Origin: Candidatus Bathyarchaeota archaeon
GTDB taxonomy: Archaea > Thermoproteota > Bathyarchaeia > Bathyarchaeales > Bathycorpusculaceae
Direction: 5' to 3'
Length of the DNA: 64,000 nucleotides
NCBI GenBank assembly: GCA_963827165.1
Contig: CAWGZR010000009.1
Location: forward strand, 192,001 to 256,000
The notes under the pieces are model-generated. The model was not told the DNA's origin and made no database searches. It saw only the letters and a program-made list of their open reading frames with translations. Shown one piece after another: positions 1-64,000 of this stretch. Position numbers and translations under genes: made by a program. Position 1 is the first letter of the stretch. Each line of letters opens with the position of its first letter.

Positions 1-1715
1 TCCGTCGCGAAGGCGCGGGCTTCTTCCGAATTCATGCCTTTTTCCGTGAAGGCTTCCACTGTTTCCCTAAACCCAGCTAAGTTAATCATTCGGCTGCTGT
101 TTTCCAACCTAAAGTACACGTCGCCGCTGCCGGTTCGCAATAGGAAAGGCAGAGAGTTTCTACCAAATTGCTTAAGTGCGGCACTTTTTATACCTATGGC
201 GCGGGCGGCAAGCTCGAAGCGTTCCCTTACAAGTTCGAAAAACTTGTTTTTGTCCTTCTCGCATTCCAAAGCAATTCTAGGAAGGTTCAAGGTTACGCAG
301 CCCAGACTACCTGTACGTAAAGTGTCGGTTTCCCAGTCACCTGTCAAATCCGAAGCAAGCTTCGCTCCAGTAGAAGAATAAGCAGCATTTTCGTTTTCTT
401 TGCGAGATATATTAGCGAGGTAAGGTGCGCCTCTTTCAAGTGCTAGCTGATGTACTTTTAATAGAAGCCCCTTTGTGGTCTCGTCCGCGAAGGATTCTTT
501 GGCTACTCTCACAATCAATTTGGGATTGAGCAATGGCTTGCTTAGGCTTTCTTCCGAAAAAACCTGAATTACCAATGTAGCCAATAGCTGGCTCTCCGCC
601 TCGAAGTCGCCGTATTTACCGCAGAATTTTCCCAAGGGACCCACCGCCTCTTTCTCAGCGGTTGCCTTCGGAATGGAGAGATCAAGCGCCAATGTAGATT
701 GGGCATGCTGGTTCAGGTTCAAAATGAATAGCCGCAGGTTTTCTTTAAGACGAGGAGTTTCGACGCCTTTTGCAAATGGAGCAAGGAAAACGTTGAAGTA
801 CGTGCAGGTCTGGGCTTTGCTAACCTCTTTGTTGGCGTGAAGCAAAACGCTGAGGGCAACGGCGAGTGCCGATTCAAAGTCTCTTGGTGGCTCAATCGCG
901 GCTTGCAGTGGATTGTCCAATTTGAGGCCATTTTGCAGGAAAAATCGTAGGTCATGGTTAACTTCGCTCGGCTTGGTAATCCATGTACCTAAGCCGTCTA
1001 CGTGAATGGCGCCTGAAAGATGGGCGTCAGCAATGTCTCTTGGAAAAATGTTTAGCAGAGTGTACTCTTCCAAGACGGCTTCCCCCGCTTTGGTTATTAA
1101 GGCTGCTGAATCTGCTACTTGGTCTTTGGCTTCGATCGAGGCGGTTACCTCGTGGACCGGCATGCCGACCCGCGTTAGTTTATGGCGGTAATCTTCGTAG
1201 CCTTTCTCAATCAAGATGCCGTTCACGACTTCGCGTATTAACGCGGCTGTGAGATACTTTGTTTTAGATTTAATCAGTCGTTTTTCAGCTTCCTTAGCTG
1301 CTTTCTGCGCCAACTCAGCAGGAACCTTCGCCTCTTTAATGAGTGAATTAGCGATTTTGTTAACGTCGAATTCTTCCATCGTCAAATGCGAAGTACGAAC
1401 AACCATGCCTCTGGGTTTAACTGCCTTCGCTTCAACTCTGTCAGCTACATCCAAAACCATCTTGCCCAAGTCAGTGAGGTAATATTTTTTAGCATCAACA
1501 TCCGCCTCAACCAAATCAGCCTTCAACATGAACTTTAGATGATATGCAAATCTGCCTGCGTCCCGACTCGGATTCATCTTCAGCGCCATCATAAGCTCTG
1601 TATAGCTAAGAGCGGTTCGGTCAAAGAGCAAGTTGAGGATTTGCAGCCTAAGCGGTGAAGAAACAGCTTTAAGAACTTTGACGCCGCGTGCACGGAGCGG
1701 AGGCTGATTAACCAT
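1..1715 (-). CDS. ArsR-like wHTH + ATP-cone + class III (NrdD-like) ribonucleotide reductase fusion, probably catalytically inactive; 3' end runs off the window
   Basis: Not in the ORF track (no stop inside the window). Manual translation from ATG 1715: MVNQPPLRARGVKVLKAVSSPLRLQILNLL...GRFAYHLKFM (wHTH); VVRTSHLTMEEFDVNKIANSLIKEA...LTAALIREVVN (ATP cone); DAHLSGAIHV, HDLRFFLQNGL, GCVTLNLPRIA (NrdD-like core). The frame is open to base 3. Confidence 0.85.
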   Translation of the reverse strand, partial: MVNQPPLRARGVKVLKAVSSPLRLQILNLLFDRTALSYTELMMALKMNPSRDAGRFAYHLKFMLKADLVEADVDAKKYYLTDLGKMVLDVADRVEAKAVKPRGMVVRTSHLTMEEFDVNKIANSLIKEAKVPAELAQKAAKEAEKRLIKSKTKYLTAALIREVVNGILIEKGYEDYRHKLTRVGMPVHEVTASIEAKDQVADSAALITKAGEAVLEEYTLLNIFPRDIADAHLSGAIHVDGLGTWITKPSEVNHDLRFFLQNGLKLDNPLQAAIEPPRDFESALAVALSVLLHANKEVSKAQTCTYFNVFLAPFAKGVETPRLKENLRLFILNLNQHAQSTLALDLSIPKATAEKEAVGPLGKFCGKYGDFEAESQLLATLVIQVFSEESLSKPLLNPKLIVRVAKESFADETTKGLLLKVHQLALERGAPYLANISRKENENAAYSSTGAKLASDLTGDWETDTLRTGSLGCVTLNLPRIALECEKDKNKFFELVRERFELAARAIGIKSAALKQFGRNSLPFLLRTGSGDVYFRLENSSRMINLAGFRETVEAFTEKGMNSEEARAFAT

Positions 1716-1843
1716 AAACCCTTCCCCAACAGATCCAAATCGGTGCCACTCTTATTGTTCACGCAACCGTTTAAAGTTAACTAAGGACTTTATTTCTTGA
1801 TATCGCAGTCTTTTTATTGCGGTGTTTAAGAAGGAAAAGCGAT

Positions 1844-2234
1844 TTATTTTGGGGGTTGCGGAAAGAGTTTGAGGCTAAACGATTTCAATCGGCTAAAATG
1901 CTTGATGTTAAAGGTGTAGAGTTTCGCGTCGCTGTTTACGGCCATCGCGGCGATCATTGCATCGTTGTCTCTATTGACATTCCTTTTAATTCCATTTCAT
2001 ACTCAATCTTGCAAGACAAAAGAGCATCTGCATTGGTAAAATCTAAGAGGGGAATCAAAAGGATATCTTCGGACTGTTTTCCACACCTATACAAACCGTG
2101 AAGAACCTCATCCAATGAAATCGCGCTTTAAACATCTCTTCATCTTTCTCAAGAAAGAGTCTTAGAGCTTGATTGCCTTTTTAAGATTTCCCACCAAGTA
2201 TTTCTATAAGGACGTCAGATTCAAACAATATCAA
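1844..2234 (-). pseudogene. vapC: Disrupted VapC/PIN-domain toxin
   Basis: TTG start overlaps the antitoxin stop. Fragments ILFESDVLIEIL, LDEVLHGL and DAMIAAMAVNSDAKLYTFNIKHF are PIN motifs, separated by an in-frame TAA and frameshifts. Confidence 0.75.
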
Positions 2235-2461
2235 GAATAGCGATGCTCGGCTCTTTTTGAACGGATTTCAGACAACATTTCTTCTTTTTCACTATCACCA
2301 AATTCGACTGACCCCCTTATTTTTTTCAGAATTTCCGCAGTTGAGTTTTTTTCAGCTAAACGGTCAAGAAGTTCACTGAAGCTTTCATCCTTTCTCTTAG
2401 TAGAGAGAAGTTTTCGGTAGACTTCATCGCGGATTTTAATTGTCTTGACCAAACTGCTCAC
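2231..2461 (-). CDS. vapB: VapB-family antitoxin (DUF217-like)
   Basis: KTIKIRDEVYRKL...ESFSELLDRL signature; lies directly upstream of the PIN remnant. Confidence 0.8.
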   Translation of the reverse strand: MSSLVKTIKIRDEVYRKLLSTKRKDESFSELLDRLAEKNSTAEILKKIRGSVEFGDSEKEEMLSEIRSKRAEHRYS

Positions 2462-2508
2462 CCAACAAACTTGTGTTTAAACATACATTTGAACAGTATG
2501 TTATGATT

Positions 2509-2943
2509 TTACAAATTGCCTCTTAGCCAGGTTTTGACTGTTTCGTAGCTACAGAATAATGTGAGAATGGCTGTGGTGAGCACGGAGAACACGTATTCCC
2601 GGGTCAACTGTGCTGGCATCATAAAAGTCAACTCTACGGCCAGCGCAGCGACTGCGAAGATGGCGTAGAAGAGGAATCTTGGAATTAGGAAGCGGTTGAC
2701 TTTTACGCTGTTTTCCAAAAGGAACTTGCTGACTGTGAAGCCGCCGCATTCTCTCTTAAGCAAGCCGGCGTCTTCCAGCTTGGATAAGTGATAGGTTGCC
2801 ACTGACGGGCTGCTCATGTTGAGTGCTCTTTGCAGTTCGCGAGTTCCCACTGGCTTGTTGCTTTTCAGCAGAAAACGGTAAACTTCAAGAGTTGTTCCCC
2901 TGAGCACTTCTTTTGAGTCGTCGTCAGGCAAAGCAATCCACAA
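2509..2943 (-). CDS. wHTH transcriptional regulator with two C-terminal TM helices
   Basis: GTRELQRALNMSSPSVATYHLSKLEDAGL HTH followed by two hydrophobic segments. Confidence 0.75.
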   Translation of the reverse strand: MWIALPDDDSKEVLRGTTLEVYRFLLKSNKPVGTRELQRALNMSSPSVATYHLSKLEDAGLLKRECGGFTVSKFLLENSVKVNRFLIPRFLFYAIFAVAALAVELTFMMPAQLTREYVFSVLTTAILTLFCSYETVKTWLRGNL

Positions 2944-3093
2944 ACCCTCTCAATGGTGCATTGGGGAATTTAAAAACTCCTCCGAAACACGGTTTGATTG
3001 AACGTTCGAAACCTTAGAACAGGGAGCCTAAAATATAACATTAAATAACGGTTTGCGCCGTTTATTTCGGGTTAAAAAGCAGAGTGCAAGGTT

Positions 3094-3477
3094 GTGTATT
3101 TGCTGAATCGCAAAATGTTATTGGCGCCGTTTCTTGCTGTCGCGTTAGTTCTGTCGCTTTCAGTAGCGGTAAGCGTTTTGCCGGCTTCGCCTCAAAATAA
3201 ACCTTCAAACCCAACTCCATCTGTAAATTTTAATGCTTTTCCCCCAGCGCCCAGCAGTTCAGCGGGTTCCTACGGCATGGCGGCTCCGGCTCCTACGGCA
3301 CTTCCATCTACAGCACCCACCGCCATCCCCGAATCGCTCAAATCCTCCGTTGACCTCATACCCATTATATCCGTTGCAGCCGCGATAGTTGTTGGCGTCG
3401 TTTCCGCATTACTCTTCTTCTCTGAGAGAAGCCTCAAAAAAGAACTTGGCGACTCAGAGTCCCAAAGTAAAATATAG
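3094..3477 (+). CDS. Hypothetical membrane protein (signal anchor, P/S/A-rich linker, C-terminal TM)
   Basis: Hydrophobicity pattern of the ORF. Confidence 0.6.
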   Translation: MYLLNRKMLLAPFLAVALVLSLSVAVSVLPASPQNKPSNPTPSVNFNAFPPAPSSSAGSYGMAAPAPTALPSTAPTAIPESLKSSVDLIPIISVAAAIVVGVVSALLFFSERSLKKELGDSESQSKI

Positions 3478-3548
3478 GTTTGGGCAGTCTTTTTAGCAAA
3501 ACATTTAGGATTCCAAATGATTCAAATTGAAAAGGAGCGCACAAAGTT

Positions 3549-4088
3549 ATGTTGCCAGTTGACGTCTTAATCAGCGAGCACCGCCTAATCCTGTACACAA
3601 TCGGTGTCCTAAAGAAAGAGCAGCAAAAAGCGGTCGGAGCGAGAACGGTTGACGCAAGCTTCATTGTCTCAGCCGTTGATTTCTTCAGAACCTTCGCTGA
3701 CCGCTACCACCACGGTAAAGAAGAGGGCATCCTGTTCAACGAGCTTTACAAGAGGAAAATATCCGAAATCGACGCGGCGATGATGCGTGAACTCATTTTG
3801 GAGCATGCCACAGCACGGAGAACTGTGACTCTCCTTGAGAAGCAAGAAGCCAACTACATAGGCGGCAGCGCCGAAGCCTTGGGCAACATCCTTGAAGCCC
3901 TAAACACGCTGATTGAACTTTACCCTCGGCACATCGAAAAAGAAGACAAACATTTCTTTTACCAATCAATGACCTACTTCACGGAAAAAGAACAAAAAAA
4001 CATCCTCCAGAAATTCCAAGAATACAACCAAAACTTCACAGACAACAAATACAAACTGACAATCGAAACTTTGGAAAAGGGCATTTGA
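3549..4088 (+). CDS. Hemerythrin (HHE) domain protein
   Basis: EHRLI, HHGKEEGILF, EH and HIEKED motifs. Confidence 0.9.
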   Translation: MLPVDVLISEHRLILYTIGVLKKEQQKAVGARTVDASFIVSAVDFFRTFADRYHHGKEEGILFNELYKRKISEIDAAMMRELILEHATARRTVTLLEKQEANYIGGSAEALGNILEALNTLIELYPRHIEKEDKHFFYQSMTYFTEKEQKNILQKFQEYNQNFTDNKYKLTIETLEKGI

Positions 4089-4178
4089 AGCATGAACACA
4101 ATAGATAAGTGAACAACGGTCCTTTGCAGAGAATTTATCCCGTGCGCAATAACAAACTTAATCTGATCAATTTAACAT

Positions 4179-4427
4179 ATGGGAAATATGACCCAGATGA
4201 AGATGCCGAATTTAAGCGACGAGCGCAGGGATAATTTGCTCGGCGGAACCGCAATTATTCTGTTGGGCGTACTTCTCAGCGGGTCGGCTATTTGGGGAGC
4301 CGTTTTTAACATCTACTCCATGACTGGAGCGGCACCAGTACTGTTCTTCATTTTAGGCTTCGGATCAATCATTTTAGGCGTCGCAATAGTGCGGCATAAA
4401 CCTGAATCGGAAGCAAAACCCACTTAG
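4179..4427 (+). CDS. Small 2-TM hypothetical protein
   Basis: Two hydrophobic helices. Confidence 0.55.
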   Translation: MGNMTQMKMPNLSDERRDNLLGGTAIILLGVLLSGSAIWGAVFNIYSMTGAAPVLFFILGFGSIILGVAIVRHKPESEAKPT

Positions 4428-4452
4428 CAGAAACAAATAGAGAATAATTGCG

Positions 4453-5673
4453 TTAGAAGCTGACAAAGTTAAACTTGATTATCGCCACTACGCCCCATAG
4501 ATTAATCAGAAGACAAAGGAGTATCAATGCTTTTTCTTGCCAAGTTAGTTTTCCGCTCAGTCCCTTGGCAGTTAGCAACATTAGGAAGGGTGTAAAGTCG
4601 AGACTGAAGCGGTAGCCAAACTGGGTATAACCAACTTCACCGTGAGTTATTAGAATTGGAAGGATGCAAAGCACGGCTAACGCGGCCATTTTGCTGAGTT
4701 TATCCCATGGACCTTTGAAAATGAGTAAGAACGCAGGTGTGGTAAAGAACAGTCCCAGTCCCATCCAGTTGGGTTTAAAATAGGGAAAAGTGTTGAGGAG
4801 AATTGGTCCTTGGAAAAGAATCGCGTAAAGATTCCGTGGAATATAGGCTAGGCTGAATAGTCCATTTGTGTAGTTGGGGTCGCCTTTGATTATTAGGGTG
4901 TATCCAATGTCGAGAAACGTGTCGTAACGGGCATAATTGTACAACCCGTTTAAAATAACTGGGATTGCTAGGCCCACGAGGAAATAAACCGCTTGCTTAA
5001 ACCTCGGTTTCCATGCGTCGTTGTGTTCGTATATTAGGAGCAGGAAAAATGGGAACGCCAAAATTGTAGGGAGCCGTGCTAAGTAAGCGCAGCCTAAGAG
5101 GAACCCGACGAAAAAATCGTTTCTCTTGTATAGAGCCAATAATATTGCCGACGTTAAGAAGAGAACTGCAGTTACCTGTTCAATATACCATGCTGAACCA
5201 ACCGCGGCTATGAACCAGAAACATGTCCCAAACCCGAAAAGAGCCGTCAGCCACAACGCTTTGCTGCCCTTCGTGCCAGTTTTGGTCAACATAAGCCAAA
5301 TCAGAGAGCAACACAAGCTGGCAAGAGCAATTGACATTAAACTCTGATCAACCGAGGTGCCAAAAACAGCGACAAAAGGAAGCAGAAGGATCGCGGGCAT
5401 GGGCGGATAAACAACATAGTAATTACCATTATGATTTACGAGTTCAGCAAGCGCTGTCCCTGAGCCTGTAAGGCCTAGCCTACCGTGAAGGAAAGAGCTG
5501 GCTAAATAAACGAAGTGATCTTGACCAGGCGGCGGACCCTTACTAAGATAAAAAACCACAAAGCACACAAGCGCAATTATAATGAATTTTTTGGCAGTTC
5601 CTAAAGACTCAAACTTTGCATATTGCCGCTGCATTGCTTCATTAATCTTGCCTATCCAGCCAATCTTGTGCAT
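4453..5673 (-). CDS. Polytopic membrane protein, likely GT-C glycosyltransferase
   Basis: YVVYPPMPAILLLP, about 10 TM segments, FGYRFSLDF. Confidence 0.6.
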   Translation of the reverse strand: MHKIGWIGKINEAMQRQYAKFESLGTAKKFIIIALVCFVVFYLSKGPPPGQDHFVYLASSFLHGRLGLTGSGTALAELVNHNGNYYVVYPPMPAILLLPFVAVFGTSVDQSLMSIALASLCCSLIWLMLTKTGTKGSKALWLTALFGFGTCFWFIAAVGSAWYIEQVTAVLFLTSAILLALYKRNDFFVGFLLGCAYLARLPTILAFPFFLLLIYEHNDAWKPRFKQAVYFLVGLAIPVILNGLYNYARYDTFLDIGYTLIIKGDPNYTNGLFSLAYIPRNLYAILFQGPILLNTFPYFKPNWMGLGLFFTTPAFLLIFKGPWDKLSKMAALAVLCILPILITHGEVGYTQFGYRFSLDFTPFLMLLTAKGLSGKLTWQEKALILLCLLINLWGVVAIIKFNFVSF

Positions 5674-5841
5674 TCTTTTAACCTGACGATTCTTTGAATT
5701 TGCCGAAAGTAGCTTAAAACTTTTTGCACTTCTCAGTTTAGTTTTTCAAAATTTATTCAGTTCCTGCCCTCTTAGCACTAATAAGTTTAATGGTTTAAAA
5801 AAATAAAAAAAGAAAAAGGGTTTTGTTTTTACTTGTTTCGT

Positions 5842-8741
5842 TTATGGTCGTTTTCTTACCGTCAGCATTGCTAGTACGGCGATTCCCACGATTATCACGA
5901 TGATTATCGCGACGACTCCGTACATCAATGTGGTATTGGATGCGATGCCGCTAAGCGGTGTTGCCGTCGGTGCTGGTGTTGGTGGGGCTGCACTGGCGTA
6001 GATGTGTGTTTCGGCGGATGAGCCATAGTAAGAGTTTGAGCCTGCGAATGTTGCGGTGATTGTGAAGTTGCCTGTTATGTCTGGTGTCCAAGTGTAGGAG
6101 AATGTGCCGCTTGCGTCGGTGGTTGTTGCGCCGATGGTTCTGTAGTTGCCGTTAACGTCGAGAACGCTCAATGTGACCGGAACTCCGGTGGCGTTTGTTG
6201 GCTTTGGCTGTTGCATGTAAACGTATTCCATCCATTGACTTTGGCTTGCGTCAGATACGCATGGAACACCGTTTGGAAAATCTGCTGCCTGTTCAGCCTG
6301 TGTCGTGCCCGCTGAAATGTCTGTAACTGAACCCGTTATGGTTATTGGTGTGGCAGTCGTTGCGCCTATGTCAGGTGCGGTGACAGTGGTTTTGCTTGGT
6401 CCTTGACCGAAGGCATAAACTTGGTTGTCATACATGTTGTAGTTTACGTATTCGCCGGATGCAACGAGCCCAATTGGATATCCTGGTCCACCGTTGTCGC
6501 CACCCTGAAATTCTTCTGCCCAAATTTGTTTGCCAGTAGTTGCGTTGAGACAGTACAACATTTCGCCTTTATAGTATGGTGACTGAGCGCCGTTTCCATG
6601 CTGGTTGGTGTAAAAGTACACCTTTCCGTCGGCGATGCTAGATATCAAGGTTGGTAGAAGACCCCAAGGTGAATTGAGTCCGTCGTTTGTGGTGTTGCCT
6701 TCGCCGCCGTTGCCGAATTGCCAAAGAAGATTTCCGTTGGCTGTGTTATAGCACCATACCTCTCCGCCATAGCCTGTGACGTAAACGTTGCCGTAAGCGT
6801 TAGCAGCATTTTGTCCTATGCCTAGTCCACTGCCGAAGAATTGATAGCCCTGTGGGAACACTGTTGTTGTTGGACCCCATAGAAGAGTTCCAGTGTCTAA
6901 ACTGTAGCCAAGCCATTCCATGGTTTCTCCGATCATCATTGTGATTACGCGCGTTGTTGGATCTATATCAACGATTCTTTGGGTGTAGCTTCCTAAGTTA
7001 GGATTGTTTGTCATTTGATCTGGTGCAGCGTAATTCTTAACCCACATTACCGATCCTACTGCGCCTCTGCTTGCGTTGAGATTAATTGCCCACATTGTGA
7101 AGGGGTTTGGAGTGAACTGAGGACCAACGGCTTCCGATAGTCCGCTGCTTGTTCCCATTATGATGTCACCAGGTATAACCGCGTTGATCGTTGGACCAGT
7201 TATTGAGACTCCTGTAGCGGAGGTGGCGTTGATGGCAAGTCCGTTTAGATCAGCGTTTATTGTCACATTCCAAAGATATGCAGTCATGTATGCTGTAGCC
7301 GGAGTGCTTCCATAAACGGCATTAGCTGCTCCGTTGATTACTTGACCTTCTGGCCTGTACGGGCCTCCTGGGTTTGCAATGTTGAAAATCAGTGTGGTGG
7401 TATTCCATAGACCTAGCCAACCAGATTGTGTGGCAGTATTGTAGTCGAGGACATATCTTAGCAGGCTACCGCTTGAATCATATGCCGAAATTACGGTCTG
7501 TTCTTGCAGCAGTTGGCCATTTGTACCGTAGACGCTGTAGCTTTGTGGAACGTTTGTTATGTTAAATTCCCAGTTGCCAGTGAATCCATCGTAAGCCATC
7601 CACGTTACATTAGGCATCGTAGTTGGTGCTTCTTGGCCGGGGACAGTTGGTACTGGAGTTGCCGTGGGCAGGGTGAAAGATTGCCATAGGTAGCCGCTTG
7701 GGATGACACCAGATTGGTTAGGGTCAACTTCATTAAATAGTTGGCCCCATGTGGGATTGAAATAGGGATTACTGTTCGCCCATATGGTTTGTCCAGTGCG
7801 CAAGTTTAAGCAGACGTAAGATCCTCCGTAAGCTAGACCGTTTGATCCCGTGACAGTAGTGCTGCCGACCCCTCCGAAGGGCATTCTGAAGTAGAGATAT
7901 CCATCCATGACTATTGGGTTGATGAATCTGGGCTGGTATGAGCTTCCTGAATAGAAAGATGCGCCGAGTACTCCAGTGTTTGATCCTCCGACAATTCCAC
8001 CGAACTCTACTGGGTCTGTCCATAGTATGTGGCCGCTGTTTGGTGCTGTGCCTGAGTTCTGGAAAAGCTGGTAACCACTCTCATCTGTAGTGCCTAGTTG
8101 GGCTGACGATTGACCTAGCCAACTTGATGCGATACTATACCAGTTTGTATTCTGTCCGTTTATGGGGAAAGTCCAGTAAGAGGTTGGAAGCGGAGCGGAA
8201 GAAATATAGCCTAATGGCTGTTGCTGAACGGTGAAGGTTGTGCTTGTGGTGCTGGGTTCAAAAATGTCTCCTGCATAGGCATTAATTGAAGCAATTGTTG
8301 TCGCTGGAAGTGTGAATGCGGAAGTTACCTGTGATAGAGTTGGATATGTCATTCCTCCGAAAGTGAATGTCGCTGTGTAAGTTCCGGTCGTAGAAGGTAC
8401 GAAAGTAGTTGTTAGTTCACCACCTGGGTTAGCGACAACAGGCCAGCTTTGTGTGGTATTTGCTCCGCCAGGTGCAGTAATGGTTAGCTTGTAGTTTTCT
8501 TTTCTGATGTTGTTAGCGGTACCGGCATTAGCGAGAGGCTGAGCTGTCCATATGCTGATTGTTTCCGTTTGGCCAACACCTACTGGATTAGGTGCAAGAG
8601 AGATGAAGGCCTGATCTGTGACATGCCATGCTGGGGTTATGTGCATAGCTGAGGGTATAAGTGTTAATGAAGTCTGTCATTGATAGAATGAAGAATATCG
8701 AAATCACTATAGTTGCAATCTTATTTTTTAAGATTTTTCAT
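5842..8741 (-). CDS. Large PQQ-like beta-propeller cell-surface protein with C-terminal TM anchor; signal peptide separated by a 1-nt frameshift near 8675
   Basis: ORF 5842..8646 plus upstream MKNLKNKIATIVISIFFILSMT from ATG 8741. Has W-x(n)-TG..W repeats and a conserved VTDISAG..PNGVPCVSD..MEYVYMQQP block. Confidence 0.85.
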
Positions 8742-8773
8742 GTTTATTCTTTCCTTCCTTAATTTGTCTTTTT

Positions 8774-8856
8774 ATCGAGTAAAAAAGGCGTAAATGAACC
8801 ATAAAAAAAAGCTTTTTGTAGCTGTGATTTACGACATTTACGTTTTTCTACTCGAT
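8774..8856 (-). promoter_or_regulatory. Long 5'-leader hairpin upstream of the surface-protein gene
   Basis: ATCGAGTAAAAAAGGCGTAAATG (8774-8796) is the near-perfect inverse of CATTTACGTTTTTCTACTCGAT (8835-8856). TATA-like TATTATAA on the minus strand at 8883-8890. Confidence 0.6.
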
Positions 8857-9121
8857 CGCGCTTACTACACTACCAATTTTCCTTATAATACTTATGCAAT
8901 TTAAGGGCAGGCACCGCAGACCACTAAGCTTTTGATGAAATCCGATGCATTTTCTGTCGATGGCCCTTAAGCAGACAATCTTGCGCATTCCTGTTACCTG
9001 TCAATTTTTTGAATTTGGCGAGAGCAACTTGAAGCTTTTTGTAAATGCCTGCTCGTAGGAAGACCCAAGGCGCCAACGTGAAAATAACCAGCGATGTTTC
9101 GAAGCGTCTTGATTCAAAAAT

Positions 9122-10336
9122 TTATTGTTCTTCCAGCCAATTTCTTGAATTCATCACTGTTTTTCCCGCAACCTTCAAAGTCAATGCCCCTTCGTAGGGA
9201 CATTCCTCAACGCATCGAGCACAAAGTATACATCGCGATTCTGTTACGTCGCCGCCTTTTTTCTCGTACACAGCTGTCGCTTGAGTTGGACAAACGCGTT
9301 TGCAAACTCCACATTTGGTGCATTTTTGGGCGTTTTTACTCAAACGTGTCATAGCGATTTGTTTGAAAGGGGTAAAAGTGCTAAACAAAGCGGTTAACCC
9401 GCCCAAGGGGCAGATTCTACACCAGAACCGCCTATAGGCTAAAGCTAAAACTGTGATAGCACTTAAGACGGCTAAATTTATGGATGTAACGTAAAACCCC
9501 AAGGTCCATAGTGGCCCAGAGGTTATTCTCGAGACGTATGAAAATTTCATTTCGCCCAGCGCACATTCAATCAGAATACAAAGAGGCCGCATCGGACAAA
9601 CCAGACAGAAAGGCTGTTCCAAATTGCCGACATTGCCCGCTTGTCCCGTGGGTCCCGCAGGTGTTGTTCCTGGAATAAGCTGGGCGCCAAAAATGGCGTA
9701 TGAAGCAAAAATGACGCTGAGAAGTAAAATGACGGTTATGATAATATAGCGTGATTGTGAAATTGCAGAGCTTGTTTTTTTGGAAAGGTGCAAATGTCGG
9801 AGCCTTGAGGTTTTGCGAATTCGGGTTAACACATCCTGATAGAGGCCGAAGGGGCATAGCCAACCGCAGAAAAACCTTCCCAAAATTATAGACGCGACCG
9901 CAACCAAACAAATGACGACACCTATTTTTTCTAAACCTGAGGTAGAGTATATTGCTTCATACCCGTTTGAAAAGTTCCAGTACGGGAAAATGTAGGCTTG
10001 AAGTTGCCAAAGAGCGCAAGTGACTGTTCGACCATTTGAGTAGTAACATGCTAAAACGGGAATAGAGAAACCATCTGGAAACTGGTTCTTCAAAAAACTG
10101 GCTCCAAGTAACAGGCTTCGCGGCGAAGATCCAATGGGCTGCCACATCGGTGTATCGAAAGGACCCGACACAAGCCCCATAAATATTGCAACGAGCGAGT
10201 TTACTTGTATGAAAAGCCTCAACGAGCTAACTTTACTGGTTTTGTTTTTGGACAGTTTAACGATAAGGTAGATCCCCACCAGTATTACTGCGACGAATAC
10301 AGGTAACACAATGTTGATGGGGAGCTCCCACGTCAT
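9122..10336 (-). CDS. Membrane-bound 4Fe-4S polyferredoxin (NapH/MauN family)
   Basis: GRFFCGWLCPFG, FCLVCP and FWCRICPLG motifs, and two CxxCxxCxxxCP clusters. Confidence 0.9.
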   Translation of the reverse strand: MTWELPINIVLPVFVAVILVGIYLIVKLSKNKTSKVSSLRLFIQVNSLVAIFMGLVSGPFDTPMWQPIGSSPRSLLLGASFLKNQFPDGFSIPVLACYYSNGRTVTCALWQLQAYIFPYWNFSNGYEAIYSTSGLEKIGVVICLVAVASIILGRFFCGWLCPFGLYQDVLTRIRKTSRLRHLHLSKKTSSAISQSRYIIITVILLLSVIFASYAIFGAQLIPGTTPAGPTGQAGNVGNLEQPFCLVCPMRPLCILIECALGEMKFSYVSRITSGPLWTLGFYVTSINLAVLSAITVLALAYRRFWCRICPLGGLTALFSTFTPFKQIAMTRLSKNAQKCTKCGVCKRVCPTQATAVYEKKGGDVTESRCILCARCVEECPYEGALTLKVAGKTVMNSRNWLEEQ

Positions 10337-10403
10337 CTTGCGTTTCTTCCTATTTGTTGTTTAACTCTGAATCTTTGCTGACTGCCATAACCTATTCTCC
10401 CAG

Positions 10404-11609
10404 TTACTCGCTGGTTTTTACTTTAACTAAGAAAGCAATAACCACGACCACAGCTAATGCAGACACCCCTGTAATAGCTATTGAATTCTCTTGATAGAAG
10501 AGCAAGTTTGAATTTGACTGACCGTTTCCAAGAGCGGAAACACCACTAGGGGTGGCTGTGTGCATCTGAGGGTTATTATTATCCACGGTCGAAGGAGAGG
10601 GCGATACACTCATTGTCGAAGTCACATTTAACATGGAAACCGTGCTGCTGCCAAAATTTGTAACGTAGACATATGTACCGTTGGGTGTTACCGCTACATC
10701 GTATGGGCTGCTTCCAACGGTTAATTTTGCCGTCACATTGTTTGTAGCTGTGCTGATCACTGATACTGAAGCGCTGTTGTCGTTCGCAACGTAGGCGTAT
10801 TGCCCATTGGGAGTTATAGCCAAACCTAAAGGTTCTCTTAAACCAGTTACCGTTGAAATCACCTTGTTTGTAGCGGTGTTTATCACGGAGACCGAACCAC
10901 CACCGGAGTTTGCAACATAAACATACTTGCCATCTGGAGTTACAGCCACGCCAAAGGGACCACTTTGAACGTACACCGTCGCTGTCAAAGTGTTCGTAAC
11001 CGTGTTTATGACCGAAACCGTGCCGACTCCAAAATTTGTAACATACGCATATTCTCCGTTGGGCGTAACAGCAACGCTTTGAGGATTGCTACCAACAGTT
11101 ACAGTCGCCATAACGGTGTTCGTAGCCGTATTGATCACCGAAGCCGTGCCGCTGCCAAAATTTGAGACATAGGCATACTTACCATTAGGCGTTACAGCCA
11201 CGCCAAAAGGACCATTTCCCACGGTTACAGTCGCCACTATCTTGTTTGAGGATATGTTTATAACGGAAACCGACCCGCTGCCGCCGTTTGTAATGTAGGC
11301 GTATTTGCCGTTGGGCGTTAGAGCTATTCCAAAAGGATCATTTCCGCCGGTTATTTTTGCGGTAATCTTATTCGTATTGGTGTTTATCACCGAAACTGAA
11401 CCGCCGCCATTTGTTACATATGCATATTTTCCATCAGGTGTAACGGCCACATCAAAAGGTTCGCTTAAACCTTTTACCGTAGTTGTCAATGTCTGTGCTC
11501 GAACTTGCTGCGGCAAAAAAACGAAGGCACTGAAAAGAAAGAATATGGCAAAAAGGGTACAGCCAATCGTCAAACTCTTTGTCATCCCACTCGTCATCAT
11601 TTCGCCCAT
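10404..11609 (-). CDS. YVTN/YncE beta-propeller surface protein
   Basis: About 7 repeats of VAVTPNGKYAYVTN..SVSVINT; signal peptide and C-terminal TM. Confidence 0.9.
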   Translation of the reverse strand: MGEMMTSGMTKSLTIGCTLFAIFFLFSAFVFLPQQVRAQTLTTTVKGLSEPFDVAVTPDGKYAYVTNGGGSVSVINTNTNKITAKITGGNDPFGIALTPNGKYAYITNGGSGSVSVINISSNKIVATVTVGNGPFGVAVTPNGKYAYVSNFGSGTASVINTATNTVMATVTVGSNPQSVAVTPNGEYAYVTNFGVGTVSVINTVTNTLTATVYVQSGPFGVAVTPDGKYVYVANSGGGSVSVINTATNKVISTVTGLREPLGLAITPNGQYAYVANDNSASVSVISTATNNVTAKLTVGSSPYDVAVTPNGTYVYVTNFGSSTVSMLNVTSTMSVSPSPSTVDNNNPQMHTATPSGVSALGNGQSNSNLLFYQENSIAITGVSALAVVVVIAFLVKVKTSE

Positions 11610-12489
11610 CGGTCAACCCTCGGCAAATACCAACGACTTGCTGTCAGTATAGGGACGCTAAAAAGCTTTAGCTTTTCACACTCACGAATGCACAAATTGA
11701 TAACAAAAACAGAAAGTAGGTTAAGACGCAGTTTCGAGACATAAATTTGTCACAGAGCCAAATTGGGAATCGTTAATGTTGAATTCGTTCGGAGATACCA
11801 ACGCAACCCGTTCTTTTCGTTTGCCCCTGCATTTCTTTTTGCTGTTCCTTTCTTAGTATTTCCAAACATTTACTTTATTCTTGGTCAATTCAGGCTTCAG
11901 CTAATGATCCCATTGTTATTTGCTTTATCCAGCATTTCAAAGAACATTCGAATGCGCAGAACAGAGGATAGTATTCTAAACTTCCCAAAACCTTCCACCG
12001 CGCATAGGGTACCTTAAACAGAGAGATTTGAAACCTTTACCCTTTTCTAAAAAATAGATTTAAGTCAAAGAAGGACAATTCAAAAAGGAGCACGGGCATG
12101 GAGTTATAAGATTTGGCGCATCAACTAAATTGCGCCTTTGCTAAACCTAAGGCGCTTGTTTTTTATGGTTTCAATATTTTACTAACCGCTAGAGCTTTAT
12201 TGATGTAGAATTTCGGCCAAGATTTCTTTGCGTCTCTCTTTGCGGTTCTTCTTTTGGTTCTTCATGCCTAAGAGCAATATCATATCGTTAAAATAAAAAC
12301 TTTATTGATTTCAGCCTGATGCAAAAGCTGATGAACCAAGCGTTACCGGGGTAACAAAGGGTAATGATGGCGAACTGAAGGGAGCGTTAAATTGTACTAT
12401 TTAGAACATTAATTAAATAATTTGTTACGGAAAAGTCGCAATACATAAAAACCATACCAGTTAGAAAAGCCCCTATGTAGGTGTATATA

Positions 12490-12828
12490 ATGGATTTCTG
12501 CCCAAAATGCGGATCGATACTTCAAACAACAAAAAAAGGCTCATCCAAACTCAAATGCCAAAAATGCAAATACGAAAAACCAATTGAACAAAAAGAATCA
12601 AACAAGAAAATATGCGTTCAACTTGGTAAAGGAGCCGAAATAGCTGTAATAGACCAAACCAAGGAGGCAATGCTAAGACAGCTTCCGACAATTCATTTGG
12701 TATGTGAAACATGCGGAAACACCGAAAGCGAAACTTGGACCGTCGAATCTGCAGACGAAACGATCCATTCAACAGTTACATTCTTCAGATGCACAAAATG
12801 TAAAACCACAAAAAGAGAATCGGGATAA
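12490..12828 (+). CDS. Transcription factor S (TFS / RPB9-RPC11-like) paralog
   Basis: N-terminal FCPKCGS..LKCQKC ribbon; C-terminal CETCGN..SADE..TFFRCTKC ribbon. Confidence 0.8.
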   Translation: MDFCPKCGSILQTTKKGSSKLKCQKCKYEKPIEQKESNKKICVQLGKGAEIAVIDQTKEAMLRQLPTIHLVCETCGNTESETWTVESADETIHSTVTFFRCTKCKTTKRESG

Positions 12829-13134
12829 TCAAAATAACACACTTCCAAAAACGATTGATTTTAAGAAAAAATGGGAAATGCCAGTGACTCCTCCACGGAT
12901 AGCCGTTCAAGTGCCGCCGGATTCACCAATGAAAAACTCGAAATAGAAGATGAAATATTTTAAGGCCATGCGTTTAACCTCATCAGCTTCCCTAATCTCC
13001 CTGTGCATTTACCGTCACTTACAAAAAAATGATGACTTTTCAACTCCATTCGAGAAATCATCAGTTTTTAGAAACAGAGGTAAGGATTGTTAATTCAAAA
13101 AATCTTTAAGATGGAAATAACAACTTCTTGCGCT

Positions 13135-13272
13135 ATGAAATTTGTCGATGAAGATGACGGGGAGTTTTGCCTCAAATGCCAAAGTCGAAAAGAACGTATC
13201 TTTGAAAACGGGCTGGTAGTTTGTCGAAACTGCAGGCATTTAAAAGCCGTTAAATTACCGATACCCCTTTAA
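13135..13272 (+). CDS. Small zinc-ribbon protein
   Basis: CLKC...VVCRNC in about 45 aa; start uncertain (13087-13135). Confidence 0.5.
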   Translation: MKFVDEDDGEFCLKCQSRKERIFENGLVVCRNCRHLKAVKLPIPL

Positions 13273-13278
13273 CTTTAA

Positions 13279-13504
13279 AACAGCGAAACAATAAACCGCG
13301 CATTTAATTTTACAGTGGCGACGATAAAACCTGTTAAAATTTTAGCTGGAACGGCTTTACCCTCCACATTTACTTACTCCAAACCTCCTGTTTCCAGCAA
13401 ACAACTCGGAGCTTCCAGAGCTTTCTTGGTTGGTAATTCTGCCTTTGCTCCTTTCCGTGCTTTCTGTTGTTGTTATAGTTAGGCATCGTTCAGCCATCTT
13501 TTGA
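13279..13504 (+). pseudogene. Orphan C-terminal remnant of a PEF-CTERM-like surface protein
   Basis: Frameshifted pieces SETINRAFNFTVA and PELSWLVILPLLLSVLSVVVIVRHR; no upstream gene body. Confidence 0.5.
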
Positions 13505-13868
13505 ATCTGTAGAAAAAAACGACCATGGCACTCTTAATCTCACAATGAAAGCTGATGGTAACCTTTTGGTTATGCGGTCAATTCTGTTATTCAAAAACTT
13601 ATTGATGACTGAAAATAAAGAAACAGGAACATGTGCAATCCATCAGCCCTAATTTTTGCTCTTACGCTTCCTTGACCGACATTCAATTCCTAAAGCATAA
13701 AACAAATCTTTTCTTCTCTTGCCGTTAACGAATCGTTTATTAAATAATCTCTTCAAAAGGTCAAAATCACTTACCTTTGAATTGGAGGGAGTGTTCAATG
13801 ATTTCCTTAGCGGGTTTGTCAGAGGATTACTTAATTATTTTTGAACCAAAGAAACGGAGATTTGTCAG

Positions 13869-14117
13869 TCATTTAGCTTTTAGAAGTTCATCCATTAAGG
13901 TAAGCAAGAAATATCCTTGTTCTTTGTCTAACTTGGTGCATGATAGACCATGAAGTAAACGATAAACCTCGACACCATATTTCTCTTTGATTTGTTTCCC
14001 ATTGTGCTCTATAATCTCGGAGCTTGTATTTATGCTCATTAAAGTCCTCACTTCCTCATTCTTGGATTCAGATATAAGACTTATCTTTATGAAAACTTTC
14101 CAACACACATAAGGCAC
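13869..14117 (-). CDS. Hypothetical protein (likely start near 14039)
   Basis: Short ORF in an AT-rich patch. Confidence 0.35.
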   Translation of the reverse strand: MPYVCWKVFIKISLISESKNEEVRTLMSINTSSEIIEHNGKQIKEKYGVEVYRLLHGLSCTKLDKEQGYFLLTLMDELLKAK

Positions 14118-14272
14118 TCTATAGGAAACATGTTTTGAATGTTCATTAGCTCATGTGAACATAGAGAACAGAAGCAAATTTGACATTTTATACAGAACTT
14201 GAAGACTCCACCAATCTTCTTCACCACACAAAGATAACAGCACACTATTGTTGTTTCATCTTGTAACAACAT
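14087..14272 (-). CDS. Cys-rich RING-like microprotein
   Basis: CYLC-x11-CIKC-x4-CSLC-x14-CLMC. Confidence 0.5.
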   Translation of the reverse strand: MLLQDETTIVCCYLCVVKKIGGVFKFCIKCQICFCSLCSHELMNIQNMFPIECLMCVGKFS

Positions 14273-14317
14273 AATTTTATAATCTAAAAATATTAATTAA
14301 GAAATCTGGTAAGAGGA

Positions 14318-14557
14318 ATGGAACAAAAACAAGTCTACAAAGTGGATTTGACCAAAATTGATGGGAACGGAGACTTTCCATGTCCAAGATGTGGAAATGT
14401 TATTTCGCCAGATGAGACTACTGAAGAAACCTACTGCATTATAGAGCCAAAAGTCAATTGTCGCGGTTTGGAAGAAGTGGTGATTTCTTGCAACAAATGC
14501 AAAAGTACCATTCATTTGACCGGATTTACTCTTTTGGAAAAATTATCGATTAAGTAA
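14318..14557 (+). CDS. Small zinc-ribbon protein
   Basis: FPCPRCG...ISCNKC; GAGG-like SD upstream. Confidence 0.75.
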   Translation: MEQKQVYKVDLTKIDGNGDFPCPRCGNVISPDETTEETYCIIEPKVNCRGLEEVVISCNKCKSTIHLTGFTLLEKLSIK

Positions 14558-14757
14558 ATGCATAACCCCTCGCAATTTTTACTTAATTTATCTTCTTATT
14601 GTTTCAGCAGTCTTTGAACCACGTCTAGTTTGTGTAACTTTCTTGAAAAACTCCAATTGATTAATGGCTATATAAAACGACAGATGACTATCTTGAAAAA
14701 CAATTATTTATTAGGTTAAACTCTTGACATTACGTTGTTTACTGAGGCTTTAAAGAC

Positions 14758-16212
14758 ATGAAAGCATTCATAATTCAATTTCCATTCGGCGTCGCAGCCT
14801 TTGACGACAAAAAAGGTCTAGTTGAAAAGGTTCTGTTCCCGAAGAAACCTCTGGCAGCTGCAAAAAGCCTGCTAAAAACCGAGACGGGAAAGCTCTCTGA
14901 CGAAGTTTTCGCACTCGTAACTCTGCTAAAAAATGCGGGTTATGATACATTTGTTTTTGAAAACGGCAACTTAGCCGAGGAGACCCAGCGCAAAATGAAT
15001 GTGACCGTTGAAGTAGCTAAAGGCGCTGAAGCTGATGATTTACGCGGGCTGATGAGTCAAGTCGCGGTTGAATCGGGGTTTGCCAAGGATGACCAAGAGC
15101 TGAGCCTTTGGAACCGCAACGTCAGCATGGAACTAACTAAGCTGCGGGTCAAGGGCGCCGCTGAGAAAAGGGACTTAATCGTTGCTCAGGGCATTCAAAC
15201 GCTAGATGATTTAGACCGAACGGTTAACCTGTTCATGGGCAGACTACGCGAATGGTACGGCGTCTACTTCCCAGAGCTTGACCGACTAGTCGAAAAACAC
15301 GAAACCTACTCGCGCTTAGTCATGAATTTGGGTTACAGAGAAGACTACACGGCAGAAGCATTGGAAAAAGAGAACGTTCCCAAGGAACGAGCACTACTTC
15401 TTGTAAAAGCGGCTGAGGCATCCATGGGCGCAGACATCGCGGAACTCGACTTAAACCAAATCCAAGAATTGGCAAGAAACGTTCTTGCATTCTACGAGTT
15501 ACGCAAGAACATGGAAAACTATGTCGACCGAACAATGGAGGAAATGGCGCCAAACGTCCGAGCCGTGGCAGGAGCGCTTCTGGGCGCACGACTAATCGCT
15601 ATGGCAGGCAGCCTGCAAAACCTCGCTATGAGACCCGCCAGCACAATTCAGGTTTTAGGCGCAGAAAAAGCTCTCTTCCGATCACTCAAAACGGGTGCAA
15701 GACCGCCAAAACACGGCTTAATCTTTCAACATACGCTGCTGCACGACGCTAAACGGTGGCAACGTGGAAAAATCGCGCGTGTCATCGCTGGGAAACTCGC
15801 CATCGCGGCTAGGGCAGACGCTTTCGGAGGCAACTTCATCGGCGAACGGCTAAAAGCTGACATTAATAAGCGGCTTGATGAAATCCATGAGAAGTACAAA
15901 GAACCGCCGGTACCCAAGGAACCCAAACCCCGAATAGAAAGTGGAGGGCGACCGCCCTTTAGAGAACGCAGGGAAGGCGGCGGTGAACGACCCTTCAGAC
16001 CTCCTCCGCAAGGCGGGGAACGACCATTTAGCCCACCTTCGCAAGGAGGAGGCGAACGCCCTCAAGGTGGAGAGCGCCCATACAGACCGCCGCCTCAAAG
16101 CGGAGAAAGGCCATATAGACCTCCACAACAGGGCGGGGGCGGAGGGCGACCGTACGGTCAAAACCGTGGCGGGCCACAAAGAGATAGGCGCCGGAGAAGA
16201 GAACGGCGTTGA
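14758..16212 (+). CDS. nop5: C/D box sRNP protein Nop56/58 (aNop5) with repetitive C-terminal tail
   Basis: LREWYGVYFPEL, PASTIQVLGAEKALFR, PPKHGLIFQH. Confidence 0.97.
   Translation: MKAFIIQFPFGVAAFDDKKGLVEKVLFPKKPLAAAKSLLKTETGKLSDEVFALVTLLKNAGYDTFVFENGNLAEETQRKMNVTVEVAKGAEADDLRGLMSQVAVESGFAKDDQELSLWNRNVSMELTKLRVKGAAEKRDLIVAQGIQTLDDLDRTVNLFMGRLREWYGVYFPELDRLVEKHETYSRLVMNLGYREDYTAEALEKENVPKERALLLVKAAEASMGADIAELDLNQIQELARNVLAFYELRKNMENYVDRTMEEMAPNVRAVAGALLGARLIAMAGSLQNLAMRPASTIQVLGAEKALFRSLKTGARPPKHGLIFQHTLLHDAKRWQRGKIARVIAGKLAIAARADAFGGNFIGERLKADINKRLDEIHEKYKEPPVPKEPKPRIESGGRPPFRERREGGGERPFRPPPQGGERPFSPPSQGGGERPQGGERPYRPPPQSGERPYRPPQQGGGGGRPYGQNRGGPQRDRRRRRERR
15975..16160 (+). repeat. In-frame ~33-bp repeats encoding GGERP(F/Y)RPPPQ
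   Basis: GGERPFRPPPQ / GGERPFSPPSQ / GGERPQ / GGERPYRPPPQ / SGERPYRPPQQ. Confidence 0.85.
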
Positions 16213-16907
16213 CCGTCAGGGTTAAGCCGCATCCAAAATTCAAGGAAATCTATGAGGTCACTCTTGAAGACGGGGCCAAACGTCTTGCCACACGGAACCT
16301 AACACCGGGTTTGAATGTTTACGGGGAACGACTCGTTAAGTTCAAAAGTATTGAGTATCGGGTTTGGGATGCTTTTAGAAGCAAATTGGCTGGAGCAATC
16401 ATAAGGGGTTTACAGAACGTTCCCATCGAGGGGAGCAGCAAAGTGCTTTATCTAGGCGCTGCGTCGGGAACCACACCCAGCCACGTCTCTGACATCGTCG
16501 GCGAATCGGGGCATGTTTACTGCGTTGAGTTTGCCCAGCGCTCAATCCGCGATTTGGTCAACAACGTCGCCACATTCCGCCCCAACATAACACCGATACT
16601 CGCGGACGCGCGCATGCCAGAAAAATACGCCATTTTCATCTCAGGCAAAGTTGACACAATCTACTGCGATGTGGCGCAGCCGGAGCAGGCAAAGCTTCTC
16701 GCGGACAATGCAGACGTTTTTCTTAAATCTCTGGGCTGGGTTATGATTGCTGTTAAGGCGCAAAGCATCGACGTGACTATGGACCCCGAAGCGGTTTATC
16801 GTCAGGAAGCAGGCATCCTGCGCAAAAGAGGTTTCGACGTGTTAGAAGTAGTTAATTTGGAGCCTTTCGACAAGATGCACGCAATGATAGTGGCTCAAAA
16901 AAAGTAA
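16209..16907 (+). CDS. flpA: Fibrillarin-like rRNA/tRNA 2'-O-methyltransferase
   Basis: VYGE, RSKLA, VLYLGAASGTTPSHVSD, DVAQP. Confidence 0.97.
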   Translation: MTVRVKPHPKFKEIYEVTLEDGAKRLATRNLTPGLNVYGERLVKFKSIEYRVWDAFRSKLAGAIIRGLQNVPIEGSSKVLYLGAASGTTPSHVSDIVGESGHVYCVEFAQRSIRDLVNNVATFRPNITPILADARMPEKYAIFISGKVDTIYCDVAQPEQAKLLADNADVFLKSLGWVMIAVKAQSIDVTMDPEAVYRQEAGILRKRGFDVLEVVNLEPFDKMHAMIVAQKK

Positions 16908-16912
16908 AACCT

Positions 16913-17057
16913 GGAAAACAGCTCCTACATATCCTTTTCACATAATAGGAACTTAACGTAGGAGTATGTTTCCGTATGCTGTGCTTTGTTAGCAAGAGAA
17001 GTAATACCTTTCCCAAGTTTTCATAAGAGCAGATCTCAAATCTGCATAGCGTGGAAA
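16913..17057 (+). ncRNA. Candidate structured RNA downstream of fibrillarin
   Basis: Stems GCTCCTAC/GTAGGAGT, GGAAAACA/TGTTTCC and ATGCTGTGC/GCATAGCGT, with G-U pairs valid only on the + strand. Confidence 0.3.
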
Positions 17058-17133
17058 TGGATTAATTCTTAGTCCAGAAACTTTGACTAAAACCAGTCAA
17101 GAAAACTTTACGAATAGCCTTTTATTGTAAAAA

Positions 17134-17709
17134 ATGTTTCCAAGTGAAATTATGAGCAAGATTAGAACCGCAATAACAGCTCTGATTGTTGTTGTCCTCT
17201 TTGTTAGTGCAATTGCTGAAACGGCAATTTACAACACTGCTTTAAACAATAAAAATTCAAAAATAGTTTTGTTGCAATCTCAAATTTCAAATCAAAAAAA
17301 GGAAATCGCCAATTTGACAAGTCAAATCGCAGTTCAGCCAGATTTATCCAAACCTCACCTCATAACAGAATTAGGAGTCACTGAACTTGAAACCGATTGG
17401 GGTCCGTCTTGGCGGCTTTTCATTCAAGGCGCCGCTTATAACATGGGAAACAGCACAGCATACAACGCTGGACTAAGAGTCGAAGCTTATTCGGGCACAG
17501 GTATATTAGAGATAAACATGACCGTGCCATTTGTCAACGGATACAATTACGGGACGGATTCGTCGATTACCACTCAGTTAACTCAACTTGGTCCAGCCCA
17601 ACTTGGAAATCTAACTAGCGGCCAGGCAGTGATGATTGACTTAGACATCTACCATGAAGGCGTTGTAACCAACTGGTCTGTAACGCCGGTGTGGACAATT
17701 TCGCCCTGA
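17134..17709 (+). CDS. Hypothetical secreted/anchored protein (TM, coiled coil, beta domain)
   Basis: N-terminal TM, coiled-coil segment, NMGNSTAYNAGL. Confidence 0.7.
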   Translation: MFPSEIMSKIRTAITALIVVVLFVSAIAETAIYNTALNNKNSKIVLLQSQISNQKKEIANLTSQIAVQPDLSKPHLITELGVTELETDWGPSWRLFIQGAAYNMGNSTAYNAGLRVEAYSGTGILEINMTVPFVNGYNYGTDSSITTQLTQLGPAQLGNLTSGQAVMIDLDIYHEGVVTNWSVTPVWTISP

Positions 17710-17842
17710 TTTTCAGATTTTAGGCCTTTTCCCACGGCAGGGGTGAACCAACCACCTATGCAGAGGGTCAAGAAACGGTGATTTGAGTTAGTCAAGATAT
17801 TTAACGAATATCCTATTATCTTTATAGCCATCATTAAGGGTT

Positions 17843-18538
17843 ATGGCAACCTTGGAAATCGCACTGATTGAAAAAAACAAGCGAGGATATATTCCAATTA
17901 TTATCGGTTTCTTCCTAGTCGTTCTTGGAATTGTTACATTAATCCTTGAGTTGCAAAATGCAAACCAGAACGGTTACAACCTTACTGGTTGGCTAAATTT
18001 TTACGATTTTTGGGTCATAGTCATCTCTTTTTGCTTCATCGCAGGAGCATTGTTGATAGTGATTGGAATGTTTTTCTTGAGAAGAATTTCCAACATATTG
18101 TCCTACGCCTTAGTTGCTGCTGGATTTGCTCTAATCGTATTTGAAGTATCCAGACTTCTTATCGTGTTGGGGGAAAACAACACGTTAAGTAACAGCGGTA
18201 TAGGTTGGAGTGATTTTCAAAGTTATTGGTCCTTAGGTTTTTTCTCTTTTTTGTCAACCAGCGTTTTTCTCACAGTTTTCGGAGTGATACTTGGACTAGG
18301 ACTTCGCTTTAAATGCAAAGTGGGTTTTGTTGTAGCAACTGGCGGGTTTGCCATAATGCTTGTTGGAGCATCCTTGTTAGCTACGAATTTGGCGACAAGC
18401 CTTGATTATTATCCGTCAAATTATTATTTCAGTTTAAAGGTCGCCTGGAGTACGACTATTTCTTATTTTCTGATAATCGGAGCGTTAATAGTAGTTATTG
18501 GAACAGGATATTTGATGTGGGCAAGAAACAGAAATTAG
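17843..18538 (+). CDS. Hypothetical 6-TM membrane protein
   Basis: Three repeats of a TM hairpin. Confidence 0.7.
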   Translation: MATLEIALIEKNKRGYIPIIIGFFLVVLGIVTLILELQNANQNGYNLTGWLNFYDFWVIVISFCFIAGALLIVIGMFFLRRISNILSYALVAAGFALIVFEVSRLLIVLGENNTLSNSGIGWSDFQSYWSLGFFSFLSTSVFLTVFGVILGLGLRFKCKVGFVVATGGFAIMLVGASLLATNLATSLDYYPSNYYFSLKVAWSTTISYFLIIGALIVVIGTGYLMWARNRN

Positions 18539-19194
18539 CGTAATGCCTACTAAACAAAAAGAAAATAGTGGACTCATGACTTATTGAATTATAGTTGGGC
18601 TCACTTAAAAATTCATTAATTAATCCCCCCCGTTATTTGTTTTTTATAATGGAAAGACACACAGCAGTTTAAGTCATGGTAGAAATAATATTATTTTTTG
18701 CAATATATCGATTATTTCTTTAGGCTAATGCATGGTTGATCTTTGAAATACTTGATTTAAAAGTATGGAACCTTCTCTGAGAATTACAAAACGTGTCCAC
18801 CAAGGATGCCCACTATTATGGAAACTATGAAAAGCACAATAATGCCAATAACCAAGATTTTCTTAGTTGAAGACTTCATTTGATGCGGCGTCCCCTAATG
18901 TCTCTTGTATAGATATGTTCAGTATTTGAATTTAGGCTTTATGAACTGAACATAATCTGGGCTTTGGGTTTCTATGAGATTGGGCCTTGCGCCTCCTTTT
19001 TCTGACGTCTTTTTGGATGCCAATTCTATTCAATATCCGGGCACCAACCGTTGTGAAAGATGAAGTGGTAATTATCGAAGTTTGCCCAAAAACTATTGGT
19101 TTTAACACTCAATAAAAGAGACCATCTTAGCAATCGTTTCACATTACTATTCACAAAAAAGCGTGATTTTTCTCCAGCGGCCAGACGCAGTTGG

Positions 19195-21258
19195 CTAAAC
19201 GGGAGCAAATCGGGGTTTGATAAGCAGCACGTCTTCAATATAAGCTCTCAGCGGTTCAGCGACGCTCCACGCTTGTGCGATGCATCCTTCAGCCGAGTTA
19301 GGCGGGTCAGCGTCACAGATTTCGCCTATTAAGCCGAGTCCTGCCTGTTTGATTCCATCGTTGAAGAATGGTTCCAGAAGCTCTCTCTGCAGTTGTCCAC
19401 GAGAACTTTCGTTGTGGTTTTGGGTCTTGAGGTAAGCGGAAATGTAGGGTCCCAGCAACCAGGGCCAGATTGTTCCATTGTGGTAAGCCCGATCTCTGGT
19501 GTTTCGATCGCCCAGATATTTCCCCGTGTACTTTGCGTCACTCTTTGAAAGCGTCCTCAAACCGTAAGACGTCACAAACTCTCGGGCAACAACGTCAACT
19601 ATACTTTGCCAACGGGCGCGGTCGAGTATGGGGAAGTCAAGTGAAACAGCTAGAACCTGGTTAGGGCGAAGAGATGCATCAACTCCATGCGCATCCAGAA
19701 CATCAAAGAGGCAACCCAACGGTGGGTTCCAGAATTTGCTGTTGAAGCTTTCATAAGCCCTCTTCGCCAAAGAGCTGTACCTTTCAGCCAAAGGTTTTTC
19801 CCCGAATTTCTCCGCAAGCAACCGCATCGTACATAACGCGTTGTACCAGAGCGCTTGGATTTCAACGGCTTTCCCAGCCCGAGGGGTCACGGCTTCCCCG
19901 TTGACTTCCGCATCCATCCATGTGAGCCTTGCCCCATGCGTTAGCAAGCCGTCGGTGTCCATGCAGATGTCAAAGTTTGTGCCGTGCTGGTGGCTGCTAA
20001 TTATCTCTTGGAGTTTGCTCCACAGCGTGGTTTGCACGAATTGGTAGTCGCCTGTGTACTTGAGGTACTTTAGGATGGCGTTGATGTACCAGAGCGTGCC
20101 GTCGACGGTGTTGTAAGCAGGTTCACCCGACGTGTCAGCGACGTAGTTGGGAATAAGCCCGCCTTTGCAGAATCTCATGTAAGCTTCCAGAATGTCTCGC
20201 GCAGCGTTGAATCTGCCAGCAACGAGCAGCAACCCAGGCAATGAAACAAACGTATCCCGCCCCCACGATTCAAACCAATGGTAACCGGCAATAACGGACT
20301 TTTTGCTTGAGGAATCAGCAACGACGAAAGAGTCGGCGGCTAAAAAAATCCAGCTGAGCCAGTCGCTTAAAGGAATCTCGGATTCCAAACCATAGATGCC
20401 ATAAAGCAGATTTCTCTTCTGTGACTGCTCCCGATAAAAGGATAATTCAACATCAGTGATCGAGGCGCCGATGGAATCCAGAGTTTTCAGAGCCACTTGA
20501 TTGCTCACGTCTGCTGCCGATGAGACGGCGAATTCCTTAGCTTCCTGAGATGAAACATGAAACTCGAAAAAGCCGGGCTGGAAACAATCATCGACGTTTG
20601 CTTCACCTCTTGCAGCTTCCACCCGATATCTCAAGCCGTCTATCCAGTTGACTTCTTCATGGAACTCGCCGTCTGTTGCTCGGCACAAGAGCGCAACGGC
20701 AGGGTTCTGGAAGGTTAATTCTGTCCCTTGGCGGCTGCTTCTCTGCGTGAAATGCAACGAATTTTCTTTTCTCCTAGTAACAGTGTGGAAGTGTCGGCAG
20801 GTTAACATAGGGTAAATGCGGATCTTAGCCTCTTCGACGCTTCGATTCAAGACTTTGTAGATTACGGAAATCGCGTTCTTACCTTTCAACATAAAAACTG
20901 TTTTTCCAACCTCGACGGCGCCAACGTTGTAACTGAATGTTGGGAAAGGCGAGGTTGAAAAAGCCGTTTGAAAAGCATAGCCCTGAGGGTAAATAGATTC
21001 TTCAAACTCGTTAGAGCCCAACCTGTAAACTTCGCCGCCGACGAAAATGTCCTCGTCAATCTTTGACAGGCAAACCGTGCGTTCACCAGGCGGACGGAGC
21101 GCCGCAACCAGCAAGCCGTGATATTTCCTCGTATTAATCCCTAAAATGGTGCTTGACGCATAGCCGCCTAACCCGTTAGTTATGAGCCACTCCTTGCCTA
21201 GAGCCTCGCTGAAGCGGGAAAGCTCCTGTTGATTGAAGGCTAAGGCGGGCAGTTTCAT
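19195..21258 (-). CDS. Glycogen debranching enzyme (amylo-alpha-1,6-glucosidase)
   Basis: EWLITNGLGGYAS, AGYHWFESWGRDTF, TWMDA, YHNGTIWPW, QAWSVAE. Confidence 0.95.
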   Translation of the reverse strand: MKLPALAFNQQELSRFSEALGKEWLITNGLGGYASSTILGINTRKYHGLLVAALRPPGERTVCLSKIDEDIFVGGEVYRLGSNEFEESIYPQGYAFQTAFSTSPFPTFSYNVGAVEVGKTVFMLKGKNAISVIYKVLNRSVEEAKIRIYPMLTCRHFHTVTRRKENSLHFTQRSSRQGTELTFQNPAVALLCRATDGEFHEEVNWIDGLRYRVEAARGEANVDDCFQPGFFEFHVSSQEAKEFAVSSAADVSNQVALKTLDSIGASITDVELSFYREQSQKRNLLYGIYGLESEIPLSDWLSWIFLAADSFVVADSSSKKSVIAGYHWFESWGRDTFVSLPGLLLVAGRFNAARDILEAYMRFCKGGLIPNYVADTSGEPAYNTVDGTLWYINAILKYLKYTGDYQFVQTTLWSKLQEIISSHQHGTNFDICMDTDGLLTHGARLTWMDAEVNGEAVTPRAGKAVEIQALWYNALCTMRLLAEKFGEKPLAERYSSLAKRAYESFNSKFWNPPLGCLFDVLDAHGVDASLRPNQVLAVSLDFPILDRARWQSIVDVVAREFVTSYGLRTLSKSDAKYTGKYLGDRNTRDRAYHNGTIWPWLLGPYISAYLKTQNHNESSRGQLQRELLEPFFNDGIKQAGLGLIGEICDADPPNSAEGCIAQAWSVAEPLRAYIEDVLLIKPRFAPV

Positions 21259-21259
21259 T

Positions 21260-22141
21260 TTATGGCATCAGCTTTGCAATATTCTTGTCGCGTGGAGCGC
21301 AGAAATAGTTAGCCACGGGAACACATTTTGTTCTGAACAGAAGCAAATGCGGTTTGTTCAGTTTGTATTCAGTGAGGGTTTCAGCGTAACCCATACCTTT
21401 CGCGAAAATTAACTCTGCCGCGTTATAGACTTTGAGGAATTCGGGTGAAACTTCTTTCTTTAGCAGCCCAACCGCATCTGTCCCAGTAGTCAAAACAGCG
21501 TCTGCGATAGCGCCCATGCCTGACAACTCAACGTCATCCATAGTTGCGTCGTTGATGACTGCGCCGCCTTTAACCACGTAAGTCACTTTTAGACCCATGT
21601 TCTTGAGCTGCTCAACAAGCAACGTATCAAAAACGATTTCTCCAGCATTATCCGCTAAATAGAGCACGCTGTCAGCATTTTTCGCTATCTCATATGCACG
21701 GTCAATGTCGTCGATAAAGAGGTCTTTGCTTGCTTCCCGGATACATGCGGCTAAACTGTCAAGTGTGAATTTGTGACCTGGAATGTCAAACTCCATAATG
21801 TTTCCCACTATAGCACATAGGCAAGCCTTCTTGAAACGTTCCTGCTGGCTATATCCTGCATCGACAAACTTGCGCGCATGCGGTAGCAGTTTTAGAGCTT
21901 TCTCGTTAGCGGCTTTCTTGGTTCTGCTGTAGGGATCGATGTTGCCTGTTAACTCTTTGATTATTCGGTCCCGTTTCGTGCCTAGATCAGCAGCTACTGA
22001 AGACGATTTGAATTCCCGGTTCAGAAGACGAACCACCTCCGCGAGACATCGGAAACGAAGAGCGGGGTTTGTCGTTGCCTGATAAGTTTCGGTTTGGGCC
22101 CGAGAAAGCAGGCATGATTCGCATTCAGGTTCAACTTTCAA
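21260..22141 (-). CDS. DUF89/ARMT1-like damage-control phosphatase
   Basis: CESCL, GN..EF, DNAGEIVFD, INDAT, KGMGYAE. Confidence 0.92.
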   Translation of the reverse strand: MKVEPECESCLLSRAQTETYQATTNPALRFRCLAEVVRLLNREFKSSSVAADLGTKRDRIIKELTGNIDPYSRTKKAANEKALKLLPHARKFVDAGYSQQERFKKACLCAIVGNIMEFDIPGHKFTLDSLAACIREASKDLFIDDIDRAYEIAKNADSVLYLADNAGEIVFDTLLVEQLKNMGLKVTYVVKGGAVINDATMDDVELSGMGAIADAVLTTGTDAVGLLKKEVSPEFLKVYNAAELIFAKGMGYAETLTEYKLNKPHLLLFRTKCVPVANYFCAPRDKNIAKLMP

Positions 22142-22155
22142 GGCTAATCACATAT

Positions 22156-22872
<717 letters not shown>

Positions 22873-22917
22873 CTAATAATATTTGCCGTTGATTCGGCTA
22901 GCGAGAAGCTTGTCTTA

Positions 22918-24597
22918 TTAGGCGGAGGCTTTAACTTGAATTGCAGTTTTTTTGACCATTGGTTCGGTCAGCATGCCGATGAGTTGTCCATTTTTGACTA
23001 AGGCAGCCCGTTTCATTCCCTTTTCCGTCATAATCTTCATGGCGCTAATCATAGTCTCGTCATCCTGCAAATTAATCAGGGGTGTGAAATTGAGGTCTTT
23101 CGCTAGTGTTTTCTCAGGGTTTTTTCGGCTATCAACAATATCCTTCAGAAGGTCGCGGTCGTTAAGCACGCCAACTGGCTTTTGCTGCTCAGTTATCAAA
23201 ACCGAGTTCACTCCGTTCTTGAACATTTTGTCGACAATCATCGCGACTGTATCGTTTGTTGAAATTGTAACTGCTGGAAGTTTGGTCCCGGCTTGGCTGC
23301 TGACTTCTTGGATATCGATCCCTCTTTTCCAAATGTCACTGAGCATTTCACTGACTCTTTCTATCTGGCTGGGGTCAGTCGAGTAGAATGTATCGATTAA
23401 ATAGAATGGGACTTCAGACCCGAAGTCGTTCAGCGGCGGCATCTTAAACATGAAAAGGTGTTTGTTGTCAACGAGCATCATAGTAAGGTAGCTGATTGGA
23501 ACATGTTTTATTTCGTAGCGTGTCGCGAGTTTCTGTGCAGGTTCAAGGTTATCAAGATCGATTGAAGCCATCACGCGAACCTTCAACCCTTTCTTAAAAT
23601 ATTCCATCAGCGGGTCTTCTTCTGCCAAGCTGTTGATGCCTTGCGAGGATGTGATTACGACGATGTCTTTTTTAGCTGCGTCGAGAACCTTCTTGACTTT
23701 GCTCCAAGCTTCGTCAGCATCTTTGATCACCAGTGTTTCGCCTATCGGGATTCCGCTTTTGATCTCTTCAATTCTTCTTGATGCCTCGATGCCTGACTGC
23801 CACATCTGGCCAAAGAAAGCCTTGAGCACCGAAATGAACATCTTGTCGTTGATCCATAGGCCTTCATCTTCCAGATTCAACACTGAGGCTTCATTGCCAA
23901 AGGGAGCGTAAAGCATGGCTTCTTCTTCATCTTTTATTAAGAATCTTGGGAAGAACTTTGACGTCATCCCGACGTGGCGAAGTTTCATGGTAAGTTTGTC
24001 TTCTGTGACGGTTCGATCTATTCTTTCCACTGTTTTGTAGTTTTCCGGGGAGATGTCGGTTATTACTTGCACCTGTATGTTGCGGTCCTGTGTGGCGCTT
24101 ATGGCTGCGTCGAAGACTCCTGCTATGTCTTCCTGAATTAAGCCTAAAGAAGTTGTTAATATGATTGCTTCGTGGTTCGATTCCTCGATCATGGAGAGCA
24201 TTTTTGAATGAATCTTTTTCTTGCCTGTAATGATTGAGAATTTAGCTACTGGGTACTCCGACTCGGGCGCGCTGATTGACTGCCAAGCTGTCAGCAACGT
24301 TTGTTTCTGGTCATTAAGGTTAGTGACCTCGTTCTTTTTCGCGGTGATGAACGAGTCGACGAGGGCTTCAAAAGCGACGATGGTGAACCGAGTGGGCCGC
24401 TCCAGGGTGGCTTCGATGAAGCCTTTCTCCTGCAGTTTTTTGAAAGTGCGGTAGGCTTGGACCCGCTCCATCTTGAGCCTCTTCGCGACGAAGCTAGTGG
24501 ATTGTACCCCGCTTTTCGCTAAGAACATATAAACCTGTATTTCCCTCTTTGAAAGACCCAGGATTTGGAGGAACCGCGTAACATCTTTTTCGCTCAT
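22918..24597 (-). CDS. TrmB-family regulator with tandem effector domains and C-terminal CBS pair
   Basis: LGLSKREIQVY...YRTFKKLQEKGFI HTH, two similar alpha/beta modules, CBS repeats (PVGVLNDRDL, LIGMLT). Confidence 0.88.
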   Translation of the reverse strand: MSEKDVTRFLQILGLSKREIQVYMFLAKSGVQSTSFVAKRLKMERVQAYRTFKKLQEKGFIEATLERPTRFTIVAFEALVDSFITAKKNEVTNLNDQKQTLLTAWQSISAPESEYPVAKFSIITGKKKIHSKMLSMIEESNHEAIILTTSLGLIQEDIAGVFDAAISATQDRNIQVQVITDISPENYKTVERIDRTVTEDKLTMKLRHVGMTSKFFPRFLIKDEEEAMLYAPFGNEASVLNLEDEGLWINDKMFISVLKAFFGQMWQSGIEASRRIEEIKSGIPIGETLVIKDADEAWSKVKKVLDAAKKDIVVITSSQGINSLAEEDPLMEYFKKGLKVRVMASIDLDNLEPAQKLATRYEIKHVPISYLTMMLVDNKHLFMFKMPPLNDFGSEVPFYLIDTFYSTDPSQIERVSEMLSDIWKRGIDIQEVSSQAGTKLPAVTISTNDTVAMIVDKMFKNGVNSVLITEQQKPVGVLNDRDLLKDIVDSRKNPEKTLAKDLNFTPLINLQDDETMISAMKIMTEKGMKRAALVKNGQLIGMLTEPMVKKTAIQVKASA

Positions 24598-24730
24598 CAG
24601 GCAACCGCCGTCTAAAACTCGCTGTTTTCCCAAAATAGGGATGTGACTTCCCACTAATATAACTAATGTTTTCTTGTAGACTTTTCACCTAGCTACATGA
24701 CTACAAATCGAGTTTTGCGTCGTAATAAAC

Positions 24731-25432
24731 TTAATTAAGGGTTTTCTGCATTGTGCCCCTCTCGCTTTTCGCTCTTTTCGCGGGTTTCCATGATTTGCGC
24801 ACAAAACTCGGGAAGTCATCATTGTGTTCCAGCAACGAGCGGAGGAAAACCATTGTTTTTTCGTCAGTTAAGTATCCGCTACCGAAGTCACCCCACTGTG
24901 CCCTAAGAGCCGCGACTTCCCTGTCGCGCTCGACTTTCGCAATTATAGATGCGGCTGAAACAACAGGGTAAAGTCTGTCGGCTTTGTGCCGTGATATGAT
25001 GCGGGTTTTGATTTTAAGGCATTCTCGTATATGATTTCCGAATCTGTGTTCAACAGTGTCTGCCGCATCAACGTAAACTTCGTCAGGCGCCAACTCCTCG
25101 ATGATCTGCGCCATGATCTGAGCCTCCAAACGGTTAAGTTTATGCAGCCGCCTTGCACTCGAGACCGCCACATCGATCTGGCTCGGAGGCACCTTAATCG
25201 TCATGTATTTTTGGGTTAGTTGCAAGATTGCAGGATAGAGCAGTTCCCGTTTTTGGGGCGTTAGCAACTTGGAGTCTTTTACGCCAAGCTCGACGAGAAT
25301 CGGCAAAACCTCAGCTTTAACCATGACGCCGGCAACAACCAAAGGTCCCACGACGCATCCGCGCCCCGCCTCATCAACACCAGCAATCAAATCCCTACCC
25401 AAACCCCACCACTCAATAACAAAAGCCATCAC
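24731..25432 (-). CDS. rnhB: Ribonuclease HII
   Basis: GVDEAGRG, GVKDSK, VSAASIIAK, DFGSGY. Confidence 0.97.
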   Translation of the reverse strand: MMAFVIEWWGLGRDLIAGVDEAGRGCVVGPLVVAGVMVKAEVLPILVELGVKDSKLLTPQKRELLYPAILQLTQKYMTIKVPPSQIDVAVSSARRLHKLNRLEAQIMAQIIEELAPDEVYVDAADTVEHRFGNHIRECLKIKTRIISRHKADRLYPVVSAASIIAKVERDREVAALRAQWGDFGSGYLTDEKTMVFLRSLLEHNDDFPSFVRKSWKPAKRAKSERGTMQKTLN

Positions 25433-25650
25433 CGAACTAAGCTATAACAGTTTTCCAAAAGCTGAGACTAAAAGAGAAATAGGCCAGAACGCAATTTTTG
25501 GTTGTTTTATTTTTTGTTTAGAATCAAAATCAAGCTCGACAGGATATATTTTCCGAAAGTGAATGAATAATTCGCTAACAAAGCAGACCTAAACTCCTTC
25601 ATACCTAACATGCAGCGCAATTCGTCTCCTCCTGTGTTTCCAGGCGAAAA

Positions 25651-27012
25651 TTACGTTGCTTTGAAGTTTTCGAAATGAGTTTTGTAATTGCTTTGTTTCC
25701 ACAAAGCATCGTACGATGAGCCGACAGGGTCAAGTTGTTGCACGTCACAGACTAAACTGTCGGGAACAATCAGAACCAAAAAGAAAAACTCCCCGTATTG
25801 CCTACGGAACAACCCCAGCTTAAACAAAAACTCCTCTAAACCGCTCTTCACCCCGTGCGGCTCAAGCAGAACCTTCTTTCCAGAATATGTTAAACGAGGC
25901 AGAAGAAAATCAGGTTTATACGTCATCAACCTGGAGCCTCTAACGTCAAAGCAGGGAAGAGAGAACTCCATGAATTCATAGTTGAAAACTACCTGCTTAC
26001 TCTTTAAAAACTCATAAACCTCGGTTTCCAACCCAGTAAAGGCACCCGGCTGAATCAACTCTCCAATCCGATTGTAACGATAGATTACAGTCAAATACCT
26101 CATCAATGGCACAGATGTTTCCAGGTGCTTTTTAATGAAGAATCTCAGAGATTTCTCAATAGAGGTGGGCGTCAAATCAGAGTATTCAAGCCAACTGCCC
26201 AAGATGAAAAAGGGAAAATCAACAATCGTCGGATCCTCGGGAAACAGCATTTTCGCGAATAAAGTGAAACGCTCCGTGTCCCTGTCAAACTCGGCAGTAC
26301 TGCTCCACCAGCTCAGCGGACGATTTTTTACGCTCAACCCAAATGGCAAATTTTCGTTTTCGCTCAAACCCAGAGCTACGAACACTCTTAGTTTTGGAGT
26401 AGTCAACGGCACCATCAAGTCCTTAGGGTCGAAAGCAAATAGTCCAAGGTCAGGAGGGTGACGCACCATCCAGCGCAGGTACAGCCAGGTTTTTGATGTG
26501 TGCTGCTTGTTCATCCGTTTGACGCTAAAAGCGAGTTGTTTCGCAAAATCCTTTGGCTTCAGCCCTTTGCGACTCATAACCGACGCATACTTTATTAGGT
26601 CGCCGTTTGCTTTCTGCGCAATAAACTTGTTAACTGAGCATAGCACTTCAGGAATTTCGGTTTTTGTTTCTCCAAGCTTATCGAAATGCTTTGTTTTCTC
26701 TTCAAACCTGCGAATCTCGGTCTTGAATTCTTCAGCAGTCTCCCAGGCATACAACTTGTTTCCTAAAGCGTTGTGAAAATGGTTAAGAAGCAATCGGATG
26801 TTACGCGGGTTTCCCGTAAGGTGGTTGTCACTCAAAGCGGCTGCCAACAGAAAATATTTTGCTGCTTCTTTCTTGGCTTCGTGGTTTATCAGTGGCGTGA
26901 ACCAAAATTTTGGTTCCAGCTCTGAGTCAAGCTCTAAATCGACTATGTTGCTGTAGCATTGAACAAACTGAACAGTTAGGTTTCGTAACTCTTCAGGTAC
27001 CTCTTGAGCCAT
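25651..27012 (-). CDS. DUF2400 (HhH-like) domain fused to a C-terminal PD-(D/E)xK-like nuclease
   Basis: LYLRWMVR..DLGL..LMVPL and PEDP..DF; C-terminal YE...TYKPDFLL..VLLEPHG. Confidence 0.65.
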   Translation of the reverse strand: MAQEVPEELRNLTVQFVQCYSNIVDLELDSELEPKFWFTPLINHEAKKEAAKYFLLAAALSDNHLTGNPRNIRLLLNHFHNALGNKLYAWETAEEFKTEIRRFEEKTKHFDKLGETKTEIPEVLCSVNKFIAQKANGDLIKYASVMSRKGLKPKDFAKQLAFSVKRMNKQHTSKTWLYLRWMVRHPPDLGLFAFDPKDLMVPLTTPKLRVFVALGLSENENLPFGLSVKNRPLSWWSSTAEFDRDTERFTLFAKMLFPEDPTIVDFPFFILGSWLEYSDLTPTSIEKSLRFFIKKHLETSVPLMRYLTVIYRYNRIGELIQPGAFTGLETEVYEFLKSKQVVFNYEFMEFSLPCFDVRGSRLMTYKPDFLLPRLTYSGKKVLLEPHGVKSGLEEFLFKLGLFRRQYGEFFFLVLIVPDSLVCDVQQLDPVGSSYDALWKQSNYKTHFENFKAT

Positions 27013-27188
27013 AAGCGCTGAATTGGTCGCTTCTAGCTTAATTGCTTTTTCAACGCAACTCTGAAATGCAACTTGGATCGTGCTTTCTCCTTTTTCAGCT
27101 GATCAGCCTTTTGTGGGGCCAAAAATAAGAAGCCGTATAAACCAGCCGAAAAATACTCCTGTTATCTGGTTGGCGGTTGGTTTAAGCT

Positions 27189-28919
27189 ATGAACAGAAAA
27201 ATGTTAATCTTCCTTTGTATGCTGATTCTTCTATCAAGCATTGCTGTTCCAATGTTTTTAGGAATATTTCAAGCTGCGAACGCACAGAGCAGCGATTCAA
27301 GCAGCGACCCAAACTCATCGCTCATGTTTCACAGCGATCTAAGCCACACGGGCGCCTCCGAATCTCCTGCACCCCAAACTAATGTAACCTCATGGATTTA
27401 CATGGTGGGGGGCAATGTGACCGGTTCCCCAGCCGTCGCCAATGGGGTCCTTTACGTCGGCTCATACGACCATAATATGTACGCTTTCAATGCCAAAACA
27501 GGCACCAAGATATGGAATTTCACGACTGGGAACGTTGTGGGTTCTTCGCCAGCCGTTGCAGGTTCGACGGTCTACTTTGGGTCGTGGGATGATAATGTTT
27601 ACGCTTTGAACGCCGTTAATGGAGCAAAGATTTGGTCATTCGCCACGGGCGCTCCCGTCTTTTCGTCGCCCGCGGTTGTAGGAGGAGTAGTTTATGTGGG
27701 CTCGCAGGACGATAACCTTTATGCATTGAATGCTTCAACGGGTCAACCAATATGGACGTTCACAACTAGAGGCCAAGTGTGGTCTTCTCCCGCGATTGCA
27801 AACGGTATAGTTTACATCGGCTCTTACGACAACAACATCTACGCTTTGAATGCAACGACCGGGAACGAAATCTGGAATTTCACAACAGGTGGAGAAGTGT
27901 ATTCGTCGCCTGCAGTTTCAAATGGAATGCTCTACGTAGGGTCAGACGACCATAATGTTTACGGCATAAACGCAGCAACCGGCAATCCGATATGGAGATA
28001 CACGACGGGCGATACAATATGGTCTTCTCCCGCCGTTTCAAACGGAATTGTCTACATAGGTTCAAACGACCGTAGCGTTTACGCTCTGGACGCTACTACC
28101 GGGAGAAAAATCTGGAGTTATACAACGATCGCTGCAGTAGCCTCCTCCCCATCTGTCGCGGGCGGAACAGTTTTCGTGGGCACAGACGAAGATTACCTTT
28201 ATTCTTTGAACGGAGCAACAGGCGTTTTAAATTGGTGGCTTGTTACGGGTGGGGTAAGTTGCGCCCCTGCGGTTGCGGGCGGTGAGGTTTATGTTGGTAC
28301 ATGGGAACATGAAGTTTTTGCTATTGGCGGCTCACCAATGGCGACGGCTACCCCAACAGAAACCCCTGTTCCGGCTTCGAATTCAACCTCGATTGCTCCG
28401 AACCCAACTCCGATTCCGACTCCCGCTCCATCAATGGCGCCAACAACGGTACAGGCAATCACAACAAGCGGTTCGACCATTGACCTGTCTTTAAGCGGAA
28501 ACATAACAAGTACCCAAATAAACAACGCCACAATCACACAAAACCAATCAGCCGCCTCAACAATCGTCTCCTTCACCGTAACAGGAACAAGCGGCACCAC
28601 AGGCTTCGGGAACATAACGATCCCAAAAACAGCGGTCCCATATGGAACAACACCCAAAATCTACATCGACGGACAGCAAACCCAAAACCAAGGCTATACC
28701 CAAGACAGCAGCAACTACTACGTCTGGTACACCACACATTTTAGCACACACCAAATATCAATCGTTTTCGCAAGCGCACCTTCAGGGTCCAAGGGAGCTA
28801 CAAGTACACTAGGTTTAGTCTACGGCGCAGTAGCAGGCATAGCAGTCGTAGCGATAGTTATCGTTGCCCTTACGCTATTAATAAACTCTCGAAGAGACAA
28901 AGGCTCGCAAGAGGATTAA
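27189..28919 (+). CDS. PQQ/BamB-like beta-propeller surface protein
   Basis: Eight SSPAV.GG.VYVGS.D..YALNA.TG..IW repeats; signal peptide; C-terminal TM. Confidence 0.92.
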   Translation: MNRKMLIFLCMLILLSSIAVPMFLGIFQAANAQSSDSSSDPNSSLMFHSDLSHTGASESPAPQTNVTSWIYMVGGNVTGSPAVANGVLYVGSYDHNMYAFNAKTGTKIWNFTTGNVVGSSPAVAGSTVYFGSWDDNVYALNAVNGAKIWSFATGAPVFSSPAVVGGVVYVGSQDDNLYALNASTGQPIWTFTTRGQVWSSPAIANGIVYIGSYDNNIYALNATTGNEIWNFTTGGEVYSSPAVSNGMLYVGSDDHNVYGINAATGNPIWRYTTGDTIWSSPAVSNGIVYIGSNDRSVYALDATTGRKIWSYTTIAAVASSPSVAGGTVFVGTDEDYLYSLNGATGVLNWWLVTGGVSCAPAVAGGEVYVGTWEHEVFAIGGSPMATATPTETPVPASNSTSIAPNPTPIPTPAPSMAPTTVQAITTSGSTIDLSLSGNITSTQINNATITQNQSAASTIVSFTVTGTSGTTGFGNITIPKTAVPYGTTPKIYIDGQQTQNQGYTQDSSNYYVWYTTHFSTHQISIVFASAPSGSKGATSTLGLVYGAVAGIAVVAIVIVALTLLINSRRDKGSQED

Positions 28920-28926
28920 GCCAACC

Positions 28927-29967
28927 CTAAAGTTTTATTATTCCTTTTAGGCTTTCGGCAGCGGTTTCGGGTGTCACAGTGTTAATGAAGATTCCCGCTG
29001 TGATTTCGAAGCCTGCCCAAGTCGACAGTTTCGGCTGGACCTCCAAATGCCAATGATAAAAGTCCTCGGCGTCTTTGGTTAGGGCTAAGTGGAACCCGTA
29101 ATTGTAGGGCGGATCATTAACCAAATCCTTCAGTGCCTTAAGGCTCTCCTTGAGGGTTTTAGCGAACTCTGCTACTTCGATGTCGCTGAGTTGAAGTGGG
29201 TTTGGAGCGTGTTTTCTGGGCACGATCCAAAATTCCATCGGATCGATGCTGGCGTAAGGAGCAAAAACCACGAAGTCATCGCCGTTATAGATGAACCTTG
29301 GACCTTTGGTTTCTTGCTCGATTATGTCGCAGAAAACACATCGCCCGTGTTCAGCGAAGAATTTCTTGCTGGCGGTAATCTCTTCTTGAATCATCGGCGG
29401 AACCATCGGCGTGGCAATCATTTGACTGTGCGCGTGGCTAAGAGATGCACCTGCCTCTTGGCCGTAATTGCGGAAAATCGAAACGTACTTCACATATGGT
29501 TTCGCGCTCATTCCTCTGAGCCTGTCGAGGTACGCGTGGATAACCAGCTCAAGCTGAGGCAAATCTGCATCAGCGGGATTTTCATCGTGGTTCGGCGACT
29601 CAATAATAACTTCGTGCTGCCCGATTGCGTTGCCCAAGAATTCGCTTGAAAAGATTTGCTCCGCGTCCTGCGGCTGTTTTGGTGGGCTGAAAGCTGGGAA
29701 AAGGTTTGGAATGCAGCGGACAAGCCAGTTCTTTGGGCGTTCGCCGACAGAAGGGTCCTGGGCTACATGGACTTCGCCGTCGCCTTTTAGATACAACATT
29801 ACGGCTGGAGGCGTCATGGACTCGTTCCCTACACACATCGGGCAAACCGCCGGCTTTGCATTTTCAGTCTTCTTCTTAACAAAATCAGTCGGACGCCGAC
29901 CCCGCTCAGTCGCAATAACAACCCAACGGTTCAATAAATAATCTTTCCTAAGCTCATTATATGGCAT
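28927..29967 (-). CDS. galT: Galactose-1-phosphate uridylyltransferase (GalT family)
   Basis: RGRRP, CPMC, GASLSHAHSQ, YHWH. Confidence 0.92.
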   Translation of the reverse strand: MPYNELRKDYLLNRWVVIATERGRRPTDFVKKKTENAKPAVCPMCVGNESMTPPAVMLYLKGDGEVHVAQDPSVGERPKNWLVRCIPNLFPAFSPPKQPQDAEQIFSSEFLGNAIGQHEVIIESPNHDENPADADLPQLELVIHAYLDRLRGMSAKPYVKYVSIFRNYGQEAGASLSHAHSQMIATPMVPPMIQEEITASKKFFAEHGRCVFCDIIEQETKGPRFIYNGDDFVVFAPYASIDPMEFWIVPRKHAPNPLQLSDIEVAEFAKTLKESLKALKDLVNDPPYNYGFHLALTKDAEDFYHWHLEVQPKLSTWAGFEITAGIFINTVTPETAAESLKGIIKL

Positions 29968-30206
29968 GATAAGCACCCCGAAAAACAAAGGCGGTGAACC
30001 ATTTTAGAGTTTCCCAAAAAGAAAATCACGGGTCTTAAGGTTGTCTCTGTTTTTCATTTATCGTAAAATGAGTTCTTTTATCCAAAACCATATCTAAATT
30101 TTTTTTTCGGGCAACGTTCAGGGTTCAAACCACAAATGGGAAGGTAAAGCATATATCTGTAAACTTATCTGTGTTATTTTTCACTTAACTTGTTACTGGC
30201 GAAAAA

Positions 30207-31113
30207 ATGGATTTATCACAAGAAATCCTCAGGCTTAAGAAGGAAAAAAAAGCCGTCATTTTGGCTCATAATTACCAAAGGCCAGAAATTCAGGATGTGG
30301 CTGATTACGTCGGCGACAGCATCGAGCTAAGCCGCAAGGCAGTCGAGGAGAAAAATGCGGAAATGATTGTTTTCTCAGCTGTGGATTTCATGGCTGAATC
30401 CGCCGCGATTTTAAATCCTAGGCAAGAAGGTTCTTTTGCCCTGCCTGGGCGCACGTTGCCCAATGGCGCAGATGCTCACAGTCGATGAGATAAAACGCGC
30501 CAAAAAACTGTATCCGAAAGCGCCCGTGGTACTTTATGTTAACACTTTGGCTGTGTGCAAAGCGCAGTGTGATATATGCTGCACCAGCGCTAACGCCGTT
30601 GAAGTAATAAAAAGCCTCGACCAAGAAACCATTCTATTCGGACCTGACAAAAACCTCGCCGAATATGTTTCAGAAAAAACAGGCAAAACCCTAATTCCGA
30701 TTCCAGAAAATGGGTTCTGCCCGACCCACTTGCTCTTCCAACCTGAAGACGTCAAAGTACTAAAAATTGAGCATCCATACGCAACCGTCATGGTTCACCC
30801 CGAATGTAGCTCGGAAATGCGCAAAGTCGCAGACTACGTCGGAAGCACCTCGAAAATGTGCCGTTTCGCCAAAGAATCCAGTTCCAAAGAATTCATCGTA
30901 GGCACTGAAGAAGGCATCCTGCATCGCCTCCGCAACGAAAACCCAAACAAGAACTTTTTCCTTGCTTACGAAGGTGCCATCTGCCCGAACATGAAGCTGA
31001 CAAGGCTTGAACAACTATACGCGGCGCTGAAGGAAGAAAAGAACGTGGTTAAGGTTCCCCCAGCAATCGCGAAAAAGGCTCGCGCCTCGCTAGAACGTAT
31101 GTTCGAAGTTTAA
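30207..31113 (+). CDS. nadA: Quinolinate synthase A, split by a +1 frameshift at about 30420
   Basis: LAHNYQ, GDS..LS and FMAE in frame 1; CPMA, YVNT, CTS.NA, CPTH, HPEC and CPNMK in frame 2. Confidence 0.92.
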
Positions 31114-31517
31114 ATGGTCACGATTGTTGTTTTGAGGATTTTTACTCCTCTTCTTGTGGTTAATTCGTCGCTTAGGTGTCGAATTTCTGAAGCTTTTCCC
31201 TTCACAGCTATGGCTTCGAGACAGTCTCGTTCGCTGATATGAATGTGCAGGGTGGAAGTGATTATTTTGGAGTGTTCATGCTGGGTTTCGGTTAAGTCGC
31301 TTTCTAAACCTATTGCGTCGTGATCATAAACCATCAAAATTACCCCTGTTTGCGGAGTGTCTTCTTCTTTGATCCATTTGCGCTCAGAAACATAAAGCCT
31401 AACGACATCTTGCAGGGCTTTGCTGCGGCTTTGGTAACCCATCTTCGCAGTTATCTCATCGAATTCCTTTAGAAGTTCAGGGGGAAAAGTTACGCCGACA
31501 CGAGTGACTTTAGACAT
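31110..31517 (-). CDS. nikR: Nickel-responsive regulator NikR
   Basis: RHH N-terminus; YDH, QH and HIH...CLE nickel site. Confidence 0.95.
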   Translation of the reverse strand: MSKVTRVGVTFPPELLKEFDEITAKMGYQSRSKALQDVVRLYVSERKWIKEEDTPQTGVILMVYDHDAIGLESDLTETQHEHSKIITSTLHIHISERDCLEAIAVKGKASEIRHLSDELTTRRGVKILKTTIVTI

Positions 31518-31694
31518 ATAGATCGCCTATTGACTGTTGGCGTCTTTTGCCTAAAAGCTTTTTAGGTTCTCGCCATAGACCGCTTCGTTTATACAAGACA
31601 ATCATATGCGATGCTATTTGCTATCCGCAGTAAAGACCAGAAGAGACGCACACAGCATTAACTCCTATGCCGCGAAGGAACAAAGCGACGTAAA

Positions 31695-32390
31695 ATGATA
31701 AACCCTCGCAAGCTGTCTTGCCTATTAATTGTAGTCTTGCTGGCAATTTCCGGATGCGCATCTTTTGTCCGTGCACAAACCGTGCAAACCCATCCCTTCA
31801 AAGACGATTTTGGTGACCGCGCAGAAATCAACCCTGCAGGAGTCAACGTATTTGCTTATGACATAAGCCAAAACGAGCAGAACGAACCTGACGGCGGATG
31901 GATCAGCGGCAATAGTTACCAAGTGAACTGGACCATAAGGCTGGACTACGTGAACCAAGACATGATCAGCGGCAAAAGCTACATCCTCTTCTATCTCCCG
32001 TCACCTTTAGACGTGGAATTCCCCAACGCCAACGTGGCCAAGCAAATCATCACAAACCAAACCATACTAAGCCCAACCAACAAAAGTGGGTCGTTGAGCG
32101 CTACTTTTTCCCCTTGGAACCTCACAAGCTACTTTTTCAGCCTGAAACTTCAATTCGCAGTCTATATCAACGGCGCATTATACACAGCTCCACTAAGAAC
32201 CGACGCTGGCCAAGAAGCGACGTTTTCGGAGGAAATATCAAACGGCGGAACACAACCGGCGATAATCGCGCAGGCACCGGAGTTCCCAATGCAACTATCG
32301 ATTCTTGCTTTGTTAATTGCTGCGTTTGCATCTGCCACTTTGACTGTGGCCCTGAGAAAGCGTAAAATAGCCTCATCTTGGCTTTGTTGA
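31695..32390 (+). CDS. Secreted protein with PEF-CTERM-like anchor
   Basis: Signal peptide; APEFP + TM + RKRK. Confidence 0.75.
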   Translation: MINPRKLSCLLIVVLLAISGCASFVRAQTVQTHPFKDDFGDRAEINPAGVNVFAYDISQNEQNEPDGGWISGNSYQVNWTIRLDYVNQDMISGKSYILFYLPSPLDVEFPNANVAKQIITNQTILSPTNKSGSLSATFSPWNLTSYFFSLKLQFAVYINGALYTAPLRTDAGQEATFSEEISNGGTQPAIIAQAPEFPMQLSILALLIAAFASATLTVALRKRKIASSWLC

Positions 32391-32458
32391 TTGTTGAGAA
32401 TTATTGCCTCTTGTTCATTTAGTTTTTTGTATAGGTAATGGTAAAGCCTTTATATTTC

Positions 32459-32490
32459 CAGTAACACGTTTTCAACTGAAAGTGTTACTG
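32459..32490 (+). promoter_or_regulatory. Predicted NikR operator, just downstream of the TATA box of the NiCoT gene
   Basis: CAGTAACAC-N14-GTGTTACTG (GTAACA-N16-TGTTAC) immediately after AAAGCCTTTATAT. Confidence 0.7.
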
Positions 32491-32501
32491 AGGGAAAAGA
32501 T

Positions 32502-33554
32502 TTGGCTCAAAACCCATCCACACAAAACCTCACGGGCAACGAAAAGGCAAAAATAGCTATAATCTTCGCTGTCCTAATCGGCATAACCGCTTTCGGGTTC
32601 TCAGCAGCCTTCGTCATCGGAAAAATCGCCGTTGTCCTCGCCGGATTAGGCATAGTCGCCTATGTTTTCGGGTTGCGCCACGGCGTAGACGCCGACCACA
32701 TCGCAGCCATCGACAATACAACACGCAAACTGATGCAGGAAGGCAAACGCCCCTTCACCGTCGGTATGTGGTTTTCTCTTGGACACTCAACCGTTGTTGT
32801 GGCACTAATCGTGGGGTTGGTTGTGGCGACGCGCGCCGTCGCAGGCAACATAGCAGCACTGCAAAGCACCGGCGCAGTTATTGGCACTTTAGTGTCAGGA
32901 AGCTTCCTTTGGATCATCGGTTTCATTAACGCCGTCATTGTCATTGGCATCTACAAGATTTTCCAAACCCTAAAGCAAGGGAAACTTAACCAGCAGGAAC
33001 TTGACAATTTGCTGGAGAACCGTGGGTTCATGAACCGCTTTTTCCGTCCCCTCTTCAAAGTCATAAGCAAACCCTGGCAAATCTTCCCAGTCGGGGTGCT
33101 CTTCGGCTTGGGATTCGACACGGCAAGCGAGGTCGCGCTCATCGCAATTAGCGTCGGCATCGGAGTTTCCACAAGCATACCTCTATACTACATCCTAATC
33201 CTCCCGCTCCTATTCACCTGTGGCATGGTAACAGTTGACAGTGCAGACGGCGTCGCAATGCGCCTTGCCTACGGCTGGGCTTTCCTTAATCCCATCCGCA
33301 AAATCTACTACAACCTAACCGTAACAGTCATATCTGTTTTGGTGGCGTGGGCAATCGGTTCCATCGAGTTGCTACAAGTTTTGGCGAGCGAACTTAACCT
33401 TAATGGCGGTTTCTGGAGTTGGCTTAGCGCTTTGAACTTTGAGATGATCGGGTTCGGCATCATCGGTATCTTCGTTTTCAGTTGGCTACTGTCCTTCGGG
33501 TATTGGAGATATAAAAAATACGATAAACTATCGGCTTTCCCACAGATGCAATAA
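32502..33554 (+). CDS. NiCoT (HoxN/HupN/NixA) nickel/cobalt permease
   Basis: GLRHGVDADHIAAID, FSLGHSTVV, LFGLGFDTASE. Confidence 0.96.
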   Translation: MAQNPSTQNLTGNEKAKIAIIFAVLIGITAFGFSAAFVIGKIAVVLAGLGIVAYVFGLRHGVDADHIAAIDNTTRKLMQEGKRPFTVGMWFSLGHSTVVVALIVGLVVATRAVAGNIAALQSTGAVIGTLVSGSFLWIIGFINAVIVIGIYKIFQTLKQGKLNQQELDNLLENRGFMNRFFRPLFKVISKPWQIFPVGVLFGLGFDTASEVALIAISVGIGVSTSIPLYYILILPLLFTCGMVTVDSADGVAMRLAYGWAFLNPIRKIYYNLTVTVISVLVAWAIGSIELLQVLASELNLNGGFWSWLSALNFEMIGFGIIGIFVFSWLLSFGYWRYKKYDKLSAFPQMQ

Positions 33555-33659
33555 CATCCAACTCAATTTTTTCATGCCGCTGGCTTCCGCCGAAATTCGT
33601 TCAAGCAAAAAACAAAAAAGAAGAGAGAAAATTTCCGATTTTTATTATAGCAGTTTCAA

Positions 33660-34901
33660 CTATATCTTATTCGAAGGGTTTTTTGTTTTCGCTTTCCATG
33701 CGACTGCGGAAACGGTCAATGTAATCATGGCTACTACAACTGATATGAGTGCTACACTGCTGAACTCCGGAACTTTCGGCGTGGAAGTTGAGCCTGTGGG
33801 AGTAGAGGTACCTGTGCTTGACGTGGCTGTTGAGGTTGGGCTGGAAGTGGAAGTTCCACTTGATGGATCTGATACCACCGCTAGTGAGCCCATGCTACCT
33901 GATGTGGAGCCAGGATTATTGATTGCATAGACCGTGCTTGTTCCCGAGTCATAAGCTATGCCGTTGGATGTGCTTGCATAACCGTTAGTATTCACGGTTC
34001 CAACAACACTGTTGCTCGTGTCCGAAATGATTGAGATCGAAGCACCGTTGTTCATGTAAATTTCTCCTTTGTTAGGATTGTATGCCATGGCGCCTAAATT
34101 GGCTGAAGTGGGCAAGTCGATGGTTGCAACAACCTTGTTGGTACTGTCTGATATAACTTGGATATTGTAGCTATCTGAGCCTGTGTTTGAATCGAAAACT
34201 GAGCCTGCAACGAAAATTTCGCCCTTGCCAGAATCGTAGGCTATGTAATAGGGGGAGCCGCTGACTGGTATGGTTGTGGTGACGGCATTTGTATTAGCTG
34301 ATATAACCAAAACACTACTGCTGCCTCCGCTGCCTCCAGACTGTGCTGCAAATATTTCGCTTTTGGATGAATCATCAACAATTCCTGATACATTTTGCGT
34401 AATGTTGGCTATGATGGCGTTACTGCTGTCTGAGATAACTGCGATGGCCCCATTGTAATACATGAATACTTGACCTGTATTGGGATCGAAAGTTGCTTGC
34501 TCTAAACCGTTTGTGTCACTTACGTTTGCAACGATCTGGTTTGTGGTGTCTGAAATGGCGTATGCTCCGGTGGCGTCTGCTACCCATATTTCGCCTTTGA
34601 CGGAATCGTAGGCTAAGTTGAAGGGAGCGCCTGCGTACTGTGTAAGCGCTGTTATGTCTGCGACTTGTTGGTTGGTGCTGTCTGAGATAACTTGGATATC
34701 GCCGCTATCGTAATTGGAGACGAAAATCTCATGCGTGGCGGGATCATATACTACTCCTACAGGAGTAACCTTCGTTGCTATTGTGGTTGTCAATGAGGCG
34801 GCGTGGACTGAGCCAGCTATGGACAACATAAAGATAACTATTGAAAGCAAACCTAAGAGTTTCCAAACCTTGCTTTTCATATTTATTTTTTCACCTTTCA
34901 T
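33660..34901 (-). CDS. YncE-like beta-propeller surface protein with PEF-CTERM-like anchor
   Basis: Repeats YDS.KGEIFV...VISDSTN; VPEFS + TM. Confidence 0.85.
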   Translation of the reverse strand: MKGEKINMKSKVWKLLGLLSIVIFMLSIAGSVHAASLTTTIATKVTPVGVVYDPATHEIFVSNYDSGDIQVISDSTNQQVADITALTQYAGAPFNLAYDSVKGEIWVADATGAYAISDTTNQIVANVSDTNGLEQATFDPNTGQVFMYYNGAIAVISDSSNAIIANITQNVSGIVDDSSKSEIFAAQSGGSGGSSSVLVISANTNAVTTTIPVSGSPYYIAYDSGKGEIFVAGSVFDSNTGSDSYNIQVISDSTNKVVATIDLPTSANLGAMAYNPNKGEIYMNNGASISIISDTSNSVVGTVNTNGYASTSNGIAYDSGTSTVYAINNPGSTSGSMGSLAVVSDPSSGTSTSSPTSTATSSTGTSTPTGSTSTPKVPEFSSVALISVVVAMITLTVSAVAWKAKTKNPSNKI

Positions 34902-35010
34902 TTTGTAGCTTGCACTTGATACGTGAAAGCTAACGCTCAGCTTGTTAATTCCGAATTAATATAAAAGACTTTTCACCAATTAAAAATCCTGAATTCCCGC
35001 CTTTATTTTT

Positions 35011-35090
35011 AGGACTGTCTAATTGTGTATGATAGTGTCTGGACTTGTATGTAGATGTTTAAAAGCGTGTAAGAGTGTATAATATTGTCT
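35011..35090. repeat. Array A: 8 degenerate 10-bp units ending TGTNT
   Basis: aggactgtct aattgtgtat gatagtgtct ggacttgtat gtagatgttt aaaagcgtgt aagagtgtat aatattgtct. Confidence 0.75.
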
Positions 35091-35220
35091 TTTTTAGACT
35101 CAACCTGTGAACAATTCAAGTCCCAAACCAAAAAACCATTCTAAAACACAATGGAAAAAAATCTTGTCCAGAAACCATCGGCTTGCCCTTCTGTAGGCTT
35201 CTGTCTTGAAATTTTCAAGC

Positions 35221-35290
35221 GATTATCTAGCTTTATAGCTTAATCTAGCGCATTTTAGCTTAAAATAGCTTATTTTAGCGCACAGTTGCA
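35221..35290. repeat. Array B: TAGC core at 10-bp period
   Basis: TAGC at 35228, 35236, 35246, 35256, 35266, 35276 (TTGC at 35286). Confidence 0.8.
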
Positions 35291-35429
35291 ATCTATCCAA
35301 GCCCCATTTCAAAAAAGCAGCCCAAAACACAAACAAAAAATTTCTGAACCAAAAAATCGTGAAGACGCCGCCAAATAGAACTTTTGCTGGCTTTCTTTGA
35401 TTTCTATGAGCAATTGACGGGTTTTGACT

Positions 35430-35470
35430 TTTAGGTTATTTTAGATTTTTAGGTTTCTTTCAGGTTTTGC
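35430..35470. repeat. Array C: loose TTAGRTT repeats, 8-11 bp spacing
   Basis: ttaggttatt ttagattttt aggtttcttt caggtttt. Confidence 0.45.
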
Positions 35471-35570
35471 TAAGTGGACTTTAGTGAACGGTAATGGACG
35501 GTAAAGAACGGTAGGGGACGGTAAAAGACGGTAAAGGACGGCAAGGGACGGTAATGGACTTTAAAGGACG
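35471..35570. repeat. Array D: 10 x 10-bp units, consensus GTAAAGGACG
   Basis: taagtggact ttagtgaacg gtaatggacg gtaaagaacg gtaggggacg gtaaaagacg gtaaaggacg gcaagggacg gtaatggact ttaaaggacg. Confidence 0.92.
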
Positions 35571-35777
35571 GATGCTGCAGCTGACCCAAGTCCCTTTTCA
35601 AGAAGGCAACTCAAAACACAAACTGAAATTTGCCACCAAAATAAACGCCATGATTCAACCTCTTTTAGCCGTGTGAAATGATGGGTGTATAGTTTGGTCG
35701 TATTCGAGCTTGAGGGTGATAAACGTAAAATTGATTAATAAGAAGTGCTTTTGTCATAGCGTTAAGGTGTAAATTGA

Positions 35778-36200
35778 ATGGCAAGCAATGTCGTCGTTAG
35801 AGACATTATGTCGAAAGACGTTAAAACCGTGCGCAACGATACCTCTGTTCAAGAAGTTATCGCGTTGATGAACAAATACGATAAAGACGCAATTCTTGTA
35901 GAGCAGAGTGGAAAGCCAACTGGAATCATAACCGTCAAAGACGTTTTGGTGAGAGCCGTAGAACATGGCGTACCCCTAAACACAATCATTGCAAGAATGG
36001 TCTACACAAACCCACTTGTGACAATTGACGAAAACGCAACCGTTGAAGAAGCAGCGAACCTGATGAAAGAATGGCGAATCAAACACTTACCAATCGTTGA
36101 CAAAAACGGCGCCCTCGTAGGCATGGTAAATGACAGGGACGTAATTTACGCGGTTCCTGCCTTGATGTCTACGATGGAAGAGTTCTGTAGAACAAAATAA
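35778..36200 (+). CDS. CBS domain pair protein
   Basis: VRDIMS, GIITVKD, IKHLPIVD..LVGMV. Confidence 0.92.
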   Translation: MASNVVVRDIMSKDVKTVRNDTSVQEVIALMNKYDKDAILVEQSGKPTGIITVKDVLVRAVEHGVPLNTIIARMVYTNPLVTIDENATVEEAANLMKEWRIKHLPIVDKNGALVGMVNDRDVIYAVPALMSTMEEFCRTK

Positions 36201-36288
36201 GCGCCTACGGTAACCTTTTTTTATCTTTCACAATTTTTAAAAAAATAAAGCAAACGATTTTTCCAAAAAACTATTTGGGAGAGAGAGC

Positions 36289-36585
36289 TTAGGCTTTTTG
36301 TTGTTTAGCCCATTCTTCTTTGACAATTTTTGTAATGTTTTCCAGGTTCGGCTGCGCGGTTAAGTCGGCGATGACATTGTTGAGTTCGTTTTTTATTAGC
36401 AAGGCTAGTTCGCCCGGTCTTAGCGGTTCTGGACGGGTCGATTGATAAACCCGCAAGGCGCGCATGCAAAACTTCACCATGACTTCTTGAAGTTCACTCT
36501 GCAAATCGGTTAGTTCGTTTTTGCTGTTTTTCATAAGTTTGCTGAATCCTTTCGAATCCCAATTTCCTTCTTCTGCCATTTCCAA
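36289..36585 (-). CDS. Hypothetical helical protein
   Basis: Clean ORF co-oriented downstream of pyrG. Confidence 0.65.
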   Translation of the reverse strand: MEMAEEGNWDSKGFSKLMKNSKNELTDLQSELQEVMVKFCMRALRVYQSTRPEPLRPGELALLIKNELNNVIADLTAQPNLENITKIVKEEWAKQQKA

Positions 36586-36649
36586 TCAAATCCTAACGTT
36601 TCATGTAAACGGGTCATAATAGCCTTTTCTAAAAAACGGAGCAATCAAC

Positions 36650-38278
36650 TTAGGAGATGGGGGTTTTGGGTTTCCCAAGCTTCTTGTCGAGGCATGCTTG
36701 GATGAAACCTGCGTATTCGGGTTCGGGTCTCCCCGGTCGGCTTTTGAATTCTCCGTGGAACTGCGAGGCAAAGAAGAAGTATTTATCGGGTAACTCTAGG
36801 GTTTCCATTCGCCGTCCATCGCTGCTTTTGCCTGTAAAACACAATCCATGGTTTTTCTGCGTTTCTTGAAAGTCAAGGTTCACTTCGAAGCGGTGTCGGT
36901 GGCGTTCGTGGATTTCTTCTTGCTGATACATCTTGTAGGCTAAAGTGCCTTTTTGCAGGATAACTTTGTGGGCGCCCAATCGCATCGTTGCACCTTTAAT
37001 CTCTATTCCCCGTTGCTCAGGCATCAAATCGATGACAGGATAATGGGTTTCAGGGTTAATTTCCGTGCTGTTCGCATCTGTCAAGCCGCAAACGTTCCGA
37101 GAAAACTCGATGACAGCAAGCTGGAAACCGTAGCATATGCCAAGGAATGGGATGTCGTTTTCCCGTGCAAACTGGACAGCCAAGATTTTGCCTTCGGTGC
37201 CGCGCGGTCCAAAGCCGTAGGGAACGAAGATGCCGTCGAAGTTTGCTAGGTCTTTGACGCATTGGGGTTCATGCTCCAATTTTTCGGCTTCAAGGTAGCT
37301 GATGCAAACTTTGGTTTTGCATGCGCCGCCGCCGTGGCGAAGCGCTTCAGTCATGCTGACGTAACTGTCAGTCAACCCTGCGTATTTGCCTACAAGTGCG
37401 ATTTTGACTTCATGCTCGGGATGCACTACACCGTCGACGTATTGCTGCCAGACGCTGAAGTCTTTGCCGTCGCATTTGAGGCACAGTCGCTGGCAGATGA
37501 AGTCGCCCATGCCTTGCCCATCCAGAATAAGCGGCACTTGATAGACGGATTCCGCGTTGTAGGAGCAGAAAACTGCGCTCTCAGGGATTGTTCCGAAGAG
37601 AGCTATTTTACGCAGAATTTCGTTGTCAATCATTTTGGGGCTTCGGGCAACTATTGTGTCGGGTTGAACTCCGATTCGACGCAGTTCGTTGACGCTGTGC
37701 TGAAGGGGCTTAGTTTTCATTTCACCCGTGACATCTAAAATCGGCACTAAAGCCACATGAACGTAGAATGTGTTTTCGTAGCCTTCTTCTAGCCGCATCT
37801 GGCGGATAGCTTCCAGAAAAGGCAACCCTTCGATGTCGCCTACTGTACCGCCTACCTCAGTGAGGACAATGTCGGCGTTGACTGCTTTGCCGGCGTTCTT
37901 GATGCGGTTTTTGATTTCGTTAGTTACATGAGGCACGATTTGGACGCATCGCCCCAAAAAATCTCCTCGCCGTTCTTTTTCAATAACGGCTTTGTAAATC
38001 ATACCTGTAGTTAAGTTGTTTTCTTGTTTGAGGCTTAAATCCAGAAATCGTTCGTACCAGCCGAGGTCAAGGTCGGTTTCGCCGCCGTCGTCGGTTACGT
38101 AGACTTCGCCGTGCATGTACGGGTTCATTGTTCCCGCGTCAACGTTCACGTAAGGATCAATTTTTACCACGGTGCATTTTAGGCCTCTTGCCTGAAGCAT
38201 TTTTCCGATGGAAGAAGTCAATATGCCTTTGCCGACGGAACTTAACACGCCTCCCGTGATGAAAATGTACTTAACCAT
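36650..38278 (-). CDS. pyrG: CTP synthase
   Basis: TGGVLSSVGKG, GETDLDLG, GGTVGDIE, GICYG, HRHRFE, QFHGEF. Confidence 0.98.
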   Translation of the reverse strand: MVKYIFITGGVLSSVGKGILTSSIGKMLQARGLKCTVVKIDPYVNVDAGTMNPYMHGEVYVTDDGGETDLDLGWYERFLDLSLKQENNLTTGMIYKAVIEKERRGDFLGRCVQIVPHVTNEIKNRIKNAGKAVNADIVLTEVGGTVGDIEGLPFLEAIRQMRLEEGYENTFYVHVALVPILDVTGEMKTKPLQHSVNELRRIGVQPDTIVARSPKMIDNEILRKIALFGTIPESAVFCSYNAESVYQVPLILDGQGMGDFICQRLCLKCDGKDFSVWQQYVDGVVHPEHEVKIALVGKYAGLTDSYVSMTEALRHGGGACKTKVCISYLEAEKLEHEPQCVKDLANFDGIFVPYGFGPRGTEGKILAVQFARENDIPFLGICYGFQLAVIEFSRNVCGLTDANSTEINPETHYPVIDLMPEQRGIEIKGATMRLGAHKVILQKGTLAYKMYQQEEIHERHRHRFEVNLDFQETQKNHGLCFTGKSSDGRRMETLELPDKYFFFASQFHGEFKSRPGRPEPEYAGFIQACLDKKLGKPKTPIS

Positions 38279-38666
38279 GATTTTCCCCGCAATGAACTAC
38301 ATCTTTCCCTAAGTCGTAATATAACTCTTTTGTGTGCACAGCTGCAAAAATGTGCAGCCACCCATGGTTTAACTCAATAAAATAAGCAACATAATAGGGC
38401 GAGGGCACACTTTTGCGCCTGGAAACACCTTATCGTCGTTTATTTTTCCATTCTACAGAGGAGATTATTTCTGAAAAGATGTGCTGTTTTTGTGTAATTC
38501 GCATGGTTTACTATATTCAGACCGTCTTTCCATGGTTTTCATTTGGCATCATGCTCAACTTGATAAAGCCTTATTTAGGGAAAAAGCCTTTGGCTTATAT
38601 GAGCGAGAGCGTTTTTCAACAGAAATTATTTTGCTCTCACTCTCTAAATTTAGGAGAAAAAACCGA

Positions 38667-41342
38667 TTGGAAAAATCTAAAAGTAAATCTATTGCCATTC
38701 TGATTGCAGCCTTTTTAGCAATTTCAATGGGAACAGCGCTATTACTAACACCGAGCGCCTATGCTCATTCGCCTCCTTTGAATATTCCAACATACGCGTA
38801 CGTCAATGCAGCGCCCAACCCTGCAGGAATAGGCCAAACAATTAACGTCGGCTTCTGGCTCGGCTTACCACCACCCACAGCAAACGGCCCATATGGAGAC
38901 AGATGGCACAACCTTACAGTGATCGTAACGAAACCTGACGGAACCAACCAAACACTGGGATCGTTCACTTCGGATGACACAGGAGGAACCCACACTAATT
39001 TCATCCCATCAACCACCGGCAACTACACTTTCCAAATGAGTTTCCCAGGACAAACCCTAGCAGGCAATAACCTGGCACCAGGAACAACTAGCCCTTTTAT
39101 CGGCGACTATTACCAACCCAGCATCAGCGCACCATTTACGTTGACAGTACAACAGAGCGCAGTGCCGTCAAAAGCTCAGGCATCACTTCCTGCAAACTAC
39201 TGGTCGCGTCCAATAGAATCCGTGAACAGTTTGTGGTACACTATCAGCGGAAGTTGGCTCGGGTTTGGACAATCAACTTTTGCAAGCACTGGACAGTACA
39301 ATGCCACCGCAAGTTATAATCCGTATACGACTGCACCTACGACAGCTCATGTCATGTGGACAACTCCTGAAGCCCTAGGAGGCTTAATCGGAGGGGAATT
39401 TAGCACCGCCAGTAGCCCAGCAACCAATTTCTATTCGACTTCGCAATACGAACCTAAATTTGCACCCGTAGTGATAGCTGGTATACTTTATTACACGCAG
39501 TACCCTGGCGCTTCAACTAACCCAGCAGGCATCGTCGCCGTAGATTTACAAACAGGAAAAACGCTTTGGACCGATAATGCAGCCAATCTCGGTGGAGGCT
39601 CGCCACAGCAAACAGCCTTAACAACGTCTGGAGTTGTTACAGTTCTAAGATGCGGTCAAGTGCTCGACTACGTTACTCCAAACCAATACGGCGCACTAGC
39701 ATACCTCTGGACAACTGGAACCCCTGCGGGAATCGTTACAGGTGCAGGAACAACCACATATAACATGTTTGATGCATTGACTGGACAATACATTCTGAGC
39801 GTTGTTAACGGTAGTGCAATGACGATGACTGAAGATCAAGGCGGAGATTTGATAGGCTACTACATCAACTCAACCACTGCAACCGCGCCAAGGCTAGGCG
39901 AATGGAACTCTACCCAGTGCGTGGAACAAGCCTTCTACGGAGCATCCGCTGCCGGTTGGGAATGGAGACCAACGCAAAACGGAATCGCAGCTTTCTCTCT
40001 TGGAGTCATGTGGACATCACCAATACCCACAACGCTTAACGGCGTCGCTTTGCCATCGATACCAGTTTTCGGCTTCGGATACCTTAACGGCGGAGTTGTT
40101 GTGAACAGCGGCGTAATTTGCTTACAGGCTGCTGGGACCTCAGGTGTATCGGACTTCGAAGGCGGCTACGCAATTGAATTGGGATACAGTACAACAACAG
40201 GTCAAATGCTTTGGATCACTAACAGAACTGAGGCGCCATTTGCAAGAGTGGTCGTTGCAGGCGCAGATGGAAACGGAGTCTTCGCTGAAGTCACCTACGA
40301 AACAAACACAGTTGTCGGATACAGTCTATACACTGGCAAACAACTTTGGGTAACTAATCTTCCCGACCCAAATCCCTATGACAGCATCGGCGGCTACCAA
40401 TCCATCGTTGCAAACGGAGTAATTTACATGTGGAGTTTCGGAGGAAACATCTATGCGATTAGTACAACCAATGGGACAATCATTTGGCATACAGATACAA
40501 ACGCACTCTCTGGCTTCTCTGGGTCTGACACGCCTTACGGTGTATGGCCACTTTGGACTTTCACCTGCGGAAGCATCGCCGACGGAATGCTCTTTGTCCC
40601 TGAAGGACACATGTATAGCCCACCGCTTTTCCGTGGAGCAAGCGAACTGGCAGTAAACCTCGCCACCGGAAAGCTTGTATGGAGCATACTTGGCTTTGAC
40701 ACAACCAGCGGACCAGCAATATCAGACGGAATCATGGCGACAATCAACTCATACGACAACCAAATATACGCTTTCGGCATGGGACCAAGCAAAACCACAG
40801 TCAACGCACCTGACGTCGGCGTCACAACTGCCACGCCCGTAACAATAACTGGTACTGTAACGGACATTTCACCTGGCGCTCAACAAAAAGCAGTTGCAGC
40901 AAACTACCCCAACGGGTTGCCATGCGTTTCCGACTCAAGCATGACACCGTTTATGGAAGCCGTTTATATGCAGCAGCCAATGCCAACCAACATAACCGGA
41001 GTACCAGTCACAATAGCGGTCACAGACAAAAACAATAACTGCTACAATATTGGCACTGTGATGACTGATCCGAACGGATTCTATAGCTTAAACTGGATAC
41101 CAATCATTAGTGGGAACTTTACGGTTACAGCAACTTTCGCCGGCACACAGTCATACTATGGGTCTTCAGCTAATTCAGCATTCTATGCTAGCTCGCCCGC
41201 AACGACAATAGCCCCAACCTCAACACCAAATACTGGAGTAGCCACACAAACAACCCTGATGTACGGAATTGTCGCCATAATCATTGTGATAATCATAATC
41301 GGCGCAGTAATCATGTTGATGCTCAGTAGAAAACGGCCATAA
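38667..41342 (+). CDS. Large PQQ-like beta-propeller cell-surface protein (paralog of 5842-8741)
   Basis: TTG start at 38667 after AGGAG; signal peptide; same C-terminal PNGLPCVSD..YMQQP block; TM + RKRP. Confidence 0.9.
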   Translation: MEKSKSKSIAILIAAFLAISMGTALLLTPSAYAHSPPLNIPTYAYVNAAPNPAGIGQTINVGFWLGLPPPTANGPYGDRWHNLTVIVTKPDGTNQTLGSFTSDDTGGTHTNFIPSTTGNYTFQMSFPGQTLAGNNLAPGTTSPFIGDYYQPSISAPFTLTVQQSAVPSKAQASLPANYWSRPIESVNSLWYTISGSWLGFGQSTFASTGQYNATASYNPYTTAPTTAHVMWTTPEALGGLIGGEFSTASSPATNFYSTSQYEPKFAPVVIAGILYYTQYPGASTNPAGIVAVDLQTGKTLWTDNAANLGGGSPQQTALTTSGVVTVLRCGQVLDYVTPNQYGALAYLWTTGTPAGIVTGAGTTTYNMFDALTGQYILSVVNGSAMTMTEDQGGDLIGYYINSTTATAPRLGEWNSTQCVEQAFYGASAAGWEWRPTQNGIAAFSLGVMWTSPIPTTLNGVALPSIPVFGFGYLNGGVVVNSGVICLQAAGTSGVSDFEGGYAIELGYSTTTGQMLWITNRTEAPFARVVVAGADGNGVFAEVTYETNTVVGYSLYTGKQLWVTNLPDPNPYDSIGGYQSIVANGVIYMWSFGGNIYAISTTNGTIIWHTDTNALSGFSGSDTPYGVWPLWTFTCGSIADGMLFVPEGHMYSPPLFRGASELAVNLATGKLVWSILGFDTTSGPAISDGIMATINSYDNQIYAFGMGPSKTTVNAPDVGVTTATPVTITGTVTDISPGAQQKAVAANYPNGLPCVSDSSMTPFMEAVYMQQPMPTNITGVPVTIAVTDKNNNCYNIGTVMTDPNGFYSLNWIPIISGNFTVTATFAGTQSYYGSSANSAFYASSPATTIAPTSTPNTGVATQTTLMYGIVAIIIVIIIIGAVIMLMLSRKRP

Positions 41343-41594
41343 AGGAGAAGGCAAAAAATCCACTTCTTTTTTTTCTTTAATCTTTTTCGGCGTCCCCCGA
41401 AATCGTTGATATTTTGGATTAAATATTTGAAGCCCAAATTTAAGGCGGCCAGCAATTTTCTCTTTCCGAAAATATTCCCCTGCAACATAAGAACAAAGAA
41501 TTTTTTTGGTTTGCTTCCGAGTTAAGGAAAAAAGAGTTCCTTTCCTTCAGAAATATTTTAATTAAGAACACACTAAGTATGAGTGGAGACTAAA

Positions 41595-41828
41595 ATGCCA
41601 AAGGCCTTTGTGTTGATAAATGTGGAATCGGGCTCAGAAGAGGAAGTTCTTCAGCAAATCAAAAAAAGCGAAGGGGTAGAAGAAGCGTATTATTCGTATG
41701 GGGTATACGACATCATAGCCAAAATAAAAGCTGACACTATGGAGAAACTTCGGGAAGCGGTGTCGCAGAAAATGAGAACTATAAACAAAGTCAGGTCGAC
41801 GTTAACGCTGATAATGATGGAAGAATAA
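41595..41828 (+). CDS. Stand-alone Lrp/AsnC ligand-binding (RAM) domain
   Basis: AFVLIN...GVEEA...YGVYDII...VRSTLT; no HTH. Confidence 0.9.
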   Translation: MPKAFVLINVESGSEEEVLQQIKKSEGVEEAYYSYGVYDIIAKIKADTMEKLREAVSQKMRTINKVRSTLTLIMMEE

Positions 41829-42025
41829 GAAACATTTTGGCTCCAAGTTTTTTTCTTCAGATGAGACAAAACTTTCTGTCTAATTCATCAAAGTAATTTG
41901 TAAAGCCCAGTTCAGATTTGACCATTAATCCTTCTTTGCTGGTCAAGCAAGGCGGTGCCGAGTTTCTTTGCATATTGCTTAAAAGGTTAGCTACCGAAAG
42001 GTAAGGGAAGGCTTGCAAATTCAAC

Positions 42026-43054
42026 ATGGAAAAGGCTAAGAGACCACTTGAGCAAAAGGTAATTCTTGCAGTTCTGGTTTTGGGCTTAATAGCCTTCGTA
42101 CTCTACTTCGTTCTGTATATTAACCCTGAACAAGTTGCCAAGATTCTGTCAAAAACAAACTTGGTTTATTATGCCTGGGCATTCGTCGCTTACACAACCT
42201 ACGCCCTCTTCTCTTCACTGGTATGGCGAAGTCTGCTTAGCAGCCTATCCGTGAAAATTACCACACGAAAAGCTCTGCTCTTCACATGGGTCGGCTTATT
42301 TTTCGACGCCACTCTTCCGCAGCTCGGATGGTCAGCTGAAATCTCGAAAACTTACCTGCTAACCAAAGACTCAAGCCTCAGCGCAGGAAAAATCGGCGCC
42401 TCAGTCGTCAGTCAAAAAATCTTCAACATGGCAATAACAGTTGTCGCGATGTCTCTTGGTTTAGGCCTAGTGCTTGTTGGGTACCCTTTGCCTTTTCTAG
42501 TTACTTTTCTGATTTCCTTCGTCTTGGGTCTATTAATTTTGACTTTAGGCGTAGTATATTTCATTAGCGTTAAGCCGGCGGCCACCAAAACCCTGTTAAA
42601 CTGGGCGGTACGTGTGATTTCGTTTTTCCGAAAAACTTGGAACCCCCAAGGTTTCAGACAAAAAGCGGAGGGACTTCTCGATACGTTCCATGTTGGGATG
42701 CAGCATTTGAGGCAAAACTCGAAAACGTTGGTTAAACCCATTGTTTATTCGGTCATGAGCTTTGTTTTTGAAATCTCTGTTACTTTCATCACTTTTGTGG
42801 CTTTGGGTTACCCAGTACCCGTAGACAAAGTGCTCATTGTATTCACTTTGACGGGCACGCTGCAAACAATCGGTGTTACCTTCTTTGGCTTTCCTGAATT
42901 AATAATGAGCATCTCGTTCACTGCGCTGGGGATCCCTGCGGCTCTGAGCGTTTCAGTTACGCTGCTAACGAGGGTTGTGAGCTTGTGGTTCCGACTTGTC
43001 GTCTCTTATTCCGCGTTGCAGTGGGCGGGAATAAAAATTATGTTTAACAAGTAA
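42026..43054 (+). CDS. UPF0104 / lysylphosphatidylglycerol-synthase-TM (flippase-like) membrane protein
   Basis: Polytopic; W..LL, GLFFDATLP, LLTRVVSLWF. Confidence 0.8.
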   Translation: MEKAKRPLEQKVILAVLVLGLIAFVLYFVLYINPEQVAKILSKTNLVYYAWAFVAYTTYALFSSLVWRSLLSSLSVKITTRKALLFTWVGLFFDATLPQLGWSAEISKTYLLTKDSSLSAGKIGASVVSQKIFNMAITVVAMSLGLGLVLVGYPLPFLVTFLISFVLGLLILTLGVVYFISVKPAATKTLLNWAVRVISFFRKTWNPQGFRQKAEGLLDTFHVGMQHLRQNSKTLVKPIVYSVMSFVFEISVTFITFVALGYPVPVDKVLIVFTLTGTLQTIGVTFFGFPELIMSISFTALGIPAALSVSVTLLTRVVSLWFRLVVSYSALQWAGIKIMFNK

Positions 43055-43150
43055 ACGTTTTTTTTTGGTGGTTAGCGAATGTTGCCTTGGCTGTCGGCTA
43101 GGAAACTTTTTAATGCAGCCTAAACTAATCAGTTATTAGGACAGATTGAT

Positions 43151-43387
43151 ATGCCAACAGCCTTTGTACTGATAAACACTGAAATTGGTTCAGAATCAGA
43201 CGTTTTGAAAGAATTAAAGAAAGTCGAAGGGGTAGAGGAAGCATCAGCCGTTTACGGAGTCTATGACATCGTTGCAAGAGTCAAAGCGGATACGATGGAC
43301 AGGCTGAAAGAACTGGTGACATGGCGCATCCGCCGCCTAGACAAGGTACGCTCAACATTGACAATGATTGTTGTCGAAGAAAAGTAA
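43151..43387 (+). CDS. Stand-alone Lrp/AsnC RAM domain
   Basis: MPTAFVLIN..YGVYDIV..VRSTLT. Confidence 0.9.
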   Translation: MPTAFVLINTEIGSESDVLKELKKVEGVEEASAVYGVYDIVARVKADTMDRLKELVTWRIRRLDKVRSTLTMIVVEEK

Positions 43388-43488
43388 GCTTTTTTGACTC
43401 CTTTTCTTTCAAGTAAAAATAGGAAGTTTTTTTGTTATTTTTAGCATGCAAATAGGGTTAAACCTTAATGCAGATTCTGAGTGATTTG

Positions 43489-43593
43489 ATGAAAATAAAA
43501 GGAGAGTTCAAATGTCCTTGGTGTGGAAACGGTTTTCAAAACGGGAAAGACTTAGACACTCATGCAAGGGGACACTACCCAAACCCAATTTAG
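43489..43593 (+). CDS. C2H2 zinc-finger microprotein (34 aa; 41 aa if started at 43468)
   Basis: MKIKGEFKCPWCGNGFQNGKDLDTHARGHYPNPI: exact C-x2-C-x12-H-x3-H with conserved F and L. Confidence 0.65.
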   Translation: MKIKGEFKCPWCGNGFQNGKDLDTHARGHYPNPI

Positions 43594-43943
43594 CCTCAGA
43601 ATACAAGTGTGGGGCTCGTTAAGACTTGCTCCTGTCGTGGCCAAGTTGTGATTGAGTAAATACAGTCACATAATTTTAAATTTTTTACAATTGATTAAAC
43701 ACTCTGTGCATCAGAAAACAGTAAGCGAGAGAATGAATATGCTGAAAATCGACAACAATTCAGAGAGCAACCACGACCTGAAGACGAAAAATCTCATTTT
43801 TGGCGGATGCACTGAACTTTTTATCGGTTTGGCGGAAGAGATCTGGGTTAAAACCATCGTTTTTGTCGTTCCCATTGATGGTGGAGTAGCAACCAATCTC
43901 TGAAACCAACCATTTTAAAAATCTATGGAGTTTGTAAGAAAAA

Positions 43944-44243
43944 ATGCCAACAGCTTACGTACTTTTGAACACCGAAATTGGCGCGGAAAGCCAAGTTTTA
44001 AAGGATCTGAAAAAAATTGAAGGCGTTGAGGAAGCGCATAATCTCTGGGGAGTATACGACATAATCGCGAATATCAAGGCAGAGAGCATGGAAATGCTGC
44101 GGTACATAATATCCAAAAAAATCGGCCAAATCGGAAGAATCAACTCTAAGCTAACTATGATAATAACGGATAAACCCCAATTGTCACACGAGCAACAAGT
44201 GTTTTTTGAGCAGAACCCCGTGGAAACCGCTTTCATCCTTTGA
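43944..44243 (+). CDS. Stand-alone Lrp/AsnC RAM domain with C-terminal extension
   Basis: MPTAYVLLN..WGVYDII. Confidence 0.88.
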   Translation: MPTAYVLLNTEIGAESQVLKDLKKIEGVEEAHNLWGVYDIIANIKAESMEMLRYIISKKIGQIGRINSKLTMIITDKPQLSHEQQVFFEQNPVETAFIL

Positions 44244-44326
44244 TCGTTCCAACCCAATTTTTCGGGTTAAGCAACATTTTTTTAACCTTACAGTTTATTC
44301 TCTACTTGAGCTTGGAGAATCGCTGC

Positions 44327-45670
44327 TTGACTACGGAACAGGTAATGCACGTTGGGTTGGACGACACAGACTCAACCAAAGGTGGGTGCACCACTTATCT
44401 CGCAGCGCTACTCGTTGAAAAACTCATCCATTTTCGAGTTGAATTCATCGATTACCCTCTCTTAATCAGGCTTAACCCGAACGTTCCGTGGAAAACACGA
44501 GGCAACGGCGCCCTATGCTTAAGGTTCAATCATCCAGCCGCTTTGGAGCAAGAAATAAAAGAAACCGCTTTGGAGCTGTGGGAAAAAAACAGCGCCATCA
44601 AAGAAAAGGGTACAGATCCGGGCATAGTGTTTTTCAGTGGCAAAGAAATCCCTTTGGAGTTAACGGCTTTTTCAAAAAGGGCCGAAACGAGCATTGTCAC
44701 GCTTAAGGAAGCGTTGGCGCTTACCAAAGAGCTTGGCGGGGAAGCATGCGGGTTCAACTCTTGTCGAGGGATCATCGGCGCTTTAGCGGCAATCGGCGAA
44801 ACCCTGAGCTGCGACCACACTTACGAGTTGATCGCTTACAGAACTCCGCAGAAGTGGGGAACAAAGCGGCAGGTCGACCCGGCGTCAATTTTTGAAATGG
44901 ACAAGAAACTGGCACCCTGCACCTTTAACAACGTGGACGAAGAAAAACGCAGAGTCATCATTACTCCGCGTGGTCCAGACCCGATTCTCTTCGGCATCAG
45001 AGGCGAAACACCCGAAGTAGTGAAGGAAGCCTACGGGTTGGTTAAACCGCTTGAACCCGTTGAACGATGGGTTATCTTCCGCTCGAACCAAGGCACTGAC
45101 GCACACATGATCCGCACCCCGACGCTTGGCAGCATCAAACCATACAGCTCCATAATCACCAGAGGAAACGTATCCCAGAACCCGCGCATCGTTCCTCTTC
45201 GCCACGTTATTTTTTCAATACGAGACGATATGGCAGAGGTGGATTGCGCTGCTTACGAGCCAACAGGCGACCTCAGAAAAATTGCTCGAGGACTGATAGC
45301 TGGCGACTGCGTTGAAGTCTACGGTGCTGCGCATAAAGCGACGAAGAACAAGCCATTGACAATCAACCTTGAAAAAATCCGCATCCTCAGCCTTGCATCA
45401 AAGACGCGATCGGAGAATCCAGTTTGCCCAGATTGCGAGAAACATTTAAAGTCGATGGGGAAGAATCAAGGGCTCCGCTGTGAAAAATGCGGCAAGAAAT
45501 TTGCGGGTTTGAAGAAGAAGGAACTGGTGGTTCCCAGGGCGCTTGAGGTTGGGTTGTATGTGACTTCGACAAGGTCTCAGAGGCATCTTACTAAACCGCT
45601 TCGGCGCTACGGGCAGGAAAAGGATGGCACTGAGAAGGTTCGTCTGATCGGAGAGTGGCACTATCCCTGA
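44327..45670 (+). CDS. tiaS: tRNA(Ile2) agmatinylcytidine synthetase
   Basis: GLDDTDS..GGCTTY, RLNPNVPWKTRGN, NQGTDAH, Zn ribbon, RHLTKP. Confidence 0.96.
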   Translation: MTTEQVMHVGLDDTDSTKGGCTTYLAALLVEKLIHFRVEFIDYPLLIRLNPNVPWKTRGNGALCLRFNHPAALEQEIKETALELWEKNSAIKEKGTDPGIVFFSGKEIPLELTAFSKRAETSIVTLKEALALTKELGGEACGFNSCRGIIGALAAIGETLSCDHTYELIAYRTPQKWGTKRQVDPASIFEMDKKLAPCTFNNVDEEKRRVIITPRGPDPILFGIRGETPEVVKEAYGLVKPLEPVERWVIFRSNQGTDAHMIRTPTLGSIKPYSSIITRGNVSQNPRIVPLRHVIFSIRDDMAEVDCAAYEPTGDLRKIARGLIAGDCVEVYGAAHKATKNKPLTINLEKIRILSLASKTRSENPVCPDCEKHLKSMGKNQGLRCEKCGKKFAGLKKKELVVPRALEVGLYVTSTRSQRHLTKPLRRYGQEKDGTEKVRLIGEWHYP

Positions 45671-45730
45671 AGGGTATTGTTTTAAAGATCGCAATAAACA
45701 CGCAATTCTGACTGAAACGCGTTGGCAAGA

Positions 45731-45840
45731 AGATTAGGGGGCTCTCGGATGAGGGAATCATCATTTTTCTTCGGGGCATTGGAGATCATACTTGCCGGCT
45801 CAGCGCGCCAACCCCGCATTTCGATGTTCCGCACTAATCT
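45731..45840. ncRNA. Candidate structured RNA (110-nt irregular hairpin) between tiaS and alaS
   Basis: Nested stems AGATTAG/CTAATCT, GGAA/TTCC, CATC/GATG, CGGGG/CCCCG, TTGG/CCAA. Confidence 0.35.
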
Positions 45841-46062
45841 CGAAGACAACAAAGAGAAAAGTTTAGGAATAGCAATTTGCTCCCCGGGGTCTTTACAATG
45901 TTGACGCGTAAACGGTCGAGATAAGGCAACATGATGTTTCTTCTAAAATATCCTTTTTTCTTCAGCCATGAACCAGAAGCTTTCTTTGAAATCATTTAAA
46001 TCAGTGAAATCCATAAACCCTCTCCAACAACAAACAATGTTACGGAAAAAAGGCGAAGGTCT

Positions 46063-48870
46063 ATGGTTGAGAAAACGTTTCCCGCAGAAGCATACCAACT
46101 CCCATTCTTCAGACAGGAAGGATTCGTGAGAAAACACTGCCCAAAATGCGGCGAATGGTACTGGACACAGAACGAAGCACAGGAAACCTGTGGCGAATCC
46201 AGCTCTGACGAATGCGGATTCTACACATTCATCAATAACCCAGCTACAAAAAAAAGCTTCACGCTGCCTGAGATGCGAGAAGCATTCCTAAGCTTCTTCG
46301 AAAAAAACGGTCACACACGCATCAAGCCATACCCCGTTGTCGCCCGCTGGCGCAAAGACATCTACCTAACCCACGCGAGCATCATTGACTTTCAACCATA
46401 CGTAACCGAAGGCATCGCGCCTCCACCAGCTAACCCACTGGTGATTTCCCAACCATCAATCAGATTAACAGACATTTCAAACACGGGTCCAACGTTTGGA
46501 AGGCACCTCACCATTTTCGAGATGGGCGGCGCCCACGCTTTCAACTATCCAAACAAAGAAGTGTACTGGAAAAACGAAACCGTCCAGTTCCACCACCGCT
46601 TCGCCACCGAGGCATTGGGCATAAAATCCGAGGAAGTAATCTATAAGGAAGGCGTCTGGGTCGGCGGAGGCAACGCGGGTCCAGACGTGGAATGCATAGT
46701 CAGAGGATTAGAAGTTGGCACTTTGGTTTTCATGCAGTACAAAGTTGTCGGCGACGAATTTGTCGAGTTGCCAATCCGCACAGTGGATACGGGATATGGT
46801 ATTGACCGTTTCGCATGGATAAGTCAAGGGGTTCCAAGCGCCTTCCAAGCTATTTACGGCAAAATGCTCGACAAAATCTACGCCCTGGCAGGACTAACCA
46901 ACGTCGACGACGACTTTTTAGCCAAAGTAGGCAAGTATTCGGGACTCGTCAGCGTAGACAAAACCGCGAACAGGATGGTTACACGCAGGCGAGTAGCCGA
47001 ACTCTCAGGCATCGACCTCAATACCTTAGAGACAGTTCTTGTACCCATCGAGAACGCTTGGGCAATAACAGACCACACTAAAACCCTTTGCTTTATGCTA
47101 AGCGAAGGTGTCGTCCCATCAAACATCCAAGAAGGCTATCTGGCAAGGCTGCTGTTCCGTCGCGTCTATCGTCTGTTGCGAACCTTAAACATGGCGCCAG
47201 ATAGACTCTACGACATCTTGGATATGCAGGTTGATTTATGGGCGAAAGATTTCCCGCAAATCAAAGAAATGCAGAAAGAAATCGTCGAAATGCTCAAGGT
47301 TGAAGAGGAAAAATTCGAGGAAACCCTGCTGCGGGGCGAGGGCATGGTTAAACGCATAAGTGCCGACCTGAAAGCAAAAGGCACATCTGAAATCCCCAAC
47401 AGCACACTAACGGAGCTTTATGATTCACATGGGCTACCGCCTGAAATCGTCAAACAAGCAGCGGAAAAAGAAGGCGTACAAGTCGAGGTACCTGAAAACT
47501 TCTACACTCTAATCGCTAACCGCCATATGCAAGCATCCAAACCGATGGAGGAAGAAGAGGCTCAAACGGAGAAAGTTCTGCAGAAAACAGCCGAACGGTT
47601 ACCGGCGACCGAACCGCTATATTACGCGGACACTTACATGCGTGAATTCGACGCCAAAGTCATCAAAATAATCAACGGCGACAACATCGTACTAGAGCAG
47701 ACCTGCTTCTACCCGGAAGGCGGAGGCCAACCCGCAGACCACGGGTGGATAACTGAAGGCAACACGAAATACGACTTGGTTGATACCCAGAAAATCGGCA
47801 AAGTCATCGTGCACAAACTCGGTGCGGCGGCAACGTTCCAAGAAGGAAGCATCGTGCACGGGATCCTCGACTGGGACAGGCGTTATTCATTGATGAAGGC
47901 GCACACAGTAACGCATCTCATTAACGGCGCGGCGCGAAGGGTTCTTGGGGAACACGTTTGGCAATCCGGAACCCAGAAAGGCTTAGAAACTTCACGTCTC
48001 GACATCACCCACTACCGAAGACTAACACCTGACGAAATACAAAAAATCGAGCAACTGGCAAACCAAGCGATAGCCGCCGACATGAAAGTAACTACAACAT
48101 GGTTCCCAAGAAATGAGGCAGAAACACGTTACGGATTTAGGCTCTATCAAGGGGGCGCCGTCCCAGGCAAGGACATACGGGTCGTCAAGACAGGCGATTG
48201 GGATGTGGAAGCCTGCGCTGGAACCCACCTGCGAAGTACACTAGAAGTTGCGTATGTAAAGATCGTTTACACCGAACGCGTGCAGGACGGGGTTGAACGT
48301 TTAGGATATGCCGTCGGATTTGAAGCAGTAAAAGCCGTGCAGAAACAAGAAACCCAGCTCTGGAAAGTTTCAGAGTTACTTTCAGCTCCTGTCGACAAAC
48401 TGGACAAAACGGCTGAAAAACTCGTCAAAGAACTCAAAGAAGCCAACCTTGAGAAACGCAAATTAATCAAAGAACTCGCTGCAAAAGAAAGCGAGGTTGG
48501 GCAGGCTCAATCGGCTGAAGCAACAACAGAAGTAAATGGGGTCACTATTGTCAAGCGAAACTTCGGAGACGTCATCGACGTTGACCGCATGGTGCAAACC
48601 GCTACAGAAATAATAAAACGCAACACGGCAGCCATCACGCTCTTTTACGGTTCAGACGGGAAAACATGCAGGCTCATGGTCATGGCGGGCAACACAGCAG
48701 TTCAGAAAGGCATCAACGCAGGCAACGTCGTGAAGGAATCAGCTCCGATTTTCGGCGGTGGAGGCGGCGGCAAACCAAACTTCGCCCAAGGCGGCGGAAC
48801 AAAAACAGACAGGTTGGTAGACGCACTAAAAGCAGCCGAAGAAACCATAATAAAACAACTCAGCCAATAA
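46063..48870 (+). CDS. alaS: Alanine--tRNA ligase (archaeal type)
   Basis: HLTIFEMGG, DTGYG, DHTK, FYPEGGGQ, HTVTH, CAGTH, GGGGG. Confidence 0.98.
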   Translation: MVEKTFPAEAYQLPFFRQEGFVRKHCPKCGEWYWTQNEAQETCGESSSDECGFYTFINNPATKKSFTLPEMREAFLSFFEKNGHTRIKPYPVVARWRKDIYLTHASIIDFQPYVTEGIAPPPANPLVISQPSIRLTDISNTGPTFGRHLTIFEMGGAHAFNYPNKEVYWKNETVQFHHRFATEALGIKSEEVIYKEGVWVGGGNAGPDVECIVRGLEVGTLVFMQYKVVGDEFVELPIRTVDTGYGIDRFAWISQGVPSAFQAIYGKMLDKIYALAGLTNVDDDFLAKVGKYSGLVSVDKTANRMVTRRRVAELSGIDLNTLETVLVPIENAWAITDHTKTLCFMLSEGVVPSNIQEGYLARLLFRRVYRLLRTLNMAPDRLYDILDMQVDLWAKDFPQIKEMQKEIVEMLKVEEEKFEETLLRGEGMVKRISADLKAKGTSEIPNSTLTELYDSHGLPPEIVKQAAEKEGVQVEVPENFYTLIANRHMQASKPMEEEEAQTEKVLQKTAERLPATEPLYYADTYMREFDAKVIKIINGDNIVLEQTCFYPEGGGQPADHGWITEGNTKYDLVDTQKIGKVIVHKLGAAATFQEGSIVHGILDWDRRYSLMKAHTVTHLINGAARRVLGEHVWQSGTQKGLETSRLDITHYRRLTPDEIQKIEQLANQAIAADMKVTTTWFPRNEAETRYGFRLYQGGAVPGKDIRVVKTGDWDVEACAGTHLRSTLEVAYVKIVYTERVQDGVERLGYAVGFEAVKAVQKQETQLWKVSELLSAPVDKLDKTAEKLVKELKEANLEKRKLIKELAAKESEVGQAQSAEATTEVNGVTIVKRNFGDVIDVDRMVQTATEIIKRNTAAITLFYGSDGKTCRLMVMAGNTAVQKGINAGNVVKESAPIFGGGGGGKPNFAQGGGTKTDRLVDALKAAEETIIKQLSQ

Positions 48871-49204
48871 CAACCTCTTTTTTCACAATGTTGTTGTATG
48901 GCTACAATCACATCAATATTTATGAGTCAACAGGGCTTATGTATGAAATAACGAAAGAGATCAACTTAAAGGCAGGCGGATTGATTCTCCCCTCTCTCTT
49001 CCTGAATTTTTACGCTTGCCTTTAGGTTATCTCTCTTCCTTTTAACCCGCATAATTTTCTATATTTTAATCGCGTAAAAATATGATGGCATCATATCGCT
49101 CGGTTGCTTCCATTGGTTTGTCTATTTTTTTCCGGGTTTTCAGCCCGTTTCATATTTTTTCGCAAAACTTGAACCGAAACAGGCGCCCACTGATTTTGAG
49201 ATAA

Positions 49205-49496
49205 ATGAACAATAAACTGGGTTGCTATAGTTGTTGTGGTTATCGTGGCGGTATCGGTCAACTTGGCGTATGCGCAGAAAAACGGCTATTTTCTGAACAT
49301 AACTAATTCAAACCCTAACGTTAACACCGCCATAAACAATAGCCCGGTGGTCGAGAATGTCACATCAACCACTGGCACCTTGAACCTGCAAATCAACGCC
49401 GACAATATTAGTTCGGTAACGATCAGCGGCATAAGCCAGCTGTCCCAGGACCTGAGTACCTGCCTTACATCAGTCATAATCAACTTTTACTTATGA
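49205..49496 (+). CDS. Small secreted hypothetical protein, apparent frameshift in signal peptide
   Basis: MNNKL (49205), then shifted VAIVVVVIVAVSVNLAYAQ. Confidence 0.4.
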
Positions 49497-49667
49497 GAAT
49501 GGAGTCGCCAACTGTAATAGGGAAATTTCGGCAATAGACTAAAGACGCAGAATTTGGTTTGTCCATGTATTTTTGCTTTGTTGGCAGCATAATCCTTAAA
49601 AGGAAGTCTATACACACATGTGCTCTAGGTGAAGCGGTGCAAATGAGCACACCAGCAGGTGAATAAT

Positions 49668-50072
49668 ATGCGCAGAAGTTTAACTGTAACCCCTGAAAAC
49701 GACAAGAGAATATTGCTTGCAAAAGGGCGTTTCCTAACAGGAGACTCACCCTTCGACATTGACTACACCACAATGGTCAACATATTCATAGAGCTAGGCC
49801 ACAAACTGATGTCGCAAGCATGGACAAACAACGAAAACTCAAACGTAGTCATCAACAAAAGCGAAATAACTGAATCTTTCAAAAAGCATTTCTTCGATGC
49901 CGAACTCAAAGAAGAAGCCGTCGGAGATCAAGTCGCAGAAATAATATTTCGAAAACTGGTAGAACAATCCAGCATCGCGGGGTGCAGCCCGATCCAGAAA
50001 GAACAAACCCCCGAGTTGCCTGCAGAGCAACCAAAGGCTAAAGAGACAAAAAGAGAAAAATACATCGCCTAA
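49668..50072 (+). CDS. Hypothetical protein with RHH-like N-terminus, first gene before grpE
   Basis: MRRSLTVTPENDKRILLAK...YTTMVNIFIELG strand-helix-helix pattern. Confidence 0.6.
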   Translation: MRRSLTVTPENDKRILLAKGRFLTGDSPFDIDYTTMVNIFIELGHKLMSQAWTNNENSNVVINKSEITESFKKHFFDAELKEEAVGDQVAEIIFRKLVEQSSIAGCSPIQKEQTPELPAEQPKAKETKREKYIA

Positions 50073-50101
50073 ACTAGAACAATAAGAGGGTCAAACAAAA
50101 A

Positions 50102-50635
50102 ATGGTCGATGACAATCAGCCAGAATCCCCCGATTTTGGGGACCAACTCGAATGCGAAAAAAAACGTTCCGAAGACTACCTAACCCGGCTACGTTACATG
50201 CAGGCGGATCTTGAAAACTTCAAGAAACGCTCAGAACGAGAGTCAGAACAAATCAAAAACTTCTGCACCGAACGTCTAGTAATTGGACTCTTGGACATAG
50301 TGGATGAATTGGAGTTAGCGGTCAAAAACGGAGAAATCTCAACCTCGCCAGAAGTGTTACTTGAAGGCGTCGAAATGACGCTAAAGAAGCTCAGAAAAGT
50401 TCTTGAGCAAGAAGGCGTTTCTCCAATTGAGAATACCGAAGGCAAAATTTTTGACCCCTCCAAACATAATGCGGTACTCGCCGTCGAAAAAGGCGATGTC
50501 GCCGAGGGTACGATCCTTGAGGAAATAAGAAAAGGCTACATGATGAAGGGCAAAGTCATCAGACCCACCATCGTCAAAGTGGCCGTTAAACCAAAAAACA
50601 ATCAAAGTAATCAAACGGAGGAAAAAACAAATTGA
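50102..50635 (+). CDS. grpE: Nucleotide exchange factor GrpE
   Basis: [30 protein letters not shown]. Confidence 0.97.
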
Positions 50636-52551
50636 GCAACCAAAAAACAAATGAAAAAGTATTAGGAATCGATTTGGGAACAACCAATTCAGCAGCCGCC
50701 ATCTACGAAGGCGGACACGCCACTGTTATTCCAAGCGCGGAAGGCCCAACAATGGCTGGAAAAATGTTCCCTTCAGTCGTAGCCTTCACTAAAGACGGAC
50801 AACTTTTGGTAGGTGAACCAGCAAAAAGACAAGCAGCCACCAACCCGGAAGGAACAATTTTTGAAATAAAACGCAAAATGGGGACAGACTACAAAGTCAG
50901 CGTTTATGGCAAAGAGTATAGTCCACAGCAAATCTCAGCGTTCATACTTCAGAAAATCAAGAAAGACGCCGAAACATATCTTGGTGGAACCATGCGCAAC
51001 GCAGTCATCACCGTCCCAGCCCACTTTAACGACAACCAACGCCAAGCGACCAAAGACGCAGGAGAAATCGCAGGATTCCAAGTAATGCGAATAATCAATG
51101 AACCCACCGCCGCATGCCTCGCATACGGCATCGACAAGGTTCAACAGGAAATGAAGATCCTTGTCTTCAGCTTCGGCGGCGGCACCCACGACGTCACTGT
51201 CATGGATTTCGGCAAAGGAGTTTTCCAAGTGCTCAGCACAAGCGGTGACACACAGCTCGGCGGAACAGACGTTGACAAAGCAGTCATGGATTATATCTTA
51301 GGCGAGTTCAAACGCCAAACAGGCATAGACATCTCAACCGATAGAATGGCAATGCCAAGGCTCAAAGACGCGGCAGAAAAAGCCAAAATTGAGCTCTCCG
51401 CCCTAATGAGCACCGACATCGACTTGCCATTTCTAACCGCAGACGCTTCAGGGCCCAAGCACCTTCACCTAACATTAACACGCACCAAACTTGAATCCTT
51501 AGCACAGCCAATCGTGCAGCGAACCCAGCCAACCCTTCTAAAAGCCCTCGAAGATGCAAAATTAAATCCACAGCAAATCGACAAAATCATTCTCATCGGC
51601 GGCATGACTAGAATGCCACTTGTGCAACGATTCGTCGAACAAATCCTAGGCAAATCACCCGAGCGAGGGATTGATCCGATGGAAAGTGTTGCCATAGGCG
51701 CGGCAATCCAAGCAGCAGTAGTTACCGGCGAAGTCACAGACCTACTCTTACTCGACGTCACGCCCTTAAGCCTTGGCGTTGAAACTATGGGAGGCGTATT
51801 AACCAAGGTTATGGACAAGAACACCACAATTCCCACTAAACGCAGCCAAATATTCACAACAGCCGCGGACTTCCAAACTGCAGTAACTATCCACGTGCTC
51901 CAAGGCGAAAGAGCAATGGCAGGAGACAATGTCTCACTAGGCATGTTTAACCTCGTAGATTTGCCGCCGGCACCGCGAGGAGTTCCTCAGATCGAGGTAA
52001 CCTTCGACATCGACGCAAACGGAATACTAAACGTAACCGCCAAAGACTTGGGTACAGGAAAACAATCAAAAATAACTATAACAGCAGCTACCAAACTGTC
52101 CAAAGAAGAAAAAGAACGTCTAATCAAAGACGCCGACCAATACGCCGAACAAGACAAAAAGAAACGGGAAGAAGCTGAGCTGCGCAACACCGCTGATAGC
52201 TTAGTTTACACGGCAGAGCGAACAAAGACTGATTTGGCAGGCAAAATCACTTCAGAAGAAACAAGCAAAATAGACGCCGCCGTTACTGAACTCAAAAACG
52301 CCTTAGCGAGCAACGATATGTCGCAGGTAAAAGCAAAATCCGATGCACTCCAGAAGGTTCTGCAGGATGTCGGAACAAAAGTTTACCAGCAAGCATCGCA
52401 AGAATATGCGAAACAGCAAGGACAACAACCAGGGCAAGCGCCGCCTGGAGGAGCAGGACCGCAAATGCCGCCAACTGGTTCTGAAGGACCAGAACCCGAA
52501 GGTTCAAGCGAAGAAAAAGTCGTTGACTCGGAAGACTACAAAGTAAAGTAG
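50632..52551 (+). CDS. dnaK: Chaperone DnaK
   Basis: [44 protein letters not shown]. Confidence 0.98.
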
Positions 52552-52692
52552 TCAACTCCCAACTTTCTTTTTTACCACTTTTTTACGCTTCCGTCTACCA
52601 AAAAACAGAATTAAAGAAGGGAAATGGTATAAATCCCAGTCAAGTGCTATAGACAAACTCAAGAAAAATATTGATTTAGCGGTAAATGGCTG

Positions 52693-53862
52693 ATGGCTGA
52701 AAAAAGAGATTACTACGAGGTCCTAGGCGTAAAACGGGACGCATCGCCCGACGAAATTAAAGACGCTTACCGAAAGCTAGCTTTACAATTTCACCCAGAC
52801 CGAAACAAAGATCCTGGCGCCGAAGACAGATTCAAAGAAATCAGCGAAGCCTACGCCGTTCTCAGTGACACCCAGAAAAGACAGCAGTACGATACTCTGG
52901 GTCATTCAGGTTTTGACCAGCGGTACAGCTCCGAAGACATTTTCAGGGGAGCCGACTTCGACTCTATTTTCCACGATATGGGTTTCGGCGATATTTTCCG
53001 CACTTTCTTCGGCGGCGGAGGAGGTTTTGGCGGTGAACGCGAAATCAGAGGAAGAGACTTAGCCTTCGACCTTGAAATAACTCTCGAAGAAGCCGCGCTT
53101 GGAACTGAAAAGGAAGTTGAGATTCCACGGACAGAAAGATGCGATGTCTGCGGGGGTTCGGGCGCCAAGCCAGGGACTCAAGCTAGGGTTTGCCCAAGAT
53201 GCGGCGGTGCAGGTCAAGTTCAAAACATGCAGAGAAGCGCCTTCGGCACGTTTGTGCAGGTATCCGTTTGTCCCCAATGCAAGGGGAAAGGCAGGCTTAT
53301 CGAAACACCGTGCCCTAACTGCCACGGAACAGGTTTGATTCGTAAACGCAGGAAAATCTCGGTTCGCATCCCAGCAGGGATAGATGAAGGTTACCAGCTT
53401 AGGCTAAGGGGCGAAGGCGAAATGGTGGCCAACGGAGGAGAAGCAGGCGACCTTTACGTTTTAGTCCACATAAAGCCAAATCAGCAGTTTCTGCGAGAAG
53501 GCGACGACTTATGGTACGTTGCAGTCGTGACTTTTCCACAAGCAGCGTTAGGCGCCGATGTAAGCATTCCAACTCTTGAGGGACCCACAACTGTAAAGAT
53601 TCATCCTGGAACCCAGCCGGGCGAAGTGTTGACGCTTAGAGGCAAAGGAATGCCGCGGTTCAGAGCCTACGGCAAAGGCGACCTCAACGTGCGAGTCAGC
53701 ATTTCCGTGCCGGAGAAACTAACCAACCAGCAGCGGTCACTAGTCGAGCAGCTAGCCAAAGAATTCGGCTCCGAAGTCCAAAAACACAGATTTAAGCTTG
53801 TAGCCTTACTGCGTTTGAAAATTTTGTCTCCGCAAAGTTTATTGTTACAAAAAACTTATTAG
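52693..53862 (+). CDS. dnaJ: Chaperone DnaJ (true stop possibly near 53803)
   Basis: HPD J-domain, G/F region, four CxxCxGxG repeats. Confidence 0.97.
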   Translation: MAEKRDYYEVLGVKRDASPDEIKDAYRKLALQFHPDRNKDPGAEDRFKEISEAYAVLSDTQKRQQYDTLGHSGFDQRYSSEDIFRGADFDSIFHDMGFGDIFRTFFGGGGGFGGEREIRGRDLAFDLEITLEEAALGTEKEVEIPRTERCDVCGGSGAKPGTQARVCPRCGGAGQVQNMQRSAFGTFVQVSVCPQCKGKGRLIETPCPNCHGTGLIRKRRKISVRIPAGIDEGYQLRLRGEGEMVANGGEAGDLYVLVHIKPNQQFLREGDDLWYVAVVTFPQAALGADVSIPTLEGPTTVKIHPGTQPGEVLTLRGKGMPRFRAYGKGDLNVRVSISVPEKLTNQQRSLVEQLAKEFGSEVQKHRFKLVALLRLKILSPQSLLLQKTY

Positions 53863-53874
53863 TTTATCAATTTT

Positions 53875-54591
53875 TTGCGGAGTTTGAGATTATTGAAGTT
53901 TGAAACCAAAATACAGGAGATTATTCCCCGAACAGCTGACATAACCAGCTTCCGATTCCCTCGACCTGCCGAATTTGCCTATAAGCCAGGCCAATTCTTT
54001 TCCGTTGCATTAAAACAGGATGGGAAGGAGGTGAACAAGCATTTTAGCTTCAGCAGCAGCCCAACCGAGGCAGGCTTCATCGAATTTACAAAAAGGCTAA
54101 CTGACCACGAGTACTCGATGGCTCTTAAAGCCGCCAAAGTTGGCGACTGGGCAAGAATCGACGGCCCTTACGGTACCTTCACGTTCGAAGGCGAATACCC
54201 CAAAATCGCCTTGCTTGCTGGCGGCATTGGCGTAACCCCATTCATGAGCATCTGCAAAAACGCCACTGACAAAAAGGTGCCCGCACAAATTACACTTTTT
54301 CTAGGTTGCCGGACTCCAGACGACATCCCTTTTAGAAGGGAATTCGAAGCCATGCAACAAGCCAACCAGAACTTAAAGCTGCATTTTGTTGTTAACCAGC
54401 CAACCGCAGATTGGAAAGGCGCAGTTGGGATAATAACGGCGGATATGATTCAGAAAGAGCTGCCTGACTACAAAGACAACATTTTCTACTGCTGCGGGCC
54501 GCCAGGAATGGTTACGGCGATGGAGAAACTCATTGACAGTATAGGGCTACCTAAAGCGCAGTTAAAACTGGAGTATTTCACAGGCTACTAA
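53875..54591 (+). CDS. FAD/NAD(P)-binding oxidoreductase (FNR-like)
   Basis: KPGQF, FSFSSSP, GPYG.F, AGGIGVTP, CGPPGM. Confidence 0.92.
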   Translation: MRSLRLLKFETKIQEIIPRTADITSFRFPRPAEFAYKPGQFFSVALKQDGKEVNKHFSFSSSPTEAGFIEFTKRLTDHEYSMALKAAKVGDWARIDGPYGTFTFEGEYPKIALLAGGIGVTPFMSICKNATDKKVPAQITLFLGCRTPDDIPFRREFEAMQQANQNLKLHFVVNQPTADWKGAVGIITADMIQKELPDYKDNIFYCCGPPGMVTAMEKLIDSIGLPKAQLKLEYFTGY

Positions 54592-54697
54592 CAGAATGAA
54601 TTCTTGTTAGACCCCAAATTTAAAAGGTAGACAAAAAACCCAGCCTTTCCAAAAGTTTTGGAGACAGCGCGAAAAACGCGTCAGTGAAAAAAGAAAG

Positions 54698-55990
54698 TTA
54701 TGGGTAGAATCTGCGAGTTGTCCTTGGGAATGGGATGGCATCAATGATGTTGTCTAAGTCAAGCATCCACGTTAAGAGGCGTTCAAGTCCCATTCCAAAG
54801 CCCACGTGCGGCACGGTCCCATAGCGTCTGAGGTCGAGATACCACTCGTAATCTTCAGGTTTGAGTCCCTGCGCATTCATGCGTTGGATTAGGACATCTT
54901 TGTCTTCTTCCCTTGCGCCGCCGGTGCTGATTTCCCCGATCCGTGGTACCATCATGTCCACTGACATCGCCACTTCTGGGTGATCAGGGTACGTTTTGCA
55001 GTAAAACGCCTTGATCGCCGTCGGGTAATCGTAAACGAAGAAGGGCTTCCCGAAGTCTTCGGCCAGTACCTTCTCGTCTTCATAACCCAAATCAGCGCCC
55101 CAAGTCAAAGCGGGATTCTTCACTTTCAGCCTGTCGATTGCTTCAGCATAGGTAATGCGTGGGAAAGGCGTTTTCACGGTTTTGAGTTTTTCGATGTCGG
55201 CGCCTATTTCCGCGAATTCTTTTTGACAGTTATCGACGATGGTATGGCATACCTGGGTCATTAAGCCTTCTTCGAACTTCATGAGATCATTCATGTCGGC
55301 GAAAGGCCACTCAGCTTCCATATGCCAGTATTCGGTTAGGTGCCTGATTGTTCGGCTTTTCTCCGCACGGAACGACGGAGCAATACAATACACATTTTCA
55401 AGTGAGTAAATGAGGATTTCAAGGTAGAGCTGACTGCTCTGGGTCAAATATAGGTCTTGGTCGAAATATTTCAAACCGAAAAGTGTTGAGCCACCTTCAA
55501 CCGCCGCGGAAATAAACATCGGCGGAGAAACCTCCGTGTACCCTTGGCTTTTGAAGTAAGCTCGCGCTGCTTCTAACGTCTCGGCGCGAACCTTCATCAT
55601 CAAATTCATTTTTCTGCTGCGAAGCCAAAGATGCCGCATGTCACGAATGAACTCTTCACTTTTGTCTTTGGCTATAGGGAACGTTTCGGCTAAGCCGATG
55701 ATAGCGAGGTTTTCCGCGCTGATTTCGAAGCCTCCTGGCGCACGCTTGTCTTCCCGCGCGATGCCTTCAAGCGTTAAGCTGGATTCAATGGTTACCCGCT
55801 GTGCTTCCGCCCAAGCAGAGCTAATTTTTTTCACTGTGCACTGGATGAAACCTGTTGAGTCCCGGACAACGAGGAAAATGAGTTCTTTGCCTTCCCGCTT
55901 ACGATAAACCCATCCGCGAACGGCTACTTTTTGCTCTTTATATGATCCCTCTAATATATCGCCGACCTTTATGAAATCCATTAGCATCAA
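54698..55990 (-). CDS. asnS: Asparagine--tRNA ligase
   Basis: LTQSSQLY, FRAEKS.T.RHLTEYW, WYLDLRRYGTVPH.GFGMGLER. Confidence 0.93.
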   Translation of the reverse strand: MMLMDFIKVGDILEGSYKEQKVAVRGWVYRKREGKELIFLVVRDSTGFIQCTVKKISSAWAEAQRVTIESSLTLEGIAREDKRAPGGFEISAENLAIIGLAETFPIAKDKSEEFIRDMRHLWLRSRKMNLMMKVRAETLEAARAYFKSQGYTEVSPPMFISAAVEGGSTLFGLKYFDQDLYLTQSSQLYLEILIYSLENVYCIAPSFRAEKSRTIRHLTEYWHMEAEWPFADMNDLMKFEEGLMTQVCHTIVDNCQKEFAEIGADIEKLKTVKTPFPRITYAEAIDRLKVKNPALTWGADLGYEDEKVLAEDFGKPFFVYDYPTAIKAFYCKTYPDHPEVAMSVDMMVPRIGEISTGGAREEDKDVLIQRMNAQGLKPEDYEWYLDLRRYGTVPHVGFGMGLERLLTWMLDLDNIIDAIPFPRTTRRFYP

Positions 55991-56169
55991 CGTTTCTCTT
56001 AATACCCAAATTCAAACCTAAATGCTTATCGATTCAAATTTCTCAAGTTTGCTCCTAAATCGAGACTTAATTTGAGTTGGCTTCTAGGTCGTTTATGGAA
56101 TGGTTTAGTTGATTTGTGCCCCGTAAAGCTTAATTCGCCCTCGTTGTGACCTTTCTGTAGATTAGGTAA

Positions 56170-57572
56170 ATGCAAGAATCTGTGGATGGCAACTATAAGC
56201 TTAGGGCACTTCGGATTGCAGCAGTCGCGATTTTCAGCGTCGTTATTGTTGAAGTTTCAATAGGTTTTTTGGTTAACAGTTTAGCCATCTTGAGCGACGG
56301 CTTACACGCATTGCTTGATGCAGTTTCAACCATAATGTTGTTTTATGCGGTTCGCGCATCAATCAAGCCCCCCGATGAAGAACACACTTACGGCCATGAA
56401 AAGTTCGAAACCATAGGTGGACTCATTGGTGGAGTCACTTTGATCGCTGTGGCGCTTCTGATCTTCTACGAAGCAGCAATACGCCTTATGATGGGCACTC
56501 AGATCCATCAGGGTGTTGAGTTAGCGGGTTTCATCGCAATAGGCTACGCAATCTTCATTGCTTCTTTACGAGTCACTGTGTTCAGGAAAAGCTCAACATA
56601 TCGAAAGCCCCTCAATGCGCGTCGGCTTTTACGATGCAATCTCAGACTTAAGTTCAACACTTCTGGCTTTGGTAGGTTTCGGCTTAGCTACCTTAGGCTT
56701 CTTCTACGGCGACGCAATAGCATCGATTTTCCTTGGTGCGTTGCTTAGTTATTTGAGCGTTAAGCTTGTGCGGGTCAGCGTGATGGAGCTCAGCGACACC
56801 GCGTCAAAAGAGTTGGTCCAAAAAACAAGAAAACATCATTATTCACATGACGGCGTAATCAAAGCCGTGAATCTCAAAGTGCGCAAAGTCAGCTCCAAAA
56901 TCTTCATCGATGCATCAATCCAGGTTCCGAGCCACATGCCCCTTGAAGAAGCGCATTCTCTGGCGTCAAAAATCGAAACTGATTTAAAGCAATCTCTCGG
57001 CAACGTAGACGCCACAATTCATGTTGAACCCTCTGAAAAAGAAAGCAAACTCGACCAACAAGTCGAGAAACTTGCGACGGTGGACGGGGTCAAAGAAGTA
57101 CATGAAATAACTACAGTTTATATAGGCGGCAAATTCTACATTACCCTTCATGCCTACGTGGACCCTGAGCTCTCGGTTGAAGAAGCGCACAAAATAGCGG
57201 AAGTCATCGAGAAACGATTGCAGAGCTGAAATTAAGCCGATTGGAAATGTAACCGTACATGTTGAGCCCTCTGGAATCGCGGTTCCAGCCGCCCAAGTTA
57301 ATGAATCCAAGCTAAGAGACGTAATCAACGAGATAGCTAAGGGCATCGGGGAGAACCTGCGCATAAAACGTGTAGTAACCTATGCTGCAGAGGGCAAACG
57401 CTACATTAACATCGACTGCTGCTTCACCAAACAAATCCAAATAAAAGAAGCCCATCGCGTTGCTTCGCAGGTTGAAAAAGAGACGAAAGACCACTTCGCA
57501 GGCGCAGTTGTCACAGTTCACATGGAGCCAGAATGCGTCACTGAAGAACTGGGGAAATATCTCAAGAACTAA
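56170..57572 (+). CDS. CDF cation-efflux transporter with three C-terminal metal-binding domains; two frameshifts (about 56590 and 57225)
   Basis: SDGLH, HTYGH.K.E; three EAH..A..(I/V)E...VH(V/M)EP repeats across three frames. Confidence 0.85.
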
Positions 57573-57771
57573 AGGCACCTGTGAAGAAAGAAGCGAAAAG
57601 ATACCTTTTTGTTTTTTCTTGAAATGTGAAAATGGACCGAAAATACGGCATATTTGTTAATTGATTGCAAACTTACTGCAACGATGAAGAATCCAGAGGA
57701 TTTCCTTCATCAGCCAAAAAGGCTTTAATGTTGTTTTATTCATATTAGGGTCGGTAGACGCGAGGGGTGCT

Positions 57772-60021
57772 TTGATGTTTTCCCGTTCGGCTTCAGTTAA
57801 GTTGAAAGCAATTCTTATTATTGATTTATTGATTATCAGCGGGGCTGCAGGAGCCTATTTTTATCTTCAAAATCAAGGCGCCATCGGGGGCGTCACAAAA
57901 CCTGCAAAGTTTATTCTAACAAACCTTTCCATCGATCCCCCTAACGCCACGGAAGGCGACGCCGTGCAAATTGCGGTTAACGTAACAAACGTCGGCGATT
58001 TAGAAGGCAACGATACCATAAACTTCCAAGTTAACAACGAAGTAAAAGATTCGCAAAATATAACGGTGGAAGGCGCGGCAACGCAAGTCGTCACCTACAC
58101 TGATATTGAAACCACTTATGGGAACTACAGTGTCCAGGTTGGGGACTTGACAGGAAAATTCGTGATTAACCCTGCTCCTCCAGGATCAAGCAAGATAATC
58201 CTATCTAACTTGAACGCTTTCCCATATGAAGCCTGGCCGGGCCAGCCGGTTAACATGACAGCTACTGCCCAGAACCCCACTAACCAACCTGACAAACTAA
58301 CAGTTAGAGTCACGGTTGACGGTGCCTGGGTTGAAAACAAAGTCGTCGCTTTAAACGCGAGTCAAACCGAAACCGTGGTATTCGCGCTTAACGCGTCTTC
58401 CGTTTTGGGAGACCACGCTGTTAAATTGAATACTTTGAGCGGCCAATACACAGTTGTGCAGTCTGGGTACCACACGCTCGAGGTTAGCAGAAGCGGCGGC
58501 GGCTCCATACCTATGACCTTCACGCTAAACGGAGTCAGCCACAACTCGCCCTACATCGCACTTTTACCAGACGGGCAATACACCGTCCAGGTGCCTAATC
58601 CAGTTACCCTTGCAACCGGAGTGGTCGGCTTCACAAATTGGCAAGACGGCGATACCAGCACAACCAGAACGTTCACTCTGAACCAGCAGACCTTCATGAT
58701 TGCAACCTATACCATCATCAGTGGCTACGCGTCCTGTCCCTCTCTCTTCATGTGGAACGGAACAGGCTACTCATATGTGACTGACGTTTCAAACTCTGGG
58801 TGGCTCGGGTACATGAGCACCATGTCAAGCACTGGCGCCATCACATATAGCGGAGGAACCCCATGGGACTATGTGAAACTGAACCCGAACCTGCTAGCCG
58901 TCAACAACGGGTACTACGACATGACTCTTGCTCAGCAATGGAATGAACTATTCTATTTGGACACAGCATACATGGTGGTTGTCGATCACCCTATCGGAAC
59001 CGACGTTTACTCAACCATGAGCAACTACGTGAATCAAGCCTTCAACGGGCAAATCTACACCGTCAACCCAGCCGACCTCCAGACGCCACTTAGCGCAACC
59101 TACGTTTGGGGGCCAGCGGGAACTACCGCCAAAGGCCAAAACGTCCTAACTCAAATTTCGAAGCTTGACGGAGTCTTTACGCCTGGCAAAAGTGGGGATC
59201 TTAGTCCGTCATGGAATAACACTTACCTAAACCAGTTAACTTTGGACTTAGGGAACCTTTCAGGCGCAAAAACCATCAAGCTTGTTGTTAACGGTATAGT
59301 GAACTGGGGGGCATACCAAGACTACTACAACTGGATAGGCAACTTCTCAGGTGCAGCTTCAGCGGGGCTGCTGACTAATGGCACAACGATTTATCCGGGT
59401 CCCTACATGGAAGTTAAAGACGCAAGCGGCAACTGGGTAAAAGTAGCGGCGGACAAGCAAATCCCAATGCCATCCGACGGAAACGCCAGAACCTTCGTGG
59501 TTGATTTGACTGGAGATTTTCCCAAAGGAGTAACTGACTACCAACTCAAGATCTGCAACTTCTTCAACGTGACATACGACTACATCGCAATAGACACCAG
59601 CAGTCAACAGAACATAACGGTCCAGAAAATCTTGCCAATCGCAACTCTAAGTCAGTGGGGGCCAACTCAATCAACGTCTTCAGGAAACTTTACTCGGTAC
59701 GGCGACGTAACCGCGCTGGTTGCAGCCGCAGATAACATGTACGTGATCGGGAGACAAGGCGACGAGGTTTCGCTTCAATTCCCAGTTGGCAACCTGACGA
59801 AACTCGCTCCAGGTATGGAAAGAGACTATTTCCTCTTCGTAGCGTGCTGGTTCAAGGACCCGCCAGGTCAATGGGGATACGGATTCAACTTCACTGTCGC
59901 ACCTCTACCGTACATCGGCATGACCGGGTATCCATACACGGCAACCCAAAGCTACCCCTACGACGCAGCCCACCAAGCCTACCTCAAAGCCTACAACACC
60001 CGAACAATACCGCCAACCTAA
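57772..60021 (+). CDS. Membrane-anchored extracellular protein with CARDB-like Ig domains and a conserved SCP.L..WNG domain
   Basis: N-terminal TM; VNVTNVGDLEG CARDB-like repeat; SCPSLFMWNG, WFKD, PLPY.GM..YPY, YNTR. Confidence 0.75.
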   Translation: MMFSRSASVKLKAILIIDLLIISGAAGAYFYLQNQGAIGGVTKPAKFILTNLSIDPPNATEGDAVQIAVNVTNVGDLEGNDTINFQVNNEVKDSQNITVEGAATQVVTYTDIETTYGNYSVQVGDLTGKFVINPAPPGSSKIILSNLNAFPYEAWPGQPVNMTATAQNPTNQPDKLTVRVTVDGAWVENKVVALNASQTETVVFALNASSVLGDHAVKLNTLSGQYTVVQSGYHTLEVSRSGGGSIPMTFTLNGVSHNSPYIALLPDGQYTVQVPNPVTLATGVVGFTNWQDGDTSTTRTFTLNQQTFMIATYTIISGYASCPSLFMWNGTGYSYVTDVSNSGWLGYMSTMSSTGAITYSGGTPWDYVKLNPNLLAVNNGYYDMTLAQQWNELFYLDTAYMVVVDHPIGTDVYSTMSNYVNQAFNGQIYTVNPADLQTPLSATYVWGPAGTTAKGQNVLTQISKLDGVFTPGKSGDLSPSWNNTYLNQLTLDLGNLSGAKTIKLVVNGIVNWGAYQDYYNWIGNFSGAASAGLLTNGTTIYPGPYMEVKDASGNWVKVAADKQIPMPSDGNARTFVVDLTGDFPKGVTDYQLKICNFFNVTYDYIAIDTSSQQNITVQKILPIATLSQWGPTQSTSSGNFTRYGDVTALVAAADNMYVIGRQGDEVSLQFPVGNLTKLAPGMERDYFLFVACWFKDPPGQWGYGFNFTVAPLPYIGMTGYPYTATQSYPYDAAHQAYLKAYNTRTIPPT

Positions 60022-60282
60022 CCGCCCACTTTTTTGCTCAACACAAAATCCGCAAGCCAAGCCACCAAACAATGCAAGATTTAAAAGGTAAACCTCATAT
60101 TTTCATTACTTAAAACTTCAAAGAGACCGTGAAAAATGCCGTTTGACCCAAAAAAATCTTATCCCCTATGGAAATTTACCCGTCTTTTGAAAAGGATTAG
60201 TTTTGGGCATCTTTTCTCTTTTGAGAATTCAGCAAACAGCTGATTCTATCCTAATTTACAGTAACTGAGATGGCGAGAAACA

Positions 60283-61267
60283 ATGGTTTCGGGAGTACGT
60301 AGGGGACGTCTTAAGGTTAACAGTGCTCGGCGGACTTGGGGCAGCAGGGATACTGACTGTTCTGCTTTGGAAAAAAAACCTCGCCACAAAAGTAACCTTC
60401 CTGCGGCTTGTTGTCCAAGCAGTTGCCTTCACCGCCCTGTTCTACGTTTTCTCACTTCAACTCCCCCTTCTATACTACGTCATATTCATTTTTACCATAA
60501 CACTTTTTCTGGGACGCCTGTATTGCGGGTGGCTATGCCCCTTCGGCTTTATCATGGACCTCGAAGTTATGTTGCGAAAAGCTTTGAGAATCCGTTACCG
60601 ACTTCTGCCTGAAAGACTCAACAATACCCTGCACAAGTCAAGGTACGCCATAGCCGCTGTTTTCCTCGCTTTGCCAATCTACCTCTGGATTGAGAACCCA
60701 CCCCAAAACATGAGTTTCGCTTCGGCAATGGTACGAATTTTGGCAGGACCCTTCCGACCATACACTGTGCTCATCGACCCAATGATACCCCAGATTGTCC
60801 CATGGACAACCAACGCAGTAAGCGTTGCCCATGTCAACTTCACCTACCCCTACGTCCAAGACATCATCTTTTGGGCACCCAAAAACGTGGGCTTAGATTT
60901 AGCTCTCGCATTTGTAGCGTTAACATTGGTCGCCTCATTTTTTTTCAGGCGATTCTGGTGCCGCTTCTGCCCAACCGGCATCTCTTTGGCGGTCGTCAAT
61001 AGGTTTAAGGGTTTCAAATGGGCACCACTACTGCATATTGAAAAAGACGAAGAAAAATGCACCAAATGCGGCGTCTGCAAACGGGTTTGTCAAGCGCAGG
61101 TAGCCGAAGTGTACGAACAGAAAGGCGGGAAAATCGACACTTCCATGTGTGTGCTATGCCTGCGTTGTGCTGAAATGTGTCCGTACGCAGAAGCCCTCAA
61201 ATTAAAGTTTGGAAACAAAACCGTATTCAAATCTAGAAACTGGCTTGAACCACCAAACATTGAGTGA
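60283..61267 (+). CDS. Membrane-bound 4Fe-4S polyferredoxin (NapH family); likely frameshift near the start
   Basis: GRLYCGWLCPFG, FWCRFCPTG, CTKCGVCKRVC, CVLCLRCAEMCP. Confidence 0.9.
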
Positions 61268-61273
61268 GTACTT

Positions 61274-62605
61274 ATGAAAAACGAAAAGATAGAAAAGAAA
61301 TACACGCCTCAAATCCCAGCGAAAGAAATCGAAGAACTCAAAAACACCATCAAGCTGTCTTCCGAGAAGATAATGGCTGAAAACATCGAGCGGATGAAAA
61401 AAGCCGACCCCAAAAGACCAACCGCCATGAAATACTTCGACAACATCTCGAACTTGTTCGGTCAACGCCAAGAGGAACTTGCCGCTGAAAAGGAAAAAGG
61501 CAAAAAAATCGTTGGTTACATGTGCCTGTTTGCGCCCACCGAACTAATTTTGGCAGCCAACGCTATACCTGTCAGAGTCAACAGCGGCTGGTATGACACC
61601 TCTAAAATTGGCGACCGAGTTGTCCCCGTAGAGGTCTGCCCGGTTATCCGTTCAACAATAGGAGCGCAAATGATTGGGCTCTCCCCGTTCCTGGAGCAAA
61701 GCGACGCCTTAATCAGCGTCTTAACATGCGATGGTATGACCAAACTTGGAGAAATCCTTAGCGACTACAAACCTATATGGGAAATGAACATCCCAAGAGT
61801 CAAAGATGCTCCTCACTCGCTTCGGTTCTGGGACGACGAAATAATCAATATGAAAAAACAGCTTGAAACATTTACAGGTAACAAAATTACCAGAAGGAAC
61901 CTAAAAGAAGCGATTGAACAATCGCAGAAAGCCACAAGGGTTTTCCGTCGCCTACAAGATTTGCGCAAAGGTAACCCCGTTATTATGGGCAGAGATGCCA
62001 TGCTTGTTAACCAAGCGTATTTATGGGATGATAAGCAACGGTGGACTGAAAAAACCGCCGAATTGTGTGACGAGCTTGAAAAGCGAGCTGAGCGCAAAGA
62101 ATGGGTTTGCCCGCCCGATACTCCGCGGGTTCTGGTAACAGGAACTCCAATGTTTTGGCCTGATAGCTGGAAAGTGCCGAATCTAGTTGAGGAAGCAGAC
62201 CCGAAAGGCATCATAGTTGCAGACGAGCTCTGTAGCGGTGAACGGATCCTAAATGACCCTGTCGGCGTTGATGAATGGACAATGGATGACATGTTAAACG
62301 CGATCGGTGAACGCTATCTCATGGCTTCGACCTGCCCCTGCTTCACGTCCAGTGACGGGAACGAAGATCGCATCAATTGGCTCCTAAACAAAGTTAAAGA
62401 AGCCAACGTTCAAGGCGTCATCTATTACGTGACCCGTGGCTGCATGCTTTACGCTATGGAGTACACACGTATCAAGAAGGCACTAGACAAAATCAACATA
62501 CCAATGTACTACCTGGACACCGAATACACACGCGAAGACGTGGGACAAATGAAAACCCGCGTTGAAGCCTTTCTTGAAATGCTAACCGCCAGAGTCGACA
62601 CATAG
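61274..62605 (+). CDS. 2-hydroxyacyl-CoA dehydratase D-component family protein, double-cubane-cluster-like
   Basis: GYMCLFAPTEL, VCPVIRS, TCDG, DELCSGER, CPCF, RGC, GQMKTRVEAF. Confidence 0.85.
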   Translation: MKNEKIEKKYTPQIPAKEIEELKNTIKLSSEKIMAENIERMKKADPKRPTAMKYFDNISNLFGQRQEELAAEKEKGKKIVGYMCLFAPTELILAANAIPVRVNSGWYDTSKIGDRVVPVEVCPVIRSTIGAQMIGLSPFLEQSDALISVLTCDGMTKLGEILSDYKPIWEMNIPRVKDAPHSLRFWDDEIINMKKQLETFTGNKITRRNLKEAIEQSQKATRVFRRLQDLRKGNPVIMGRDAMLVNQAYLWDDKQRWTEKTAELCDELEKRAERKEWVCPPDTPRVLVTGTPMFWPDSWKVPNLVEEADPKGIIVADELCSGERILNDPVGVDEWTMDDMLNAIGERYLMASTCPCFTSSDGNEDRINWLLNKVKEANVQGVIYYVTRGCMLYAMEYTRIKKALDKINIPMYYLDTEYTREDVGQMKTRVEAFLEMLTARVDT

Positions 62606-62616
62606 GAGCCAACTTA

Positions 62617-63396
62617 ATGATAACTCTGGGATTAGACCTCGGCACGCAAAGGGTAAAAGCAGTTATCCTAAAAGACTGCGTCGTCGTCGCACGAGGACAA
62701 GCTTTCTCAGGCTTTGACGCTGCAAAAGCAGCGGAAGAAGCAATATCCAAAGCGTTAGCAGATGCAAACCTCGAGCAACAAGACATAGTGTACTCCGTGG
62801 CAACGGGTTCATCAATGGAAAACGCGCCGAAAACAGACAGTGTCATAAGTATGATGGGCGCTGACGCAAAAGCAGGTGTCTGCCTTTGCCCCAAGGCCCG
62901 AACAATAATTGACATCGGCGCGGAAGAAGCCAGAGCGATCAAGTGCGATGAAAAAGGTGTGATGATGGATTTTGTCATAAATGAAAGATGCGCAGCAGGG
63001 GCAGGAGCATTTATCGAATCAATGGCAAGGGCGCTGGAAGTTAAACTCGAAGACATGGGTCCCCTTTCCCTCAAAGCGGAACGTGCAAGCCCGATAAACG
63101 CGTCCTGCGTTATCTTTGGCGAATCCGACGTTGTCTCGCTCATCCACCGGCAAGAGTCCAAACCCGAAATCGCTCGCGCTGTCTTCGACGCAATGGCCGA
63201 CCGAATAAGTTCAATGGTTCATAGACTAGGCGTAAATCTCGAGGTAGTGCTAATCGGCGGGGTAGCAAAAGACGTAGGTTTTATCGCAGCTCTGAAGAGG
63301 AAACTGGGGGTTGAGATTCTTATTCCGGAATTTCCCGATTACGCAGGCGCATTAGGCGCAGCATTAACAGCGGCAAACCGTGCAAAGGAGCCTTAA
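62617..63396 (+). CDS. ASKHA ATPase activator, BzdP/BcrD-like
   Basis: GLDLG, IDIGAEEARAI, NERCAAGAG, NASCVIFGESDVVSLIH. Confidence 0.88.
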   Translation: MITLGLDLGTQRVKAVILKDCVVVARGQAFSGFDAAKAAEEAISKALADANLEQQDIVYSVATGSSMENAPKTDSVISMMGADAKAGVCLCPKARTIIDIGAEEARAIKCDEKGVMMDFVINERCAAGAGAFIESMARALEVKLEDMGPLSLKAERASPINASCVIFGESDVVSLIHRQESKPEIARAVFDAMADRISSMVHRLGVNLEVVLIGGVAKDVGFIAALKRKLGVEILIPEFPDYAGALGAALTAANRAKEP

Positions 63397-63398
63397 AA

Positions 63399-64000
63399 AT
63401 GAAAGAGCCAAGTAGCGTGAAAGATGAGTGTGAGTTTTGGCGTTGGCGAGAATACAACCGAGTTATCGAAGGCAAAGAGTGGAAAAGTAAGGACATCATC
63501 ACCGCAGGCGTTGATGTCGGCTCAGTCGGATCCAAAGCCGCCATAATGATAAACGGCGAAGCTTACTCATGGGGCATTACCCGAACGGGCTCCAACAGTC
63601 CCGAGAGTGCAACCAAAGTTCTAGGCATAGCACTTCAAGGAACGAGCTTGAAAGCCAGCGACCTCAAATACATCGTCGGCACAGGCTACGGACGAGTTAA
63701 CGTTCCAATGGCAAACAAAGCCATAACAGAAATCGCCTGCCACGCAAAAGGCGCAAATTATATCTGGGGACCCAGTGTGCGAACGGTGCTTGACGTTGGT
63801 GGACAGGACATTAAGGCCATACGTAGCGACGAAACAGGCAGAGTTGTCTCCTTCTTAATGAACGATAAATGCGCCGCCGGAACGGGCAGAGGCATGGAGG
63901 TCTTTGCTGACCTAATGCAGATACCTATTGAAGAAATCGGCGCCATCTCGCTTAAAGTTGACGAAGAGCCCGCGCCAGTAAGCTGTACCTGCGTGGCTTT
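63399..64000 (+). CDS. ASKHA ATPase activator, BzdQ/BcrA-like (truncated by the window end)
   Basis: Manual translation: EFWRWRE...ITAGVDVGSVGS, GTGYGR, TEIACHAKG, DVGGQD, MNDKCAAGTGRGME. Confidence 0.9.
   Translation, partial: MKEPSSVKDECEFWRWREYNRVIEGKEWKSKDIITAGVDVGSVGSKAAIMINGEAYSWGITRTGSNSPESATKVLGIALQGTSLKASDLKYIVGTGYGRVNVPMANKAITEIACHAKGANYIWGPSVRTVLDVGGQDIKAIRSDETGRVVSFLMNDKCAAGTGRGMEVFADLMQIPIEEIGAISLKVDEEPAPVSCTCVA

Follow-up and report, generated by a model that had tools for sequence, protein, structure and literature searches.

The window analysed here, a stretch of 64,000 nucleotides of a Candidatus Bathyarchaeota genome (G000:C9:192001-256000), begins within a gene for 739 amino acids (G000:C9:191496-193715). 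Its first 571 codons form an open reading frame on the minus strand (positions 3..1715), which starts with ATG and is open at the left edge. The last 168 codons lie left of the window and were taken from the genome; they encode a Zn ribbon (C707, C710, C721 and C724) and the tail ...FDRFAST. The translation of the frame includes TKPSEVNHDL, AAYSSTGAKL and LGCVTLNLPR. In the whole protein an ArsR-like winged helix-turn-helix (wHTH) is followed by an ATP-cone, a barrel of the anaerobic ribonucleotide reductase (RNR) NrdD and a four-Cys Zn ribbon (CDNC...CPCC). The proposal of an earlier note that wHTH, ATP-cone and NrdD core are joined in one frame is borne out by the reading frame and its Pfam domains. 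With the 3' end recovered from the genome, the Zn ribbon was found and the Gly-Tyr radical motif was absent.

The NrdD-type alpha/beta barrel core occupies positions 3..1097 (minus strand; residues 207-571 in the window) and continues to about residue 700. For the partial protein, Pfam NRDD (PF13597) matched residues 207-570 with 156 bits at a cut-off of 26.2. In the AlphaFold2 (AF2) model (pLDDT 88.1, pTM 0.79) and the Foldseek search with it, the ten-stranded alpha/beta barrel of the RNR and glycyl-radical-enzyme type was present. Ranks 1-35 of this search were all NrdD chains with E-values down to 1e-26, the best structures being 9d3x, 8p2s, 4coj and 1h79 (target-normalised TM 0.61-0.76). 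With the NrdD equivalog profile TIGR02487 of NCBIfam, the protein scored 226.7 bits, below the cut-off of 326.35, and the genome's own NrdD scored 569.5; the alignment of the former ended at profile position 550 of 581. Each of the four Zn-ribbon cysteines is a Cys in all 49 aligned family members. Parts of the gene were covered by short contigs from two RNA libraries (at least 99% alike), in which neither a transcript start nor a transcript level was visible; as DNA carry-over is possible, this is weak evidence of transcription.

Loss of catalytic residues

Residues were mapped onto P0002, the active NrdD of the same genome (24% identity, 683 aligned positions). The triphosphate-binding motif, HxHD in NrdD and HIHD in P0002, is degenerate and reads HVDG from H238 (positions 993..1004, minus strand). 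According to PMC11226230, HxHD binds triphosphate and substrate in NrdD. In KPSEVNHDL (residues 248-256; 948..974, minus strand) the catalytic Cys of beta-strand 1 is replaced by Glu251, a column that holds E in 18, S in nine, T in seven, D in four and N in four of the 49 members, with other residues in the rest. The finger loop is reduced to the remnant STGAKL (residues 448-453; 357..374, minus strand), with Ala451 at the place of the thiyl-radical Cys in the BLAST register. TGAKL stands here against MCCRL in P0002, whose Cys380 aligns with the radical Cys of PcNrdD, and at no finger-loop column do more than two of the 49 members have Cys. The C-terminal tail ends in ...ALATFDRFAST without Gly-Tyr, compared with YSRVVGYLRP in P0002, and the ENSNM (NxN) flap of P0002 has no counterpart. 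For PcNrdD the same paper gives the glycyl radical site as Gly711-Tyr712, the finger-loop initiator as Cys416 and the first-strand Cys as Cys171 (PMC11226230).

Some of the former loop and tail is kept. The TLNLPR strand (residues 475-480; 276..293, minus strand) is retained with an invariant N477, as are the loop motifs G-x-[RK]-L and NLPR, and Arg735 of the tail is R or K in 44 of 49 members. The former active-site positions differ from member to member in the alignment of 49.

For the family alignment 199 sequences filled the wHTH columns. Seven of them were set aside because their phmmer match began only at query residue 51 or later, leaving 192 wHTH members; six of the seven were scanned (all except P0259) and had an ATP-cone and NRDD, but no wHTH. 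Each of the 192 members had at most one of the three radical features; six of eight reference NrdDs without wHTH had all three. G[YF] near the glycyl-radical column was found in 4/192 and never combined with the Cys residues. HxHD occurred in 4/192 wHTH members and in 7/199 of all sequences filling the wHTH columns, the NxN flap in 3/199, all among the true NrdDs set aside.

That no catalytic Cys stands in TKPSEVNHDL or AAYSSTGAKL, as the earlier note had read, was confirmed by the alignment with P0002 (Glu251, TGAKL). The Cys of LGCVT, named there as one that might take a catalytic position, is Cys in just 10 of 49 members; only the Zn-ribbon columns reach a Cys share of at least 30%. The suggested loss of catalysis thus agrees with the sequence, in which both Cys, the glycyl-radical Gly, HxHD and the NxN flap are all missing. 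Judged by these residues, the protein is predicted to be incapable of generating a glycyl or thiyl radical or of using one.

The wHTH domain and the ATP-cone

The wHTH domain (residues 14-98; 1422..1676, minus strand) was matched over residues 14-89 by Pfam DUF7347 (30.5 bits) and HTH_5 (24 bits, cut-off 22). Among PDB sequences, a profile built from the N-terminal part of the protein matched the ArsR protein 6j05 (E 7e-4), and the wHTH had a weak match to the Sso10a family (E 0.038). The ArsR/SmtB subfamily profile NF033788 of NCBIfam gave 28.9 bits, under its cut-off of 55. Helices were modelled by AF2 at residues 21-33, 38-44 and 49-65 and strands at 69-72 and 77-80. The recognition-helix region SRDAGRFAYHL is almost invariant across the family, with D52, A53, G54, F56, Y58 and H59 in 21/21 sequences. 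Domains of the ArsR wHTH type usually serve as sequence-specific regulators.

The ATP-cone and a conserved linker follow at residues 104-186 (1158..1406, minus strand); Pfam PF03477 covered residues 104-177 with 32 bits at a cut-off of 25.8. This is the best-conserved part of the protein, with ten positions invariant in all 49 members (V106, R107, F116, I121, E128, R161, R177, R182, G184 and P186). Basic residues are K/R120, R177 and R182 (49/49) and H178 (45/49). The hairpin reads V106-R107-T108-S109 and has the invariant R107, but no K-R pair. In the ATP-cones of E. coli and S. thermophilus, phosphate is bound by a Lys-Arg pair in the N-terminal hairpin, and ATP-cones carry basic residues on helices 1 and 4 as well, as stated in PMC12662201. 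The N-terminal profile found none of the solved ATP-cones among PDB sequences at E ≤ 1, and the cone alone gave chance-level matches only. In our own alignment mapping, Gln225 of the StNrdD specificity site corresponds to Ser289. Hence, the idea that the scaffold keeps its allosteric nucleotide sites holds in part: the cone is well conserved, but the hairpin lacks K-R, the specificity-site Gln is replaced, HxHD and NxN are gone and no solved cone was matched. Nucleotide binding by the protein is therefore putative.

Genomic neighbourhood

A separate active RNR with NrdG, for which the earlier note had proposed to look, is present in the genome as a canonical nrdR-nrdD-nrdG operon, with active nrdD and nrdG on another contig (C8) than the NrdD-like gene. 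In this genome the active nrdD is directly preceded by a gene for a true NrdR (TIGR00244, 157.3 bits, cut-off 124.65), an arrangement also seen in 26 of the 27 further genomes sampled from the family. Inverted repeats upstream of nrdR in this genome resemble NrdR boxes, recognised by what we take to be the consensus. Within Bathyarchaeia, NrdR above the TIGR00244 cut-off was found in 37/201 genomes; the NrdD-like protein itself had no match to this profile at E ≤ 1e-5.

The NrdD-like gene lies tail-to-tail with pyrB. This convergent linkage was present in 72 of 79 close loci, the other seven having too little flank, and also in several other families. As pyrB is always convergent, the two genes have no promoter in common. 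In other lineages, the gene is followed closely by RNR genes of three kinds, and both types of nrdD occur in this position. A true nrdD on the same strand followed in 12 of 27 loci read, eight of these 12 having been pre-selected for it, and in 4/18 loci without pre-selection. In six genomes of family f11 a class II RNR lies 0.5-1.9 kb downstream.

Since the NrdD-like gene is located elsewhere, it and the true NrdR are not redundant. RNR control in this genome may not need the former, given the true NrdR upstream of nrdD. The reading as an archaeal functional analogue of NrdR therefore stands only in part. It agrees with the place of the gene just upstream of RNR genes in other lineages; in this genome, with an nrdR-nrdD-nrdG operon of its own elsewhere and the NrdD-like gene beside pyrB, the protein is not a simple substitute for NrdR, and the same arrangement of nrdR and nrdD recurs in nearly all sampled genomes of its family.

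Promoter elements

About 55 nt before the ATG lies the BRE/TATA-like promoter element TTAGTTAACTTTAAAC (1769..1784, minus strand), followed downstream by a second conserved block, AATAAGAGTGGCACC (1742..1756, minus strand); each occurs once in the 3.13-Mb genome. The gene's own promoter, within positions 1716-1900 here, has conserved elements in 63 loci. AATAAGAGTGGCACC may be a candidate operator or merely the transcript start. The conserved blocks coincide in part with BRE/TATA and the start of the transcript and may simply belong to an ordinary promoter or leader. The element AATTTTTTAAAC had nine exact matches in five genomes, five in own promoters and four without a downstream gene, and the reversed control had five. 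It was therefore rejected as a marker of a wider regulon and marks the gene's own promoter only.

Between the NrdD-like gene and the RNR gene, GTATAAAATNNTGTA is the sole exact occurrence in each of four genomes from three families; it is missing from G007. In the genome studied here it had no exact match and seven with one mismatch, compared with four for a scrambled pattern, and with one mismatch allowed the counts were the same as in the control. This RNR-promoter element could be bound by another factor. The grx-nrdD promoter of G090 carries GTATAAAATTCTGTA. A motif search in ten intergenic regions reached an information content of 11.3 compared with 9.4-10.1 in five shuffles, a modest margin. 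Using k-mer counts, TATA-anchored alignments, a home-made motif search and reading of the pyrB upstream regions, we found no motif common to the gene's own, RNR and pyrB promoters. The conserved operator upstream of nrd genes for which the earlier note had suggested a search was not found in this genome.

Distribution and evolution

Intact frames with 33-100% identity were found in about 137 of 201 Bathyarchaeia genomes (best E ≤ 1e-76). Relatives are encoded at at least 584 loci in species-representative genomes, and their database labels include Nitrososphaerales and Asgard. Compared with the gene of G187, dN/dS was about 0.06; dN was 0.066 for the wHTH, 0.034 for the cone and 0.151 for the barrel, which changed 2-4 times as fast as the N-terminal domains. 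Purifying selection acts on the gene, most strongly on wHTH and cone.

In the tree, a branch with SH-aLRT 100 separates all 25 wHTH rows, which form one family, from every active NrdD sampled. This gave no support for an origin as a recent tandem duplicate of a neighbouring archaeal nrdD. An active NrdD with wHTH was considered as intermediate and rejected, since those active NrdDs that are extended at the N-terminus carry two ATP-cones but lack a wHTH. In family f29, a class II RNR was found in 22/22 genomes, a match to NrdD in 0/22 and the NrdD-like gene in 20/22. In this family the gene is thus kept independently of active NrdD.

Discussion

The loss of catalytic residues, the retention of an ATP-sensing domain and the gain of a DNA-binding domain point to a nucleotide-sensing regulator. 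We think it rather likely that the protein is a pseudoenzyme, an old wHTH-bearing paralogue of NrdD, which acts as a nucleotide-sensing transcription factor. Databases list it as an enzyme, but it is probably a regulator of genes that has gone undescribed. In such a factor the NrdD barrel would supply the dimer. Binding of ATP or dATP to the cones would reposition them together with the attached pair of wHTH domains, as cones move in active NrdDs, and DNA binding would thereby be turned on or off, both at the promoter of the gene itself and at those of genes for nucleotide supply. In the genome studied here, where the RNR operon has its own NrdR, the targets are probably the gene's own promoter and possibly pyrimidine genes.

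A wider reading can be put forward tentatively. In Bathyarchaeia, Nitrososphaerales and Asgard, a whole RNR might have been turned into an allosteric factor which provides NrdR-independent archaeal control of DNA-precursor and pyrimidine supply. In the lineage studied here the nrdR-nrdD-nrdG operon would have taken over RNR control, and the pseudoenzyme would have been kept for other targets, marked by the pyrB linkage.

It is unlikely that the protein binds nucleotides and DNA in a role other than transcription, either coupling dNTP or pyrimidine supply to replication and repair or being chromatin-like. Such a role would be in line with operator searches that yielded none, with a pyrB linkage that is conserved and convergent in nearly all close loci and with the weak Sso10a match of the wHTH. 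A position just upstream of RNR genes and a promoter element unique in the genome are what would be expected of a local regulator, and the usual role of ArsR-type domains points the same way.

Slightly less probable still is a non-catalytic partner that either pairs with active NrdD in a heteromer or titrates NrdG, so that RNR is tuned at the protein level and the wHTH is secondary. NrdD enzymes are dimers, according to PMC11226230, the gene lies beside true nrdD in 12 of the 27 partly pre-selected loci given above, and purifying selection acts on both barrel and Zn ribbon. On the other hand, the gene persists in f29, where class II RNR was found and NrdD was not matched, it adjoins class II RNR genes in f11, and Nitrososphaerales are among the labels of its relatives. 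Furthermore, the wHTH is among the slowest-evolving parts, and in this genome active nrdD and nrdG are on another contig.

We regard it as very improbable that the protein has remained an enzyme whose chemistry would work without glycyl radical and active-site Cys. The barrel, G-x-[RK]-L, NLPR and Arg735 do persist, but all three radical residues are gone along with both motifs for substrate binding, different members have different residues at the former active-site positions, and the barrel changes more quickly than the N-terminal domains. A decaying pseudogene or an assembly artefact, for which nothing but the loss of catalytic residues speaks, is ruled out for practical purposes by the intact frames, the low dN/dS, the many loci in species-representative genomes and four DNA runs, one of which may be the source, that each contain at least half of the words sampled from the stretch.

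We know of no description of the transcriptional regulation of RNR in most archaea. NrdR is found in most bacteria, but only in some archaea, as given in the abstract of PMC9110341. The NrdD-like family is a concrete candidate for the missing archaeal RNR regulator and, if this is true, a plain example of how a large radical enzyme can be put to new use as a sensor scaffold. In addition, hundreds of database entries name the protein anaerobic ribonucleoside-triphosphate reductase, which would credit genomes with an anaerobic RNR they may lack; in f29 only class II RNR was found. Our literature search found no description of a family with wHTH and catalytically dead NrdD.

With the NrdDs that carry an ATP-cone (S. 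thermophilus 9d3x, P. copri 8p23, T. maritima 4coi, phage T4 1h78) the protein shares the barrel with its finger loop, the N-terminal ATP-cone, the C-terminal four-Cys Zn ribbon and the NLPR strand. The active archaeal NrdD that adjoins it in G007 also has VRTS and YxxxLTRxGxPV, the motifs of cone and linker. It differs from NrdD by the missing Gly-Tyr, thiyl Cys, beta-strand-1 Cys, HxHD and NxN flap and by an additional wHTH of about 100 amino acids at the N-terminus. Compared with ArsR/SmtB proteins, the N-terminal domain matches HTH_5 and 6j05, but has an insertion before the recognition helix and no evident metal site, and it is fused to cone and barrel. From NrdR (TIGR00244; Zn ribbon and ATP-cone, about 150 amino acids) the protein is distinguished by a wHTH instead of a Zn ribbon as DNA-binding domain, its sole Zn ribbon being C-terminal, by a whole dead reductase of about 550 amino acids and by the lack of a linked NrdR-box-like operator. 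Both proteins combine a DNA-binding domain with an ATP-cone, and like NrdR the NrdD-like protein is encoded directly upstream of RNR genes in many lineages. By analogy, the proposed logic would be NrdR-like, with the cone reading the adenine nucleotide status and thereby setting DNA binding.

Results

The single frame that an earlier note described as joining a wHTH, an ATP-cone and an NrdD core was present in the ORF listing and by Pfam, with the strings quoted there. Within the window (G000:C9:192001-256000) the ORF covers positions 3..1715 on the minus strand (571 aa, beginning with ATG) and extends across the left window border. Reading the contig beyond this border gave the whole gene, C9:191496-193715, encoding 739 aa. 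The wHTH lies at residues 14-89 (Pfam DUF7347 30.5 bits, HTH_5 24 bits), the ATP-cone at residues 104-177 (Pfam 32 bits, cut-off 25.8), and NRDD begins at residue 207 (Pfam 156 bits). The recovered 3' end, outside the window, encodes a Zn ribbon (CDNC...CPCC) and then the terminus ...ALATFDRFAST. An AlphaFold2 model built from a 49-sequence alignment reached pLDDT 88.1 and pTM 0.79, and its top matches among PDB structures were exclusively NrdD structures. With the N-terminal 205 residues, a profile search of PDB sequences matched the ArsR 6j05 (E 7e-4) and no solved ATP-cone at E <= 1.

Loss of catalysis was examined by alignment with P0002, the active NrdD of the same genome, G000 (24% identity). 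The earlier note had reported two sites without catalytic Cys, and the alignment bears this out: PYC of P0002 is replaced by KPSE (Cys to Glu251) and MCCRL by TGAKL. Furthermore, HIHD reads HVDG and the ENSNM flap has no counterpart. The same note had pointed to the 3' end for a glycyl-radical motif and a Zn ribbon; the ribbon was found, and RFAST followed by the stop codon replaces RVVGYL. For P. copri NrdD, PMC11226230 describes Gly711-Tyr712 as radical site, Cys416 as radical initiator and Cys171 as second Cys, with the NxN flap and HxHD as further functional motifs; Cys380 of P0002 pairs with the P. copri radical Cys. The full protein scored 226.7 bits with TIGR02487, below the cut-off of 326.35, and the match stops at profile position 550 of 581, short of the radical loop.

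These losses extend through the family. In a 213-protein alignment the wHTH columns were filled in 199; seven were dropped because their phmmer match began only at query residue 51 or beyond, leaving 192. The six of these scanned with Pfam (all but P0259) have ATP-cone and NRDD matches and no wHTH. Among the 192 wHTH members, a Cys within three columns of the beta-strand-1 site occurs in 3, a Cys near the thiyl site in 6 and G[YF] near the Gly site in 4. None combines at least two of these features; all three are found in 6 of 8 reference sequences without wHTH. The only Cys-rich columns of the 49-sequence alignment are the four Zn-ribbon Cys (each 49/49), and the Cys of LGCVT, considered by the earlier note as possibly catalytic, is a Cys in just 10 of the 49. 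The window's protein is almost certainly a real, conserved pseudoenzyme (hereafter the dead copy).

More than 120 clusters with 72-96% identity and the identical set of four Pfam domains were retrieved, most of them named 'anaerobic ribonucleoside-triphosphate reductase' in the database. Among cluster representatives at 50% identity, 310 proteins matched at E <= 1e-30; relatives are labelled, among others, as Nitrososphaerales, Promethearchaeota and Thorarchaeota. Of 201 Bathyarchaeia genomes, 185 contain a match at E <= 1e-20 and, by our count, 137 at E <= 1e-76, the latter full-length, with wHTH and 33-100% identical. In a quick, unrooted maximum-likelihood tree of 53 rows, a branch with an SH-aLRT of 100 divides all 25 wHTH-bearing rows from both active NrdD types and from a dead two-cone NrdD set. 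The unrooted topology is compatible with a single origin of the wHTH family but falls short of proving it. Between G000 and the related genome G187 dN/dS is 0.06, with dN of 0.066 for the wHTH, 0.034 for cone and linker, 0.151 for the barrel and 0.120 for Zn ribbon and tail; in more distant pairs dS is saturated and this order of dN unchanged.

In a second kind of dead NrdD (P0195, P0199, P0218, P0224, P0238, P0268, P0237), the finger-loop Cys is missing, or the Gly motif, or both. The six of the seven that were scanned (all but P0237) show two stretches of ATP-cone and lack a wHTH. On the tree these proteins nest among active archaeal NrdDs, thus catalysis was lost separately.

The allosteric sites, supposed by the earlier note to be retained, appear to be kept in part. 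The ATP-cone is the most constrained part, with ten positions invariant in 49 of 49 members, but the specificity site may not have survived: in our mapping, Gln225 of S. thermophilus NrdD (StNrdD) corresponds to Ser289. By the same mapping StNrdD Asn167, a core residue contacting cone-bound ATP, corresponds to Asp230, kept in 48 of 49. The cone hairpin reads V-R-T-S in place of the K-R that PMC12662201 describes for EcRNR and StNrdD. Identical VRTS and TRLGLPV motifs occur in the active archaeal NrdD beside the G007 orthologue; hence the cone may be a working variant. Elsewhere in G000, a 253-aa protein (C4:252881-253642; locus L007, 904-1665) matches the ATP-cone at its N-terminus (30.7 bits) and is uncharacterised in its C-terminal part, another non-RNR use of a cone.

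The neighbourhood was read at 27 loci: that of G000, six picked for an adjoining second NrdD-like match and 20 at one or two per family. For two of the 20 (G136, G066) nrdD adjacency was known beforehand; hence 18 loci were not pre-selected. A true nrdD lies downstream on the same strand in 12 of the 27, at 32-327 nt in the 11 measured (L022 was left out). Ten of these nrdD genes are of the archaeal type (31% identity with the dead copy) and two of the P0002 type, often with a glutaredoxin or NrdH-like gene alongside. Convergent pyrB ends the cluster in 17 of 27. The 18 not pre-selected loci have nrdD in four, pyrB in nine (both in one) and neither in six, including G005 with a class II RNR 0.5 kb downstream. 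Such a gene follows on the same strand at 0.5-1.9 kb in six genomes of family f11 (G017, G011, G005, G053, G029, G074). In family f29, all 22 genomes have class II RNR, none an NrdD match and 20 the dead copy. Remaining neighbours are variable. Across 79 loci from the closest species (57-88% identity), 72 have pyrB downstream of the dead copy, in convergent orientation at 71; at the remaining seven the flank is shorter than 1 kb, and no true nrdD lies within 3 kb in any of the 79. In G000 the stop codons of the dead copy and pyrB are 4 nt apart.

Several further genes were noted. A true nrdD with three in-frame stops (2 TGA, 1 TAG) stands beside an intact dead copy at G137:C73:774-2906, where the dead copy is retained and the active gene may be in decay. 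Between dead copy and nrdD of G136 (L033) lies a 37-codon glutaredoxin-like remnant (CPRC), at the position of a 101-aa glutaredoxin gene in G090. At G136:C9:15560-17388 (L062), a duplicated dead-NrdD 3' end, consisting of a 101-aa fragment with Zn ribbon and a downstream GTATAAAATTTTATAC element, adjoins a tyrosine integrase and resembles an integrated element's attachment site. In the window, a VapB-type antitoxin gene (2231-2461, minus strand) is followed by an apparently broken PIN toxin gene (1850-2461 for the pair); in G187 the PIN gene at the equivalent place is intact. The 144-aa protein with HTH_20 winged helix at 2509-2943 (minus strand), kept at the same place in G187, has hydrophobic, putatively membrane-spanning C-terminal stretches.

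Three sets of promoter elements were found. In the family of G000, the dead copy's own promoter carries T-A-G-Y-T-A-A-S-N-TTTAAAC and, 12-14 nt on, AATAGGTAGAGCAC (63 loci); the G000 version of each block occurs once in the genome. In eight other families the own promoter has CT(C/T)TAATTTTTTAAAC, which precedes nrdD instead of the dead copy in two further genomes and shows no genome-wide enrichment outside the own promoter. RNR promoters have TGTATAAAATnnTGTA 7-8 nt ahead of a BRE/TATA-like block (motif search, information content 11.3 vs 9.4-10.1 in five shuffles). The exact 15-mer pattern occurs once per genome in G103, G090, G136 and G124, each time between dead copy and RNR gene; with one mismatch, counts equal the control. 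G007 has no exact match. The earlier note had suggested looking for a conserved operator upstream of nrd genes; in G000 this element is absent. The pyrB promoters have AAGAGTTATTTA in common and share nothing with the other two sets. Judged from sequence, all three are conserved non-coding elements, suitably placed, and candidate binding sites only.

Discussion

A nucleotide-sensing, DNA-binding regulator is the function we favour for the window's protein, with moderate confidence. RNR genes are plausible targets in many lineages; for G000 this is unsupported. In four RNA-library runs from four studies, short contigs cover parts of the gene, a weak indication of expression; two are at least 99% alike to the gene, and one, about 94% alike, is from a relative. 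Neither full-text literature searching nor term look-up in the texts of PMC9669993, PMC9531940 and PMC3019208 turned up an account of an NrdD that bears a wHTH or is catalytically dead, supplements and RNRdb being outside this scope.

As the earlier note had considered, G000 encodes a separate active RNR and its activase. A canonical nrdR-nrdD-nrdG operon lies outside the window at C8:36300-39600 (L002), with NrdD (NF006126, 1082 bits, cut-off 548), NrdG2 (TIGR02495, 181 bits, cut-off 131) and NrdR (TIGR00244, 157 bits, cut-off 125); this genome (94.5% complete) yielded no RNR of class I or II. NrdR-box-like inverted repeats (ATATAGTGTGT ... ACACTACATAT), recognised by their resemblance to the NrdR-box consensus, precede nrdR by about 40-90 nt. 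PMC12051234 describes the NrdR box as a pair of 16-bp palindromes.

NrdR above cut-off is present in 37 of the 201 genomes: G000, 26 of the 27 other members of its family, where nrdR immediately precedes the P0002-type nrdD, and 10 of the 43 genomes of family f18, which lacks the dead copy. Within the class NrdR is confined to the family of G000 and part of f18. The proposal of an NrdR analogue is not simply borne out: RNR genes adjoin the dead copy in other lineages, but G000 has a true NrdR, and since both co-occur in its family, they are kept together and are not redundant.
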